DNA of 64,000 nucleotides from Aquificaceae bacterium (GTDB lineage Bacteria > Aquificota > Aquificia > Aquificales > Aquificaceae): assembly GCA_041640635.1 (NCBI GenBank), contig JBEPZX010000004.1, positions 32,279-96,278 of the forward strand, in the 5' to 3' direction. The stretch's first letter is position 1, and the number at the start of each line of letters is the position of its first letter. This document shows positions 1 through 64,000 of the stretch, piece after piece. Below the pieces are notes generated by a model. The model had not been told where the DNA came from. It searched no databases and saw nothing but the letters and a program-made list of their open reading frames with translations. The position numbers were made by a program, and so were the translations under genes.

Positions 1-311
1 CCTAATCCTTTTTGGATGTAAGGTATGTTACGAGCAGAGGTGTAGACCCTTCTACCAAGTTTCGATATTCTGCCTAACTCTCTTATAGCACTCTTACTTT
101 TTTTGTGATCTAAATATCTAAGGTGGATCCTTAGAGTATACTGGTATCCCTTTTTAGCATCCTCGATCCTTTCCCAATCCTTTATGTAACCTTCTTTTTT
201 TAGTATTTCTAGAATACGCTCCTTCATCTTGGATGACGGTATATCTACATAATCCATTCTTCTCTGAATAGCATTCTTAATAGCCGAAAACATATCCGCT
301 ATTGGGTCCAT
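1..311 (-). CDS. rpsH: 30S ribosomal protein S8 (partial, runs off the window start)
   Basis: Manual translation from ATG at 311: MDPIADMFSAIKNA...LKKEGYIKD...ISKLGRRVY...GLG; follows rpsN in spc operon order. Confidence 0.95.
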   Translation of the reverse strand, partial: MDPIADMFSAIKNAIQRRMDYVDIPSSKMKERILEILKKEGYIKDWERIEDAKKGYQYTLRIHLRYLDHKKSKSAIRELGRISKLGRRVYTSARNIPYIQKGL

Positions 312-323
312 TAGTCTACCTCC

Positions 324-512
324 TTACCAACTTGCCTTCTTTACTCCAGGAAGTTCGCCTTTATGAGCAAGCTCCCTAAAGCACAACCTACACATACCAA
401 AGTACCTTATAAAACCCCTAGGTCTGCCGCATATTGGGCATCTGTTTTTGCTCCTCACTTCGTACTTTGGAAAGTGCTTTATGTCTTTTGCTACTTTAGC
501 TTTCCTTGGCAT
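324..512 (-). CDS. rpsN: 30S ribosomal protein S14, zinc-binding (C+) type
   Basis: [10 protein letters not shown]...CRLCFRELA...LPGVKKASW. Confidence 0.97.
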
Positions 513-513
513 A

Positions 514-1077
514 TCACACGCTCCTTATAGGTAATCCTAATAGAGATAGAAGCCATAAGGCTTCCTCATCACTTTTTGCAGTGGTATGAATTATTATATC
601 CATACCCCTTATAGCATCCACTTTTTCGTAATCTATCTCTGGAAATACTATCTGCTCGCTTATACCAAAGGCGTAGTTTCCTCTTCCGTCAAAGGATCTA
701 GGATTTAGACCCTTAAAGTCTTTGACTCTTGGTAGAGCAACGGATATAAGCTTATCAAGAAAATCCCACATGCGTTCTTTTCTCAGTGTAACCTTAAGAC
801 CCACAGGCATGCCTTTTCTTAGCTTAAACCCAGCTTCAGATTTTTTGGCTCTCCTTATGGAAGGTTGTTGACCAGTTATCGCCTTGATATCCTCTACAGC
901 TCTGTCTATTTGTTTTATGTCTGCAACGGCTTCACCTACTCCCATATTGACAACAACTTTCACTATCCTTGGAACTTCCATGGGATTTTTATAACCAAAG
1001 TGATTTATAAGCTGTGGCACAACCTCTTCCGTATACTTACTAAAAAGTCTTGGTACATACTTTGTCTGCGCACTCAT
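514..1077 (-). CDS. rplE: 50S ribosomal protein L5
   Basis: [34 protein letters not shown] motifs. Confidence 0.98.
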
Positions 1078-1430
1078 GCTAAAGACCTCGCTTTTTCTTT
1101 AATTAAGTCTATATTTTCGTTGCACTTTTTACAGTACCTATACTTTCTGACCACATTCCCATCTTGAAGTATTCTAAAACCTACCCTTGTGGGTTTTTCA
1201 CATTTGGGGCATATCAACATAACATTACTTATGTGTATAGGTGCTTCCATCTCGTAAATACCGCCTTCTCTTACATTTGGTATCTCTTTAACGTGCTTCT
1301 TTACTATATTTACATCTTTCACTATCACTCTTCCTTCATCCTTTATAACCTTTAGGACCTCTCCCATTTTTCCACGATCTTTACCTCTCAAGACTACTAC
1401 GGTATCGCCTTTCCTTATTTTAGATGCCAT
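1074..1430 (-). CDS. rplX: 50S ribosomal protein L24
   Basis: [21 protein letters not shown] motif and EAPIHISNV; carries CPKC/CKKC; ATG at 1430 overlaps the rplN stop. Confidence 0.97.
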
Positions 1431-1795
1431 CACACTACCTCCGGAGCCAGCGATGCCAGCTTGGTAAATCCTCTATTTCTGACTTCTCTAGCTATAGGTC
1501 CAAGTATACGTGTGCCTAGAGGTTCACCGTATTGGTTCAAGAGAACTACGGCGTTATCGTCAAACTTTATGTAACTTCCATCTGGTCTACCTAGTTCTTT
1601 TTTTGTGCGTACCACAACAGCCCTGTACACTTTTCCCTTCTTGGCTGGACTGTTTGGTGCTGCTTGCTTAACTGTAACAGTTACTACATCACCTACAATA
1701 GCGTATTTTCTTGGTGCATAAGGAATACCTATTATTTGCACCTTCTTTGCACCAGAATTATCCGCAACATTAGCATAACCTTGCCTCTGTATCAT
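1430..1795 (-). CDS. rplN: 50S ribosomal protein L14
   Basis: MIQ...VADNSGAK...FDDNAVVLL...GTRILGP...SLAPEVV. Confidence 0.98.
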
Positions 1796-1830
1796 GGTTA
1801 ATCACCTCTCTTCTTTTAACAAGAAGGTTT

Positions 1831-1860
1831 ATTATACCACAGAACTTGAATTTTTTGCAA
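1831..1860 (-). promoter_or_regulatory. sigma70-type promoter of the spc operon
   Basis: Minus strand TTGCAA-N18-TATAAT with TG extension (TGGTATAAT), upstream of the GAGGTG SD of rplN. Confidence 0.7.
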
Positions 1861-2182
1861 GTGTATATATTTACTTGTATGTAGAAGTCCACATATACAT
1901 ATAAAAGCATGTTTATCATAATCTGCATTAGCTTTGGAATTGAAAGCTAAGTTAAATTAATACTACTTATTAAAAAATATATACAACCTCTATATAAAAA
2001 TAACTTTATGTACTATAAAATACAACAAGCCTCAAAGACAAAAACGCTCCTGAATAGCCGAATTTAGTTTAGAAGAATATCCTAAGATAAGCAAGTATTA
2101 TATAAGCATAAGGAAAAATTAATATGTTCATAACTATAGTAGCTGTATATTTTTATAATAAATTTACAATAGGAGGTAAAAA

Positions 2183-3505
2183 ATGAATATCACAAGGAGA
2201 GAGCTTATAAAAGGTGCCGGATTGGCTACACTTACCTTTGCGTCTGGGTCTAACTTAGCCTTTGCTGCTGCAGAAACTATAGTTAAAAAGGAAGCAATGC
2301 TGCCTCCACCAAAAGGTAACAGAGTTGTAATCGCAGGAGGAGGATGGGCAGGTCTTACCGTTGCCAAGTATCTAAAAAAGGAAAACCCTAATATAGAAGT
2401 AGTCCTTTTGGAAAAGAGACCTAACTTTTTCTCATGTCCAATAAGTAATGAATGGCTGGCAGGTCTTGTTAACTTAGAGTTCATTCAACACGATTACAAT
2501 CAGCCAGCTTCTAAATACGGCTACAAGTTCATTAACACAACTGTATTAGGTATAGAGAGGGATAAAAAGAGGGTGTATACTCCATACGGTTACGTAGAGT
2601 ATAACTACTTGGTGTTGGCACCTGGTATAAGGTACAACTACGGAGCTTGGTTTGGAGACAACAAAGATTTAACCAGCTATACAAAAATGAATCATCCGTC
2701 TGCCTTTATACCTGGCTCCGAACATTTAGCACTTAAAAGGAAGGTATGGGATTTTGAAGAAGGGGATTTTGTAATTACAGTACCACCTGGTGCTTACAGG
2801 TGTCCACCCGCACCATACGAAAGAGCTGCTATGATAGCTTACGTCTTCAAAAAGAACAAGGTAAATGGTAGAGTAGTAATCTTAGATCCTAAGGAAGATA
2901 TAGCTCCAAAGGGACCAGGATTTCGCAAAGCTTACGATGAGCTTTACTTAGGAATGGTTGAGTACATCCCGAAAGCAAGCATAAAAGAGGTAGATCCAGT
3001 TAAAAAGATTATAAAAACAACCGCAGGCGATTTTAAATTCACAGATGCCAATTTGAATCCTCCGCAACAAGCGGGTGAACTTGTGTGGATGGCCGATCTA
3101 ATAGCTAAAGATAAGGATGGAAAGCCTACGGGATGGGCTGATCAGGACCCACTGACTTTCCAGGCAAAAACTGATCCACAAGTATTTTTGGTGGGTGATG
3201 TAATCGGTGGGACTCCTTATCCCAAGAGTGGACACATGGCAAACTCTCAAGGGAAGATAGTAGCAAAGGTAATAGCAAGCAGAATAGCAGGCAAAGACTA
3301 CAAACCTACTCTTCCAGACAACACCTGCTACTCTATGGTTAACGGCGACCCACAAGAAGCAATAGTCATTAACGTAACTTACGAATACAACGAAAAAGAA
3401 AAGAAAATTAATCCAAAACCAAAAGTTATAAACGAAAGGTCCAAAGCTTTAGGAGATGCCACATACGAATGGGCAAGGGCTATATACAGAGATATGTTTG
3501 CTTGA
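2183..3505 (+). CDS. fccB: flavocytochrome c sulfide dehydrogenase flavoprotein subunit (FccB/SoxF family), Tat-exported
   Basis: TRRELIK Tat motif; GGGWAG FAD-binding loop; FSCPISN; YRCPPAPYER; PKSGHMANSQGK; NTCYS. Confidence 0.9.
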   Translation: MNITRRELIKGAGLATLTFASGSNLAFAAAETIVKKEAMLPPPKGNRVVIAGGGWAGLTVAKYLKKENPNIEVVLLEKRPNFFSCPISNEWLAGLVNLEFIQHDYNQPASKYGYKFINTTVLGIERDKKRVYTPYGYVEYNYLVLAPGIRYNYGAWFGDNKDLTSYTKMNHPSAFIPGSEHLALKRKVWDFEEGDFVITVPPGAYRCPPAPYERAAMIAYVFKKNKVNGRVVILDPKEDIAPKGPGFRKAYDELYLGMVEYIPKASIKEVDPVKKIIKTTAGDFKFTDANLNPPQQAGELVWMADLIAKDKDGKPTGWADQDPLTFQAKTDPQVFLVGDVIGGTPYPKSGHMANSQGKIVAKVIASRIAGKDYKPTLPDNTCYSMVNGDPQEAIVINVTYEYNEKEKKINPKPKVINERSKALGDATYEWARAIYRDMFA

Positions 3506-3512
3506 TTTTTCA

Positions 3513-3534
3513 GGGGGCTGCCATAGCCCCTTTT
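3513..3534 (+). terminator. intrinsic terminator after fccB
   Basis: GGGGCT-GCCAT-AGCCCC hairpin followed by TTTT. Confidence 0.65.
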
Positions 3535-3551
3535 CAATGGAGATATAAGAT

Positions 3552-4565
3552 ATGAATACCTTTAGAAATAATCGCATTGGCTTTGTATTTCCCGCACTTA
3601 TAGTAACATTAACTTTATTCTTTACTATATTTTCGTACGCAAACTTTATGCAATCTGACATTCACCACAAAGATCATACATCTACAAAAGATGAACATTC
3701 GACAGAAATACCAATTAAAACTATAGCTGACCGTCAAAAGTATCTAAAACCTGTTTTAAAAGGTGGTGTAAAGGAGTTTCATCTTACAGCTGAAGTTATC
3801 CGCTGGGAATACACAAAGGGAAAAACTATTCTTGTATGGGGTTTCAATGGTCAAATTCCTGGACCAGAGATTAGAGTAAGGGAAAATGACAAAGTTCGTA
3901 TTGTAATTACCAACAAATTGCCAAAGGCAATAACCGTCCATTGGCACGGTGTGGATGTACCATTTGAGCAAGATGGAGTTCCTGAAATAACCCAAAAGGC
4001 TATCCAACCAGGAGAAGTTTATATTTACGAATTCGTTGCTAAACCTGCTGGTACTCGTTTTTATCATGCCCACGGCAGTAAAATGGGGGACGAAGCAGAA
4101 CAACTGGATATGGGTTTATCAGGTGCATTCATTATAGAACCACGTAACTATAAAAGGCCGGATAGAGAGTACGTACTTATACTGGACGATTGGCAAGCTA
4201 TGTCTGAGGGTCATGTGAATGGGCACTCTGGAAACTATGATCTCTTTACTATAAATGGCTTGGCTTTTCCATCAACGGAGCCTATTAAGGTAAGGAAAGG
4301 TGAAAGGGTTCGCTTAAGGATTATAAACACTAGCGTATCTACCTTTCATCCAATGCATTTACACGGTCATCAGTTTAAAGTTGTAGCGGTAGATGGTAAC
4401 CCTGTACCACCAGCAGCTCAGTTAATACGTAACACAATCACCCTTCATCCTGGGGAAACCTATGATATTGAATTTATTGCAAACAATCCTGGCACTTGGC
4501 TTTTTCACTGTCATGAACTTCATCATGCTGATGCCGGAATGGCTACACTAATTGTATATTATTAG
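3552..4565 (+). CDS. two-domain multicopper oxidase (small-laccase-like), N-terminal membrane anchor or signal
   Basis: VHWHG, FYHAH, HPMHLHGH and HCHELHHADAGM copper motifs in 337 aa. Confidence 0.88.
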   Translation: MNTFRNNRIGFVFPALIVTLTLFFTIFSYANFMQSDIHHKDHTSTKDEHSTEIPIKTIADRQKYLKPVLKGGVKEFHLTAEVIRWEYTKGKTILVWGFNGQIPGPEIRVRENDKVRIVITNKLPKAITVHWHGVDVPFEQDGVPEITQKAIQPGEVYIYEFVAKPAGTRFYHAHGSKMGDEAEQLDMGLSGAFIIEPRNYKRPDREYVLILDDWQAMSEGHVNGHSGNYDLFTINGLAFPSTEPIKVRKGERVRLRIINTSVSTFHPMHLHGHQFKVVAVDGNPVPPAAQLIRNTITLHPGETYDIEFIANNPGTWLFHCHELHHADAGMATLIVYY

Positions 4566-4613
4566 AGTCTTATATTTATTACTTTTTTCTATAATTTTAA
4601 CGGAGGTCTTATT

Positions 4614-5330
4614 ATGGATAGAAGGGATTTTATAAAAGCTTGTGCAACAGTGGGTTTGGTAGCCACATTAGATCCAGCTGTGTTTCAAAGATCTCTGGCT
4701 TCTCAAGGCAACCTCCTAAAAAGCTACAGTAAAGCCTTGTTAGTAAAAAGTGACGGAACGCCTCTTCTTGAAAGTGACATAACGCCAGAAAAAAGCTACA
4801 TTTTCTTTTATCCTTATGCATCTACACCGTGTTTCTTAATAAATTTAAACAAAGAAGTAAAAGCTACGGAAATAAAGTTAAAGGATGGTAGATCCTACAC
4901 ATGGACAGGTGGAGTAGGTAAAAGTAGAAGTATAGTTGCTTACTCTGCTATATGTGCTCACCAATGGAGCTATCCAACAAAGGACTATGCCTTTATAAAT
5001 TACTATCCTCAGGAGAAACCTTCAGAAACTACGAAAAAAGCCGGTGTGATTCAATGCTGTGCTCACTTAGCCATATACGACCCTACACAAGGTGCCAAAC
5101 CAGTAGATGGACCTGCTGAGTATCCCCTAGCGGCAGTCCTTATAACTCAGGAAGGGAATAACCTTTACGCTACAGGAGTTATTGGTGTGGACCAATTTGA
5201 TAAATTTTTCGACCTATATAAACAAGAACTAAGGAAAGAATACGGATCTACAGCAAAAGCTAAAACTTTAGTGGATAAATGTGTAGTCATGGAGGTGGAT
5301 AGCTATGTTAAAAACCCAATCAGGTGTTAA
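4614..5330 (+). CDS. Tat-exported Rieske [2Fe-2S] protein associated with sulfide dehydrogenase
   Basis: DRRDFIK Tat motif; SAICAHQ and QCCAHLAIYDP Rieske boxes; GPAEYPL. Confidence 0.85.
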   Translation: MDRRDFIKACATVGLVATLDPAVFQRSLASQGNLLKSYSKALLVKSDGTPLLESDITPEKSYIFFYPYASTPCFLINLNKEVKATEIKLKDGRSYTWTGGVGKSRSIVAYSAICAHQWSYPTKDYAFINYYPQEKPSETTKKAGVIQCCAHLAIYDPTQGAKPVDGPAEYPLAAVLITQEGNNLYATGVIGVDQFDKFFDLYKQELRKEYGSTAKAKTLVDKCVVMEVDSYVKNPIRC

Positions 5331-6573
5331 CAGAAGGGAGTTTATATTAGGTGGTCTTTCAGCAGGTGTTCTCTTTGGAACAACATCCTTTGCATCACCA
5401 GTAGTGACAAGCAAGGGTATTTCTAAAGCCAAGATAGTAATTGTTGGTGGTGGCTATGGAGGTTTAACAGTAGCTAAATACATAAAAAAGGAGAACAAGA
5501 ACTTATCTGTAACATTGATTGAAGAGAAACCCTTTTTCATGTCCTGTCCCATGTCTAACCACTTCTTAGCAGGTTTGATGGAGCTTACATCCCTTTGTTT
5601 CTCTTATAACACATTAAGTGTAAATCACGGTATAAATTTTGTTAACGAAAAGGTTTTAGACATAGACCTTCATAAGAGATTGGTAAGAACCGTAAACGGT
5701 ACCTTCAAATATGACTTTTTAATACTTTCGCCTGGTATAGACTACGATATAGATAACAGACCAGATTACAAAGAGTCTATAATTCATAATCCACCTGCCT
5801 TTAAGCCTGGATCCGAACACATACACTTGAAAAGGTTATTGGAAGAATTTGAGGAAGGAGAAATAGTAATTACTGTGCCTGAACCTCCATACAGATGTCC
5901 ACCGGCTCCATACGAAAGAGCCGCTCTTATAGCAAGTATGATAAAACGGCTAAACCTTAAGGCTCATATTTACTTTATAGATGCCAATGAAAAGCCTATC
6001 ATAAATTCTCAAGGTTTCCTATCAGCCTACTACGACCTTTATAAGGACGTAGCTACGTACATAACCTCTGCACGTGTTAGAGAAATAGACATACATAAAA
6101 AGATCATAAAAACTACTCATGGGGATTTTAAGTATAGCATAGCAAATGTGATCCCTCCTATGAAAGCTAGCAATCTTTTGAACAAGATTGGTCTATTAAA
6201 GAAGGAGCAAAAGTGGGCTTATGTTAATCCTTTAACTTTTGAAACAAACATAGAAAATGTATTTGTGATAGGTGATGCATCTCAAACTTACTTACCGAAA
6301 AGCGGCTATGCAGCCCATTCTCAAGGTAAAGTTTTAGCAAAAATAATAAATTCAAGAATAACAGGCAAACCTTTAGACAGGGAATATATGCAGATGATAT
6401 GCTATGCAATGGTGAGTGACAAAGAAGCTATAATGGCAGAAACTAGTTTTACATACGACGTAAGTAACAAGAGATTTATCCCAAAGCATATAGAGGATAA
6501 TATAAGGAAAGAAACTACAGCAAAAAGATACGATGAATGGGCGAGAGGTTTGTGGAGAGACCTCTTTAGCTAA
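5305..6573 (+). CDS. second flavocytochrome c sulfide dehydrogenase flavoprotein paralog
   Basis: NRREFIL Tat motif; GGGYGG; MSCPMSN; YRCPPAPYER; PKSGYAAHSQGK; MICYA; GGAGG SD upstream. Confidence 0.88.
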   Translation: MLKTQSGVNRREFILGGLSAGVLFGTTSFASPVVTSKGISKAKIVIVGGGYGGLTVAKYIKKENKNLSVTLIEEKPFFMSCPMSNHFLAGLMELTSLCFSYNTLSVNHGINFVNEKVLDIDLHKRLVRTVNGTFKYDFLILSPGIDYDIDNRPDYKESIIHNPPAFKPGSEHIHLKRLLEEFEEGEIVITVPEPPYRCPPAPYERAALIASMIKRLNLKAHIYFIDANEKPIINSQGFLSAYYDLYKDVATYITSARVREIDIHKKIIKTTHGDFKYSIANVIPPMKASNLLNKIGLLKKEQKWAYVNPLTFETNIENVFVIGDASQTYLPKSGYAAHSQGKVLAKIINSRITGKPLDREYMQMICYAMVSDKEAIMAETSFTYDVSNKRFIPKHIEDNIRKETTAKRYDEWARGLWRDLFS

Positions 6574-6596
6574 TATAGAAATTAAATTTTAAAAAT

Positions 6597-7409
6597 ATGA
6601 TACTTCTATCACCAGCAAAACTTAACCTAGGGTTGTGGCTTCTGGGCAAAAGACCTGATGGATATCACGAAATATTCACTGTGTTTCATACCGTAAACCT
6701 TTGCGACGAGATAACTATAAAGGAGGGTCCCAAAAAGGTAGAAACGAGTAACCTAATACCTCAAGAAGAGAATCTGGTATATAAAGCCTTGAACCTTTTA
6801 GAAGGGAAATTAGGAGAAGATGTACATTTTAGCGTATACATAAATAAGAAAATCCCGGTAGGCGGAGGATTAGGTGGTGGATCTTCCAATGTCGCTACTG
6901 TCCTAAAAGCCGTAAACAACTTGTTGGGTAATCCTTTACCTTTTGAAGATCTTGTGGATATAGCCAAGAGCGTATCTTCGGATGCTCCGTTCTTTTTATA
7001 TGGAGGCACGGCTATTGGTACCAATAAAGGGGATGTTATTAGACCTATAGAACACATAAATTTGGAATTCACTATAGTATGTCCATCCTTTTCAGCTTCG
7101 AGCAAGAAAGTTTATTCTATGGTGAGCGAGGAAGAATTGACAAAGAATATAGATATTGATAAAATAATAAATTGTATATATAGGCACGAATTTGAAGTTT
7201 TGGAAAATAAACTGGGCGATATAAGTGCGAGAATGTTTCCTCAAGTAGGAGAAGTAGTTAGGTTTTTAAGTGATATGGGTTACAGGCCGTTAGTTAGCGG
7301 GTCTGGATCCTGTGTGTATGTTATAGGTGAGGTTTCAGAAGAAGTAGAAAGGGCTGCGAAGTTACGTAGTTGGCTATTGTATAAAGTGAAGAGTTGGCAT
7401 GGGGTGTAG
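6597..7409 (+). CDS. ispE: 4-diphosphocytidyl-2-C-methyl-D-erythritol kinase
   Basis: SPAKLNLGL, RPDGYHEI, KIPVGGGLGGGSSN GHMP motif, SGSGS. Confidence 0.95.
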   Translation: MILLSPAKLNLGLWLLGKRPDGYHEIFTVFHTVNLCDEITIKEGPKKVETSNLIPQEENLVYKALNLLEGKLGEDVHFSVYINKKIPVGGGLGGGSSNVATVLKAVNNLLGNPLPFEDLVDIAKSVSSDAPFFLYGGTAIGTNKGDVIRPIEHINLEFTIVCPSFSASSKKVYSMVSEEELTKNIDIDKIINCIYRHEFEVLENKLGDISARMFPQVGEVVRFLSDMGYRPLVSGSGSCVYVIGEVSEEVERAAKLRSWLLYKVKSWHGV

Positions 7410-7475
7410 CTCAACTGGCAGAGCATCGGATTTTGGATCCGAGGGTTCCTGGTTCGAGTCCAGGCACCCCAGCCA
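7400..7475 (+). tRNA. tRNA-Gln(UUG)
   Basis: Cloverleaf TGGGGTG...CACCCCA-G-CCA; anticodon arm TCGGA-TTTTGGA-TCCGA; GTTCGAGTC T-loop. Confidence 0.96.
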
Positions 7476-7495
7476 AACTTATTTAGGAGAGTAAA

Positions 7496-8437
7496 ATGAT
7501 AGGATCTATTAAAATCCTAACAGGTAGCAGTAATCCACAGCTCGCTAAGGACGTAGCGACGTACTTAGGTATACCTCTTTCGGATATACTCGTAGGTAGA
7601 TTTAGCGATGGTGAAGTGAGGGTTCAGATAAATGAGTCTATGAGAGGGGAAGATGTATATTTAATACAATCTCTGTCGCCTCCTGTAAACGAAAATATAA
7701 TGGAACTGTTGCTCATTTTAGATGCTCTTAAAAGAGCTTCAGCAGGAAGAATTACTGCTGTTATACCGTACTATGCTTATGCCAGACAAGACAGAAAGGA
7801 TAAACCTCGTGTGCCTATAAGTGCTAGACTGTTAGCCGATCTAATAACTACAGCTGGCGCCCAGAGAGTTGTGGTAATAGAGTTACACTCTCCACAAATA
7901 CAAGGTTTCTTTAGTATACCTGTAGATAACTTACTAGCTTTGAATGTTATTTACGATTACATTAAAGATAAAGTAGATGAAAACACAGTAATAGTTTCTC
8001 CTGATGCAGGCGGTGTAGAAAGAGCTAGACTTTTGGCAAACAAGATTGGCTGTAGTATAGCGATAATATATAAGAGAAGACCTGAACCTAATGTTGCGGA
8101 AGTATTTGACATTATAGGTGATGTAGAGGGTAAAAAGGTTATCATTGTAGATGATATAATAGACACAGCGGGTACGGTTGTTGCTGCATCAAACCTTCTT
8201 ATGTCCAAAGGTGCTAAAGAAGTTATAATAGCAGCAACACACGGATTGTTATCAGGTCACGCAATAGATAGGTTAAAAAATTCCGCTATTAGCGAGGTTA
8301 TAATAACAAATACTATACCGTTAGGTAACAAAGGTGCAAACTTGAACAAACTCAAGGTTCTATCCGTAGCTCCTTTGATAGGAGAGGCTATTAGGAGAAT
8401 ACACGAAGGTTATTCAGTAAGCTCTTTATTTATATAA
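7496..8437 (+). CDS. prs: ribose-phosphate pyrophosphokinase
   Basis: FSDGE, PYYAYARQDRK, VSPDAGG, VDDIIDTAGT. Confidence 0.97.
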   Translation: MIGSIKILTGSSNPQLAKDVATYLGIPLSDILVGRFSDGEVRVQINESMRGEDVYLIQSLSPPVNENIMELLLILDALKRASAGRITAVIPYYAYARQDRKDKPRVPISARLLADLITTAGAQRVVVIELHSPQIQGFFSIPVDNLLALNVIYDYIKDKVDENTVIVSPDAGGVERARLLANKIGCSIAIIYKRRPEPNVAEVFDIIGDVEGKKVIIVDDIIDTAGTVVAASNLLMSKGAKEVIIAATHGLLSGHAIDRLKNSAISEVIITNTIPLGNKGANLNKLKVLSVAPLIGEAIRRIHEGYSVSSLFI

Positions 8438-8445
8438 ACGTAAAA

Positions 8446-8550
8446 GTTGCCCCAAAACCGCCAGTTGGGGACAGGGGCAATCTAAGAGGCGGTATAAAAA
8501 TACCCCAACCTAAACTACGTATGGGTAGTTTAGACAAAAGGTGGGTTTTG
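8446..8550 (+). ncRNA. candidate structured cis-regulatory RNA in the rplY leader
   Basis: Four perfect helices in about 90 nt of a GC-enriched intergenic island: 8447-53/8474-80, 8457-62/8488-93, 8464-70/8503-09, 8510-18/8525-33. Confidence 0.55.
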
Positions 8551-8554
8551 AAAT

Positions 8555-9133
8555 ATGAGAAGGATAGCTGTTAGCCTTACAAAAAGGACGTTAGGAAAGA
8601 AAAGCCAGCTAAAGCAGGCGCGTAAGCAAGGTTACGTTCCTGTTGAGATTTACGGTAAAGGAGTAGAAAACACGCATGCCTTTATGTCACTTAAAGATCT
8701 ACTAGCTCTTCCACATGGAGAGACATTTCTCTTAGAAGTGGATATAGACGGTCAAAAGAGAATATGCTTAGTAAAAGATATAGAGACGGGTTGGCTTGGG
8801 GATAATCCAATACATGTGGACCTTTACGATATATCTCAGGTGAAAAGCATAGAGATAGAAGTTCCTATAGAATTTGTAGGAACTCCAGAAGGTGTTTCTT
8901 TAGGAGGTACTTTTGAGATTCTTCTGCATACTCTTACTGTAAAGGCCTCAGTAGAAAATATCCCAGATAAGATAGTAGTAAACGTAAATTCTCTAGGGTT
9001 AGGAAGTGTGTTACACGTGAGAGATGTAGCACCTCCTGAAGGATGCGTAATAATGGACTCCCCAGAAGAAGTTATAGCGGTAGTATCAGAACCAGAAGCT
9101 GAAAGCACTCCAACTGAAGAAACTTCAGCTTAA
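8555..9133 (+). CDS. rplY: 50S ribosomal protein L25/TL5 (Ctc type)
   Basis: RKQGYVPVEIYGKG, PIHVDL, VPIEFVGTPEGVSLGG; between prs and pth. Confidence 0.93.
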   Translation: MRRIAVSLTKRTLGKKSQLKQARKQGYVPVEIYGKGVENTHAFMSLKDLLALPHGETFLLEVDIDGQKRICLVKDIETGWLGDNPIHVDLYDISQVKSIEIEVPIEFVGTPEGVSLGGTFEILLHTLTVKASVENIPDKIVVNVNSLGLGSVLHVRDVAPPEGCVIMDSPEEVIAVVSEPEAESTPTEETSA

Positions 9134-9705
9134 TGATAAGATTAATAGTAGGCCTTGGTAATCCAGGTAAAAAGTACGAAAGCACGAGGCACAACATAGG
9201 TTTTATGGTTTTAGATGCACTCCTTAGGTATCTAAAGTTAAGGGATTATTCTGAGGAGTGCTTGTCCCACTTGTATAAATTCAACACTTTAGATAAAGAG
9301 GTACTGATAGCCAAGCCTTACACTTATATGAATAACTCTGGATTGGCCGTATTAAATTTGATAGAAACTTACAACATAGCACCAGAAGAAATGATAGTAA
9401 TACATGATGACTTGGACATTCCGTTAGGAAGAGTTAAGCTTAAATTCAACGGTAGTAGCGGGGGTCACCATGGAATAGAATCCATCGTAAAAGAGATAAA
9501 AACCGACAAATTTTATAGGCTTAGGGTGGGGATAGGAAGACCTAAAGATAAAAGTAAAGTTGTTGAGTACGTACTATCACCTTTTTTAAAAGAAGAGGAA
9601 GAAGTTTTATACAAGATTTTATATAAGTCTAAAGAATGTCTTTTAAGATGCATTGAGACTTCACCCGAAAATTCCATGAATTTTTGTAATGCTCCAATCT
9701 TATAA
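9133..9705 (+). CDS. pth: peptidyl-tRNA hydrolase
   Basis: LIVGLGNPG, TRHNIGF, YMNNSG, HDDLD, GGHHG, RLRVGIGRP. Confidence 0.97.
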   Translation: MIRLIVGLGNPGKKYESTRHNIGFMVLDALLRYLKLRDYSEECLSHLYKFNTLDKEVLIAKPYTYMNNSGLAVLNLIETYNIAPEEMIVIHDDLDIPLGRVKLKFNGSSGGHHGIESIVKEIKTDKFYRLRVGIGRPKDKSKVVEYVLSPFLKEEEEVLYKILYKSKECLLRCIETSPENSMNFCNAPIL

Positions 9706-9721
9706 TTCACCATATAAGCTT

Positions 9722-10489
9722 TTATAGCATGAAGTAGGCGTATAAGATACCTATAACTATTCTATAAATACCAAAGGGTAGAAAAGAAAACTTAGTTACA
9801 AAGTATAAAAAAAATCGAACTGTCAGTAGAGCTGTTATAAAAGCAACAAGAAAACCAGAAGCTAAGATCTGCCAATTTACCAGTGTAAAAGCTTCATAGG
9901 ACTTAGAAATATCATAAATTGTAGCTATTAGCATGGTAGGTACCGCAAGCAGAAAAGAAAATTCAGCCGCTTTTTCCTTCTTTAGACCCACTAGCATACC
10001 ACCAATTATGGTAGCAGCGGATCTTGAAATACCAGGAACCATAGCCAAAGACTGAAAAATACCAACTATAAAAGCTTTTCTAACACCTAAATTTCTTATA
10101 TCCCCTATATAGCAATATTTCGTACAAAATCTGTCAACAAACAGTAGTACTACTCCCCCTATCGTCAAAGTAGCAACTACAACTTTGTCGTTTCCTATTA
10201 GGTAATTCTTAATAACTTTATAGAGTAAAAAACCAATTACACCTGTAGGTATAAAAGCTGCTATTATTCTTTTCCATGTGTCCATATCCTTTAAAAACTT
10301 ATTCCAGTAAAGAAAAACCACAGCTAATATGGATCCAAACTGTATGGATATTTCGAAGCTCTTGGTAAAACTATCATGAGGAACACCCAAAAGATGAGCT
10401 GTAAGTATAAGGTGTCCTGTAGATGAAACGGGTAAAAACTCTGTAAGACCTTCTACTATACCTAACACAACTGCTTGCCACATATTCAT
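9722..10489 (-). CDS. uppP: undecaprenyl-diphosphatase
   Basis: GIVEGLTEFLPVSSTGH, PGISRSAATI, AAEFSFLL. Confidence 0.96.
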   Translation of the reverse strand: MNMWQAVVLGIVEGLTEFLPVSSTGHLILTAHLLGVPHDSFTKSFEISIQFGSILAVVFLYWNKFLKDMDTWKRIIAAFIPTGVIGFLLYKVIKNYLIGNDKVVVATLTIGGVVLLFVDRFCTKYCYIGDIRNLGVRKAFIVGIFQSLAMVPGISRSAATIIGGMLVGLKKEKAAEFSFLLAVPTMLIATIYDISKSYEAFTLVNWQILASGFLVAFITALLTVRFFLYFVTKFSFLPFGIYRIVIGILYAYFML

Positions 10490-11664
10490 GAAATTACCTC
10501 TAAGTAAAGCCCTTTAAGATATAGGGTATTTGGCATTTGTAAAACCCATGGATGATCTAAGTCTTGAAAACTCACTCCAACAATCCTTACTTGTTTTTTA
10601 GCATCCTTCGCTGCAGAAGTGACAGCTCTTATAAGGTGTTCTAATGTTATATGGAAAGAACACGAGAATATAACCATGTAACCTCCTGGCTTTGTAACAT
10701 GCAATCCTCTTAAACATAAATCTTTATAACCTCTCATTGCTGATTCTACAGCGGATTTATTTTTTGCAAAGGATGGTGGATCTATAACCACAACGTCAAA
10801 TTTTTCCCCTTCCCTTTGCATCTTTTTCAGGAAATCAAAGGCATCTTCATTTACCCATTTGATACCTGATATACCATTTAAATCTTCATTTTTTTTTGCA
10901 ATATCAAGAGCTGAGCTAGACGCATCTACTGCTATGACATCTTCTGCGCCTTTTTTTCTCATGCTCAAAGCAAATCCCCCTGTGTGGCAAAATACATCCA
11001 AACACCTATCACCGTGATTAACAAAGCTTCTTATAATTTGCCTTGCTTTTCTTTGATCAAGGTAGAATCCTGTTTTTTGCCCTTCTTGTATGTTTACAAA
11101 GAACTTCAAATCGTGTTCGTATATTATAACCTCCTTTGATACGTATCCATAAACACAAACTTCTGTACAATCAAATCCCTCCAATTTTTGCACGTATTCA
11201 TTACATTTTTGATAAATACCTAGAGGTTTTAATACTTCTATAAGAGCATCAAACACCCAATCTCTAATCAGATACATACCATACGTTGTAAATTCAACTA
11301 CCACGTATCTATCGTATACATCAACTATGAGACCAGGTAACAAGTCACCTTCTGAGTGAATTAGTCTATAAGCGTTGCTTGGTATATAAAGCTTTTTCCT
11401 GTAGTCAAAAGCTTGATAAATTCTTTTTCGGATAAGTTCCCGACTTAACTTTTCCCCTTTATCAAAGGATAACATTCTTACGGATATATTCGATTCTGGG
11501 TTTATATAACCGTAGCCTAAGAAATGCCCACCGTTATCTCTTACTACTACGTGTTCTCCTTTCTTTGGCTTTCTACTGTAGCTAGCTATTTCAGATTTGT
11601 ATATCCACTGAAAAAAATTGCTTATTTTTTCTTCAACTCCAGGTTTTACCCTAATTTGAAGCAT
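10486..11664 (-). CDS. rlmI: RlmI-family (23S rRNA m5C1962-type) SAM-dependent methyltransferase
   Basis: SEGDLLPGLIVD, GQKTGFYLDQR, LDVFCHTGGF, IDPPSF, FSCS, DHP. Confidence 0.85.
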   Translation of the reverse strand: MLQIRVKPGVEEKISNFFQWIYKSEIASYSRKPKKGEHVVVRDNGGHFLGYGYINPESNISVRMLSFDKGEKLSRELIRKRIYQAFDYRKKLYIPSNAYRLIHSEGDLLPGLIVDVYDRYVVVEFTTYGMYLIRDWVFDALIEVLKPLGIYQKCNEYVQKLEGFDCTEVCVYGYVSKEVIIYEHDLKFFVNIQEGQKTGFYLDQRKARQIIRSFVNHGDRCLDVFCHTGGFALSMRKKGAEDVIAVDASSSALDIAKKNEDLNGISGIKWVNEDAFDFLKKMQREGEKFDVVVIDPPSFAKNKSAVESAMRGYKDLCLRGLHVTKPGGYMVIFSCSFHITLEHLIRAVTSAAKDAKKQVRIVGVSFQDLDHPWVLQMPNTLYLKGLYLEVIS

Positions 11665-11665
11665 T

Positions 11666-12214
11666 TTAGTAATGGATAAGCATTTTTTCCGCTACTTCCT
11701 TAGCTTTTTCCCTCCCAACGAGCTTCTCAACCAATTTAAGACCAAAGTCAAAAGCTGTTCCCGGTCCTTGACTGGTTACTATATTACTGTCTTCCACTAC
11801 GCGATTATCTACATAAACTGCGTTCCTTATATCATCTTTGAGCGAAGGGTAAACAGTTGCTTTTTTGCCTTCCAAGATACCAAACTTAGCTAGAGCCGTA
11901 GGTGCTGCACATATAGCACCTATGAATTTACCCTTTTCTGCTACTGTTTTTATTAATCTTTCTACTCGAGGGTCTTTTTTTAGGTTTTCCACACCACCTA
12001 ATCCACCAGGCAAAACGACCAAATCTAAAGTATTGGGATCTACGTGATCTATAGAGACATCGGGAACGATCTTTACATTTCTTGCACTACTCACAGGTTC
12101 TTTTGAAAGACCTACAATTAGAACATCTAGATTAGCCCTTCTAAGTATATCTATTACGGCTACAGCCTCTATTTCTTCAAATCCGTCTGCTAAAAGAACT
12201 CCAATTTTCCCCAT
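11666..12214 (-). CDS. DJ-1/YajL(ThiJ)-family protein
   Basis: LADGFEEIEA, LPGG, AICAAP, TSQGPGTA; true start is the ATG at 12214, since the ORF-track extension is tRNA sequence. Confidence 0.9.
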   Translation of the reverse strand: MGKIGVLLADGFEEIEAVAVIDILRRANLDVLIVGLSKEPVSSARNVKIVPDVSIDHVDPNTLDLVVLPGGLGGVENLKKDPRVERLIKTVAEKGKFIGAICAAPTALAKFGILEGKKATVYPSLKDDIRNAVYVDNRVVEDSNIVTSQGPGTAFDFGLKLVEKLVGREKAKEVAEKMLIHY

Positions 12215-12240
12215 AGATTTAATTATAAGCTTTTGTGAAT

Positions 12241-12317
<77 letters not shown>

Positions 12318-12333
12318 TTCTGATGATTATATA

Positions 12334-12362
12334 ATTATAATACAAAAGCTATTATTTGCCAA
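12334..12362 (-). promoter_or_regulatory. sigma70-type promoter of tRNA-fMet
   Basis: Minus strand TTGGCA-N17-TATAAT, 16 nt upstream of the tRNA. Confidence 0.65.
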
Positions 12363-12379
12363 TCAATTAATATTTTTCT

Positions 12380-12889
12380 TTACTTTTGGATTAGCCTCTT
12401 TAAGATCTCCTTCATCATATCGAGCATAGAGTTAGGGTCTGTAGCGGTAATTATGTTCTCATCCACCTCCACAGGGTTGCCAGTGTAAATGGCACCAGCA
12501 TTCTGAACATCATCTTTTATAGCATAGAAAGCTGTTACTTTTTTATCCTTTAAAATCTTTGCCGAAATTAAAACCCATGGACCATGGCATACAGCACACA
12601 CAAGTTTTCCTTTTTCAAAATGTTTCTTTACAATGTTTAGAACCATGGGATCTCTTCTGAGTCTGTCTGGTGCATAACCACCTGGTATAAATACACAATC
12701 AAATTCTTGCTTTTCAATATCTTTTAGCATAGCATCGGGTTTAAAGGTTATACCTTTTTTGCCCTTATACTCTCTCATTTCAGAAGCACAGGATATAACC
12801 TGATAGCCCTCTTCTTTGAACCTTAGATATGGATAAATAAACTCTACATCTTCTACCAGATCCTCAAGAAATATTAGAATCTTTTTCAT
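12380..12889 (-). CDS. PfpI-type DJ-1/class I glutamine amidotransferase-like protein
   Basis: EDVEFIYP, IPGGYAPDRLR, AVCHGPWVL. Confidence 0.9.
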   Translation of the reverse strand: MKKILIFLEDLVEDVEFIYPYLRFKEEGYQVISCASEMREYKGKKGITFKPDAMLKDIEKQEFDCVFIPGGYAPDRLRRDPMVLNIVKKHFEKGKLVCAVCHGPWVLISAKILKDKKVTAFYAIKDDVQNAGAIYTGNPVEVDENIITATDPNSMLDMMKEILKRLIQK

Positions 12890-14879
12890 GTTTTACACTC
12901 CTATAAACGCCTATTAAAATAACAAGTACAACCAATGAAACATAAATTAATGCTAAAGTTGCATTTATATAATTACCTAATATAACCTTTTGAGCTATTT
13001 CTGGAGTTTTTATAGCTTCTGGTAGGCTCCCTGTAATTAGCCTATCTTTTAACCATTCCGCATGGGAGAGAAAACCTATAGCTTTGTCAGGATGAAAAAC
13101 TTTTTCCAAAGCCGCTGTTATTGTGTTTATCGAAAGAAAAGTCGCTGGCAATCCAGTTACAAAGGCGTATTTTTTGCCTTTTCTTATTAAGTAGACTGTG
13201 GCTATTACTAATGCCGAAGTAGCAAGCAGTTGGTTAGAAATACCAAAAAGAGGCCAAAGGGTTTTTATACCTCCATAAGGATCCACTACACCTGCGTATA
13301 AAAAGTATCCCCAGCTAAGCACTACAATCAAACTTGTGGCGATATTTAATTTAATGTCGGCATAGTTGGAAAGACTCTTGGAAAAGTAACCCAAAAGGTC
13401 TTGTAATATATACCTTCCCACACGTGTACCTGTGTCTATTGTGGTGAGTATAAACACAGCTTCAAAAAGAATGGCAAAGTGATACCAGAAAGCGATCAAC
13501 GCTGTTCCCGTAACTTGTGCTAATATAAGAGCTATGCCAATCGCCAAAGATGCAGCACCACCTGTTCTGGAAAGTATGGTTTTCTCTTCTATGAGTTGGC
13601 TTATGTTCTGTATGTATTCTGCACTAATAGGGAATCCCCAAGAGGTTATCTTTTGTGCAGCTTCTATTGCCGTTTTACCTATCTCGCTAGCTGGACTGTT
13701 TATCGCAAAGTAGAGACCTGGTTCCATAGAAATGGCTGCAATTAAAGCAATAACAGCTACAAAGGATTCACCTAACATCCCACCATATCCCACAAACCTT
13801 ATGTGACTTTCTTTATCTATAAGCTTTGGAGTTGTGCCAGAAGAGATAAGAGCATGAAAACCAGACACAGCTCCACAAGCTATGGTGATAAATAAAAAGG
13901 GGAAAAGGTCACCTTTCCAAACTGGTCCCATTCCGCTAAAGGCAAATTGAGTAAGGGGTGGCATTTTTATTTCTGGATTAGCAATCGCTACAGCTACGGC
14001 TATAAGAATTACGGTACCAAGCTTTAGGAAGGTGCTAAGGTAATCTCTGGGAGCCAAAAGTAGCCACACGGGCAAAACGGATGCAAAAAATCCGTAAACA
14101 ATTAAGAAGACAGCGAGTTGAGTTTCGCTTAAGGTAAAAAGGGGACCAAAGGTAGGATGGTTTGCTACTTCCCTACCTAAATATAAGGTTATCAGTAAAG
14201 CTACGCTTCCAAATATGAAAGAGTGAAGAACAGCACCGGGTCTTATGTGCCACATGTAAATGCCCATAAGCATAGCTATGGGAATTGTCATAAATACGGA
14301 GAAGGTTGCCCATGGGCTTTGAGCCAAAGCTTTCACAACAACCAAAGCCAAAACAGCAAGAAGTATCATAAGGATGGAATAAATTACCAACAGAACTACT
14401 ACCCCTCCAAATTTACCGAGCTCCTCCTTTGCTATCTCCCCAAGACTCTTCCCCCCTTTTCTCATAGATATAGCTAGTATTACCATATCTTGGACGGCAC
14501 CAGCCAATACTACACCTATCAATATCCAAAGAAGCCCAGGAAGATAGCCCATCTGTGCTGCCAAAACTGGTCCTACCAGCGGTCCAGCACCGGATATGGA
14601 GGCGAAGTGATGCCCAAAAAGAACCCATTTGTTAGTCGGTACAAAGTCCAGGTTATTTTTGTATTTGTGTGCAGGTGTTGGATTTTCATCGTTTACTTTA
14701 AAAACCTTGTAAGCTATAAAGTAGCTATAGTATCTGTAACCGATAATGTAAATGCATAAACTAGCTATAAGTATCCATATTACACCTATACGTTCACCTT
14801 CGTTTAGAGCAACAATTGAAAGGGCGAGCGACGCTAATATAGAAATCGCTCCTAATATTAGATAATCTTTGAACTTCAT
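12864..14879 (-). CDS. cstA: carbon starvation protein A family transporter (CstA/YjiY)
   Basis: LFGHHFASISGAGPLVGP, FITIACGAVSGFH, SRTGG, LWPLFGISNQLL. Confidence 0.93.
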   Translation of the reverse strand: MKFKDYLILGAISILASLALSIVALNEGERIGVIWILIASLCIYIIGYRYYSYFIAYKVFKVNDENPTPAHKYKNNLDFVPTNKWVLFGHHFASISGAGPLVGPVLAAQMGYLPGLLWILIGVVLAGAVQDMVILAISMRKGGKSLGEIAKEELGKFGGVVVLLVIYSILMILLAVLALVVVKALAQSPWATFSVFMTIPIAMLMGIYMWHIRPGAVLHSFIFGSVALLITLYLGREVANHPTFGPLFTLSETQLAVFLIVYGFFASVLPVWLLLAPRDYLSTFLKLGTVILIAVAVAIANPEIKMPPLTQFAFSGMGPVWKGDLFPFLFITIACGAVSGFHALISSGTTPKLIDKESHIRFVGYGGMLGESFVAVIALIAAISMEPGLYFAINSPASEIGKTAIEAAQKITSWGFPISAEYIQNISQLIEEKTILSRTGGAASLAIGIALILAQVTGTALIAFWYHFAILFEAVFILTTIDTGTRVGRYILQDLLGYFSKSLSNYADIKLNIATSLIVVLSWGYFLYAGVVDPYGGIKTLWPLFGISNQLLATSALVIATVYLIRKGKKYAFVTGLPATFLSINTITAALEKVFHPDKAIGFLSHAEWLKDRLITGSLPEAIKTPEIAQKVILGNYINATLALIYVSLVVLVILIGVYRSVKHEKDSNIS

Positions 14880-15583
14880 AATAAATGATTCTTAAAGAAC
14901 TCAATAGTTTTATTCCATACATCGCTTGCATAATTTTCGTTGTAAACTTCAGGTCTTGTATCGTTGAAGAAGGCATGATCTACACCTGCGTATATGAGAA
15001 ATTGGGCATCTACATTATTTTTATTGCATTCTTCAATAGCTTCCATCACTTCAGAAAGTGGGATGAAGCTATCCTTACCAGCATGTATAGCCAAAACAGG
15101 CGCTTTTATCTTCGAAAAACTAATCGGAACAATCTTATACAGTCCATAGTAAGGAGCTAAAGCGTGAAAGTCCTGATTATACTCTGCTCCAAAATACCAA
15201 GTACAGGTTCCACCACAACAAAATCCTGTCAAACCTATTCTGTAATCTTGAACTCTAGGGTTAAATCCTATGTCGTTTGCTTTGAAGTAGTCCACAGTAG
15301 CTTTTATCATAGCTTTTGCTTCGTTTAATCTATTTTGGAAAAGATCTTGCATCAGAGATGCTGCATCGTTGGGATTGTCTGCTGTCTTCCCTTTGTATAG
15401 GTCTATTCCAAAGGCAAAAAAACCTTCGCTAGCGTATCTATCACAAACATCCTTTATGTGTGGCACAAGCCCCCACCACTCATGAATGACAATAACCACA
15501 GGTCCTTTAGTTAAAGTTTCTGGTTCCGCAAAGTATCCAGAAACTTCTACACCGTTCATGTTGAACTTAAGTTCTTTACCCAT
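14876..15583 (-). CDS. dienelactone hydrolase family protein
   Basis: IHEWWGL, GFCCGG nucleophile elbow, HAFFND. Confidence 0.88.
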   Translation of the reverse strand: MGKELKFNMNGVEVSGYFAEPETLTKGPVVIVIHEWWGLVPHIKDVCDRYASEGFFAFGIDLYKGKTADNPNDAASLMQDLFQNRLNEAKAMIKATVDYFKANDIGFNPRVQDYRIGLTGFCCGGTCTWYFGAEYNQDFHALAPYYGLYKIVPISFSKIKAPVLAIHAGKDSFIPLSEVMEAIEECNKNNVDAQFLIYAGVDHAFFNDTRPEVYNENYASDVWNKTIEFFKNHLL

Positions 15584-15626
15584 GTTTGCCCTCCTTTGAT
15601 TTTATATTATAATATTACTACACTAA

Positions 15627-15698
15627 GGGGCGGTAGCTCAGCGGGAGAGCGCCTGCTTGGCGTGTAGGAGGTCGGGGGTTCAAATCCCCTCCGCTCCA
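15627..15698 (+). tRNA. tRNA-Ala(GGC), CCA not encoded
   Basis: GGGGCGG/CCGCTCC acceptor stem with G3:U70; anticodon arm CCTGC-TTGGCGT-GTAGG. Confidence 0.93.
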
Positions 15699-15774
15699 TA
15701 TAAATTACCAAACACAAAATCCAAAATCTAATATAATTTTTTCATTTACAAACTTTCTGAATGGAGGTAATAAA

Positions 15775-16974
15775 TTGACAAACATAGCTGTCACATCTAT
15801 GACTTTTGAACCTGTCTACAAGCAAGATGTGGAAATTGTAGAAAGAAAGGGAATAGGACACCCAGATACTATATGTGATTTACTTTCAGAAAAACTATCT
15901 GTCAATCTATCTAAATGGTACATAGAAAAGTTTGGGGCAATTATGCATCACAACGTAGATAAAGCTTTGTTGGTAGGCGGTGTAGCAGAACCTAAATTCG
16001 GTGGAGGATACATAAAAGAACCCATAGAAATACATTTGGTAGGTAGAGCTATATTAGGTGATGATTCAGACCAAATAAACCCTTGGAAAATTGCTGAAAA
16101 AACTGTTAGGGAATGGGTAAGCAAAAATTTAAGAAACTTGGACTTTGAAAAGCATATCAAATTAAATGTAAATGTTAGACCAGGAAGTAAGGACCTTGTA
16201 GATCTTTTCAAAAGATTTCAAAAACATGGTGAAGTTCCTTTAGCTAATGACACCTCTTTTGGTGTTGGTTTTTATCCTTTCGATAGTTTAGAAAAAGCTG
16301 TATACGAAGCGGAAAGATTTTTAAACTCTCCTCAGATGAAAAACTTACACCCAGAGATAGGGGAAGATATAAAGGTTATGGGAGTTAGAATCAAAGACAA
16401 GATAAGGTTAACTATCGCTTTAGCGTTTGTGGATAAATACGTAAATGATAGAGAGGACTACTTTGGAAAAAAGGAATTAATTACCCAAAAAGTTAAGGAA
16501 CATATACAGAACTTAATTGGCAGGGATGTAGAAATAAACGTAAATACAGCCGACAGTAAGCACGGAGAAGTTTACATTACAGTTACTGGAACATCTGCAG
16601 AACAAGGTGACGATGGTCAAGTAGGTAGAGGAAATAGAGTAAATGGACTTATAACACCTTACAGACCTATGAGCTTAGAGGCTGCAGCAGGAAAGAACCC
16701 AGTCTCGCACATAGGTAAGATTTATAACACAGTGGCAAACATAATATCAAAGAGGGTAGTTGAGGAAATTCAAGAAATCGAAGAAGCCTATTGTTACCTA
16801 GTATCACAAATAGGAAAACCAATCAATGAGCCTCAAGTGTGTGATGTGAAAGTAAGAACTACAAAAGACATAAAAGGCATTCAAGAGGAAGTTACAAAGA
16901 TAGCTAAGCAGGAGCTAGAAAAAATGCCAAGTATATGGAAAGAGTTTATTCAGGAGGAACATACAGTAGCATAG
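15775..16974 (+). CDS. mat: archaeal-type S-adenosylmethionine synthetase (methionine adenosyltransferase)
   Basis: VERKGIGHPDTICD, HHNVDK, ANDTSFGVG, GEDIKVMG, GDDGQVGRGNR, EAAAGKNPVSHIGKIYN; TTG start after GGAGG. Confidence 0.92.
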   Translation: MTNIAVTSMTFEPVYKQDVEIVERKGIGHPDTICDLLSEKLSVNLSKWYIEKFGAIMHHNVDKALLVGGVAEPKFGGGYIKEPIEIHLVGRAILGDDSDQINPWKIAEKTVREWVSKNLRNLDFEKHIKLNVNVRPGSKDLVDLFKRFQKHGEVPLANDTSFGVGFYPFDSLEKAVYEAERFLNSPQMKNLHPEIGEDIKVMGVRIKDKIRLTIALAFVDKYVNDREDYFGKKELITQKVKEHIQNLIGRDVEINVNTADSKHGEVYITVTGTSAEQGDDGQVGRGNRVNGLITPYRPMSLEAAAGKNPVSHIGKIYNTVANIISKRVVEEIQEIEEAYCYLVSQIGKPINEPQVCDVKVRTTKDIKGIQEEVTKIAKQELEKMPSIWKEFIQEEHTVA

Positions 16975-16983
16975 GAGGGCTTT

Positions 16984-17340
16984 ATGGAATACGTAGGTAT
17001 TTTAATTTTATTTGCGGTAGCTCTTGTAGTAGCAGGTGCCTTTTCTATTTTAAACGATATACTTGGTCCAAAAACGAGAGAGAAAATGGAGGGATACCCT
17101 TATGAATGCGGTGTCCCTGTATACGATCCTGAAGCCAGATCCACCTTCAAGCAGGGATACTACCTACTTGGGCTCCTTTTGATACTTTTTGATATTGAGG
17201 TGGCTTACCTCTTTCCATGGGCTGTAGTGTTCAAGGATATTGGTATTTATGGACTGATCGAAGCTATAGCTTTTATAGTTATACTTTTCCTAGGTTTTGC
17301 ATATGCATGGAAAAAAGGAGCTCTCAAGTGGCAAACTTGA
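16984..17340 (+). CDS. nuoA: NADH:quinone oxidoreductase subunit A
   Basis: PYECG, LFDIE, WKKGALKW. Confidence 0.95.
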   Translation: MEYVGILILFAVALVVAGAFSILNDILGPKTREKMEGYPYECGVPVYDPEARSTFKQGYYLLGLLLILFDIEVAYLFPWAVVFKDIGIYGLIEAIAFIVILFLGFAYAWKKGALKWQT

Positions 17341-17378
17341 CTTATATCAGATATTTTTGATATTTAGTAATGTATACT
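17337..17378 (+). promoter_or_regulatory. putative class II CRP/FNR-family-activated promoter upstream of nuoB
   Basis: TTGAC-TTAT-ATCAG (17337-50), centred 41.5 bp upstream of the start site predicted from TATACT (17373-78). Confidence 0.5.
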
Positions 17379-17398
17379 ATTAATCGGAGGTTTTACCT

Positions 17399-17935
17399 AT
17401 GGCTGCTATAAATTCTAATGGTTTCGTTACTACTACTGTAGATGAACTTTTGAGATGGGGAAGGAGAAACGCTTTGTGGCCAGTTACCATAGGACTTGCT
17501 TGTTGTGCTATAGAAATGATGCACGCTGCAGCTTCTCGTTTTGATTTAGATAGATTAGGTGTTATATTTAGAGCTTCTCCAAGACAGGCAGATGTCTTAA
17601 TTGTAGCAGGTACAGTTGTAAACAAGGTTGCTCCTATGTTAAAACTCATATGGGAACAAATGCCAGATCCCAAATGGTGTATAACCATGGGTGGTTGCGC
17701 ATCCGCAGGTGGTCCATTCCCAACTTACGCAACATTACAAGGCATGGATAGAATAATTCCAGTAGATGTTTACATTCCAGGTTGTCCTCCACATCCGCAA
17801 GGTTTGATATATGGCATACTTCAACTTCAAAAGAAGATAAAAGAGCAAGGAGTTCGTAAATACGACAAAGCTTTTGAAGAATTCAACAGAGAGATAAGAA
17901 AACAAGGCTTGATCCCGCAAGAAATAACCGTGTAA
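17399..17935 (+). CDS. nuoB: NADH:quinone oxidoreductase subunit B
   Basis: [29 protein letters not shown]. Confidence 0.97.
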
Positions 17936-17945
17936 GAGGTATATT

Positions 17946-19703
17946 ATGCCTTGGATAAACAAAGCAAGTATAGAGAGGGTTCTGAGCGTTTTTAGGCAAG
18001 CAAAGGTAAACGAAACTCCCAAAAGTGTAAGCTTTGAAGTTCCCAATTCTGAAATCATTTCCTTTCTGGAATATCTGAAGACAAAAGAAGGTTTCAAACA
18101 TTTTATAGACCATACGTGTATAGATTTTCCTCAATCAAAGGACAGGTTTCAAGCTGTATACATACTTTACAATCCAGATACAAACGAAAGAGTCATAATT
18201 AAATCTTGGGCAAAAGACAACAAACTTCCTAGCTTGATAAAGCTTTGGGAATGCAGTAAATGGGCAGAAAGAGAAAGCTACGATATGTTTGGTGTGGACT
18301 ACGAAGGGCATGAAAATCTAAGAAGAATGTTCATGTGGGAAGGTTACCCTTACCATCCATTGAGGAAAGACTTTCCTTTAGGTGGCTTTCCAGAAGTAGA
18401 ATTGCCATCTCTGACAGAGGTAATGTCGGGAAGAACTACACCACCAAGCCATGACTACGAAATACTCCATACAAAAGTAGCTACCTTGGAAGACATAGAA
18501 AGGACGGAAAAATCGAGGCTTAAGAAAAAAGCGCAGCTTGTTCTCAACTGGGGTCCATTGCATCCTGGAACTCATGGTACCATTTGGTTTCTTTTTGACT
18601 TGGATGGGGAGAAAGTAGTTCAAAGTGATGTAATTCTTGGACAACTTCATAGAGGAATGGAAAAGATCGCCGAAAATGTTTACTACTTCCAGTTTTTACC
18701 ATACACAGATAGAATGGATTATATATCCGCCATATGCAACGAATTAGCTTACGTTACAGCTGTAGAGAAGCTTCTGGACGTAGATGTACCAGAAAAAGCT
18801 AGATACATAAGAACCATGTTTGCAGAACTACAAAGGATAAACTCTCACTTACTTTGGCTTGGTACAGGTGCACTGGATTTAGGGGCTTTGACCGTATTCT
18901 TGTACGCTTTTAGAGAAAGAGAAAAGATAATGGACATAATAGAAGGAAATGCAGGTTTTAGGCTTACTACAGCTTTCTTACGTATAGGCGGGCTGCATTA
19001 CGATTTAGCTGAAGGTACCTTGGACGTAGTAAAGGCTTTTGTTCAGGACTTTCCAAACAGATTAAAGGAGTACCACCAACTTCTCACAAGAAATAGAATA
19101 TGGTTAAGAAGGACCAAGGAAGTTGGAATAATTTCCAGAGAGGATGTCTTCAATTATGGACTTACAGGTCCAGTAGCCCGTGCATCTGGTGTTCCCTACG
19201 ATATAAGAAAGGTAGAACCTTACGCAGCTTATGATGAGGTAGATTTTGATATTCCGGTAGGCGAAGTAGGTGACGTCTACGATAGATACCTAGTAAGAAT
19301 GGAAGAGATGGTGCAAAGCATTAGGATAATAGAGCAGTGTGTTGCCAAATTAGAAAAATTGCCCAAATCGGCACCTTACATAAATAAACAGCACCCAGCT
19401 GTTATGGCTCCAAAAGAAGACGTATTCAATGATCTTGAAGATATGGTTAAAAACTTTCGCATCGTGGTACATGGAGAAAGCGCTCCACCTGGTGAAGTGT
19501 ATGCAAGTGGTGAGAACCCAAGAGGTGAATTGGGTTTTTATATATACTCAACAGGTGGTTCAAGACCTCACAGATTACGTATCAGATCTGGAGCCCTCTA
19601 CAACCTTTCCATATTTCCTAAACTCATAGAAGGTAGAACCATAGCAGATGCAATAGCTTTGCTTGGAAGTTTAGATCCTGTAGTTGGAGAAACGGACAGA
19701 TAG
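17946..19703 (+). CDS. nuoCD: NADH:quinone oxidoreductase fused subunit C/D
   Basis: WAERESYDMFG and HPLRKDFPL (NuoC); NWGPLHPGTHG, LHRGMEK, GETDR (NuoD). Confidence 0.95.
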   Translation: MPWINKASIERVLSVFRQAKVNETPKSVSFEVPNSEIISFLEYLKTKEGFKHFIDHTCIDFPQSKDRFQAVYILYNPDTNERVIIKSWAKDNKLPSLIKLWECSKWAERESYDMFGVDYEGHENLRRMFMWEGYPYHPLRKDFPLGGFPEVELPSLTEVMSGRTTPPSHDYEILHTKVATLEDIERTEKSRLKKKAQLVLNWGPLHPGTHGTIWFLFDLDGEKVVQSDVILGQLHRGMEKIAENVYYFQFLPYTDRMDYISAICNELAYVTAVEKLLDVDVPEKARYIRTMFAELQRINSHLLWLGTGALDLGALTVFLYAFREREKIMDIIEGNAGFRLTTAFLRIGGLHYDLAEGTLDVVKAFVQDFPNRLKEYHQLLTRNRIWLRRTKEVGIISREDVFNYGLTGPVARASGVPYDIRKVEPYAAYDEVDFDIPVGEVGDVYDRYLVRMEEMVQSIRIIEQCVAKLEKLPKSAPYINKQHPAVMAPKEDVFNDLEDMVKNFRIVVHGESAPPGEVYASGENPRGELGFYIYSTGGSRPHRLRIRSGALYNLSIFPKLIEGRTIADAIALLGSLDPVVGETDR

Positions 19704-19712
19704 GAGGGATAG

Positions 19713-20717
19713 ATGCTTTTGGATATCTTCATCACTATCGTAAAAGTGGTTATCACTTTAGGTGTCTTCTTAGGTTTAGGTGCCTATCTTACATGGTTTG
19801 AAAGAAAGTTAGCAGGTCACATACAAGCAAGAATGGGTCCAAAATTGGTTGGACCTTTTGGTTTATTGCAACCTTTAGCAGATGGTGTAAAACTCCTCAC
19901 AAAAGAATCTGTAATTCCAAACAACGCAGATAAGGTAGTATATTACCTGGCTGTAATCTTGGCACTTACACCAGCGATACTACTATTTGCAGTGATTCCC
20001 TTCGGTCCTTCTTTTGAGATCTTTGGAAAAGAAATAAAACCTATTATTGCAGATGTAAACATAGCCTTGCTTTTTGTGTTTGCTATGGGATCTCTAGCTG
20101 TTTATGGGACTATATTTTCAGGCTGGGCATCCAACTCCAAATACGCTTTTATAGGTTCCTTGAGAAAAGCAGCTGTCATTATAGCCTATGAAGTAGTACT
20201 TGGTTTTTCTGTGCTTGGCGTGATTCTTCTTTCTGGAACCATGAGCACCACAGGCATAGTAGAAGCGCAAATACAAAGAGGAGTATGGAACATAGTTCTT
20301 CAACCCGTAGCTTTCATACTTTTTCTTTTCTGTATGTTAGCTGAGTCAGGAAGAGTTCCCTTTGATATCCAAGAAGCAGAAGCGGAGCTTGTAACCGGAT
20401 ACAACGTAGAGTATGGTGGAATGCGCTTCGGCGTCTTCCCCCTTGCTGAGTGGTATCTAAACGTAATGGCTCTTTCTGCAATAGCTGTGGTTCTATTCTT
20501 TGGTGGTTGGTCTGGTCCCAACATACTTGGTCCTTTGTCTCCATACTTTTGGTTTGTTTTTAAGATGTTTGCCTTAGTTTTCTTTGTTCTCTGGTTGCAT
20601 TGGACACTCCCAAGATTTCAAGCAAAGGACATAACAGAAATAGCCTGGAAAATTATGCTACCTATAGCTATAATCAATACGGTTGTTACCTCTGTGGTTT
20701 ACTACTTTGTTGCTTAA
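19713..20717 (+). CDS. nuoH: NADH:quinone oxidoreductase subunit H
   Basis: ERKLAGHIQARMGP, LQPLADGVKL, RVPFDIQEAEAELVTG. Confidence 0.96.
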   Translation: MLLDIFITIVKVVITLGVFLGLGAYLTWFERKLAGHIQARMGPKLVGPFGLLQPLADGVKLLTKESVIPNNADKVVYYLAVILALTPAILLFAVIPFGPSFEIFGKEIKPIIADVNIALLFVFAMGSLAVYGTIFSGWASNSKYAFIGSLRKAAVIIAYEVVLGFSVLGVILLSGTMSTTGIVEAQIQRGVWNIVLQPVAFILFLFCMLAESGRVPFDIQEAEAELVTGYNVEYGGMRFGVFPLAEWYLNVMALSAIAVVLFFGGWSGPNILGPLSPYFWFVFKMFALVFFVLWLHWTLPRFQAKDITEIAWKIMLPIAIINTVVTSVVYYFVA

Positions 20718-20820
20718 CAGACTCTGTAAATTTCAGTATATATTACCGATTTTATTAAAGGCATGTTACCTTTTCGTTTAAAAAAGCTTGAGGACATCTT
20801 ACACAAATTACTCTTAATAA

Positions 20821-21810
20821 CTACCCCTTCGCTAATTTCTCTAATTCTGAGATCTTATCTTGTTCCCCTATAACTATTAGGATGTCACCCTCTTTAATAA
20901 CGGTATCAGGTTTAGGATTGAATTTTATTTTACCATCTGACCTTTTTATTCCCATAACAATCACTCCCTTAATACCGCTCTGAGCTATAGTTTTATTCAC
21001 TAAGTCTGACATTGCATATACTCTAACTTCTTCCATCTGGATATCTGAGTATTCTGAATGCGTAGCAAACTCAAGGAATTCAACAACCGTAGGTCTCAAA
21101 ATAAGATGGGCTATTCTTAATCCACCGATAAGGTATGGTGACACAACGCGATCTGCTCCCGCTCTTTTTAGTTTTCTCTCATTGGCTTTATCTATGGCTC
21201 TTGAGACTATAAATAAGTTTGGATTTAAATCACGAGCTGTTAGTACAACATATAGATTTTCAGCTTCTGAAGATAAAACGGATATTAAACCCTTTGCCTT
21301 TTCTATACCAGCCAACTTGAGCATTTCATCTTTTGTGGCGTCTCCTATTATGTAATAAATATCTTCGTCCTCTGGAATAACGCTTTTGTCCTTTTCTATA
21401 ATAACAGTAGGAATGTTGTTTGATTTCAGTTCCTTAAAAATAATACTTCCCATTCTACCAAAACCGCATATAATATAATGATCCCTTAATTGCTCAATTT
21501 TTTTCTTCATTTTCCTCTCTCTGAATAGCTCTTTAATCTCTCCCTCAATTATAATTCTTATTCCTTCCGTTATGGAGTATGTAAATACACCAAAACCAGC
21601 AAATATAAGGAAAATTGTAAAAATCTTACCTTCTTGATCTAAGTCTTTTACTTCCTTATATCCGACTGTCGCCAATGTAATTACGGTCATATAAAGAGCA
21701 TCTAAGAATTTCATACCTTCGATAGTAATGTAGCCAAAAGTTCCAAAGGATATAACTAATATTAGCAAAGCTAGCAAAAATACTAAACGCTTCGCTAGGT
21801 TTTTGTTCAT
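20821..21810 (-). CDS. 2-TM ion channel with RCK (TrkA-N/TrkA-C) domains, MthK/Kch-like
   Basis: DALYMTVITLATVGY pore helix; ICGFGRMG; GDAT; RAGADRVVSP; C-terminal TrkA-C. Confidence 0.88.
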   Translation of the reverse strand: MNKNLAKRLVFLLALLILVISFGTFGYITIEGMKFLDALYMTVITLATVGYKEVKDLDQEGKIFTIFLIFAGFGVFTYSITEGIRIIIEGEIKELFRERKMKKKIEQLRDHYIICGFGRMGSIIFKELKSNNIPTVIIEKDKSVIPEDEDIYYIIGDATKDEMLKLAGIEKAKGLISVLSSEAENLYVVLTARDLNPNLFIVSRAIDKANERKLKRAGADRVVSPYLIGGLRIAHLILRPTVVEFLEFATHSEYSDIQMEEVRVYAMSDLVNKTIAQSGIKGVIVMGIKRSDGKIKFNPKPDTVIKEGDILIVIGEQDKISELEKLAKG

Positions 21811-21836
21811 ATATCAAAAAAATTATAATAAGATTT

Positions 21837-23942
21837 ATGAAAGAAAATATTGAGGAAATACCAATAGAAAATACAGAGTCAAGGATTATTCATCTTTTAA
21901 AAAAAAGCAAGTCAGGTCTTGGTTTTAATCAAATATGCAAAAGGCTTAATATTGACAAATCTGAAAGGAAACAACTAAAAAAAACTCTAAAAAAGCTCAA
22001 AAAAGAAGGAATTCTTAGAATAGAAAGAGGAAAGTACACACTGGAAAAAGAGGAAACCGTTGTAGGTTCAGTTTTAGCTTACCCTGCAGGCTTTGGCTTC
22101 TTACACATAGGTGAGAATGAAAAGGATATATATATACCACCTTTTGAAATGCTAAGATTATTTTCTAATGATAAAGTAGAGGCAAAGATTGTAGAGTACA
22201 AAGGCAAAAAAGAAGTAAGAATATTGAAAGTTTTAGAGCGGGCAAAAAAGGAAGTTGTTTGTAAGGTGCAAAAAAATAAAAAGTGTTACGGCATTCCCAT
22301 AGATGAAAATTCACATCAAAAGATAGTTTTAGATCCATCAGTGTGTGAAACTCTAAAAAATGGTACTTTGGTAGTTATACAGATAGAAAAGTACCCTACC
22401 AAAAAATCCCCCGCTCATGGATCTGTTAAGAAGGTGTTGGGACATCCTAAAGAAAAGTTGATGATCATAGATGCTTTGATTTACAAATACAATCTACCTA
22501 CCGAGTATCCAAAGGATGCACTTAAAGAATTAGAATACATAAAGCTTGACATAGAGGAAGAAGCAAAAAGAAGACAAGACCTTAGACATCAACTATGTTT
22601 TACCATAGATCCAGAAAAAGCGAGAGACTTTGATGATGCAGTGGCTATTGAAAAACTTAGTGATGGTAGCTATAGACTTTGGGTTCACATAGCTGATGTC
22701 TCTTATTTTGTAAAAGAAGGGAGCAAAATAGACCAAGAAGCCTTTAAAAGAGGTTTTACTTTCTACCTTCCAGACAGAGCTATTCATATGCTACCAGAAA
22801 AGCTTTCAGCAGATCTGTGTAGTTTAAAACCTGGAGAGGATAGGCTAACCTTCACATGTGAAATGTTTTTTGACCAAAAAGGTAATCTCTTAGACTATAA
22901 AATCTACGAAAGCGTTATAAAGAGCAAAGCAAGACTCACTTATAACGAAGCTTTAAATCTCATAGTTGGCGATCCTGCATTAGAAAGAAAGTATCCCCAT
23001 CTCGTAAAATCACTAAGACATATGGAAGATCTATATAGAATACTATCCAAAAGACGATGGGATATGGGAAGTATAGACTTCGACTTGCCAGAAACAGAGT
23101 TGGTAATTGATGAATATGGAGAACCTGTGGCTGTAAAACCTTACGAAAGGCATATAGCTCATAAAATAATAGAGCAGTTCATGGTGCATGCCAATGAAAC
23201 GGTTGCTATGTACTTAGAAAGCAAAGGATACCCTTGCATTTACAGAGTGCATGAACCACCAGATATGGAAAGAGTAGAAAAACTCGTAGAAATATTATCA
23301 GGACTTGGATACAAAGTTAAGAATATTTCCTTAGAACCTAGGTTCTTTCAAAAGATAATAGAGGATTTTGAAGGAAGGGAAGAAGAAAATTTGGTTAGGT
23401 TTTTGACATTGAGAGCTATGAAAAGAGCTGTATACTCTCCACACAATTTGGGACATTTTGGCTTGGCTTCTCAGCATTATGCTCATTTCACATCGCCAAT
23501 AAGGCGCTATCCTGACATAATAGTTCACAGACTACTGAAAAAAGCCTTAAAAGATGAAGAAATAAAATACGATAGAGTATTGTCTTACTTGGACATGGCT
23601 GGTCAACATCTTTCTAAACAAGAACGCTTAGCAGAAGAAGTAGAAAGAGAAGCAATAGATCTATTAAAAGTTCGGTTTATGAGGTCTTTTTTAGGCGAAG
23701 ATTTTGAAGGAATAATAACTGGAGTTATGCCTTACGGGTTTTTTGTAGAGATAAAAGAGTATCTTGTTGAAGGTCTGGTAAACATAACGCTTTTAAAAGA
23801 TGATGACTACGTATACGACGAATCTTTTCATAGAATTGTAGGGATAACAACGGGAAAAGTTTATAGACTTGGAGACATGGTAAGGGTAAAGATAATAAAA
23901 GTTGATGAAGATAGAGGAAGGTTAGATTTGGATCTAGTTTAA
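21837..23942 (+). CDS. rnr: ribonuclease R
   Basis: FTIDPEKARDFDDA, HIADVS, HFGL, HFTSPIRRYPD; C-terminal S1 domain. Confidence 0.95.
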   Translation: MKENIEEIPIENTESRIIHLLKKSKSGLGFNQICKRLNIDKSERKQLKKTLKKLKKEGILRIERGKYTLEKEETVVGSVLAYPAGFGFLHIGENEKDIYIPPFEMLRLFSNDKVEAKIVEYKGKKEVRILKVLERAKKEVVCKVQKNKKCYGIPIDENSHQKIVLDPSVCETLKNGTLVVIQIEKYPTKKSPAHGSVKKVLGHPKEKLMIIDALIYKYNLPTEYPKDALKELEYIKLDIEEEAKRRQDLRHQLCFTIDPEKARDFDDAVAIEKLSDGSYRLWVHIADVSYFVKEGSKIDQEAFKRGFTFYLPDRAIHMLPEKLSADLCSLKPGEDRLTFTCEMFFDQKGNLLDYKIYESVIKSKARLTYNEALNLIVGDPALERKYPHLVKSLRHMEDLYRILSKRRWDMGSIDFDLPETELVIDEYGEPVAVKPYERHIAHKIIEQFMVHANETVAMYLESKGYPCIYRVHEPPDMERVEKLVEILSGLGYKVKNISLEPRFFQKIIEDFEGREEENLVRFLTLRAMKRAVYSPHNLGHFGLASQHYAHFTSPIRRYPDIIVHRLLKKALKDEEIKYDRVLSYLDMAGQHLSKQERLAEEVEREAIDLLKVRFMRSFLGEDFEGIITGVMPYGFFVEIKEYLVEGLVNITLLKDDDYVYDESFHRIVGITTGKVYRLGDMVRVKIIKVDEDRGRLDLDLV

Positions 23943-23965
23943 ATAAAACTTTAGTGGAGGAGAAC

Positions 23966-25270
23966 ATGAAAATTACAGTTGTTGGTGGTGGCTATGTAGG
24001 CATCACTACTGCCGTATGCTTTGCCCATCTTGGTAACCAAGTTATGGTGGTAGAAAAGATTGAAGAAAAAGTAGATATGTTGAGAAAAGGTATACCTCCC
24101 ATTTATGAGCCAGGTTTGGAAGAGCTCCTCAAAGATAACTTAGAAAAGGGCAAAATAAGTTTTACAATGGATTTAAGTGAAGGTATCTCTTTCTCTGATG
24201 TAATATTTATATGCGTAGGTACACCTCAAAATCCCGACGGCTCTGCCGATCTTTCGCAAGTAGAAGAGGTCGCAAGAGAAACAGCAAAAGTCATGAATTC
24301 TTATAAGCTACTCATAGAAAAATCCACTGTACCGGTGAACACCCATAAACTTATAAAGAGAACAGTCAATAGGTATTTAAAAAACAACATAGACTTCGAT
24401 GTAGCATCAAATCCAGAATTTCTAAGGGAAGGAAGCGCTATAAAGGATTTTTTAGAGCCAGATAGAATAGTAATAGGTATAGAAAGCGATAGAGCCAAAG
24501 AAGTATTCTTGGAGCTATACAAGGACTTTCAATGCCCCATCATCTTTACAGATCCTGCTACTGCAGAAATCATAAAACATGCATCCAACACTTTTTTGGC
24601 AATGAAAATTTCCTTCATAAACATGGTTGCAGATCTTTGTGAAAAAACAGGTGCTAATGTAAGAGTAGTAGCCCAAGGGATGGGATACGACAAAAGGATA
24701 GGGAGAGAATTTTTAAATGCTGGTATTGGTTGGGGAGGAAGCTGTTTTCCAAAAGATGTGAAAGCATTCTATAGAATAGGATTAGATTACGGCGTTGATT
24801 TCTCTTTGGTGAAAGAGGTAGAAAAAATAAATGAAAGACGCATAGATCATTTTATCGACATGATTAAAAACGTTATATGGAGTGTTAAAGGGAAGACTTT
24901 AGCTGTGTGGGGATTAGCTTTTAAACCTAACACTGACGATATCAGAGAAGCTCCGTCTATAAAAATAATATCTAGACTACTAAAAGAAGGCGCATACATA
25001 AAGGCTTATGATCCAAAAGCTATGGAAAACTTTAAAAAATTGTTTCCACAAGGCAAGGACTTAATATACGTCAATGATCCTTATGAAGCTTTAAGAGGCT
25101 CGCAGGCTCTTCTTATACTTACTGAATGGGATGAGTTTAAAAAAGCTAACTTATTAAAAATAAAGGAGAATCTTGAACTTCCAATTGTAATAGACGGTAG
25201 GAATGTATTTGATATACAAGAAATGGAATCTTTAGGTTTTGAATACTATTGCGTAGGAAAAACTTCATGA
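23966..25270 (+). CDS. ugd: UDP-glucose 6-dehydrogenase
   Basis: GGGYVG, ICVGTP, KSTVP, SNPEFLREG, GGSCFPKD, FKPNTDDIRE; ATG at 23966 after GGAGGA. Confidence 0.92.
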   Translation: MKITVVGGGYVGITTAVCFAHLGNQVMVVEKIEEKVDMLRKGIPPIYEPGLEELLKDNLEKGKISFTMDLSEGISFSDVIFICVGTPQNPDGSADLSQVEEVARETAKVMNSYKLLIEKSTVPVNTHKLIKRTVNRYLKNNIDFDVASNPEFLREGSAIKDFLEPDRIVIGIESDRAKEVFLELYKDFQCPIIFTDPATAEIIKHASNTFLAMKISFINMVADLCEKTGANVRVVAQGMGYDKRIGREFLNAGIGWGGSCFPKDVKAFYRIGLDYGVDFSLVKEVEKINERRIDHFIDMIKNVIWSVKGKTLAVWGLAFKPNTDDIREAPSIKIISRLLKEGAYIKAYDPKAMENFKKLFPQGKDLIYVNDPYEALRGSQALLILTEWDEFKKANLLKIKENLELPIVIDGRNVFDIQEMESLGFEYYCVGKTS

Positions 25271-25291
25271 AATAAATCATATATTTTTTTG

Positions 25292-25319
25292 TTGACATTG
25301 TTTAAGAGTTTAATAATAT
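25292..25319 (+). promoter_or_regulatory. putative sigma70 promoter of the for operon
   Basis: TTGACA-N16-TAATAT upstream of the AGGAGG SD of forD. Confidence 0.5.
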
Positions 25320-25348
25320 TTATATAAAGCCAAAACAGGAGGTTTAGT

Positions 25349-26059
25349 ATGACAAGAGTGTTACCCGGGCCATCCGGTTACATACCTACACCCGCAGCTT
25401 TCGAGGGTGTATCACTTCCACCATCTGGAAAAGCATTGCTATATGGTGAAATAGTGAACGAAGAAACAGCTATGAGAGAGGCAGCTAAAGCAATGCTTAC
25501 AAGAAAAAACCCTACTATCTTCCCTGGACCACTAGTTCTCTGGGGGTGGAATGCTCAAGCCATGGAAAAAGCAAAAGCTGTCTTAGAATTAGCTATGGAA
25601 ATTCCAAATTGCAAGATAATACCCATGCCAGATTATAGACCTAAGTATCCAAAAATAGACCCAGAAGCTGAAATAAACCCAAACCATCCAAACCTCACAA
25701 TCTTGCACAATAGAATAGAAGCATGTATTTTTGTGGGTGTACACTGTCACTATGCCAATTTGAGTCTTAGAATGATAAGAGCCGGTACTAATTGCTTCAC
25801 TATAGCTCTGTGTGCAGAGATGGGACACGAAGATGCCATGGTATCTCTAAGAGATGTACATGCAGATGAGATAAGAAAGTTTAAAGATGTTATTATACAA
25901 GTAAGAAATGAGTTGGGTATACAGTGGGAACCCAAACTTCCACCAGAAAACCCATCTCTACCCAAGGAAAACTACGAAACCTTATCTGTGTTGGATTATG
26001 GAGAATACTCATATCTTCTCATACCTAGAAGAGGTGAAACTGTAACTGAGAGTGAATAA
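25349..26059 (+). CDS. forD: 2-oxoglutarate:ferredoxin oxidoreductase For, delta subunit
   Basis: First gene of a D-A-B-G-E-F arrangement; INPNHPNL and FVGVHCHYAN typical of Aquificae five-subunit oxidoreductase delta subunits. Confidence 0.75.
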   Translation: MTRVLPGPSGYIPTPAAFEGVSLPPSGKALLYGEIVNEETAMREAAKAMLTRKNPTIFPGPLVLWGWNAQAMEKAKAVLELAMEIPNCKIIPMPDYRPKYPKIDPEAEINPNHPNLTILHNRIEACIFVGVHCHYANLSLRMIRAGTNCFTIALCAEMGHEDAMVSLRDVHADEIRKFKDVIIQVRNELGIQWEPKLPPENPSLPKENYETLSVLDYGEYSYLLIPRRGETVTESE

Positions 26060-26077
26060 CAAAAAGGAGGTAATATT

Positions 26078-27247
26078 ATGCCAGAACAAAAAGTTGTAGA
26101 TACTGATTATCTTTTACTTTCTGCACCTCGTGAAAAAAAGTTCATCACGGGTGCGCAAGCTATGGCAGAAGCAGTAAAAAGAGCTAATGTAGACGTAGCC
26201 ATAGCCTATCCTATAACTCCCCAATCCGAAGTTATGCACTTAGTAGGTGATATATGGGCTCAAGGTTATTTAAAGGATTACTATAGAGCGGAAGAAGAAT
26301 ACGGTGCCATGTCTGCTATAGCTGGTGCTGTGAGAGGTGGAGCAAGAGCCTTTTCTGCAACGTCTGGACCAGGTCTTTTAAGAGGTCTTGAGGCTATTGT
26401 TTCTTGGCCAGGACACAGGATACCGGCTGTATTAGGTGTTTTAACAAGAGTGGTAAACGCCCCACTTTCTATACAACCGGACAATGTAGAAATAGCATAC
26501 TTACTTCATTCGGGAATGGTAGTTCTACATGCAGAAAACCAACAGGACGTTTTTGACTTTACATTGGCAAGCTTTGCCATATCAGAAATGGTTGATGTAT
26601 ACATACCTATAGCTGTATGTACGGAAGGATTTTTCGTTACACACGCAAAAGGTTACGTAAATATGACACCAGAGGATATGAAACTGCCTCCGAGAGATCC
26701 TTATAAAGCTCCAGTTCCTCCAACGGACTGTGAAATACCACCAGCAAGAATACAAAGAGATGCTCCAGTTCAAAAATCCAACTTTATGAGTTACCTAATC
26801 CATGCTGTATGGCAACAGGAAATATGGGCATCCAATATAAGAGCAATGAAGTATATATACAAGTATCTTGGTGGTCCCATAGAGGTTGTTAACCCCGATG
26901 CTGAGGTATTCGTTTTGGCATCAGGTTGTGCAGCAGCTCAGGGAAGAGAAGCTGTCAGATACGCTCAGCTTGAAGGTCTAAACGTAGGACTAGTAAAGGT
27001 AAAATCTATAAGACCTTTCCCTGAAAAGGAAATAAGAGAAGTCTTAAAGAATGCCAAAGCAGTAATAATACCAGAGCACAATATAGTAGGTTGGCTTGCC
27101 AAAGAAGTAAAAGCAGCTATACCAGACAGTGATAAAGTTGTGGGTGGTCCTAGGGTTTACGGAGGTATGACTCTTCCGGTAGAACTTATAATGGAGGAGA
27201 TCTACAAAGCCTTAGGAATTAAGAAGGAAAGGAAAGTGGTTGTATAA
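26078..27247 (+). CDS. forA: 2-oxoglutarate:ferredoxin oxidoreductase For, alpha subunit
   Basis: AYPITPQSE, EEEYGAMS, ATSGPG. Confidence 0.85.
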   Translation: MPEQKVVDTDYLLLSAPREKKFITGAQAMAEAVKRANVDVAIAYPITPQSEVMHLVGDIWAQGYLKDYYRAEEEYGAMSAIAGAVRGGARAFSATSGPGLLRGLEAIVSWPGHRIPAVLGVLTRVVNAPLSIQPDNVEIAYLLHSGMVVLHAENQQDVFDFTLASFAISEMVDVYIPIAVCTEGFFVTHAKGYVNMTPEDMKLPPRDPYKAPVPPTDCEIPPARIQRDAPVQKSNFMSYLIHAVWQQEIWASNIRAMKYIYKYLGGPIEVVNPDAEVFVLASGCAAAQGREAVRYAQLEGLNVGLVKVKSIRPFPEKEIREVLKNAKAVIIPEHNIVGWLAKEVKAAIPDSDKVVGGPRVYGGMTLPVELIMEEIYKALGIKKERKVVV

Positions 27248-27267
27248 AAAATTAAGGAGGTGTTAAC

Positions 27268-28134
27268 ATGGGCTTAGAATATGTAAAAATATCACCAGGT
27301 TTTGAAAAATATATGCCAAAGGATTACGTAGATTTGGTGCAATACGGACAATTTGGAAAACAAGTTGATATACAACAACTTGGACAATTTAAAGAGCTCG
27401 TAGAAGAGCACCCAATGTGTGCAGGATGCTTTATGGCATACTTTATAAGAGTTTTTTATGCATCCTTGCCTAAACCCGAAGATACCATAGTCATAGGTAC
27501 AGCAGGTTGTGCCAGGTTGTCTCTTTCTCAAGCTGCTGTTCCTTTCATATATGGAAATTATGGTGACACAAATGCTGTAGCATCTGGCTTAAAAAGAGCT
27601 TTAAACATTAGGTTCCCTGATAGAGAAAAAGATGTGGTGGTTATAGCTGGAGATGGTGGTCTTATAGATATAGGCTTTGGAATGACTATGCATTCTTGGT
27701 TCAGAAGAGAGCGCTTTACAACCATAATGGTAGATAACGAAGTATATGGAAACACAGGTGGTCAAGAGAGTGGAATGTCTCCAAAAGGTGTACAATTAAA
27801 AATGGCACCAAAGGGAAAGCAATTTGATAAGATAAATGCTGTAGAGCTTGCTCAAACAGCAGGATGCGTTTACGTAGCAAGGATATCTCCTACCAATCCT
27901 AAGAGGATAGCTAAAACCGTAAAAAGAGCTATTCTAGCAGCAAGACACTTTGGTCCTACATTTATACACGCCTACACATCCTGTAACATAGAGTACTCAA
28001 TACCTACAGAAAAAGTTCTTGAAGATGCAAGAAAGAGGGAAAAGCAAGACTTCGCCTTTTACGAGTGGATGACGGATGAAGTTAAAGAGTACTTTGAAGA
28101 GATAGAGGGTGTAGGACAGGAGGTAAAACAATGA
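27268..28134 (+). CDS. forB: 2-oxoglutarate:ferredoxin oxidoreductase For, beta subunit (TPP-binding)
   Basis: CAGC, GTAGC, GDGG...DNEVYGNTGGQ. Confidence 0.85.
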   Translation: MGLEYVKISPGFEKYMPKDYVDLVQYGQFGKQVDIQQLGQFKELVEEHPMCAGCFMAYFIRVFYASLPKPEDTIVIGTAGCARLSLSQAAVPFIYGNYGDTNAVASGLKRALNIRFPDREKDVVVIAGDGGLIDIGFGMTMHSWFRRERFTTIMVDNEVYGNTGGQESGMSPKGVQLKMAPKGKQFDKINAVELAQTAGCVYVARISPTNPKRIAKTVKRAILAARHFGPTFIHAYTSCNIEYSIPTEKVLEDARKREKQDFAFYEWMTDEVKEYFEEIEGVGQEVKQ

Positions 28135-28811
28135 AAAGGTACAATATACGTATAGCTGGTGTTGGTGGGCAAGGTGTCGTTACCTCTGCCCACATTCTTG
28201 GTAACGCTATGTCAGCCGCAGGAAAATATGCCACCTTAGTACCGTTTTTTGGTTCAGAAAAAAGAATGGCACCTGTCGAAGCTTACGTTAGAGCATCTGA
28301 CCAGCCAATATATGAGGTTGGGGAAGTAGTATACCCGAATGTTATAATGATATACCACCCTCAAGTTATAACTCACGGTAAGTCCTATACTATGCCTTTC
28401 TACTCTGGTCTTAAGGAAAACGGTCTTGTTATAATAAATACAGATGTGGATATTCTTTCAAAAGAGGATTGGACCATACTTAACGACCTTAACACAAGAG
28501 TAATAATGTTCCCAGCTACTCGGATAGCACTAGATATAGCAGGAACGGAACTTGCTACTAACATGGCAATGATAGGACTATTTTTTGGTATAACAAGACT
28601 TGTAGAATTCGAGCATATAGAAAAGGCTGTAAGGGAAAGATTTCTAGGAAATACATTTGTTGCATCTGGTGGTACAGCTGCACTAGACAGCGCCATAGAA
28701 AAGAAATTTAAGAAAAAAATGGAACTCTTGGAGAAGAACATGCAAGTTATTTCAGAAGCATTTAAGATAGCAGAAGAGAAAGGATGGGTAGAAGAAGAAA
28801 TTACCACATAA
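28131..28811 (+). CDS. forG: 2-oxoglutarate:ferredoxin oxidoreductase For, gamma subunit
   Basis: IAGVGGQGVVT, FGSEKR, TNMAMIG. Confidence 0.85.
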   Translation: MKRYNIRIAGVGGQGVVTSAHILGNAMSAAGKYATLVPFFGSEKRMAPVEAYVRASDQPIYEVGEVVYPNVIMIYHPQVITHGKSYTMPFYSGLKENGLVIINTDVDILSKEDWTILNDLNTRVIMFPATRIALDIAGTELATNMAMIGLFFGITRLVEFEHIEKAVRERFLGNTFVASGGTAALDSAIEKKFKKKMELLEKNMQVISEAFKIAEEKGWVEEEITT

Positions 28812-28826
28812 GGAGGCTATAGAGGT

Positions 28827-29051
28827 ATGTACTATGTAGCTGATGTTAACGAGCCGTGTTGTGCTAAATACAACTGTAAGCAGTGTGTGCTTTTTTGTCC
28901 AGAACCAAACACTCTTATGTATCATGATGAAAAACATGTAGCTTGGGTAAATTACTCAAGATGTAAAGGATGTGCCATATGCGTATATGTATGTTCAGAT
29001 CTCCTAAAGAGGAATTGCATTCAAATGGTCATGGTCACAGCTGCAGATTGA
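28827..29051 (+). CDS. forE: For epsilon subunit, ferredoxin-like
   Basis: CKQCVLFCP and CKGCAICVYVC Fe-S motifs. Confidence 0.8.
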   Translation: MYYVADVNEPCCAKYNCKQCVLFCPEPNTLMYHDEKHVAWVNYSRCKGCAICVYVCSDLLKRNCIQMVMVTAAD

Positions 29052-29063
29052 GGAGAGAAAGGT

Positions 29064-29351
29064 ATGGACATAAAAAAGTTAGGAAATCTCAAGGAAGCGC
29101 TTTTGAATGCTATAAATAATCCTGATTTGGATGTGGAGCTCTGTTTCGACAAAAATGACAAGTGCGATATAAAAAATATACCTTACATAAAGGTGAAATA
29201 TGTTACAGAAGAACATAATGTACACGAAAAGGAAATAGACATAGATCCTGATTACTTCAATAGAGATATTAAAGACATAGTGAACTTCGTTGTATTCCAA
29301 ATACAGCAATTTATGGAAGAAATAGACTCTGTAGAGTATGGGGGCGAGTGA
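29064..29351 (+). CDS. forF: small acidic protein, ForF-like
   Basis: Position directly after forE with GGAGA SD; assignment by gene order only. Confidence 0.55.
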   Translation: MDIKKLGNLKEALLNAINNPDLDVELCFDKNDKCDIKNIPYIKVKYVTEEHNVHEKEIDIDPDYFNRDIKDIVNFVVFQIQQFMEEIDSVEYGGE

Positions 29352-30292
29352 TGCTCCCATCTTTTATTATTACTGGGTTTTTAGGCAGTGGTAAAACTAC
29401 TTTAGCAATCAACTCTATAAAACACGCTTTCGAAGACAAGAAAGTTGCTATCGTAGTTAATGAGTTTGGTGAAGTTGGATTTGATGGTAAAGTTTTAAAA
29501 AACGTATACTCTGAAGTCTTGGAGCTTTCCGAAGGTTGTATATGCTGCACCTTATCAAGTCAGTTTGAAAAAGGTGTCAAGGAAATAATGGAAAAATACG
29601 CTCCAGATGTTCTTTTCGTAGAGACATCAGGTGTATCTGAACCTTTTCCCATAATGCTCAGTTTACAAAGCATAGGATTTTCTGTAGAAGGTGTAATATG
29701 CATGGTCGATGTAGCAAATTTTGAAAAATACGAGAGCTCCACAACAGCAAAACATCAAATAGGCTCATCTAATATTATTGTCTTGAATAAAGCGGATTTG
29801 ATTGATAGTACACAGTTAGACCAGGTTGAGGAAAGAGTAAAGCAAATAAGAAAAAAATACTCCTTGAGAAACTTCTTCACAGGAGAAGAAGTCTTTCCCA
29901 AATACATAATTTTGAAGACTGCTTACGGAAAGCTGCCCAAGGAAATATTTTCCATTGTTAATACAACCAATCTAAATGTGGAACAAATAAAACACGAAAG
30001 CCATGAAGGAGAGTTCTTTTATCAAGAAACCATAAAGTTTAGGGATAACATAACCTACGAATATTTAGAAAAGTATCTTAAGGAGCTGCCAAAAAGCGTA
30101 ATTAGAGCTAAGGGTATAGTTAGAGTAGCTGATGCTCCAAACCCCCTCTTAGTAAGCTATTCTTTTGGGAACTTGGACATCGTAGGCAAAGACCCTACTT
30201 ATCAAGGAGAAAGTTTTTTGGTATTAATCGGCTTTGAACCAAAACATTTTAAAATTCAAATGGAAATAAAGAGCACCTACATAAGGGGCTGA
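29351..30292 (+). CDS. COG0523/CobW-family G3E GTPase metallochaperone
   Basis: TGFLGSGKTT, VNEFGE, GCICC, ETSG, LNKAD, RAKG. Confidence 0.9.
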   Translation: MLPSFIITGFLGSGKTTLAINSIKHAFEDKKVAIVVNEFGEVGFDGKVLKNVYSEVLELSEGCICCTLSSQFEKGVKEIMEKYAPDVLFVETSGVSEPFPIMLSLQSIGFSVEGVICMVDVANFEKYESSTTAKHQIGSSNIIVLNKADLIDSTQLDQVEERVKQIRKKYSLRNFFTGEEVFPKYIILKTAYGKLPKEIFSIVNTTNLNVEQIKHESHEGEFFYQETIKFRDNITYEYLEKYLKELPKSVIRAKGIVRVADAPNPLLVSYSFGNLDIVGKDPTYQGESFLVLIGFEPKHFKIQMEIKSTYIRG

Positions 30293-30772
30293 TTAATTAA
30301 GCATACCTAATATTTGATGTCTTAGAACATGAGCAGGCTTATAATTGGGTGCTATTCTTATGGCGTTTCTAACCTCCTCTAGTGCATCATAAAATTTCCC
30401 CATGGCTACATAGGCTCTTGCTAGATTCATGTGTGGGTAATGTCTTGGTTCGTAATTTTTGGCTACTATAGCTTTCTTTAACCATGGTATAGATTCTTCG
30501 TATCTTCCAAGAGCTATTAGGTAAGAACCTATATCGTTGTATGGATTACCATAGTCTGGGTCTATTTCTATAGCTTTTTTGCAAAGATCAATAGCTAGTT
30601 CGTAATTACCTAGCATACTATAAGCCCAAGCCAAATAGGTATACCCTTGAGCCGTCGGATATATATCGATAGACTTCTCGTATAGTTCTATAGCTTTCTT
30701 AATGTCTCCTTCTATCAAAGCATCATAAGCCATCCTCATATATTCCAATGCTTGTTTTTCTGTGTCCCTCAT
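30293..30772 (-). CDS. tetratricopeptide repeat protein
   Basis: AIDLCKKAIEIDPDYGNPYNDIG-type TPRs; likely start MRDTEKQ at 30772. Confidence 0.8.
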   Translation of the reverse strand: MRDTEKQALEYMRMAYDALIEGDIKKAIELYEKSIDIYPTAQGYTYLAWAYSMLGNYELAIDLCKKAIEIDPDYGNPYNDIGSYLIALGRYEESIPWLKKAIVAKNYEPRHYPHMNLARAYVAMGKFYDALEEVRNAIRIAPNYKPAHVLRHQILGMLN

Positions 30773-30860
30773 AAAATTTAAATATAATACATTAAATAAA
30801 TTTGACAATAATAAACTAAGGTTTTGTGGAGTATATCAAAGCTTATAATGTTAAGATACT

Positions 30861-32117
30861 ATGAAAAAAGTTCTAATCTGGGGTCGTGGAATAAGCGGGA
30901 AAGCATGTGCAGAACTATTAAAAAGTAAAGGTATAGAATTTTTTATTGGCGATGATAATGACTCTACAGATCCAAAAGATTACTTGGATACTGTGGATAC
31001 AGTTGTTTTATCTCCGGGTATACCACCAAAGCATTACCTATGGAAATTGGCTCAAGAGAAAAAAATAGAAGTCATAGGAGAACTGGAACTTGCTTGGCGT
31101 TTTTTTGAAGGCAAAGCTATTGCTATAACTGGGACTGATGGTAAGTCAACTACTACTCACATTACCTATTTAATCTTAAAAAGAGTTTTTGATAACGTAG
31201 AAGAAGGAGGAAATATAGGTATACCCTTTTCTTCGGTAGTGCTTAAGAATCCAAAATCTTTGGCTGTACTCGAAATATCTTCTTTTCAAGGAAAAACGCT
31301 AAAAACATTTAAACCTTTTATTGGTGCCTTTTTAAACTTTTCTCCAGACCACTTGGACTGGCACATAGACGTAGATGATTATCTACACAGCAAATATAAC
31401 ATATTTGCCAAACAGGATTTTCAAGATACACTAATACTAAATGCAAACCAAGAGGAAGTGAAAAACACACCATCAGAGGCCAAAAAAGTATTCTTTTGTG
31501 ATAACTGTCAACTAAGAATATACAAAGGCGTTGGATTATACGAAGATATAAAGCTTTTTGATGCGACTAAATTAAAAATACAAGGCAGGCACAACTACTA
31601 TAATGCTTTAGTTGCTAGCTATATAGCTTACAGTTTAGGTGTAGATGTTTCTATTATACAGGATGTGCTTTACACTTTTGAAGGTCTCCCTTATAGGATG
31701 GAATTTCTAGGGAAATACGATGGAGTAAAGGTCTACAATGATTCAAAGTCCACTACTCCAAACGCAATGAAGGCAGCCTTAGAAAGTATGCCAGATAGCA
31801 AAGTTATCCTAATAGCTGGAGGTAAAGACAAAGGTTTAGATTTTAGTTCTCTTAAAGACTTGGTAAAGTCTAAGGTAAAAGTAGCTTTCCTTATAGGCGA
31901 AGCACGCCAAAAAATTAAAGATGAGTGGGGAAATATAGTCCAAATAGAATTAAAAGATACATTAGAAGGTGCAGTAAAGGAAAGCTTTGAGAAAGCTAAT
32001 TATGGAGATATTATTTTATTTTCGCCTGGGTGTGCATCCTTTGATATGTTCCAAGATTACAAAGAAAGAGGAGAAGCTTTCAAAAAGCTAGTGCAAAACA
32101 TGGTAAAATCAATCTAA
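30861..32117 (+). CDS. murD: UDP-N-acetylmuramoyl-L-alanine:D-glutamate ligase
   Basis: SPGIP, ITGTDGKSTT, LEISSFQ, DHLDWH, NDSKST, SPGCASFDMF. Confidence 0.96.
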   Translation: MKKVLIWGRGISGKACAELLKSKGIEFFIGDDNDSTDPKDYLDTVDTVVLSPGIPPKHYLWKLAQEKKIEVIGELELAWRFFEGKAIAITGTDGKSTTTHITYLILKRVFDNVEEGGNIGIPFSSVVLKNPKSLAVLEISSFQGKTLKTFKPFIGAFLNFSPDHLDWHIDVDDYLHSKYNIFAKQDFQDTLILNANQEEVKNTPSEAKKVFFCDNCQLRIYKGVGLYEDIKLFDATKLKIQGRHNYYNALVASYIAYSLGVDVSIIQDVLYTFEGLPYRMEFLGKYDGVKVYNDSKSTTPNAMKAALESMPDSKVILIAGGKDKGLDFSSLKDLVKSKVKVAFLIGEARQKIKDEWGNIVQIELKDTLEGAVKESFEKANYGDIILFSPGCASFDMFQDYKERGEAFKKLVQNMVKSI

Positions 32118-32118
32118 G

Positions 32119-33453
32119 ATGATAGAGAAGGTTTTAATAGCAAACAGAGGTGAAATAGCCGTAAGGGTTATAAGAGCATGCAAAGAGCTTGGCATAAAAA
32201 CAGTAGCTGTATATTCAGAAGCAGATACTGACTCCATGCATGTAAAACTTGCAGATGAAAACATATGTATAGGACCGCCCGAAGCATCAAAAAGTTACCT
32301 AGACATACCACGTATTATGTCAGCATTAGAGGTATCAAAAGCTCAAGCTATACATCCAGGCTACGGCTTTTTATCAGAAAGCCCTAAATTTGCGCAAATA
32401 GTGACAGCAAGTAGAAAGATATTCATAGGACCTTCTTGGGAAACTTTAACCCTCATAGGAGATAAAATAAAAGCAAGAGAAATAGCAAGAAAGGTTGGCT
32501 TACCTTTGGTTCCAGGTAGTGATGGACCAGTAGATTTTAAACAAGCCTTGCAGGTAGCTGACAATATAGGTTATCCTGTAGTAATAAAAGCCTCTGCTGG
32601 TGGCGGCGGTAGAGGGATAAGAATAGTTAGAGATGAGAAAGAACTTAGAGAGAAACTGCCTCTCGCTATGCAAGAAGCAAAAGCAGCTTTTGGAGATGAC
32701 AAAGTTTACATAGAAAAATACATAATCAATCCAAAACATATAGAGATTCAGGTATTAGCTGATAACTATGGAAACGTAATAACCTTAGGCGAAAGGGAAT
32801 GTTCCATTCAAAGAAGGCATCAAAAGTTGGTAGAGGAAGCTCCTTCTTCATCAATCGGGGAGGAGCAAAGGAATTTTCTAAAGTCTAAAGTTAAATCATT
32901 CTGCAAGGAGATAGGCTATGTGGGAGCTGGCACTGTGGAATTCTTAATGGATAATGAAGGGAACTTTTACTTTATGGAAATGAATGGTAGGATACAGGTA
33001 GAACATCCAGTCACGGAAATGGTAACTGGTGTAGATTTAGTAAAATGGCAGCTTTTAATTGCCAATGGTGAAAAACTACATCTCAAAGATATTAAACTCA
33101 ATGGTTACGCTATAGAGTTTAGGATAAATGCAGAAGATCCTAATACCTTTATGCCTTCACCTGGACGTATAGAAGAGCTTTATTTGCCTGGAGGCATTGG
33201 TGTAAGAGTGGATACACATATCTACTGTGGTTACAAAATACCCCCATATTATGACTCACTAGTTGCCAAGCTTGTTATTTGGGGTGAGAACAGAAATAAT
33301 GCTATAAATCGTGCAAGGAGAGCTCTGGATGAATTTATCATCAGTGGACCTGGTCTAAAAACCAATGTAGAATTTCATAAAAGATTGATTAACACTCGTG
33401 AATTTATAGAAGGTAAGCATCACGTGAGATTTATAGAAGAAATGATGATATGA
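32119..33453 (+). CDS. accC: biotin carboxylase
   Basis: IANRGEIA, HPGYGFLSE, GGGGRG, ERECSIQRRHQK, RIQVEHPVTE, YYDSL; could alternatively serve pyruvate carboxylase. Confidence 0.85.
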   Translation: MIEKVLIANRGEIAVRVIRACKELGIKTVAVYSEADTDSMHVKLADENICIGPPEASKSYLDIPRIMSALEVSKAQAIHPGYGFLSESPKFAQIVTASRKIFIGPSWETLTLIGDKIKAREIARKVGLPLVPGSDGPVDFKQALQVADNIGYPVVIKASAGGGGRGIRIVRDEKELREKLPLAMQEAKAAFGDDKVYIEKYIINPKHIEIQVLADNYGNVITLGERECSIQRRHQKLVEEAPSSSIGEEQRNFLKSKVKSFCKEIGYVGAGTVEFLMDNEGNFYFMEMNGRIQVEHPVTEMVTGVDLVKWQLLIANGEKLHLKDIKLNGYAIEFRINAEDPNTFMPSPGRIEELYLPGGIGVRVDTHIYCGYKIPPYYDSLVAKLVIWGENRNNAINRARRALDEFIISGPGLKTNVEFHKRLINTREFIEGKHHVRFIEEMMI

Positions 33454-33490
33454 GAGCTTAAATTTAAAAGTTGATGTGGGATGACCTAAA

Positions 33491-34453
33491 ATGCGTGAAA
33501 GGTTAAAGAGTTTCTTGAGTAAAATGTACCAACTCAATAGAGTACCTAGTGCTATTCTCTTCTTCGGAAGAGAAGGTGTAGGCAAAAAAACTATTACCTT
33601 TGAATTTGCCAAGGCTTTATTATGTTTGAACAATACTTATCCACCATGTAATAGGTGTATTTCTTGCCACTATCTAGATATATTTTCTAAGAATCCAAAG
33701 GAAAAGCTAAAAGTTTACGGTGAAGGTTCAAGCGGTAAAAATACTTTTTTGTATCTTCAGGGGGAACACCCAGATTTTATATTGGTCGAACCTGAAAAAG
33801 GAGAGATTAAGATAGATCAAATTAGAGGGGTCAAAGATTTTCTTAACTTGAAGCCAGCAATATCCCAAAGAAAAGTAGTAATGATAATAGAAGCGGAAAG
33901 TATGCATGTTTATTCCCAAAATGCCCTTTTAAAATCTTTGGAAGAACCGCCTTGGGACACTCATTTCTTACTAACTACTAACAACGTAAACGGAATACTG
34001 CCAACAATAAAATCTCGATGCTTTTTGATAGATGTGCCACCTTTTACAGAAGAAGACCTAATATCCATAACTGGCATAAAAGATCCAAAACTAATATCCT
34101 TAGCTGAAGGTAGTGTAACAAAACTCAAGCTTTTGGCTGAAAAGAAAAACTTACTAGAACTCTTGGATAGCGTAATTTCTAAAGATGCATACAAAGTGTA
34201 CGAAGCTCTGCAAAATATAGATAAACTAGCTTATGAAGATCAAAAATTGTTTCTGAGCCTTCTTGAGAGCTTTTTGGGTCTCAAGCTCAAAGAAAACAAA
34301 CAAGCATATACTCGTTATGAAAGAGCGATAGGTGTAACATCCAATCTCTCTACCTATCTAGACAGAGGTATGCGGTTAAATATAGGATTGTTATGGATTA
34401 ACTTAATAATTGGAGGTGATGAAAATGTCATATATAAAGGCACGGTTTTATGA
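33491..34453 (+). CDS. holB: DNA polymerase III delta' subunit
   Basis: GREGVGK, Cys cluster, HPDF, IKIDQIR, NALLKSLEEP, LPTIKSRC. Confidence 0.9.
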   Translation: MRERLKSFLSKMYQLNRVPSAILFFGREGVGKKTITFEFAKALLCLNNTYPPCNRCISCHYLDIFSKNPKEKLKVYGEGSSGKNTFLYLQGEHPDFILVEPEKGEIKIDQIRGVKDFLNLKPAISQRKVVMIIEAESMHVYSQNALLKSLEEPPWDTHFLLTTNNVNGILPTIKSRCFLIDVPPFTEEDLISITGIKDPKLISLAEGSVTKLKLLAEKKNLLELLDSVISKDAYKVYEALQNIDKLAYEDQKLFLSLLESFLGLKLKENKQAYTRYERAIGVTSNLSTYLDRGMRLNIGLLWINLIIGGDENVIYKGTVL

Positions 34454-35291
34454 TACAAGAAAGATATTCCAAGTAGAAGGTGTCTGGCAGAAAGATATAA
34501 ACAAAAATGACCTTTTGGTTGTTAAGTCAGAGAAAGGGGATGAAATAGCAAAAGTTATTGGATACTCAAAAGAACCATCCCCTGCAAAAGCTATGTTTTT
34601 AAGAAAAGCTACAGAGGAAGATATAAAGAGACACGAAGAGAACGAAAAAAAAGCTGAAGAAGCTTTCCAATACTGCAAGAACAAAATACAACAGTATGGT
34701 CTCGATATGAAGCTTATAAAAAGCTATATTACGCTAGACTCTACGAGAGTATTCTTTTACTACACTTCTAGTCAAAGAATAGACTTTAGAAACTTGGTAA
34801 AAGACTTAGCTAAGTATCTGAAGAAAAGGATAGAGATGAGGCAAATAGGAGTTAGAGATGCGATTCAGATGATGGGATGGATTGGAAACTGTGGAGATGT
34901 ACCTTGCTGTTACAAGTTTGCAGAGAGCTTTGAATCTATATCTTTGAGAGACATAGAAGAACAAAACCTGCCTCTTTCACCCAGTAAGTTTACTGGTCCA
35001 TGCGGGAGGTTGGTATGTTGCTTAGGATTCGAAAGAGATAACTACATAGTGAAAAACATCCTACCTGAAGTAGGTACGCATATATGCTATCAAGGGCAAG
35101 AAGTAAAAATACTTCATATAGACCCGCTTAAAGAGACAGTAGTTTTAGACAAAGGTGACAAAAAAGAAGAGGTTAAGTTAGAATTAATCCTACCTTTTGG
35201 ATACCAAAATGCTATAAAAAGTTGCAAAAAATGCAGCTGCTGTAGAAAAACACAGAAAGAAGATGAAAATTTTGCAATCTTATACGAGTGA
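34425..35291 (+). CDS. PSP1/RicT (YaaT)-family protein
   Basis: RIDFRNLVKDLA, RIEMRQIGVRD, GNCG..CC, GPCGRLVCCL; the common holB-yaaT linkage. Confidence 0.85.
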   Translation: MSYIKARFYDTRKIFQVEGVWQKDINKNDLLVVKSEKGDEIAKVIGYSKEPSPAKAMFLRKATEEDIKRHEENEKKAEEAFQYCKNKIQQYGLDMKLIKSYITLDSTRVFFYYTSSQRIDFRNLVKDLAKYLKKRIEMRQIGVRDAIQMMGWIGNCGDVPCCYKFAESFESISLRDIEEQNLPLSPSKFTGPCGRLVCCLGFERDNYIVKNILPEVGTHICYQGQEVKILHIDPLKETVVLDKGDKKEEVKLELILPFGYQNAIKSCKKCSCCRKTQKEDENFAILYE

Positions 35292-36063
35292 TTTAAATAG
35301 ACTTTATCTTTTTGATCTACCTGAAGGTAACACCATAGAGTCTGTATTTTATAGAGGTGATACACTTTGTGTGTCTACACAAGTAGGATGTGCTATAGGA
35401 TGTCCTTTTTGTGAATCTGGTAAATATGGACTCTATAGAAACTTAAGCTGGAAGGAAATCTTTGGACAGTATGATTTGTTAAAAGACATACATCCTATAA
35501 AAAGGATAGCTATAGCAGGTATAGGAGAGCCCTTAATGAATTTTGAAGAAGTTTTGAAAGCTTTTTGGAAGTTTAAAGAGCTGGGTTTGAAAGTTTCCTT
35601 TTACACTACAGGATTTCCTACAAAACATCTTGGAGAGCTTATTAATCTTCCACATAGTGGGGTAACAATTTCTATACACTCAACAAAAGAATCAAAACGC
35701 AAAAGTCTGTTGCCTCACGCCGGATCTATTAAAGAACTTGTGTCTGAATTAAAAAAGAACTTGATTAACTTATCAAACAAAAGGCGAAAAAAAATTAGTT
35801 TAGCTTACCTTTTAATAAAAGGGGTTAATGATTCTGTTGAAGATATTATTGATTTTGCCAAATTGGTAGAGGAACTCTCTGTTTCTGCTACCTTACTTCA
35901 ATACAACAAAACAGATACCAAATTCAATCCAGTGTCTGATGAAATTTACGAGAGAGTTTTCTTATTGCTCCGGAGTCTTGGGATTAGAGTTACTCTTTCC
36001 ACAAGATTTAGAAGAGATAAGCTAGGAGGATGTGGAACGCTGAGTATTAATAGGTTTTTATAA
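35263..36063 (+). CDS. short RlmN/Cfr-like class A radical SAM methyltransferase
   Basis: TLCVSTQVGCAIGCPFC, RNL, GIGEPLMN, YLLIKGVND, GGCGTL. Confidence 0.75.
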   Translation: MKILQSYTSDLNRLYLFDLPEGNTIESVFYRGDTLCVSTQVGCAIGCPFCESGKYGLYRNLSWKEIFGQYDLLKDIHPIKRIAIAGIGEPLMNFEEVLKAFWKFKELGLKVSFYTTGFPTKHLGELINLPHSGVTISIHSTKESKRKSLLPHAGSIKELVSELKKNLINLSNKRRKKISLAYLLIKGVNDSVEDIIDFAKLVEELSVSATLLQYNKTDTKFNPVSDEIYERVFLLLRSLGIRVTLSTRFRRDKLGGCGTLSINRFL

Positions 36064-36454
36064 TATCGGATATTAGTTCACCTATCAGTTGTTCGTTTTT
36101 TGCAACACACGATACGGGTAGTACTTCTACCTTTACAATACCTTTTCTTATCATACCTAGCTTCTCAGCCGAGGATTTAGAAAGATCCAAAATTCTTCCC
36201 CTCTTAAGAGGTCCCTTATCTGTAATGCGAACCAAAACTTCCTTACCGTTATCCAAATTCCTAACCAATACATAGGAATTGATAGGCAAAATATTAGATG
36301 CAGCTGTATATTTATACATGTTGAATATCTCTCCATTTGCCTTCTTTCTTCCGTGAAATTTCTCTCCATACCAGGAGGCATAGCCTTTTATAGATTTACA
36401 CTCTTCTGAGAAAGATACACATGCAAGCACAAGCAAGAAAAATATAGCTTTCAT
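36047..36454 (-). CDS. rlpA: RlpA-like (DPBB) lytic transglycosylase, exported
   Basis: GYASWYG..FHGRK.ANGE, VRITDKGP, RILDLS; N-terminal signal. Confidence 0.85.
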   Translation of the reverse strand: MKAIFFLLVLACVSFSEECKSIKGYASWYGEKFHGRKKANGEIFNMYKYTAASNILPINSYVLVRNLDNGKEVLVRITDKGPLKRGRILDLSKSSAEKLGMIRKGIVKVEVLPVSCVAKNEQLIGELISDIIKTY

Positions 36455-36525
36455 TGGACACCTCCTGCAAAAATCATACCACTTAATACTACCACATCAA
36501 TGTCTTTGATGTCAAGCTTTAAAAA

Positions 36526-36600
36526 TGGTAGGCGATGGAGGACTCGAACCTCCGACCTCCATCGTGTGAGGATGGCGCTCTTCCTCTGAGCTAATCGCCC
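36526..36600 (-). tRNA. tRNA-Val(CAC)
   Basis: GGGCGAT...ATCGCCT-A-CCA; anticodon arm CCATC-CTCACAC-GATGG. Confidence 0.95.
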
Positions 36601-37271
36601 TTTTCAATTAAATTATAAAATTCCTCAACCTTTTTTACTGGATCTTCAGCATTTATTACGCTTCTTCCTACAACCAAAATATCAGCTCCGTTTTTTATAG
36701 CTTCTTGTGGTGTAACAATTCTTCTTTGGTCATCTTTGTTGTCGTTTTCTAATCTAATTCCAGGCACTACCGCCAAAAAGTTTTTTCCAAAAGTCTTTTT
36801 AAGCATGGCGCTTTCCAATCCAGAACAAACTACACCATCTATACCTTCTTCAATACCTATTTTAGCCAACCTTAAAACGTACTCGTTTACATCTCCTTTT
36901 ATACCTAGATCATTTAGATCTTGGCTTGTTATACTTGTTAAAAGAGTAACACCTAAGATTTTTAAGTTTCCTTTTACACTGACAGCTTCTTTTATAGCCT
37001 TTCTTCCAGATAACAAATGAATAGTTAAGTAATCAGCTCCCAAAGATATTGAAGAAAGAACACCATTTCTAACCGTGTTGGGAATATCGTGAAGTTTTAG
37101 GTCTAGAAAAAGCTCAAAGCCCAGTTCCTTTACTTTATCTGTAATGTATCTGTGATGAGATATAAAAAGTTTGTAGCCTATTTTAAATATCAAGGGATAA
37201 CCTTTTAATGATTCTAGTAGAAATAATGTCTTTTGTATATCTGTGTCCAAAGCGATGCAAAGTTTAGCCAA
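36591..37271 (-). CDS. pyrF: orotidine-5'-phosphate decarboxylase
   Basis: IALD, FLDLKLHDIPNTV, VPGIR, DDQRR, VVGR. Confidence 0.96.
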   Translation of the reverse strand: MAKLCIALDTDIQKTLFLLESLKGYPLIFKIGYKLFISHHRYITDKVKELGFELFLDLKLHDIPNTVRNGVLSSISLGADYLTIHLLSGRKAIKEAVSVKGNLKILGVTLLTSITSQDLNDLGIKGDVNEYVLRLAKIGIEEGIDGVVCSGLESAMLKKTFGKNFLAVVPGIRLENDNKDDQRRIVTPQEAIKNGADILVVGRSVINAEDPVKKVEEFYNLIEKGD

Positions 37272-37878
37272 ATAAGGCCTCCCTGAAGTTCTGTAAAAGC
37301 CTTATGCCTACCTTTTGGCTCTTTTCTGGGTGAAATTGAACAGCATAAATACTATCTTTTTCTAAACACGAAACGAAATTTATACCATAATCCGTAAAAC
37401 CGGCTACTATGTCTTCATCTTTTGGTACTATGTGGTAAGAATGCACAAAATAAAAAAATGCTCCATCCTTTATGTTACCTAGTATCTTTGAATCTCTGGT
37501 TTTCCATACTTGGTTCCATCCAATGTGCGGGATCTTAACATTGGTTGGTAAAAGTTTAACCTCACCTTTGAAGATGCCAAAACCCTTTTCCTCACCAAAT
37601 TCGTAACTCTTTTCAAGTAAAAGTTGCATCCCCAAACATATTCCTAAGTAAGGCTTTCCTCTGTTTATAGAATCTAATATGACTTCCCACAGTCCACTGA
37701 CTTTTAAATTTTTCACAGCATCCTTAAAAGCACCAACACCAGGAAGTACAATTGCATCCGCTTTACTTACCTTTTCTGGATCATTGGTTTTTTCCGTATA
37801 AATACCTACATACTCAAGAGCCTTCTGAACACTCCTTAAGTTTCCCATTCCGTAATCAATAAGGACCACTTTTTTCAT
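37264..37878 (-). CDS. hisH: imidazole glycerol phosphate synthase, glutaminase subunit
   Basis: DYGMGNLRSV, LPGVGAF, GICLGMQ, PHIGWN, QFHPEKS. Confidence 0.97.
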   Translation of the reverse strand: MKKVVLIDYGMGNLRSVQKALEYVGIYTEKTNDPEKVSKADAIVLPGVGAFKDAVKNLKVSGLWEVILDSINRGKPYLGICLGMQLLLEKSYEFGEEKGFGIFKGEVKLLPTNVKIPHIGWNQVWKTRDSKILGNIKDGAFFYFVHSYHIVPKDEDIVAGFTDYGINFVSCLEKDSIYAVQFHPEKSQKVGIRLLQNFREALFG

Positions 37879-38723
37879 GTTCCAAATGTTCCAAGTATGT
37901 AAGAAAGACGTTCCAAGTTTCCCGTAGCAAGAAGTATGCCTAAAACAACCAGCAACAATCCTCCAACGAACTCCACAACACCAAAAAACTTACTAAAGCT
38001 TTTTATAAAGGTTGTAAAGGCAGATATCAAAACCCCAGCCAATAGAAAAGGTATTCCCATTCCCATAGAAAAGGCAAAAAGCATTAAAAACCCTTGCGCA
38101 GCCGTTTCTTGTTGAGAAGCATAGAGCAGTATGGATGCCAAGACTGGACCTATACAAGGACTCCATCCAAAGGCAAAAAATACTCCTATAAAGAAAGCTC
38201 CCAAAATGCCAAATTTATTACTACCCGTTAACTTCATCTGTCTGTATAGCATATTATGGAAGTTTAAGTTGTAAAACACCAAAATTACCAAAAATATAAG
38301 GAGCATACCAACTAAAACATCTTTTGAGATATAGCCAAATCTAAAAAACCCTAGCAAGGCTATTGTTGTTACAAAAGCAATAACCAAAAACTCCTTTAAG
38401 AAGTTCTTCCTCAGAAAAACTCCAGCAAAGTGAAGACCAAAGAAGACTACCAAAGCTCCACCCACTTGAGAGATTATGTACTTGTACTCTCTTAGTAATT
38501 GCCCTATGGTAGTTGCGCCTGCTCCCAGTAGTGAAAATACCAAAGAAAAACCCAATACGAACAAAACACTCGCCAAAAACACTTTCCAGTTAAACCTTTT
38601 TGAAGAAGTAGCGGAAATCCCGGAAATGTAGGCTATATATCCAGGAATTACGGGTAATATACACGGAGATAAAAAAGCTAAAAGCCCACCAGTAAAAGCT
38701 ATAAAAAGTGAAATTTCTTGCAT
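37875..38723 (-). CDS. ccdA: cytochrome c biogenesis disulfide transporter CcdA
   Basis: FLSPCILPVIPGY and FGWSPCIGPVL; likely start MQEIS at 38723. Confidence 0.9.
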   Translation of the reverse strand: MQEISLFIAFTGGLLAFLSPCILPVIPGYIAYISGISATSSKRFNWKVFLASVLFVLGFSLVFSLLGAGATTIGQLLREYKYIISQVGGALVVFFGLHFAGVFLRKNFLKEFLVIAFVTTIALLGFFRFGYISKDVLVGMLLIFLVILVFYNLNFHNMLYRQMKLTGSNKFGILGAFFIGVFFAFGWSPCIGPVLASILLYASQQETAAQGFLMLFAFSMGMGIPFLLAGVLISAFTTFIKSFSKFFGVVEFVGGLLLVVLGILLATGNLERLSYILGTFGT

Positions 38724-38815
38724 AATACAATAATTATTAAGCACTAAGGACTAAAACTTTACTTGACATAAATCATGTTTAATTTTTCAGTTGCGGATGT
38801 TAAAATTACCCTAAA

Positions 38816-39082
38816 ATGAGAAAAGTTTTACCAATTCTTCTCTCCCTGTTATTGACTGTAGTAAGCTTTCAAAATAGCACACACGAACACGAAGACCACC
38901 AAGTTCACTTAGATTGTGCCTTATGTATACTGCAAAACTCCCCTCAAGAAGTTAAGGATACAAAGCTTGAGTATAAATGCATTTATATTACGGTTGTTTA
39001 CATAGAGAAGGGAAAAGAAAAAGCTAATCCAAAGGTTACATACAGTCCAAAAGCATCCGCTAGATCACCTCCTATAGTGTAG
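38816..39082 (+). CDS. DUF2946-like exported leader peptide (His-rich, CxxC, C-terminal RSPP arrest-type motif)
   Basis: Signal-like N-terminus, HEHEDHQVHLDCALC, ends ARSPPIV; lies upstream of a metal-uptake operon. Confidence 0.75.
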   Translation: MRKVLPILLSLLLTVVSFQNSTHEHEDHQVHLDCALCILQNSPQEVKDTKLEYKCIYITVVYIEKGKEKANPKVTYSPKASARSPPIV

Positions 39083-39128
39083 CAAACTTTACAAGGAAAC
39101 TCTAAAAATCAAAAAACTACAGGAGGTG
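39066..39128 (+). promoter_or_regulatory. anti-SD/SD hairpin coupling leader translation to the downstream gene
   Basis: CACCTCCTATAGT (39066-78) is complementary at 12 of 13 positions to ACTACAGGAGGTG (39116-28), which contains the SD. Confidence 0.7.
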
Positions 39129-39133
39129 TTAAC

Positions 39134-40552
39134 ATGAGAAAATTAGCATTATTAAGTGCAATATTTACCTTTAGCTTTGCTTACTCTCAAGAAAGCATAG
39201 AAAGCTTAAAGAAACAATTAGAAGAGCAAAGAAAATTAATACAAGAGCTTGAGAAAAAAATTGAAGCTTTGGAAAAATCCTTAGAAAAGGAAAAAGCTCA
39301 AAAAGAAGTAAAAACACCAAAGGAAGACACAGTAACCAAACCAGCTGACAGAACGTTTGAGCTCAAATATAAATTTGGAGAAAAAAGACAGCCTTATGCA
39401 CTCTTTACTCAGCCTAGTTTCCTGCCTAATATATCTTTGATAATAGACTCTTCGTTTGTTAGCAGAAACATAAGTGATAAAAGCTACGAAGAAAGAGAAA
39501 TTGATAACTTTTTCCATGGACATGGTCACGGTCACGATCATGGGCACGGATTAAACACCAAAAAAGGTTTTAACTTCAACTATGCCGAACTATACTTCTA
39601 TGCACCTGTGGATCCTTACTTTGACCTATACGCAACTGTTCCAATAACTGAGAAGGGAGCTGAGCTAGAAGAAGGTTATTTTGTAACAAGAAGCTTACCA
39701 TTTGGTTTTCAGGTCAAAGGTGGAAAATTTAGAAGCTCCTTTGGAAGGTTTAACCAAAAGCACCCACACGCTTGGGACTTTGCTAAGTCACCTTTGATAT
39801 ACGAAGCTCTCTTTGGAGAAGAGGGACTAGTTGAAAAAGGTGTTCAAATAACATGGCTCGCTCCTACTAAATTTTACCTGCTCTTTGGTGCAGAGGTGCT
39901 ACAAGGTGAGAATGAAAGAAGCTTTGGTTACGAGGGTTTTGAAATTGGCCATGTTGACGTAAAGAACGCAAGCGTCCCTAACCTATACGTTGGATTTGTC
40001 AAAACATCCTACGATATTGGAAATCTATCCTTACTTACTGGACTATCTTACGCCATGGGAAGACATAGAGTGTATCATGTAGATGGTCAAGAAAAACATG
40101 GATTTGCTGGAAGAACAAGAATTTTCGGACTCGATTTAACCGCTAGGTATAATCTGGACTCTTACAGATACATATCCTTCGAAGGAGAATACATATTCAG
40201 AAATGTGAAACGTACAGAGTATGAGTACGATGGCAACATTTTAACATCAGATTACCAAAAACTTAATCAATCAGGCTTTTACACCCAACTTGTTTACAAG
40301 TTCCACAAAAACTGGAGAACGGGCGTAAGGTATGATCTCATAAACAAGAACGAAGAAAACGGAACAAAGGCAACACCTAATCTACCCGCTTACTATGCGA
40401 TGCTCGAGTATCAGCCTACAGAGTTTTCCTACATAAGACTACAGGGGGGTCAAAGCAAAGCATACTATATAGATGGAGTCAGGAGAAAAGTCAACGAAGT
40501 AGTATTGCAGTTCAACCTTGCAATAGGAGCTCATGGAGCTCATCCCTTCTAA
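39134..40552 (+). CDS. outer-membrane beta-barrel protein of a metal-uptake operon, with N-terminal coiled coil and His-rich loop
   Basis: Signal peptide, coiled coil, HGHGHGHDHGH, VDPYF, FGRFNQKHPHAWDF, C-terminal GAHGAHPF. Confidence 0.75.
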   Translation: MRKLALLSAIFTFSFAYSQESIESLKKQLEEQRKLIQELEKKIEALEKSLEKEKAQKEVKTPKEDTVTKPADRTFELKYKFGEKRQPYALFTQPSFLPNISLIIDSSFVSRNISDKSYEEREIDNFFHGHGHGHDHGHGLNTKKGFNFNYAELYFYAPVDPYFDLYATVPITEKGAELEEGYFVTRSLPFGFQVKGGKFRSSFGRFNQKHPHAWDFAKSPLIYEALFGEEGLVEKGVQITWLAPTKFYLLFGAEVLQGENERSFGYEGFEIGHVDVKNASVPNLYVGFVKTSYDIGNLSLLTGLSYAMGRHRVYHVDGQEKHGFAGRTRIFGLDLTARYNLDSYRYISFEGEYIFRNVKRTEYEYDGNILTSDYQKLNQSGFYTQLVYKFHKNWRTGVRYDLINKNEENGTKATPNLPAYYAMLEYQPTEFSYIRLQGGQSKAYYIDGVRRKVNEVVLQFNLAIGAHGAHPF

Positions 40553-40557
40553 AGACT

Positions 40558-40576
40558 GGGCTTTGTGCCCCTTTTT
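40558..40576 (+). terminator. weak intrinsic terminator or stabilising hairpin between the porin and SBP genes
   Basis: GGGC-TTTGT-GCCC then CTTTTT. Confidence 0.4.
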
Positions 40577-40597
40577 ATTTCCTGTAAGGAGGTAAAC

Positions 40598-41479
40598 ATG
40601 AAGAAAGTGTTATTTTTAATATTAGCTTTCATTAGCTTGTCTTTTGCTAAGTTGGAAGTCTTAGTTACTTATCCTTGGATAGAAGACTTGGTAAAGAATG
40701 TAGGTGGTAACCATGTAAACGTTAAAGCTCTAGCAAAAGGCAGTGAAGATCCACATTTTATAGTCCCCAAGCCTTCTTATATAGCAATGGCAAGAAGAGC
40801 TAATCTTCTAATCATAAATGGTGCCAGTTTAGAGATAGGGTTCATACCCGTAATTATTCAGCAGTCTAACAATCCCAATATACAACCAGGAAGGCAAGGG
40901 TTTTTAGATTTGTCTAATTTTGTAGAACTGATCCAAAAACCAGAACGAGTGAGTAGAGACTTGGGAGATGTTCATCCAGAAGGTAATCCTCACTACAATT
41001 TGGATCCCTATAATATCCCTATTCTTGCAAAAGCTATCAAAGAGAGACTATGTATGCTCGATACTAAAAACTGCCCTAGCTATGAATCAAACTTAAATAC
41101 CTTCGTAAGCAAATGGAATACAAAGCTTGCTGAGTGGGATGAAAAAATGAGCAAGACTAGAATTAAGAAGGTTATTCAATATCACAAACAATATGATTAC
41201 TTCTTAAACCGCTATGGTATAGAAACAGTAGCTACAATAGAACCACTCCCAGGCATAAGCCCAAATCCTAGGCATGTGGAAAACTTAATTAAACTCGTAA
41301 AACCACAAAATGTAAACTATATACTACAAAATGTTTATCATGAAAGAAAAACTGCCGAGTATATATCCTCAAAAACTGGTATTCCTTATGTAATACTACC
41401 ACACGACGTGGGTAGCCTTCCAAATATAAAAAACCTTTTTGACCTTTTTGATCACATAGTAAGGAGCTTTGAGAAATGA
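40598..41479 (+). CDS. cluster A-I metal (Zn/Mn/Ni/Co) ABC transporter substrate-binding protein
   Basis: EDPHF, NGASLE, GDVHPEGNPHYNLDP, YH..YDYF, IEPLPGI; ATG at 40598 after AAGGAGGT. Confidence 0.88.
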   Translation: MKKVLFLILAFISLSFAKLEVLVTYPWIEDLVKNVGGNHVNVKALAKGSEDPHFIVPKPSYIAMARRANLLIINGASLEIGFIPVIIQQSNNPNIQPGRQGFLDLSNFVELIQKPERVSRDLGDVHPEGNPHYNLDPYNIPILAKAIKERLCMLDTKNCPSYESNLNTFVSKWNTKLAEWDEKMSKTRIKKVIQYHKQYDYFLNRYGIETVATIEPLPGISPNPRHVENLIKLVKPQNVNYILQNVYHERKTAEYISSKTGIPYVILPHDVGSLPNIKNLFDLFDHIVRSFEK

Positions 41480-42207
41480 TATGGGATATACTTTTTGATG
41501 CCTTTTTGCTTTCTTTAGTCCTTTTAGGCATTCATTCTTACTTTGGAAGGGAAGTAATAAAACGGGGGATGATTTTTGTAGATTTGGCTATAGCGCAAGG
41601 TGCTGCTGCTGGTGTAGCTTTATCTATTTATTTTGAAAAAGAAGAATATGCTTCCGTTTTTTCAGTTATCTTTGCTCTTTTTTCAGGTTTTTTGGTTTAC
41701 GTAGCTGAGCAAAAAGGCAGATACAACGAAGCTGTAATAGGATTGATATACGCTTTTTTTGTTGCTCTTGGATTTTTAATACTTTCCAAGGCAGCTCATG
41801 GCGCAGAAAATTTCCTTAAACTCACAGCATCTGACATTCTTTTTAATTCGAGACTTGATATCCTAAAAGCTGCATTACTCTATAGCATCATAGGAGTTTT
41901 CATATATCTCAAAAACAAGTATGTGAAAGGTAAGCTCAAAGACTTGATTTTTTACGTATTGTTTGCTTTAACTGTTTCAAGTTCTATAAAACTTGCGGGT
42001 GTTTTGGTCGTTTTTTCTTTGCTTTTGGCTCCAGCGCTTATCAGTATTTACCTAAAGAAAAGTCTAACTTTTGCTTGGATGGTAGGGAGTTTAATCAACG
42101 TATCTGCAATTTTTATATCCTATCAAATGGATCTCCCTACCGGCTTTAGTATAGTCTTTTTCCATGCACTTTCCGCACTCTTAACAGTTATAATTTTTAA
42201 ATCATGA
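41476..42207 (+). CDS. metal ABC transporter permease (ABC-3/ZnuB-like)
   Basis: Hydrophobic; RGMIFVDLAIAQ, EAVIG, GVLVVFSLLLAPA, DLPTG. Confidence 0.85.
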   Translation: MIWDILFDAFLLSLVLLGIHSYFGREVIKRGMIFVDLAIAQGAAAGVALSIYFEKEEYASVFSVIFALFSGFLVYVAEQKGRYNEAVIGLIYAFFVALGFLILSKAAHGAENFLKLTASDILFNSRLDILKAALLYSIIGVFIYLKNKYVKGKLKDLIFYVLFALTVSSSIKLAGVLVVFSLLLAPALISIYLKKSLTFAWMVGSLINVSAIFISYQMDLPTGFSIVFFHALSALLTVIIFKS

Positions 42208-44051
42208 GAGAAATATTTATTACCGATCTTTCCTTAAGAGATGGTATACAGTCTCTGCTGGCTACAAGGGTAAGAACCGATGATATGTTGCACATAGTAG
42301 AGATCTTGGACAAATGCGGCTTTTGGTCCTTGGAAGTTTGGGGAGGTGCTACCTTTGATGTTTGCCTCAGATACTTAAAAGAGGATCCTTGGGAAAGGCT
42401 TAGAAAATTCAAAAAACATGCTCCAAACACAAAATTAGAAATGTTACTGAGAGGACAAAATGTAGTAGGTTACAGACATTACGCTGACGATGTTGTAGAG
42501 GAATTTGTAAAAAGGGCGTACGACAACGGAATAGAAGTATTTAGAATATTCGATGCTCTGAACGATACTCGTAATATGAGAAAAGCCATAGAAATAGCCA
42601 AGAAGGTTGGTGCCATTGTAAAAGGAGTTCTTTCTTACACTATAAGTCCTGTGCACACTGTCGAGTATTACGTGAATGTAGCCAAAGAATTGGTGAATAT
42701 GGGTATAGATATAATTTCTATAAAGGATCAGGCAGGTTTGTTGTCGCCTAAAGTTTCTTATGAACTAGTCAAAGCTCTCAAAAGTGAGTTCCTTAATTAT
42801 CCTGTCCATCTTCATACCCAAACTACGGCTGATCTTGCAGAAATGGCTCAGCTAAAAGGTGTAGAGGCTGGAGCTGACATGATAGACACAGCCTTTTACT
42901 CTCTTTCTTGTCAGACATCCCACCCTCCAGGTGAGACTATGATATATGTTCTTAGAGAGTTTGGTTATACAGCCAATGTAAACGAAAAACTTTACCAAGA
43001 GGCAGGAGATTTGTTTAGAGATATTAGAAAGAAGTACAAAAAGTACGATGTACTACCACCTTATCCAGATGTAGGTGTTTTGATACATCAAGTTCCCGGT
43101 GGTATGATAACTAACTTTATAACTCAACTTAGAGAACAAGGAATGGAAGAAAAACTACCTCAGGTACTAGAAGAAGTTGTTCGAGTTAGAGAAGACCTGG
43201 GATACCCTCCACTTGTTACACCAACCAGTCAAATTGTTGGATCTCAAGCAATGCTAAACGTGATGCACGGTGAGAGGTATAAAGTAGTTACCAAAGAAAC
43301 CAAAGACTATGTGAAAGGTTTATACGGGAAACCACCAGCATCCATAAAAGAAGAAATTATCTTAAAAATTCTTGACAATGAAAAACCTATATACGATATA
43401 AGACCGGCGGATCTCCTAGAACCAGAAATACCAAAAATAAAGGATGAAGCGGTAAAGAATGGAGCTAAAACGGAGGAAGATATACTTTCTTATGCTCTGT
43501 TTCCACTTGTTGCCCAAGAGTTCTTTGCTTGGAGAGAAAGTTTTGAAAAAGGAGAAGTTCCACCAATTGTTGCCCAAGAGGAGCTACAAGAAAGTAAAGA
43601 AAAGGTACCAGTGGAGTTTATAGTTACTATACATGGAGAGCAGTACCACGTGCAAATAGCTGGTAGAGGTGAGCCAGCACCAGAAGGTAAAACATTTTTC
43701 ATTAGATTAGATGGAAAATTAGAAGAAGTTGTTGTAAAACCTTTAAGAGAAATTGAAAGTCCAGGAGCAAGTTACGCCGAATTCATACAAGGTGAGATGG
43801 TAAAGCCCAAGAGGCCCAAGCCTATAGGTGTAGGCGACATAACATCACCAATATCTGGTAAGATAACTAATATTAGAGTAACCATAGGACAGGAAGTTAA
43901 AGATGGGGATGTTTTATTTACCGTGGAAGCCATGAAAATGGAAAATGAAATTGCATCACCTGTTGATGGTGTAGTTGAAGAGATATTGGCTCAAGTTGGT
44001 GAAGTAATAAATCCTGATGAGGTCATTATAAGAATAAGACCTAAAATATGA
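42204..44051 (+). CDS. pycB: pyruvate carboxylase subunit B / OadA-like carboxyltransferase with biotinyl domain
   Basis: LRDGIQSLLATR, EVWGGATFD, EDPWERLR, HQVPGGM, LVTPTSQIVG, EAMKM. Confidence 0.8.
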   Translation: MREIFITDLSLRDGIQSLLATRVRTDDMLHIVEILDKCGFWSLEVWGGATFDVCLRYLKEDPWERLRKFKKHAPNTKLEMLLRGQNVVGYRHYADDVVEEFVKRAYDNGIEVFRIFDALNDTRNMRKAIEIAKKVGAIVKGVLSYTISPVHTVEYYVNVAKELVNMGIDIISIKDQAGLLSPKVSYELVKALKSEFLNYPVHLHTQTTADLAEMAQLKGVEAGADMIDTAFYSLSCQTSHPPGETMIYVLREFGYTANVNEKLYQEAGDLFRDIRKKYKKYDVLPPYPDVGVLIHQVPGGMITNFITQLREQGMEEKLPQVLEEVVRVREDLGYPPLVTPTSQIVGSQAMLNVMHGERYKVVTKETKDYVKGLYGKPPASIKEEIILKILDNEKPIYDIRPADLLEPEIPKIKDEAVKNGAKTEEDILSYALFPLVAQEFFAWRESFEKGEVPPIVAQEELQESKEKVPVEFIVTIHGEQYHVQIAGRGEPAPEGKTFFIRLDGKLEEVVVKPLREIESPGASYAEFIQGEMVKPKRPKPIGVGDITSPISGKITNIRVTIGQEVKDGDVLFTVEAMKMENEIASPVDGVVEEILAQVGEVINPDEVIIRIRPKI

Positions 44052-44719
44052 ACATACTGGTTTACGTGGTAGAGGACGATAAAGATTTATCAGAATTACT
44101 CAAGTACAATCTAGAAAAGGATAATTTTTCTGTGGAAATATTTAACAAAGGTTCTGAACTTTTTAAAGCTTTACAGTCAAAAATACCAGATATATTTATA
44201 CTCGACGTTATGTTACCAGATTACGACGGGTTTAGAATAGCCCATTACATAAGATCCAATCCAGAATGGCACAACATACCTATAATATTTTTAACGGCGA
44301 AAGATTCAGAAATGGATAAACTAAAGGGTTTTTCGTCAGGCGGAGATGACTACATAACTAAACCATTTTCTACAAAGGAACTTATAGCTCGCATGAAAGC
44401 TATACTTAGGAGGCTCGGTAAACTAGAGGGTGAAAGTTTGATTAAACTCGGAAGCCTGGAAGTAGATTTAGGTAAAAAGGAAGTAAGAAGAGAGAATCAA
44501 GCACTAAGCTTTACCGTGACAGAGTTCAAAATATTAGAGGCACTTTTAACTAACTACGGCAAACCGTTAAGCAGAGAGTTTTTGATAGAAAAAGTACTAC
44601 AAAAGGAAGTCTATGACAGAACTATCGACGTGCACATAAAAAATTTGAGAGATAAGTTAGGAGAAGAAGGACAGTTTATAAAAACAGTTAGAGGCTTTGG
44701 ATATAAATTAGAAATATGA
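44048..44719 (+). CDS. OmpR/PhoB-family response regulator
   Basis: VVEDD, LDVMLP, FLTAK, DDYITKPF, RTIDVHIKNLR, TVRGFGY. Confidence 0.92.
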   Translation: MNILVYVVEDDKDLSELLKYNLEKDNFSVEIFNKGSELFKALQSKIPDIFILDVMLPDYDGFRIAHYIRSNPEWHNIPIIFLTAKDSEMDKLKGFSSGGDDYITKPFSTKELIARMKAILRRLGKLEGESLIKLGSLEVDLGKKEVRRENQALSFTVTEFKILEALLTNYGKPLSREFLIEKVLQKEVYDRTIDVHIKNLRDKLGEEGQFIKTVRGFGYKLEI

Positions 44720-45861
44720 TTCAGTTTACAATATTTATAACCCTGGTATTATCTATTTATACCATTTTTGTCCTTTACCCTTACTATAGGATAATTAAAC
44801 CTGCGTTTACTAATACTTGGCGCAAAGTCTATCTATTTGTGGCCATCTTAGCCATAGTTTTACTCTTTTTAGGTCGTTACCTCGATAAAAACTACCAATA
44901 TACCTTTTCCTACTGGAGCATCCTTTTAGGACTTTTGTGGTTAGGTTTTTCTGTGTATCTATTCATCTCAACATTACTTATTGATTTATACAACACCTTA
45001 GTAAAACTTTCAAAGAGGTATTTAGGTATAAATCCTTTACCTAGACCTTCTAGCATTGTAGCTCTATCCATAGCCTTATTTCTCTCATTTACCTTATCTG
45101 CATACAGCTATTACGAAACACTTAATCCAAAAGTTATTAAGATAAGCTTATACACTGATAAATTACCTCAACAGAAAGAAAGCATAAAGATCATGCATAT
45201 ATCGGATATTCATTTAGGTCCTGTAATGGGGATGGATAAAATAAGGTTTGTTAAAAAGGTATGGGAACAGGAAAAACCGGACATTATAGTAGATACAGGA
45301 GACTTGGTAGATGGTAACTTAAGGGGCAAAACCTACCTTGCACACGAACTGTCCGAAATGAATGCTCCATTAGGAAAGTTTGCAGTTTTGGGAAACCATG
45401 ATTACTTCAGAGATTGGCAGTATAGCATAGTTTTTATGCAAAAAGCTGGATACAAAGTATTGAGAAACGAAGTAGTGGATGTAGGTCCAATTAAGATAGT
45501 AGGTATCGATGACGATACGTGTAAGGTGGTAAAAGCGTGCATAGGAAGCAATGATGAATATGAAATATTAAGCAAGATAGAAAGGGATAAATTTATACTG
45601 CTTATAAAACATCAACCCAAAGTTCAAACAAGATCCTATGACCTTTTTGACTTAATGCTTTCTGGACATACACACGGTGGCGTATACCTGCCCATTGGTA
45701 AATTGATATTAACTAAGCTATTTGTTGCAGATGCTGGATTTAAAAGGCTTGGTAATAACTCTTACATATTCGTAAGTAAAGGTATAGGGACTGGTGGTCC
45801 ACCAATGAGATTTTTATCTCCACCAGATATAGGTATAATAGAGATAAGAAGGAAAAAGTAA
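44716..45861 (+). CDS. membrane-anchored metallophosphoesterase (YkuE/YaeI-like)
   Basis: N-terminal TM helices; SDIH, TGDLVD, GNHD, HQP, SGHTHGG. Confidence 0.88.
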   Translation: MIQFTIFITLVLSIYTIFVLYPYYRIIKPAFTNTWRKVYLFVAILAIVLLFLGRYLDKNYQYTFSYWSILLGLLWLGFSVYLFISTLLIDLYNTLVKLSKRYLGINPLPRPSSIVALSIALFLSFTLSAYSYYETLNPKVIKISLYTDKLPQQKESIKIMHISDIHLGPVMGMDKIRFVKKVWEQEKPDIIVDTGDLVDGNLRGKTYLAHELSEMNAPLGKFAVLGNHDYFRDWQYSIVFMQKAGYKVLRNEVVDVGPIKIVGIDDDTCKVVKACIGSNDEYEILSKIERDKFILLIKHQPKVQTRSYDLFDLMLSGHTHGGVYLPIGKLILTKLFVADAGFKRLGNNSYIFVSKGIGTGGPPMRFLSPPDIGIIEIRRKK

Positions 45862-46298
45862 CACACCAGAAAGTATTTAATGCTGTTTTTGAAACGAAGG
45901 AACGGAATAATGAAAAAGCCAAGCACTTCTTAAATTACATTCACTTTGTGTATTATGTTGCATGGTAACATAATTCAGTTATTAAAGGATGACTTTGATA
46001 AAATTTTTTTCAAAATTTTTACCTAATACAAGTTTTGAAGACAAGTCTTCCAAGATTTTGGAGCGATCCTCTTTGAAAGCACTAAGTTTGTGGAATACAA
46101 AGACAATGATACTACATAAGACGTATACGAAGATAAAAAATCATAAAAAGTGTAGAAAGGCAAGCGTGTGAATGGGAAAATAACCACAGATTTTTCTCTT
46201 TATTTTTTTACAAAATGCTTAAAAGACTTTAAAAATCTTTGAAATCTACTAAATTATAATTATATCTATATCTTAAGTTGCTAGATAGGGGGTTAAAA

Positions 46299-46733
46299 AT
46301 GGTAAAGCTAGGTGTTTCTTTACTTGTAGGAGCTATGCTCCTTGCAGGCGCATGTGGACAGGTTAGCCAGCAACAATATGAAGGAGCAGCTGTTGGAGCT
46401 GTAGTAGGCGGTATAGCCGGAGCTTTGCTTGATTCAAAAAATAGCTGGCGTGGGGGTGTAATAGGTGCTGGCTTAGGAGCAGTCCTTGGCGCAACACTTG
46501 CAGATATATCTTCTAGAGGATCAAGAGAGGCTTATCAAAGTGGTAGACCGGTTGAATACAGAACTGAGGATGGTAGAGGATACTACAGAGCGGAACCTGT
46601 GGGAGATTACTACTACAAGGATCCTTACACAAAATGTAGAAAGGTATCGGAAAGAGTATACGAAAATGGTAGGCTAATAAAGGATACAGTTAAAGAAATC
46701 TGTGAATCTGAAAAATACGAAAGAAGATACTAA
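46299..46733 (+). CDS. glycine-zipper lipoprotein
   Basis: Lipobox-like AGAC; GAAVGAVVGGIAGAL...GAGLGAVLG; start at 46299 after AGGGGG. Confidence 0.8.
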   Translation: MVKLGVSLLVGAMLLAGACGQVSQQQYEGAAVGAVVGGIAGALLDSKNSWRGGVIGAGLGAVLGATLADISSRGSREAYQSGRPVEYRTEDGRGYYRAEPVGDYYYKDPYTKCRKVSERVYENGRLIKDTVKEICESEKYERRY

Positions 46734-46739
46734 ACAAAA

Positions 46740-49202
46740 TTGTTAACACAAAAGATAGAATCCTTCATAAAGGATAGTAACATTGTACACAAAGAAATTA
46801 ACTGTACACTCCGTGAAGCTTTCAATGCAATAAAAGAAGGCGGCAAAGGTTATGTCCTTTTAGTAGATGGAAAGGTACCTAAAGGTATAATTACAGAAAG
46901 AGATAAAGTAGATCTTTTAACAAAAAATGTAGACTTGGAAAAACCAGCTATAAATTATGCAACCAAGAGGCTTATACAATGTAGACCAGATAGGATCCTA
47001 CACTATGCTATAGACCTTATGATAGAAAACAACATAAGGAGATTACTTATAGGGGATGAGAGTGAAATTCTAGGAGTGTTAACTTTAGAAGATATATTAT
47101 TCAAACTTAGCGTAGATACCTACGGAGAAAGTTTAAAAGTAGCCGAGATATTAAGTGAAAGAAAGTTAATTTATGTAGATCCCCAAACTAGCTTAAGAAA
47201 AGCTCTCGAGTTGATGAAGGATAATCGTATAGGTGCTTTACCTGTCTTGGAAAATTCAAGGGCTGTAGGAATAATAACCGAAAGGGATATAGTTAACAAA
47301 GTTAATCTCAATAATTTAGACATACCGGTAAAAGAATGTATGACAAGTCCGGTAATATGTGTTAGCCCATTGGAAAAGATTTCCAAGTGCGTAGAAATTA
47401 TGAAAATTCATGGTATAAGAAGGTTGTTGGTTGTAGATGAAAATCAAACACCTATAGGGATAGTAAGTTACAGAGATATATTCAAGAGTTTTAGGACAAC
47501 TAGGTGGAACTTCAAAAAGTATAGTCCCTTTAAAAGGGTTCTCGATCTACTACCAGAAATATTCATAGAGGTAGTAGATAACTATCAAGAGCAAGTGGTA
47601 TTGTGGGCTAACAAAAAAGCTTGGGAGACTTTTGGCAACATCGTAGATAAAAATATTACACAAATAATTCCAGAAAAGGATTGGGGTTGGATACATTACA
47701 AACTTTCAAAGGAAGAACACATACAAGGATTTAGGTTTAAAAAAAATGAGCATATATTAGAGCTCTCTGCTTCTTATATGAGTTCTGATGAGAATGTATA
47801 CAAAGGCAGGTACAGTATTTTTATGAGAGATGTATCCAAAGAGGAAGAAGACATTAAAGGCATTACTAAAGAACTAGACACTTACAAAAGGATAATAAAC
47901 TCCACTGATGATTTGATAATCCTTTACTCAGCCTTGGACTACAAGATAAACATGGCAAACATTTCTGCATTAAAAAGATTAGGATACACAGAAGAAGAGA
48001 TTAAGAACATGACTATTTTCGATATTATACATCCTAATTACCATCAAATAGTGAGAAGTAATATCGAAAAGATAATACGACAAGATATAAATGTTAGGGG
48101 AAGAAGAATTTATTTAGATGCATACTCAAATTTGGTATATGTGGACATAGTTGCAACAAAAGTAGAGCTCAGTGATCATGTTTATATCTTGGTTGTAGCT
48201 AGAGACGTAACAGAAAAAATAAAAATGGAAGAAGAATTACAGAAAAAAACTGAAGAATTGGGATTTTTGCATAACTTTGTAATTAGCCTTAACAGATGCT
48301 CATCTGAAGGAGAGGCTTACAACATATTGGCAAAGGCATTACTGGAAAAAATAGGTATCCATAGACTTGTAATTTACCAAATAAATCCATCTTTGAATGA
48401 CATACAGAATGTAATAGTATATGGAGATTCTCAGTATCAGCAATGCATTGAAGATAATATACATGAATGCAAAGTCATTTTAGGTGGAAGACCATTAGTT
48501 GTGAACAATCAAATGTTCGGTTGTCCTTTAATGAAAATTCAGCAAGGATCTTATGCATGTTTCAATTTAACTTCTTCCGGTAAGACAATAGCTATATTGC
48601 ATGTGTACGCCCAAGAAGAGAATTTCTTTAGTGACGAAAGGTATAAGTTTATAGAAAGTCTAGTTGATTCTTTTTCCCCATTCTTATCTAACTTGAGATT
48701 AATAGAAATGAATAAAGAACTTTCCATAAGGGACCCTTTGACTAACCTTTATAATAGAAGGTATTTGATAGAGTTTTTTGAAAAAGAATTAGAAAGATCA
48801 AAAAGGCTTGGTGATAAGTTAAGCATAATAATGATCGATATTGATAACTTTAAAAAAATAAACGACCTATACGGACATGTAATTGGTGATGAAGCTCTTA
48901 AGCTTTTTGCTAAAGTAATTCTAGAGAACATAAGAAGTATGGACATAGCTGGAAGATATGGAGGTGAAGAGTTTTTAATAATTCTACCCAATACCAATAG
49001 AGAAAACTCTATTTCTATAGCAGAAAGGATCAGATTGGAACTAAAAAGGAAAAGTGTACACCTCCCTTTTCATCTAACTGCAAGCTTTGGTATAGCTACA
49101 TTATTTGAAGATGGAGAGGATACAGATACACTTCTAAGGATTGCCGATGAGAGACTTTACAATGCTAAAAGGGAAGGGAAGGATAGAATAGTTTATTCAT
49201 AA
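46740..49202 (+). CDS. diguanylate cyclase with tandem CBS pairs, PAS and GAF-like domains
   Basis: GIITERD twice and IRRL twice (CBS); PAS ending in RDVTE; DPLTNLYNRR, DIDNFKKINDLYGH, RSMD I-site, RYGGEEF. Confidence 0.9.
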   Translation: MLTQKIESFIKDSNIVHKEINCTLREAFNAIKEGGKGYVLLVDGKVPKGIITERDKVDLLTKNVDLEKPAINYATKRLIQCRPDRILHYAIDLMIENNIRRLLIGDESEILGVLTLEDILFKLSVDTYGESLKVAEILSERKLIYVDPQTSLRKALELMKDNRIGALPVLENSRAVGIITERDIVNKVNLNNLDIPVKECMTSPVICVSPLEKISKCVEIMKIHGIRRLLVVDENQTPIGIVSYRDIFKSFRTTRWNFKKYSPFKRVLDLLPEIFIEVVDNYQEQVVLWANKKAWETFGNIVDKNITQIIPEKDWGWIHYKLSKEEHIQGFRFKKNEHILELSASYMSSDENVYKGRYSIFMRDVSKEEEDIKGITKELDTYKRIINSTDDLIILYSALDYKINMANISALKRLGYTEEEIKNMTIFDIIHPNYHQIVRSNIEKIIRQDINVRGRRIYLDAYSNLVYVDIVATKVELSDHVYILVVARDVTEKIKMEEELQKKTEELGFLHNFVISLNRCSSEGEAYNILAKALLEKIGIHRLVIYQINPSLNDIQNVIVYGDSQYQQCIEDNIHECKVILGGRPLVVNNQMFGCPLMKIQQGSYACFNLTSSGKTIAILHVYAQEENFFSDERYKFIESLVDSFSPFLSNLRLIEMNKELSIRDPLTNLYNRRYLIEFFEKELERSKRLGDKLSIIMIDIDNFKKINDLYGHVIGDEALKLFAKVILENIRSMDIAGRYGGEEFLIILPNTNRENSISIAERIRLELKRKSVHLPFHLTASFGIATLFEDGEDTDTLLRIADERLYNAKREGKDRIVYS

Positions 49203-49294
49203 GAAATCATTAATAGCTTATTAGTAAAATTAATAAAATTTGCTTCGATAAGCCTTTATAATTAAAATCATAAAGATTTTAAGGAGGTATAAAT

Positions 49295-49531
49295 ATGGCA
49301 ACAATTACACCAGACAAAGTACTTGATGCATCTGGATTAAATTGTCCGCTGCCTGTATTAAAAACTAAAAAAGCTATAGAAGAGTTACAATCTGGGCAAA
49401 TTCTTCAAGTTATAACAACAGATCCAGGAGCGAAAGCAGATATTCCGGCTTTTTGTAACAGAACGGGACATCAACTCGTTGAAACTGTGGAAGAAGGAGG
49501 AAAGATAATATTCTTTTTAAGAAAGAAATAA
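49295..49531 (+). CDS. tusA: sulfur carrier TusA
   Basis: LDASGLNCPLP, TTDPG. Confidence 0.92.
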   Translation: MATITPDKVLDASGLNCPLPVLKTKKAIEELQSGQILQVITTDPGAKADIPAFCNRTGHQLVETVEEGGKIIFFLRKK

Positions 49532-49545
49532 TGGAGGGGTAAACT

Positions 49546-50073
49546 ATGGAACGTTTAGCTATAATAGCATCTAAGGGTACGCTAGATATGGCGTATCCGC
49601 CTTTAATACTAGCTTCTACCGCTGCATCGTTAGGTGTTGAAACCGCTATATTTTTTACATTTTACGGCCTTAACATAGTTCACAAGAAAAAAATTAACGA
49701 ACTGAAAATTGCTCCCATAGCAAACCCTGCTATGCCTATGGCATTTCCACCTTCTATGCAAAACCCAATTACAAATACCATATCCTCTATAATTCCAGGT
49801 CCACCTCAAATAATGGGAATTATTCCAGGAATGACTGATTTAATGACTTTTATGATGAAAAAAAGCATTAAAGAGCATGGAGTAGCTAGCATTCCTGAGC
49901 TTTTAGAACTTTGTAAGGAAGCTGATGTTAAGCTAATCCCGTGTCAAATGACTATGGAACTTTTTGGTTACGAACGTGAAGATTTGTTAGATTTATTGGA
50001 TCCGCCTGGCGGAGCAGCAGCATTTTTCAATTACGTACTCGAAGCCGATAAACCAATGATAATCTTTGTATAA
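49546..50073 (+). CDS. dsrE2: DsrE2-type sulfurtransferase
   Basis: KGTLDMAYPPLILA, FFTFYGL, IPCQMTMELFG. Confidence 0.82.
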   Translation: MERLAIIASKGTLDMAYPPLILASTAASLGVETAIFFTFYGLNIVHKKKINELKIAPIANPAMPMAFPPSMQNPITNTISSIIPGPPQIMGIIPGMTDLMTFMMKKSIKEHGVASIPELLELCKEADVKLIPCQMTMELFGYEREDLLDLLDPPGGAAAFFNYVLEADKPMIIFV

Positions 50074-50084
50074 GGAGGTATATA

Positions 50085-50510
50085 ATGGCAGCACAAGGTT
50101 ACGAGAAGCTACTTTTTTATATTTTAACCGTTCCATTTTTTGAAAGGGCAGAGCCAGCTACAGGTGAGCTAATAAATCCACAAGCTGGAGCTCCATTTTT
50201 CTTAGCAACAGCGGCTACTACTATGGATTACGAAGTAGAAATGGTAATAACATCCGAAGCTGGATTTTTATTGATGAAAGATAACGCTAAAAAAGTTAAA
50301 GTTAGACCTGGTGTAGAGCAAACAGTTTATGACTTTATAAAGATGGCAAAGGAGGCAGGAGTGAAAATATACTTATGTGTGCCTTCTTTGGATCTTACTG
50401 AAGTATACAAAAAAGAAGATGTAAACACAGAACTCTGCGATGGGATAATAGGTGGTGCGGCATTTTTAGATAAATTGATGAGTGGTGAGTATGCAGTTGT
50501 TACATTGTAG
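50085..50510 (+). CDS. DsrE3-type sulfurtransferase
   Basis: APFFLA, AKEAGVKIYLC, GGAAFL; sHdr cluster context. Confidence 0.78.
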   Translation: MAAQGYEKLLFYILTVPFFERAEPATGELINPQAGAPFFLATAATTMDYEVEMVITSEAGFLLMKDNAKKVKVRPGVEQTVYDFIKMAKEAGVKIYLCVPSLDLTEVYKKEDVNTELCDGIIGGAAFLDKLMSGEYAVVTL

Positions 50511-50620
50511 CGTTAATATAAGCATATTCTTATATTCGTATAAGCAAAATTTATTACCGTATTTTGAAAAATGTCATACATTTTATAAGTGTAGTCTTTT
50601 AGATTTACAGGAGGTTTACC

Positions 50621-51346
50621 ATGGAAGGACATATATATGGTTATAACTTACCAATTTCCGAAAAGACCAAATCTGTACCATGGGAAGAGAAAGTTAGAAT
50701 TATTGAAGAAGTTAAATCTGACTTTCGTTTCCATGAGTATATTTTTGGGTGCTTAAACTGTGGTGTATGTACTGCATCTTGCCCTTCTAATAGATTTTTT
50801 GATTATTCTCCAAGGGAAATTGTTCAAAGGTTTTTGGAAGAGGATATAGAAGTTCTCTACGATATGATGCACGAATACATTTGGGCATGCTCCCAATGTT
50901 TCACATGCTGGATAAGATGTCCTTTTGTTAACAATCCCGGTGGGCTTGTAGCCATAATGAGAGAAGTTGCAGTAAGAAACGCCTTTGAAGCTACCAAGGA
51001 CCTCTTAAAACCTTATGGTCGTGTTCTTCTCAAAGTTATGACTACAGGAAACCAGCTATCTGCAGACATGCTACAGCCTGACTTCTTCCCAGACTGGGGA
51101 CCCAAAATGGCTGACAACATGGAAAACCTAAGAGCCAAGAGAATGGCTATACCCTTTGATGTAGGAAAGTCTGTAAAAACAGCATGGGAAGTATCTCTAG
51201 AAACTGCAATAGAAATGTACACTATATGGAGAGAAACAGGTATATTTGAAATGCTCGAAAAGCTAGATCCAAATCTATACAACGTAATAATGGACATCGT
51301 AGAGGAAAATGAAGAACGCTATGAAGATATGTATGGTGAAGAATAA
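50621..51346 (+). CDS. shdrC1: sulfur-oxidizing heterodisulfide reductase-like complex subunit C1
   Basis: CLNCGVCTASCP and CSQCFTCWIRCP. Confidence 0.88.
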   Translation: MEGHIYGYNLPISEKTKSVPWEEKVRIIEEVKSDFRFHEYIFGCLNCGVCTASCPSNRFFDYSPREIVQRFLEEDIEVLYDMMHEYIWACSQCFTCWIRCPFVNNPGGLVAIMREVAVRNAFEATKDLLKPYGRVLLKVMTTGNQLSADMLQPDFFPDWGPKMADNMENLRAKRMAIPFDVGKSVKTAWEVSLETAIEMYTIWRETGIFEMLEKLDPNLYNVIMDIVEENEERYEDMYGEE

Positions 51347-51391
51347 GCTCATTAAAGGGTTTAGTGCCCAAAAAAATTAAGGAGGTGTATC

Positions 51392-52744
51392 ATGGCACAC
51401 GTACATCATAGAAAAGAAGGAAGTATTCTTCAATACCCAGAGGTTCCACCATTCCCAACAAAGGAACCTATGGGAACAGCTCACTATGATCATATATTTG
51501 AGATAATGGAAGAGCTGGAAGCCAAAGGTGAAATTCTCATACACAGAATCACTCCCGAACATCAACCTATACAAGTTTACACAAGAACAGGTAGAATAAA
51601 GACTATTCCAACCAATAAACTTTGGCACCATAAATCTTGTGGTCAATGTGGAAACATCCCTGGCTATCCAGCATCTGTATTCTGGTTTATGAACAAGTTC
51701 GGTCTAGATTATCTCAACGAGCCACATCAGACATCCTGTACCGCTTGGAACTATCACGGCTCTGGAACATCTAACCCAGTAGCTTTGGCAGCCGTTTGGC
51801 TAAGAAACATGCACCAAGCATGGAAAACAGGCTATTATCCACTCATTCACTGTGGAACGTCCTTTGGTTCCTATAAGGAGACTCGCGAGCAGTTAATACT
51901 CAACAAAGAGCTTCGCGATGCTGTGAAACCAATATTGAAGAAGTTAGGAAGACTAACTGAAGATGGAAGAATCGTTATACCTCAAGAGGTAGTTCATTAC
52001 TCCGAGTGGGTCCACGCTATGAGATACAAGATTAAGGAACTTTATGAAACAGAAGGTAAGGCAAAGGGAATAGATGTATCTAATGTAAGAGTAGCCATAC
52101 ACAACGCATGTCACACGTGGAAGATGATAGCAGATGACTATCCTTACGATCCTGAGGTATACAATGGACAAAGACCAGCTGCTTCTACAGCTGTAATGAA
52201 GGCTCTAGGTGCTCAAGTAGTTGATTACTCTACATGGTATGACTGCTGTGGATTTGGTTTTAGACACATTCTGACGGAAAGAGAGTTCACGAGATCTATG
52301 GCAATACAAAGAAAATTGAAAGTTATTTACGAGGAAGTAAAAGCAGACCTAATAGTCACTCACGATACAGGATGTACAACCACATTCGAAAAGAACCAGT
52401 GGATAGGTAAAGCTCATGGTATGTACTATCCTGTAGCCGTTATGTCTGATGTTATGTTCGCTGCTTTGGCATGCGGTGCACATCCATTCAAAATAGTTCA
52501 ACTTTACTGGAACTGCTCTTCTTACGAACAACTTCTCGAAAAGATGGGCATTACCAACTGGAGAGAGCTCAAAAAAGAATGGGAAGACACTGTCAAATAC
52601 ATATCCGAACTTGAAAAAGCTGGTAAGTACGATGAACTCATGGAGTTCTTTAAAGAGTATGACCTATACGAACCATACAGCAAAACATCCACAGGTAAAC
52701 CTAAAGCTTCTGCAACAGCTGCAATGCCTTTATTTAAGTCCTAA
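51392..52744 (+). CDS. shdrB1: sHdr subunit B1
   Basis: HHKSCGQC, QTSCTAWNYHG, HCGTS, DCCGFG, HDTGC. Confidence 0.88.
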   Translation: MAHVHHRKEGSILQYPEVPPFPTKEPMGTAHYDHIFEIMEELEAKGEILIHRITPEHQPIQVYTRTGRIKTIPTNKLWHHKSCGQCGNIPGYPASVFWFMNKFGLDYLNEPHQTSCTAWNYHGSGTSNPVALAAVWLRNMHQAWKTGYYPLIHCGTSFGSYKETREQLILNKELRDAVKPILKKLGRLTEDGRIVIPQEVVHYSEWVHAMRYKIKELYETEGKAKGIDVSNVRVAIHNACHTWKMIADDYPYDPEVYNGQRPAASTAVMKALGAQVVDYSTWYDCCGFGFRHILTEREFTRSMAIQRKLKVIYEEVKADLIVTHDTGCTTTFEKNQWIGKAHGMYYPVAVMSDVMFAALACGAHPFKIVQLYWNCSSYEQLLEKMGITNWRELKKEWEDTVKYISELEKAGKYDELMEFFKEYDLYEPYSKTSTGKPKASATAAMPLFKS

Positions 52745-52752
52745 GCTTTCAT

Positions 52753-52770
52753 GGGGCACCTGCCCCTTTT
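52753..52770 (+). terminator. terminator-like hairpin inside the shdr operon
   Basis: GGGGC-ACCT-GCCCC followed by TTTT. Confidence 0.5.
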
Positions 52771-52792
52771 ATAAATGTCAAGGAGGTTAAAG

Positions 52793-53851
52793 ATGGCAAA
52801 GAGTGTACTGGTAATAGGTGGTGGACCAGCAGGTCTAAGCGCTGCTAGAGCCTTAGGTAGGCTTGGAGTTGAAACCATACTGGTGGAAAAAACCAACACA
52901 TTAGGTGGTAATCCTATTCAGAATCATTACCATACGTTGATTCCAAGGAAGTTAAAGCCCTCACAAGTTATTGGTCCCTATATAAAGGATGTGGAAAACA
53001 ACCCAAATATAAAAGTGAAACTAAACACTGAACTTGAAAGTTGTGATGGTGAGCCAGGAAGCTACAAAGTTAAACTTTCCAATGGAGAAACTCACGAAGT
53101 AGGTGCAATAGTCGTAGCTACAGGTTTTGAGCACTTTGATCCAAGAAGAAAGGGTGAACTAGGATACGGTATATTCCCTGATGTTATAACCAATTTAGAG
53201 TTAGAAAAAATGTTTTCTCAGGAAGGCAAGCTTTACAGACCTTCTAATGGGCAATTACCTAAAAGAGTAGCTTTTGTCTTCTGTGTGGGATCAAGGGATA
53301 GACAGCTAGGTGTAACAAACGTGCACTGCTGTAGGTATGGTTGTGCTTTATCTGGTCTTCAAGGATCAGAAATAAGGGAACACTATCCCGATGTAGATGT
53401 GTTCTGCTATTACATGGACGTGAGAACCTACGGAACATGGGAATATCCTTTCTATTGGGCGCCTCAAGAAAAGTACGGAGTAAGGTATGTAAGAGGTAGG
53501 ATAGCCGAAATAACTTACAGTCCAGCTGACGGAAGACTAAGAGTAAAACACGAAGACACTATAGTTCAAAGACCTTCAGAAGTACCTATGGATCTAGTTG
53601 TGCTAGTTTTGGGAATGGAGCCTTCACCTGGAACCAAAAAGGTAGCAAAAATACTAGGTTTGGCTCAAGACCCAGATAGCCAATTCCTAATACCTTCTGA
53701 AGAGTCTGGATCTAACATAGTGAGCAATAAGCCAGGTATATTTATAGCTGGTGCATGCAAAGGTCCAATAGACATAGAATCTTCCCTTTCTGAAGGTGAA
53801 GCAGCAGCCGCAGAAGCAGCAGCTTTCTTGGGTGCTAAGGTAACAGTATGA
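52793..53851 (+). CDS. shdrA: sHdr flavoprotein subunit A
   Basis: VIGGGPAG, IVVATG, FCVGSRD, HCCRYGC, AGACKGP; ATG at 52793 after AAGGAGGT. Confidence 0.9.
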   Translation: MAKSVLVIGGGPAGLSAARALGRLGVETILVEKTNTLGGNPIQNHYHTLIPRKLKPSQVIGPYIKDVENNPNIKVKLNTELESCDGEPGSYKVKLSNGETHEVGAIVVATGFEHFDPRRKGELGYGIFPDVITNLELEKMFSQEGKLYRPSNGQLPKRVAFVFCVGSRDRQLGVTNVHCCRYGCALSGLQGSEIREHYPDVDVFCYYMDVRTYGTWEYPFYWAPQEKYGVRYVRGRIAEITYSPADGRLRVKHEDTIVQRPSEVPMDLVVLVLGMEPSPGTKKVAKILGLAQDPDSQFLIPSEESGSNIVSNKPGIFIAGACKGPIDIESSLSEGEAAAAEAAAFLGAKVTV

Positions 53852-54588
53852 ATCAAAGAAAAGTAACTACACTCGATGATTTTTTAGTTAGAGATTACCT
53901 GATTAAGATACTGGGAGAAGGCGAGGAGTCTATTCAGGATTTTTATAAGGATCTCCTTGCCAAATCCCTTCTCTTTCAAGAAAAGTTTGCCAAGGAGAAG
54001 CTTCCTTCTATAACCAGAGAAGAGATGTTACAGATAATGGAGCATATGTATCCAACACGTAGAAGAAAGGAAAAAATCTTAGAAGAGACTGGATTAGATA
54101 AATTAAAAAGATCTATAAGCGATCTCTTATACGGTAAAGCTAACAGTTGGGAAGAAAGAACGGAAAAGTTTGTGAAAGAAGTACGAGGCTTAGATAGGAA
54201 GTTTGCTAAAGATATGGCATCAGAAATACTTCACTTTACGTTTCCCGACAAATACGTGCTTTGGACAAGCTGGATATGGGACCCTGAATCTGAAAGCGGA
54301 GCTGTAGTCTTTCTAAAAGAGGAACCACCCAAGAAACAAATGTATGGAGAAACTTACGAAGATTTTGAGCAAATTTATAAACAAGTACAGGAAAAGCTAA
54401 TAGATTTTGGTATAAAAGTAAAAGGATACTTATTTGTGGACATATTCTTAGCTATGATATACGCTACATACGTAGATTACATGAGTCTTTCCACCATGCA
54501 CAGCGCAAAAGGATTCTTCCCACCTGCTAGTTCTATAGCAAGACGTCTCCTTGGCATACTAAGAAATGAAGATATTTTGGAGGTGTAA
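53848..54588 (+). CDS. shdrH: conserved sHdr-cluster protein (sHdrH/Hyp)
   Basis: Position between shdrA and shdrC2; ASEILHF..P..Y.LWT.WIWD. Confidence 0.72.
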   Translation: MNQRKVTTLDDFLVRDYLIKILGEGEESIQDFYKDLLAKSLLFQEKFAKEKLPSITREEMLQIMEHMYPTRRRKEKILEETGLDKLKRSISDLLYGKANSWEERTEKFVKEVRGLDRKFAKDMASEILHFTFPDKYVLWTSWIWDPESESGAVVFLKEEPPKKQMYGETYEDFEQIYKQVQEKLIDFGIKVKGYLFVDIFLAMIYATYVDYMSLSTMHSAKGFFPPASSIARRLLGILRNEDILEV

Positions 54589-54591
54589 ACC

Positions 54592-55353
54592 ATGGCTATA
54601 CATGAGAGAAGCTTAGTAGAGCCTGAGAGAATTTTAAGAAAAGAAAGGCTTGTAGTGGACGGTATAGACGTCTCTGGAGACTGGAACCTAATAATACTCC
54701 CAAGGGTTATTAATGATTATGATCTTGATTTTGCAAAGGAAGTTATTAACTCTCCAGATGGTAAAACAATAAATCAATGCTATCAATGTTCTTACTGTAC
54801 AGCATCATGCCCAGTTCATAACTATTGGGATGAAAGGTACAATCCAAGACACTTTATATACCTTGCTAGACTTGGTATGATAGATGAACTCCAAAAACGC
54901 GCCGATGTAATGTGGAGATGTGTATCTTGTCACAAATGCACCCACAGATGCCCTAAAGGAGTATTAGTTGAAGAAGTCCTTAAAGCCATTCTTAGAACTA
55001 TGGCAAAGAAGGGATACATAGATGAGTATCCATCCAAAAAGTTTGACAAGTTCTTCACAGAGCAAGTTCTGGAATTTGGTAGAGTAGAAGATGGAGAGTT
55101 GCTGTTTGGATGGATAGAAAAGCAAGGTTATAACGTTTTCAAAGACCCAATACTCAAAAAACCTGTACCTTTCTTAGGAGAAGTTCCAGAATGGCTAAAA
55201 CAACTCACACTTAAGCCTATAAAGTCGATGAACATAAGCTTTTTAGTGCTCAACGCAAAAAATATGCTCTTCCATCCAAAAACTAAGAACTGGAACAGGT
55301 TTAAAAATGTTTTAAGAAAAGTAATGGAAGAAGAGGGAGTATTTTCCCATTAA
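54592..55353 (+). CDS. shdrC2: sHdr subunit C2
   Basis: CYQCSYCTASCP and CVSCHKCTHRCP. Confidence 0.88.
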   Translation: MAIHERSLVEPERILRKERLVVDGIDVSGDWNLIILPRVINDYDLDFAKEVINSPDGKTINQCYQCSYCTASCPVHNYWDERYNPRHFIYLARLGMIDELQKRADVMWRCVSCHKCTHRCPKGVLVEEVLKAILRTMAKKGYIDEYPSKKFDKFFTEQVLEFGRVEDGELLFGWIEKQGYNVFKDPILKKPVPFLGEVPEWLKQLTLKPIKSMNISFLVLNAKNMLFHPKTKNWNRFKNVLRKVMEEEGVFSH

Positions 55354-55364
55354 GGAGGTATAAA

Positions 55365-56324
55365 ATGGGTGTAATAGGTAAAAGAGTAGCATACTATCCT
55401 GGCTGTTCCTTAGAAGGCGCAGCTAGATCTTACGACGTATCAACTAGAATAGTAGCAAGGGAACTTGGGCTAGAACTTGATTATCTAGAAGATTACAATT
55501 GCTGCGGTGCTATGGAATCCAAAAACGTTACCTTTATGGGCACCATGCTACTTAACGCTCGCAATATGTCACTAGCTAGAAAGCAAGGTCACGATGTAAT
55601 AGTAGCACCATGCAATGGATGTTCCTTCTCTCTTCAGAGAGCTGAGTACTTTTTAGAGACGGATAAAGCTGTTGCAGATAAGGTAAATGCTTTGCTAAAG
55701 GAAGGTGGAGTAGATCCTCTAGATACTATACCTCATACATACCATATATTGGAGTGGTTTTATCACGAAGCTGGTCCTCAAAAAGTAAGAGAAAAGACAA
55801 AAAGACCTCTCAAAGGACTAAAGGTTGCCAATTACTATGGTTGTCTGTACACAAGACCACACTTCTATGCTAGAACATACTCACACGCAGGTGGACAGGA
55901 TGAAGAAGCAAGACCAAGAAGAAGGGAGACAGCCGACGATGATGAACGCCCACACTTTATGAACGATCTTTTGGAAGCAGCTGGAGCAACGAGTGTAGAA
56001 TTCGAACCTATGCATACACAATGTTGTGGTGGACCTCACTCACTATCCGATGAAATGGTATCCGAAAAATTTGTAATGATGATACTTCAAACTGCTAAGA
56101 GAAATGGAGCTGATATAATAGCTACAGAGTGCCCTCTTTGTCACGCATCTTTGGAAATGTACAGACATAGATTGATGATGAAAGGTGTTCCAGATGTGGA
56201 TGTTCCTGCAGCTTACTTTACACAGCTTCTAGGTTTGGCTTTTGGATACTCTGCAAATGATGTTAAGCTAAAAGATAATCTATCAGATCCAATTCCAGCA
56301 CTTAAAAGATTAGGACTTGCATAA
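55365..56324 (+). CDS. shdrB2: sHdr subunit B2
   Basis: YYPGCSL, NCCGA, PCNGC, YYGCL, QCCGG, ECPLC (CCG domains). Confidence 0.9.
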   Translation: MGVIGKRVAYYPGCSLEGAARSYDVSTRIVARELGLELDYLEDYNCCGAMESKNVTFMGTMLLNARNMSLARKQGHDVIVAPCNGCSFSLQRAEYFLETDKAVADKVNALLKEGGVDPLDTIPHTYHILEWFYHEAGPQKVREKTKRPLKGLKVANYYGCLYTRPHFYARTYSHAGGQDEEARPRRRETADDDERPHFMNDLLEAAGATSVEFEPMHTQCCGGPHSLSDEMVSEKFVMMILQTAKRNGADIIATECPLCHASLEMYRHRLMMKGVPDVDVPAAYFTQLLGLAFGYSANDVKLKDNLSDPIPALKRLGLA

Positions 56325-56335
56325 AGGAGGCTCAT

Positions 56336-56815
56336 ATGGGCTTAGGCAGTGGAGGTGCCCAGACCAATGAATGGGAATATAATGGATGTGTAATTCCATT
56401 AGACTTTTACTATGATATTGAGACACAAACTTGGGTGAAAATTAACGAAGATGGCACTGTAACAATGGGTCTAACAGATGTAGGTCAGGTAAGGTCTGGG
56501 CGTCTACTCCATGCCCGTATAAAGGACGTAGGTAAGTTTATAAAAAAAGGTAAACCTGTAGCTTCCTTAGAAAGTGGAAAATGGGCTGGACCGATAAACG
56601 CATTAGTAGAGGGTGAAGTAGTTGCAAGAAACGAGAAGGTTCTTGAACAGCCAGATATAATAAACTATGACCCTTATGGTGAAGGATGGATAGTAAAAAT
56701 GAAACCTGTAGATCTAGAGAGAGATATAAGGGACCTATTGTATGGACCACAAGCTATAGATAAAATGAAAGAGTATATAGATGAATGGGATATAATCTGT
56801 ATGAGGTGTACATAG
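56336..56815 (+). CDS. lbpA: lipoate-binding protein LbpA (GcvH-like), first copy
   Basis: LESGKW lipoylation site, DPYGEGWI, N-terminal NGC and C-terminal CMRC. Confidence 0.87.
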   Translation: MGLGSGGAQTNEWEYNGCVIPLDFYYDIETQTWVKINEDGTVTMGLTDVGQVRSGRLLHARIKDVGKFIKKGKPVASLESGKWAGPINALVEGEVVARNEKVLEQPDIINYDPYGEGWIVKMKPVDLERDIRDLLYGPQAIDKMKEYIDEWDIICMRCT

Positions 56816-57073
56816 ATGGCTGCCAAAGATAAGCATGTTATACTCTTGGTTTCTCAGTGGTGTGCCACTTGTCCCGATGCAGATATGCTATGGCAAAAAC
56901 TTCAAAAGGAGTACGGCTTTAAGTACGAAGTATTGGATGTTGCTCAACCGGAAGGCAGAGCATGGGCAAAGAAACTTATAGTGAGGTCCGTACCTTCTAC
57001 TATAATAGATGGGAAATTGACCTTTGTAGGTGTACCTGACGAATTGGAAGCTAGGAAAGCTATAGAGTCATGA
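56816..57073 (+). CDS. small thioredoxin/glutaredoxin-fold protein
   Basis: WCATCP active site, SVP cis-Pro loop, IIDGK. Confidence 0.8.
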   Translation: MAAKDKHVILLVSQWCATCPDADMLWQKLQKEYGFKYEVLDVAQPEGRAWAKKLIVRSVPSTIIDGKLTFVGVPDELEARKAIES

Positions 57074-57468
57074 GTGAGAAAAAGGTTATTATACTTATGA
57101 CCAGCGGACCAAAAACACCTTGGAGATGCGCATCGCCTTTTTATATAGCTGCTCTAATGGCAGCGAATGAAAGCGAAGTGGAAGTCTTTTTCAACATGGA
57201 CGGTACAAACTTGCTGAAAAAAGGTATAGCTGAGCGCATAGTACCTGGAGAGCCAAACTGTTTGAGCAGGGATGGTAAAAAGCTAAAAACTGTATACGAT
57301 TTTATGAAAGATGCTAAACAGGCTGGAGTCAAATTCTTATCATGCAAACAGGCTATAGACTCCTTAGGTTTAACAAAAGAGGACTTAATACCCGAATTGG
57401 ACGAAATAGTTCCAGCTAGTGAATTTGCTTTGAGAACTTTAGAGGCTGATAAAGTGCTAATCTTTTAA
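57070..57468 (+). CDS. DsrE-family sulfurtransferase
   Basis: TSGP...RCASPF, EVFFNMDG, AKQAGVKFLSC. Confidence 0.8.
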   Translation: MSEKKVIILMTSGPKTPWRCASPFYIAALMAANESEVEVFFNMDGTNLLKKGIAERIVPGEPNCLSRDGKKLKTVYDFMKDAKQAGVKFLSCKQAIDSLGLTKEDLIPELDEIVPASEFALRTLEADKVLIF

Positions 57469-57491
57469 ATTCTATAGATGGGAGGTGCAAT

Positions 57492-57938
57492 ATGGCAGTA
57501 GTCAATGGGTGCAATATACCCGAAGATCTTTTATATGATGTTGACGCTGAGGCCAATGCTTTCACATGGGCCAAAGATAACGGAGACGGAACTTACACAA
57601 TAGGACTTACGTCCGTAGCAGCTGCTATGGCTGGAAGGCTTGTAGCTTACACGCCTAAAAAAGCAGGTAAAGTCATAGAAAGGCGCAAGAGTGTAGCTAC
57701 AATCGAAAGTGGAAAATGGGTAGGTCCAGTCCCAACTCCTCTAACAGGAGAAGTAGTAGAGATAAACGAAGCTCTAAAAGGTAACCCGGCTTTGGCAAAT
57801 GATGACCCATACGGTCAAGGTTGGATAGCCAAAATAAAACCAACAAATCCAGACGAAATAAATCTACTTCTAAAAGGTCAAGCTGCCGTAGATGCTCTTG
57901 CAAAGGTAGCTAACGAAAAGGGCATAAAGTGCGGTTAA
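57492..57938 (+). CDS. lbpA: lipoate-binding protein LbpA (GcvH-like), second copy
   Basis: IESGKWVGP, NDDPYGQGWI, NGC and terminal KCG cysteines. Confidence 0.87.
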   Translation: MAVVNGCNIPEDLLYDVDAEANAFTWAKDNGDGTYTIGLTSVAAAMAGRLVAYTPKKAGKVIERRKSVATIESGKWVGPVPTPLTGEVVEINEALKGNPALANDDPYGQGWIAKIKPTNPDEINLLLKGQAAVDALAKVANEKGIKCG

Positions 57939-58948
57939 TTAATTTCAGGGGAGGTTTCCCCTCCCTCTTAGAAGATTTGGATATAGACATAAAATTTCTA
58001 GAGCATTTACATGAAGGTTTTTTAATAAGAGAATCAAATTTTGGAAACCAAGTTTACTTCCATAGTCCTGGATTCAAGCACTACGAAGTAGAAGATTTTT
58101 CTGTGAAAACTGGACCTAAGTTTGTTGATATTTCCATTACTGGCAGAAACTGTGAACTAATGTGCGACCACTGTGCTTCCAAAATCCTTTGGCACATGAT
58201 TCCTGCAACCACGCCACAGGAACTAAGAGATGTTGCACAAGAGCTCAAAAGTAAAGGCATTGAAGGAGTTCTCATATCTGGCGGTTCTGACAAAGACGGT
58301 CGTGTGCCTTTGGACGATTTCATACCCGTTATGAAGTACATAAAGCAAGAACTAGGGATGATCGTTACCTGTCACGTAGGTTTGGTGGACGAAAAACAGG
58401 CAAGGGACCTAAAAGAAGCAAACGTGGATGCCGTATTGTTGGATATAATAGGAGATGACGAAACCATAGCCCAAGTTTACAAGATGCCCCACAAAAGCAT
58501 AAAGGATTACGAAGAATCTTTGAGATTACTAAAAGAGTATGGACACAACATAGTTCCACACATAATAATAGGACTCCATTATGGAAAGATAAAGGGTGAG
58601 TACCAAGCCATAAAGATGATAAGCAAGTATGATCCTTCTGCATTGGTCTTGGTAGTGGTAATGCCATACTTTGGAAAAGCTAAATTTCAACTTCTTCCGC
58701 CACCAACTGCAGAAGAGACAGCAAAGGTAATATTTGATGCAAGAAAAGAAATTCCCAATAAGCCTGTGGTTATAGGCTGTGCAAGACCTGCTGGCCAAGA
58801 AAGAGCAAAGCTTGATTTGTATGCTCTTCATGCTGGAGTTAATGGTATAACCTTTCCAGCTGAAGGAATCGTTTCTTACGCAAAAGAGTTAGGATTAAGC
58901 CCCATAGTATCACCAAATTGCTGTTCCACCGTATTTATGCCTATATGA
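57929..58948 (+). CDS. lipS1: radical SAM lipoyl synthase LipS1-type
   Basis: ISITGRNCELMCDHC; GCAR and C-terminal CC motifs; adjacent to lbpA. Confidence 0.8.
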   Translation: MRLINFRGGFPSLLEDLDIDIKFLEHLHEGFLIRESNFGNQVYFHSPGFKHYEVEDFSVKTGPKFVDISITGRNCELMCDHCASKILWHMIPATTPQELRDVAQELKSKGIEGVLISGGSDKDGRVPLDDFIPVMKYIKQELGMIVTCHVGLVDEKQARDLKEANVDAVLLDIIGDDETIAQVYKMPHKSIKDYEESLRLLKEYGHNIVPHIIIGLHYGKIKGEYQAIKMISKYDPSALVLVVVMPYFGKAKFQLLPPPTAEETAKVIFDARKEIPNKPVVIGCARPAGQERAKLDLYALHAGVNGITFPAEGIVSYAKELGLSPIVSPNCCSTVFMPI

Positions 58949-59547
58949 AAAAGGTAGTTATGCTCGCTACAACCAATAAAGGGAAGTTTAAAGAAATATC
59001 ACGTATGCTGAGTCCATATAACATAGAAATTTTGATCCCCGATAGAAATTTGGAAGTCCAAGAAGGTTCGTGCTCCTTTTTGGAAAACGCTTACGAAAAG
59101 GCAAAAGCGTACTATAAAGTCTACAATGTACCTACATTAGCGGATGATTCTGGCTTAGTTATTCCATCCTTAGATAACTTCCCAGGTGTATTTTCCAATA
59201 GGTTTTACGATCATCCTTTTGGTGGTATAGAAAAGCTAAAAGGCTCACAGGATGAAACAAATATAAAAAAGGTTTTGAGATTACTACAAAACAAGGAGGA
59301 TAGAAGAGCTTACTTTATATGCTATGTAGTACTCTACACCGGAAGCGGTGGATACTTTGCAGAAGGAAAAGTTGAAGGTGCTATATTAGACGCGCCAAGA
59401 GGAACTAACGGTTTCGGATACGATCCTATATTTTTACCGAATGGATACAATCGAAGCATGGCAGAACTTACACCACAAGAAAAGGATAAAATATCACATA
59501 GAGGTAAAGCTATAGTAAGACTTCTAGAGGTAATAGGATGGACATAG
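58945..59547 (+). CDS. rdgB: non-canonical purine NTP pyrophosphatase (RdgB/HAM1)
   Basis: ATTNKGK, ENAYEKA, ADDSGL, GFGYDPIF, SHRGKA; ATG at 58945 overlaps the lipS1 stop. Confidence 0.93.
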   Translation: MKKVVMLATTNKGKFKEISRMLSPYNIEILIPDRNLEVQEGSCSFLENAYEKAKAYYKVYNVPTLADDSGLVIPSLDNFPGVFSNRFYDHPFGGIEKLKGSQDETNIKKVLRLLQNKEDRRAYFICYVVLYTGSGGYFAEGKVEGAILDAPRGTNGFGYDPIFLPNGYNRSMAELTPQEKDKISHRGKAIVRLLEVIGWT

Positions 59548-60386
59548 AGAGGATTCTAGAGTTGAAAGAAAAGGCAAAAGAGGAAAAAGCAAAAGAATTG
59601 AGTATTGTAGACCACGATATACGCATGCTGTTAATAGATATTGAAAGAGTAAAAACTCAGATAGAAGAGCTCAACAATGAATTGAAAGTTAAATTTTCCT
59701 ACGAAGCTTTAGTAAAGCAAAAAGCCTTACTCTCTATATTGAAAGACAATGAAAAAAAGTTAAATGATTTGCAAATACTGAGGGAGAAAAAAGCCCAAGA
59801 GCTCAAGGAAATATACACCGAAATTAAAGCTTTAGAAAAGTTAAAGACAAGTACAGAAGATAGCAACAGAAAAAAACAAACACAATTGGATCAGATAAAT
59901 TTAGGTTTTTTACATACTATTAAAAAGAGTGCTATGTTGATAGGAATAATTTTCCCGCTAGTTTCCTTTTCTGAAAGTGCACTATCTAAGAAGATAAAGC
60001 AGGAACAAAGAAGCAAAGCTGAAAGCGATATGCAAATTATATCGAAGGAATTGGAACTAAAACTTAAGAGGATAGAGGAAGAAAAAAAAGCTTTAGAAGA
60101 AAAGAGAAGGAAATTGGAAGAACTACAAAGACAAAAAGAAGAAGTTCAAATTAAACCTGAGGATCAAAAAGAAATAGAAAAATGGATAGCTGTAATAAAT
60201 AAAACTTCTCCAGATGAAGCTGGTGCCATGATGAACGAGTTAGATCCCAACTTAGCAGCTCAAATACTATTGAGATTAAAAGAGCGTCAAGCTGCACAAA
60301 TTTTAGAAGCTATGGATCCTAAAAAATCCGCTGAGGTTTCTAAAATCATCATGAGTAGTAAAACATCAAAAGGAGGAAAACCATGA
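59538..60386 (+). CDS. coiled-coil protein: FliJ-like N-terminus, internal hydrophobic segment, MotE/YlxF (MgtE_N-like) C-terminus
   Basis: IERILELKEK...EIKALEKLK...QLDQ; KKSAMLIGIIFPLVSFSE; PDEAGAMMNELDPNLAAQILLRLKERQAAQILEAMDPKKSA. Confidence 0.55.
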   Translation: MDIERILELKEKAKEEKAKELSIVDHDIRMLLIDIERVKTQIEELNNELKVKFSYEALVKQKALLSILKDNEKKLNDLQILREKKAQELKEIYTEIKALEKLKTSTEDSNRKKQTQLDQINLGFLHTIKKSAMLIGIIFPLVSFSESALSKKIKQEQRSKAESDMQIISKELELKLKRIEEEKKALEEKRRKLEELQRQKEEVQIKPEDQKEIEKWIAVINKTSPDEAGAMMNELDPNLAAQILLRLKERQAAQILEAMDPKKSAEVSKIIMSSKTSKGGKP

Positions 60387-61498
60387 ACAAAGCGGTCTTA
60401 GAGCAACTTACTGTCCAGAAAGAAAGTCCCGATTACTTACAGATAAGCATGGCTGCAGCCATGACATTGGGATTAGTGCCAGGGCAGTTTTATAGAAACA
60501 CAAAGCTTAGCTGTATAAACACTCTGCTAACGTATCCCTCTGGCTGTCATGCTACGTGTGCCTACTGTGGGCTCCAAAAGGCTCGGGATATGGAATATTC
60601 AAAGAAAAACTTTATAAGAGTAGAATGGCCTACAGTACACATAGATGAAATTATAAACAGATCTTTGCAGGTAGGACACGTAGAGAGGCTCTGCATAGCT
60701 CAAATAACACACCCCCGTGCCATTAGAGATACAAAGGTGGTGCTGGAAAAAGTTCTAAGAAGCCTTGGGGATAAGATTTTCGTGTCTTTGCTAATCAACG
60801 CTACAGGAACAAACTACGAGGATATCTTAGACTACAAAAAGCTCGGAGCGGATACGGTAACGGTAGCTATAGACTGTGCTACACCTGAAGTTTTCGAAAA
60901 ACTCCGTGGCAGACCTATGAACAGCCCACACAAATGGGAAACCTTCTGGAAAGTGCTCGAGTGGTCCGCCGAAGTTATGGGAGATGGTTACGCAGGATGT
61001 CACTTGGTAGTAGGATTGGGAGAAACGGAACAGGAGATGATAGAAACTATCCAAAAAGTAAGAGACTTGGGTGCCCGCACGCATCTCTTTTCCTTCTGGC
61101 CAGAGGAAGGTTCCATGATGGAAAAGGAAAAGCCATGCCCAGCTCCACAATACAGAAGAGTTCAACTTGCCCGCTACTTGATAGACAATAAAATCGCCCG
61201 TTACGAGGATATGAAGTTTAACGAAAAAGGACAGGTTATAGACTTTGGTATAGACAAAGATACCTTCCAAGAAATATTCTGGAGCGGTAGACCCTTTATG
61301 ACCTCAGGATGTAGAGGGAAGACTACAGAGGTTGCATGCAACAGACCATTTGGAGACAGCTCAGTAAGCGATATCAAGAGCTACCCATTTAAACCTGAAA
61401 AATCGGATCTGCAGAGAATTTACAAACAGCTCTTTGACTACGAAATGACCACCAACTATCCAGATGTCTTAAATCCAAGCGTATTTAGATATCAATAA
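60383..61498 (+). CDS. lipS2: radical SAM lipoyl synthase LipS2-type
   Basis: GCHATCAYCG, RVEWP, HLVVGLGETE, TSGC...CNRP. Confidence 0.8.
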   Translation: MNKAVLEQLTVQKESPDYLQISMAAAMTLGLVPGQFYRNTKLSCINTLLTYPSGCHATCAYCGLQKARDMEYSKKNFIRVEWPTVHIDEIINRSLQVGHVERLCIAQITHPRAIRDTKVVLEKVLRSLGDKIFVSLLINATGTNYEDILDYKKLGADTVTVAIDCATPEVFEKLRGRPMNSPHKWETFWKVLEWSAEVMGDGYAGCHLVVGLGETEQEMIETIQKVRDLGARTHLFSFWPEEGSMMEKEKPCPAPQYRRVQLARYLIDNKIARYEDMKFNEKGQVIDFGIDKDTFQEIFWSGRPFMTSGCRGKTTEVACNRPFGDSSVSDIKSYPFKPEKSDLQRIYKQLFDYEMTTNYPDVLNPSVFRYQ

Positions 61499-61503
61499 CC
61501 TTT

Positions 61504-61527
61504 GGGAGCTTACGCTCCCTTTCTTTT
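61504..61527 (+). terminator. intrinsic terminator ending the shdr/lip operon
   Basis: GGGAGC-TTAC-GCTCCC followed by TTTCTTTT. Confidence 0.75.
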
Positions 61528-61530
61528 AAA

Positions 61531-61962
61531 TCACTTTACGAATACAGCTTCAACTCTGTATTGAGTATTGTATCGAGGATCTTGAACTTCGGATATTATC
61601 CTATACATATATCCTGTATCGCCACTTTCTATATCTGATGCTCCAGTTAACTGATATCCAGAGGCTACACCGATAAAACACACACGCAATACACCATTAG
61701 CTGACTCTTGTTGATCGGTTATTCTATACTGAATATTTCTTCCCGCTGTGCAATCATTTGGAGTTATTTCGTTGGATCTTATCCACACAATAGCCTCTTC
61801 AACACCACCTTTCGCTGCTTCTTTTACGCTCGTGTACGTCTTAATAGTTCGTGAGCTAGACATGAGGTTTGTAACGATCCAGTAAATACCACCCAAAGCC
61901 AAAAGCACAACAATAGATATAGCCAATACCGTTACCAAAGCAACACCCTTATTTCTCTTCAT
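61531..61962 (-). CDS. type IV minor pilin, PilX-like
   Basis: MKRNKG/VALVTVL prepilin cleavage site without Glu5; AAKGGVEEA. Confidence 0.72.
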   Translation of the reverse strand: MKRNKGVALVTVLAISIVVLLALGGIYWIVTNLMSSSRTIKTYTSVKEAAKGGVEEAIVWIRSNEITPNDCTAGRNIQYRITDQQESANGVLRVCFIGVASGYQLTGASDIESGDTGYMYRIISEVQDPRYNTQYRVEAVFVK

Positions 61963-62951
61963 CTGTTCTTGATTGGTATATCCACTTCTACCAATTTCCA
62001 TCTGTATCTCCTCCATGCATTATCAATTGTTATACTTCCACAGTTGTTGGTAAATGTTGGAACGTTTTCTTCCAAATTTGCTAGTGTACCTATTTGTATC
62101 ATCATACAAAGTCTAATACCTATAAGGTTTGATTCTGTAGAATTGGAAACACTATCCACGTAAGATAAAACACCGTTATCGTTCAGAACATACCTAACCT
62201 TAAAAGCCGCTATGCAAGAAAGGACAGGTTGTGAAGTATCTGAATACACTTGCTTATAAAGTGTGAAAGTATTTGGGGCACATGTTCTTGGTTGATTTTC
62301 ATCTATTCCAATAAAATATCTCGTTGCGAAATCTTTAGGATATTCAGCACCACCTTTAAAAAATACCATAGTGCCGAGGGAAGCACCTTGGCATGAGACA
62401 CCTGATGGACAACTTGACGGAGATGAGCAAGAAATGTTATCTATCTTACTTTTATTTGGTGTTAGAGCTATAATGCTATTGTTGTTGAAAATTCTAGTCT
62501 CACATTGTCTTCCCAAATAGTTTGTAGAATCTACTCTTAAACAACCACCGGATTCTACTACACCCCAACAACCGGCATTTGCAAAATCCCTTGCTGTCAG
62601 ACTAAAAAAGTAAAGTTCATCTCCTCTATTGTTTCCTTGACAATTTTTCGCTATAGCCAAGAAGCCTTGATCACTTGTCGCAAAATTTCCTAAGCCACCA
62701 CACCCTATGTTTCCAATTTTATGAATACTCCCAGGTTGTCCCGGATTGTTCCACATACCAAAACCTATTGAGTGTAGGTCTTTTAATATTTGATCTATAA
62801 AGATTTGTGCGGATTGCTCATCTTTTGCTGTTGTTGCAGTAAATGTGCTTTGTGTAAATACCTGTCTATAAGCTGTAATCAGTCCAGCAGATACAATTCC
62901 TATAATAACTATAACAACCAAGAGCTCAGCAAGCGTTATACCTTTTCTCAT
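61959..62951 (-). CDS. type IV minor pilin, PilW-like, Cys-rich
   Basis: MRKG/ITLAELLVVIVI prepilin motif; DLHSIGF. Confidence 0.78.
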   Translation of the reverse strand: MRKGITLAELLVVIVIIGIVSAGLITAYRQVFTQSTFTATTAKDEQSAQIFIDQILKDLHSIGFGMWNNPGQPGSIHKIGNIGCGGLGNFATSDQGFLAIAKNCQGNNRGDELYFFSLTARDFANAGCWGVVESGGCLRVDSTNYLGRQCETRIFNNNSIIALTPNKSKIDNISCSSPSSCPSGVSCQGASLGTMVFFKGGAEYPKDFATRYFIGIDENQPRTCAPNTFTLYKQVYSDTSQPVLSCIAAFKVRYVLNDNGVLSYVDSVSNSTESNLIGIRLCMMIQIGTLANLEENVPTFTNNCGSITIDNAWRRYRWKLVEVDIPIKNR

Positions 62952-62953
62952 GG

Positions 62954-63478
62954 TTAGTACCCCTTGATCACAAGCGTGGCTATATATTCGCACCTGTTGT
63001 TGGTTTGATCTTGATACCAAACCAATACACAGACATAAACGGGCTGAGGAGTTGTAGGTATCCCATAAGGTAATATGATTAACCCATGATTGAAGTTTAC
63101 TCCCTTATACGCACTGTATGCTCTATTTGGTCCTAAAGTAGGGAGATTTAAATTATCGAATGTTTGGCAATTTGTTACGTTTACAGTTTCGTTTGGATCA
63201 CAGAACATAGCTATACCATTGTTATTACTATCCACTGCAGATCTATTTGGATATATATTCGCAAATATAGGATTACTCAATGGTCGTGAGTTTAATTCAT
63301 TTACTATTTGCGTAGCGATTTTGCTTGCTTCATTTCTGTATTGATTTCTCAGTGCGTATGTTGTGTATTGAAGTATACCTGCCAAAAAACCCAGCATTAC
63401 AAGCATCAAAATAACCATAGATACCAAAAGCTCTATTAGTGTAAAACCTTTTTGTTTTTTAAGTTCACTTGTAAACAT
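62954..63478 (-). CDS. type IV minor pilin, PilV-like
   Basis: KQKG/FTLIELLVSMVIL prepilin motif. Confidence 0.78.
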   Translation of the reverse strand: MFTSELKKQKGFTLIELLVSMVILMLVMLGFLAGILQYTTYALRNQYRNEASKIATQIVNELNSRPLSNPIFANIYPNRSAVDSNNNGIAMFCDPNETVNVTNCQTFDNLNLPTLGPNRAYSAYKGVNFNHGLIILPYGIPTTPQPVYVCVLVWYQDQTNNRCEYIATLVIKGY

Positions 63479-63974
63479 ATCTTATTGCTCCCCTTTCAAT
63501 AATTATTTCGGCGGTTCTGTTGTAAGGATTTGCTAATAGTATGTTTTGCTGTGTCCCTTGGTTTTCTTGTGATCTAGGTTTACATTCTCCATTCGCATAC
63601 TCCAATGCTACACCTTTACGGTCAAATACTATGGTTATCGGTAAAGTATTTTGAAATCTAACCCCTCGCTCAAGGTTTACTGTAATTCTTCTTGTGTTAT
63701 CATCATTCTCATCTAATCTACAATCTCCGTCTGTATCTTCAAACAAAATGTATGAATTATCATTTTGTATCCTCATACCCCAAGGTACTCTTCCAGTTAT
63801 GGAATTCCTTTTTATCCTCTCTAAATTTGTAACAAGCGTTTGTGCAGAGTTTTTTAGTCTTTGACTTGCTACAGCTTTTGCGATCTCTTGGTAACCAATG
63901 TAAGCCAAAATAGAAATTATGACCATTACAATTAAAACCTCACCCATTGTAAGACCCTTTACTTTTCTATCCAT
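63465..63974 (-). CDS. type IV minor pilin, FimT/FimU(GspH)-like
   Basis: KVKG/LTMGEVLIVMVII; FEDTDGD; IVFDRKG. Confidence 0.75.
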   Translation of the reverse strand: MDRKVKGLTMGEVLIVMVIISILAYIGYQEIAKAVASQRLKNSAQTLVTNLERIKRNSITGRVPWGMRIQNDNSYILFEDTDGDCRLDENDDNTRRITVNLERGVRFQNTLPITIVFDRKGVALEYANGECKPRSQENQGTQQNILLANPYNRTAEIIIERGAIRYVYK

Positions 63975-64000
63975 AGTATTACACCACCTCTTGCCAACCT

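Follow-up and report, generated by a model that had tools for sequence, protein, structure and literature searches.

A pseudotrefoil RNA upstream of rplY in an Aquificaceae genome and its descent from an IS607/TnpB transposon

The prs-rplY spacer and its fold

What a densely paired, self-crossing RNA might be doing directly in front of the gene for ribosomal protein L25 is the question raised by the 117-nt prs-rplY (ctc) spacer of an Aquificaceae genome (G000), located in the window, that is, the whole 64,000-nt stretch of DNA that was analysed. E. coli L25 reportedly autoregulates rplY through its leader, and a preliminary description of the locus proposed an L25 autoregulatory leader or another translational switch. 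The spacer holds all four perfect helices of that description. Checking the window sequence confirmed complements at 8447-8453/8474-8480 (A), 8457-8462/8488-8493 (B), 8464-8470/8503-8509 (C) and 8510-8518/8525-8533 (D), in the strand order A-B-C-A'-B'-C'-D-D' with A, B and C crossing. An ABCABC set of 7, 5 and 7 bp arises in 12/2000 dinucleotide shuffles of the spacer and one of 5, 5 and 5 bp in 656/2000, and the nested minimum free energy of the region has a z-score of -2.96. The stop codon of prs (ribose-phosphate diphosphokinase, 7496-8437, + strand, as are the element and rplY) lies 8-9 nt 5' of helix A, and rplY (50S ribosomal protein L25, 8555-9133) is the 3' neighbour. Between 8300 and 8600 of the window, a sigma-70 promoter and terminator scan called no sense promoter and no terminator. 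The genes form a run ispE-tRNA-Gln-prs-rplY-pth, at whose start (window 6597-7475) tRNA-Gln (7400-7475) overlaps the last ispE codons.

Look-alikes at unrelated loci were found by DNA search, and 27 sequences formed the basis of a covariance model whose specified pairs were limited to helices C and D. The model matches in 113/178 genomes of the phylum, 107/148 of the order and 6/30 of the remainder, with at most 27 candidates scored per genome in the search of the 148. In an alignment of 88 distinct model-aligned sequences, which is biased towards C and D because their pairs were part of the model, helix C pairs in 99.8% of cells with 5/7 pairs changed on both sides, and helix D in 93.3% with 9/9 pairs so changed. 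Helix B, outside the model, pairs in 99.8% of cells; three of its pairs never vary, and its outer pair is flipped from C-G to G-C in 11 of the 88 sequences, all from one genome within the alignment, and again in G019 and G089. Helix A, likewise outside the model, reaches at least 7 bp in 74/76 distinct 5'/3' segment pairs compared with 17% of 5700 swapped ones. More helix C variants occur among copies attached to tnpB. All four helices covary across homologues, bearing out the conserved fold in the translation-initiation region that had been proposed, and G-U pairs together with the constant sense orientation point to RNA rather than DNA.

The individual parts suggest a compact arrangement. 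Helix A (8446-8453 with 8474-8481) combines variable sequence with conserved pairing, and its 5' strand is the 5' edge of the stand-alone module. The A-rich joiner A/B (8454-8457), with its first two A's near-invariant, may lie as a triple strand on helix B (8458-8462 with 8488-8492), which has 5 bp family-wide, the sixth pair of the window copy (8457/8493) not being conserved. The 10-nt A-rich joiner B'/C' (8493-8502) contains five invariant unpaired bases and is a candidate minor-groove triple strand; joiners running along helix B in this manner would account for its invariance. Helix C (8464-8470 with 8503-8509, 7 bp) is followed without a gap by the 9-bp hairpin D (8510-8533), which hints at a coaxial stack. 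Among stand-alone copies the C'/D linker is 0 nt in 135/154, A/B mostly 4 nt, A'/B' mostly 5-8 nt, B'/C' 9-10 nt and B/C 1 nt, the last fixed by the search pattern. An early doubt that A, B and C could form together finds no support in the comparison: their six strands do not overlap, all three pairings are kept and linker lengths are near-fixed, and the three helices may well form at once.

Together, B and C look like a classical H-type pseudoknot in which the middle loop reaches back to pair with the 5' leader. A self-cleaving ribozyme was considered and seems unlikely; the invariant unpaired bases are A and U, and the helix order differs from those of HDV, twister, pistol and glmS. In the alpha-operon leader the ribosome-binding site (RBS) and the start codon lie inside the pseudoknot, whereas in the element they lie outside the fold. 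The two RNAs share the ABCABC helix order and a position at a translation start, but the alpha-leader model (RF00140) does not match the element, whose start codon follows C' by at least 30 nt and which is not tied to one operon. ABCABC folds are termed the 'pseudotrefoil' class with 51 such sequences counted (PMC3390330), and the E. coli alpha-operon leader is called the only known example (PMC3152363).

No Rfam family falls on the knot, in the window or at 20 homologous loci including TnpB-attached copies, nor did RAGATH-18 or any other Rfam transposon-associated motif match within those 20 loci; over 8446-8554, no Rfam ribosomal leader matched at E ≤ 10 (Rfam 15). A search of full-text literature, with most subscription journals outside it, found no description of the motif. 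It was not found in the available portion of PMC8632094, whose motif screen covered Hydrogenobaculum sp. HO and Thermodesulfobacterium geofontis and whose Supplementary File 1, listing each motif, could include it as a mobile or repeat candidate. The same holds for the available portions of PMC4227106, PMC11109978, PMC5737381, PMC10691335, 10.64898/2026.10.21.760802, PMC11061315, PMC10711439, PMC6188088, PMC3390330, PMC3152363 and 10.1101/2023.11.20.567912. The element matches none of the families tested and is, judged by comparative criteria, an undescribed functional RNA.

The family is not specific to rplY. This gene was found in 170/178 genomes of the phylum, and of 70 rplY loci examined (the 30 best matches and 40 picked across genera) three have a model match, those of G000, its congener G045 and G072. 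Among the first 30 loci, the others with prs before rplY have a 15-37-nt spacer and a strong Shine-Dalgarno (SD) sequence; the SD before the window rplY is weak, while most relatives have GGAGG or GGAG. Since the element instead precedes at least 88 gene families, the proposal of an L25 autoregulatory leader is not sustained. That L25 autoregulation arose at least as a local adaptation of the rplY copy seems hardly credible, even though G045 carries the element at the same prs-rplY site, G072 does so with different A and D sequences, and the two same-genus copies share a potential 7-8-bp pairing of the core with the SD region. At 91 bits the rplY copy, itself part of the training set, scores near the top of the family and looks like any other member; other GGAGG genes (ftsH, infC, metE, rpoA) have also been struck repeatedly. 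Across the family, pairing to the SD region is no better than in swapped controls, the best core-to-SD-region helix averaging 6.2 bp with its own partner and 5.9 bp swapped. Both competing pairings of the preliminary description do exist in the window copy but are not family features; that between the 5' strands of A and C reaches 6 bp in 11/87 sequences, and a switch between such alternatives is not supported.

Copies within and outside IS607/TnpB elements

Single-genome scans found 35 copies in G072, 20 in G134, 18 in G019, 16 in G089, 10 in G032 and 2 in G000. Besides the rplY copy, G000 carries L375 (G000:C1:147908-148011, - strand), which precedes glnA and is followed by a strong SD; the glnA copy recurs in G045 (L396) and in L146, whose GlnA is 96% identical to that of G000. 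All 35 copies of G072, a complete 1.5-Mb genome, are stand-alone, two of them in the alpha operon before rpsK and rpoA, and in 10 further genomes, the rest of its genus, TnpB is matched but the model is not. A pattern scan of one-per-species genomes returned at least 121 stretches, some of which are not true elements; among the matches listed (80 named) are Aquificota, Caldanaerobacter, Thermoanaerobacter, Carboxydothermus, Caldicoprobacter, Caldimicrobium, Thermodesulfatator, Dictyoglomaceae and Coprothermobacteraceae. One of 40 pattern matches in a viral collection fits the model, with transposon-type flanks.

A pattern anchored on B and the joiners recovered 259 distinct copies among the collected loci; because it required B and C to pair, and because relatives are not independent, pairing rates in this set are not independent evidence. 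These copies comprise 101 attached ones (a TnpB match or hairpin remnant upstream), 155 stand-alone ones and three dropped for short flanks. A same-strand start codon lies 10-22 nt 3' of D in 147/155 stand-alone and 84/101 attached copies. The terminal ACC[A/T]GG is kept in 86/101 attached versus 4/155 stand-alone copies, the latter lacking TnpB, guide-scaffold hairpin and transposon end while keeping the three-crossing fold.

Many copies overlap the 3' end of a TnpB-like open reading frame of ~550 aa, and some have an upstream TnpA that passes the NF033518 IS607 cut-off. The TnpB matches TIGR01765/TIGR01766 and scores 60 with the guided-TnpB model, against a cut-off of 100. Judged by eye, GGAGG adjoins the left end in 15/17 elements whose left end is readable, L272 included, and at the right end ACCAGG precedes a short spacer, after which there is often a start codon. 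According to PMC6188088 and PMC10711439, IS607 elements exchange at GG without duplication, and PMC11061315 gives a measured AGGAG TAM for a related IS607 TnpB; taken with GGAGG at the left end, this indicates that the element splits SD sequences. Sequence comparison thus traces the module to a thermophile IS607 element with a serine-recombinase TnpA and a ~550-aa TnpB, where it forms the 3' domain of the RNA at the right end.

In intact elements a hairpin lies 5' of helix A, and by eye its loop can pair with the terminal ACCAGG; L249, L251, L376 and L377 carry a compensatory CCAGGT/ACCTGG variant. This pairing fits the canonical reRNA pseudoknot of PMC10711439. Attached homologues have the GG-ended right end of a tnpB element and, in autonomous copies, an IS607 TnpA, neither of which belongs to the window copy. 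There, prs coding sequence precedes helix A in place of the scaffold hairpin, and the right end has decayed (8534-8554, including the spacer), leaving an AGG at 8539-8541 that stems from ACCAGG. Hairpin D derives from the subterminal hairpin of the right end, its sequence having diverged with the pairing kept.

The knot occurs throughout a midpoint-rooted FastTree tree, drawn without clade tests from 43 TnpB fragments, several of whose labels were set right by eye. It is missing from one GG-ended clade, from three copies that have helix A only as a plain hairpin, and from two clades with a non-GG end. The knot thus looks ancestral and optional for the transposon. L384-L388 and L393 carry TnpBs of the same clade on two separate branches; they lack the knot and have a right end other than GG, resembling TCA in L384-L387, apparently through switches of transposase type. 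In the GG-ended lineages L246, L249, L380 and L381 the knot is gone, and still the element often terminates right in front of a start codon, so that this lifestyle does not depend on it.

G032, G089 and G134 preserve intermediate stages of decay. L352 and L354 retain the left end, a tnpB fragment, the hairpin and the knot, and L347, before rplQ, consists of GGAGG, about 27 nt and the knot. In the non-autonomous L356, L357, L360, L362 and L363 of G134, a shared deletion takes exactly the scaffold hairpin and spares the knot and the right end. Both transposon ends, the hallmark of a MITE, are kept in L048, L352 and L354; in the window copy the left end is gone and the right one has decayed. A self-mobile mini-element of ~100 bp, suggested by the 35 copies of G072 falling into subfamilies, was set aside as less likely, because each subfamily resembles a different lineage attached to TnpB and deletion can be followed step by step through its intermediates. 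Two queries found no cognate TnpB in G000 (98% complete), and no TnpB match at E ≤ 0.01 was obtained in G000, G072, G019 or G083, with fragments in G032; a TnpA query of G000 gave just two weak N-terminal matches. The sole Rfam match near any scanned knot is a SAM-I riboswitch overlapping hairpin D and the right end at L167:1222-1334, apparently an insertion into the G-rich motif of the SAM leader itself rather than an SD.

The attached form is close to the IS607 TnpB reRNA/omegaRNA as described for ISFba1 RAGATH-18 (PMC11061315) and ISXfa1 (PMC10711439): an IS607 right end ending in GG, an SD-like motif flanking the left end, which was measured as AGGAG for ISFba1 and is GGAGG in the present elements, and an apical-loop/terminal pseudoknot. 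It differs in having no Rfam RAGATH-18 match and in an RNA that overlaps the frame of a ~550-aa, TIGR01765-type TnpB; the transposon, moreover, can do without its ABCABC domain, which survives by itself as a selected leader of host genes. IStrons, which combine IS607/IS605 with a group I intron, likewise carry an RNA that plausibly offsets insertion cost, according to 10.1101/2023.11.20.567912. Unlike IStrons, the scanned loci have no group I intron match and no sign of splicing, the insertion is into the SD and not a reading frame, and the RNA outlives the transposon. The final element has no terminal repeats or left end, and is a strand-specific pseudoknotted RNA with an invariant core, a fixed position before the start codon and genus-wide vertical conservation. 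It differs in all these respects from MITE-derived UTR repeats (ERIC, Correia/NEMIS, REP), which are multi-copy, transposon-derived and co-transcribed with host genes.

Host genes, Shine-Dalgarno sequences and selection

The gene families behind stand-alone copies number at least 88 (88 protein clusters; 35 scanned, 30 named). They include rpoA, rpsK, rpsT, rplQ, rpmF, tsf, infC, rho, hfq, acpP, ftsZ and ftsH, and further mreB, glnA, glyA, ilvC, metE, ndk, ppa, trxB, htpX, grpE and hsp20.

Genes led by the element have largely lost GGAGG, among them tsf, rpsK, rplQ, acpP, ftsZ, ppa and rho. We examined 48 pairs of element-led genes and 102 pairs of neighbouring genes with their G000 orthologues, taking one gene per cluster, many of them from two genomes. 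Where the G000 orthologue has GGAGG, the motif is kept in 1/33 element-led genes compared with 19/26 neighbouring genes at the same loci (Fisher p 8e-9). The mean SD duplex, computed with the anti-SD motif, is -6.1 kcal/mol for element-led genes versus -12.2 for their orthologues, and -11.1 versus -11.9 kcal/mol for the neighbours. Highly expressed essential genes accordingly run on weak SDs behind the fold over the long term. Insertion at such a site by itself removes the SD mechanically, and the loss alone is not proof that the knot replaces the SD. The SD is partly regained, with GGAG or GAGG in 59/152 stand-alone versus 7/90 attached copies, and GGAGG itself in 13/152 versus 0/90. The unpaired SD energy of stand-alone copies does not differ from that of neighbouring open reading frames (-6.4 vs -5.8 kcal/mol, p 0.13). 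The order is reversed in 10/48 orthologue pairs, with the stronger SD on the element-led side, and in most of these the G000 orthologue looks leaderless. Many G000 genes (mreB, glyA, purE, leuB and others) lack an SD and carry a -10-like box a few bases upstream of the ATG, which suggests that leaderless mRNAs are frequent in this genome.

Comparison of orthologous loci demonstrates strong purifying selection on the A-B-C pseudotrefoil and hairpin D in genomes where no cognate TnpB was found. Among 19 htpX orthologues the core of B, C and joiners differs at 0/5130 pairwise sites, while four-fold sites differ at 51%. Core differences amount to 0/450 for pepA, 0/300 for hsp20, 0/180 each for mreB and trxB, 0/30 for the rplY pair and 37/450 for rpoA. 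The four-fold sites of these genes show 20-55% difference, and A and D vary by paired changes. To avoid counting survivors alone, htpX loci were picked by protein in one genus, and the element is present in 22/24. The two exceptions are a contig without the 5' end of the gene and the most divergent genome, where the empty site has GGAGG.

Possible roles of the domesticated knot

These observations can be joined in a single pathway. An IS607 element inserts at the GG of a host GGAGG, in the orientation of the gene, so that the strong SD stays 5' of the element and the host gene is left with AGG and its old spacer. Stepwise, deletion then takes away the left end, next to it tnpB, and the scaffold hairpin of TnpB, halting at helix A, while the terminal ACCAGG decays. 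The remaining knot, we infer, acts in cis on the downstream gene, most likely as a rigid, heat-stable dock that aids 30S loading at a weak-SD start codon 13-19 nt downstream. The transposon may carry the knot to limit the harm of landing before essential genes, and hosts would retain it; the rplY copy would be one such domesticated copy and not an L25 sensor. Against such a role, the 13-19-nt spacing could be inherited and maintained by the ribosome footprint together with deletion bias. The transposon origin follows from the comparison; to a domesticated cis knot aiding translation initiation we give even chances. We hold more tentatively, at somewhat below even, that the ~90-nt knot is a portable, structure-based ribosome-entry module (IRES-like, or bypassing the SD), which lets the transposon enter the SDs of essential genes without silencing them and has been captured independently at scores of genes, up to 35 per genome.

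The main alternative, less likely in our view, retains the origin and domestication and makes the knot a 5' shield or nuclease roadblock, capping primary or processed transcripts at 60-90 °C and raising mRNA levels to offset the weak SD. Knot-like folds of viral xrRNAs do block 5'-3' exonucleases, the 5' boundary of the module is flush with helix A, 22/67 counted -10-like boxes lie 6-8 nt before helix A of stand-alone copies, a placement that fits 5'-end protection no less well than ribosome loading, and 21/29 stand-alone copies in G072 begin within 30 nt of an upstream sense stop codon. Canonical RNase J (TIGR00649), however, exceeds its cut-off in 1/178 genomes, with no match in G000. Proteins of ~420-490 aa with a metallo-beta-lactamase fold and weak N-terminal RNase J matches are present phylum-wide. 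A plain 5' hairpin is usually enough against RNase E/RppH, so that shielding leaves the invariant unpaired bases and the always-kept hairpin D unexplained. Ribosome loading and 5' shielding can coexist. Viral xrRNAs and the dicistrovirus IGR IRES are likewise compact multi-pseudoknots, whose shape lets them stop nucleases or dock ribosomes; the element differs in being bacterial, chromosomal and transposon-derived, with another helix order.

The remaining explanations appear weaker still. A switch that senses temperature, an ion, a metabolite or a general RNA-binding protein and gates the adjacent RBS would fit the position of the knot, its invariant core and heat-shock-type hosts such as htpX, hsp20 and grpE. 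We consider it improbable, as the hosts are unrelated families with no shared pathway or ligand, no alternative or anti-SD pairing is conserved (two alternatives tested), and the window region has no terminator-like site; the set of host genes can be attributed to GGAGG targeting. It is very improbable that stand-alone copies act through TnpB as a guide RNA or binding site, or that the knot is a TnpB scaffold with no cis role. In intact elements the knot does lie inside the predicted reRNA, overlapping the end of tnpB, but stand-alone copies lack the scaffold hairpin that is the loop partner of ACCAGG and mostly ACCAGG itself, a cognate TnpB was not found in G000, G072 (35 copies) or G019 (18 copies), and sister TnpB elements, known from sequence, do without the knot. 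We give equally little credence to a near-neutral transposon scar, folded merely so that its G/C-rich strands spare the RBS. Position, orientation and SD loss would all follow from the insertion mechanism, but neutrality sits poorly with invariant unpaired joiner bases, a core unchanged at saturated synonymous divergence, and deletions that reach helix A and leave the knot.

The element is small and thermostable, its pseudoknot topology is among the rarest, and covarying examples run into the hundreds, which makes it an immediate target for structure determination. It shows repeated domestication of the RNA of a TnpB system rather than its protein, and suggests a second route, after IStrons, for the survival of IS607 at essential genes. 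Matched genes with and without the module in close relatives offer a natural experiment on structure-driven initiation versus the SD. Should the knot raise or stabilise expression, thermophile expression systems could use it as a portable leader. If the ribosome-entry reading is true, tsf, rpsK, rplQ, acpP, ftsZ and rpoA would start translation from a domesticated transposon RNA.
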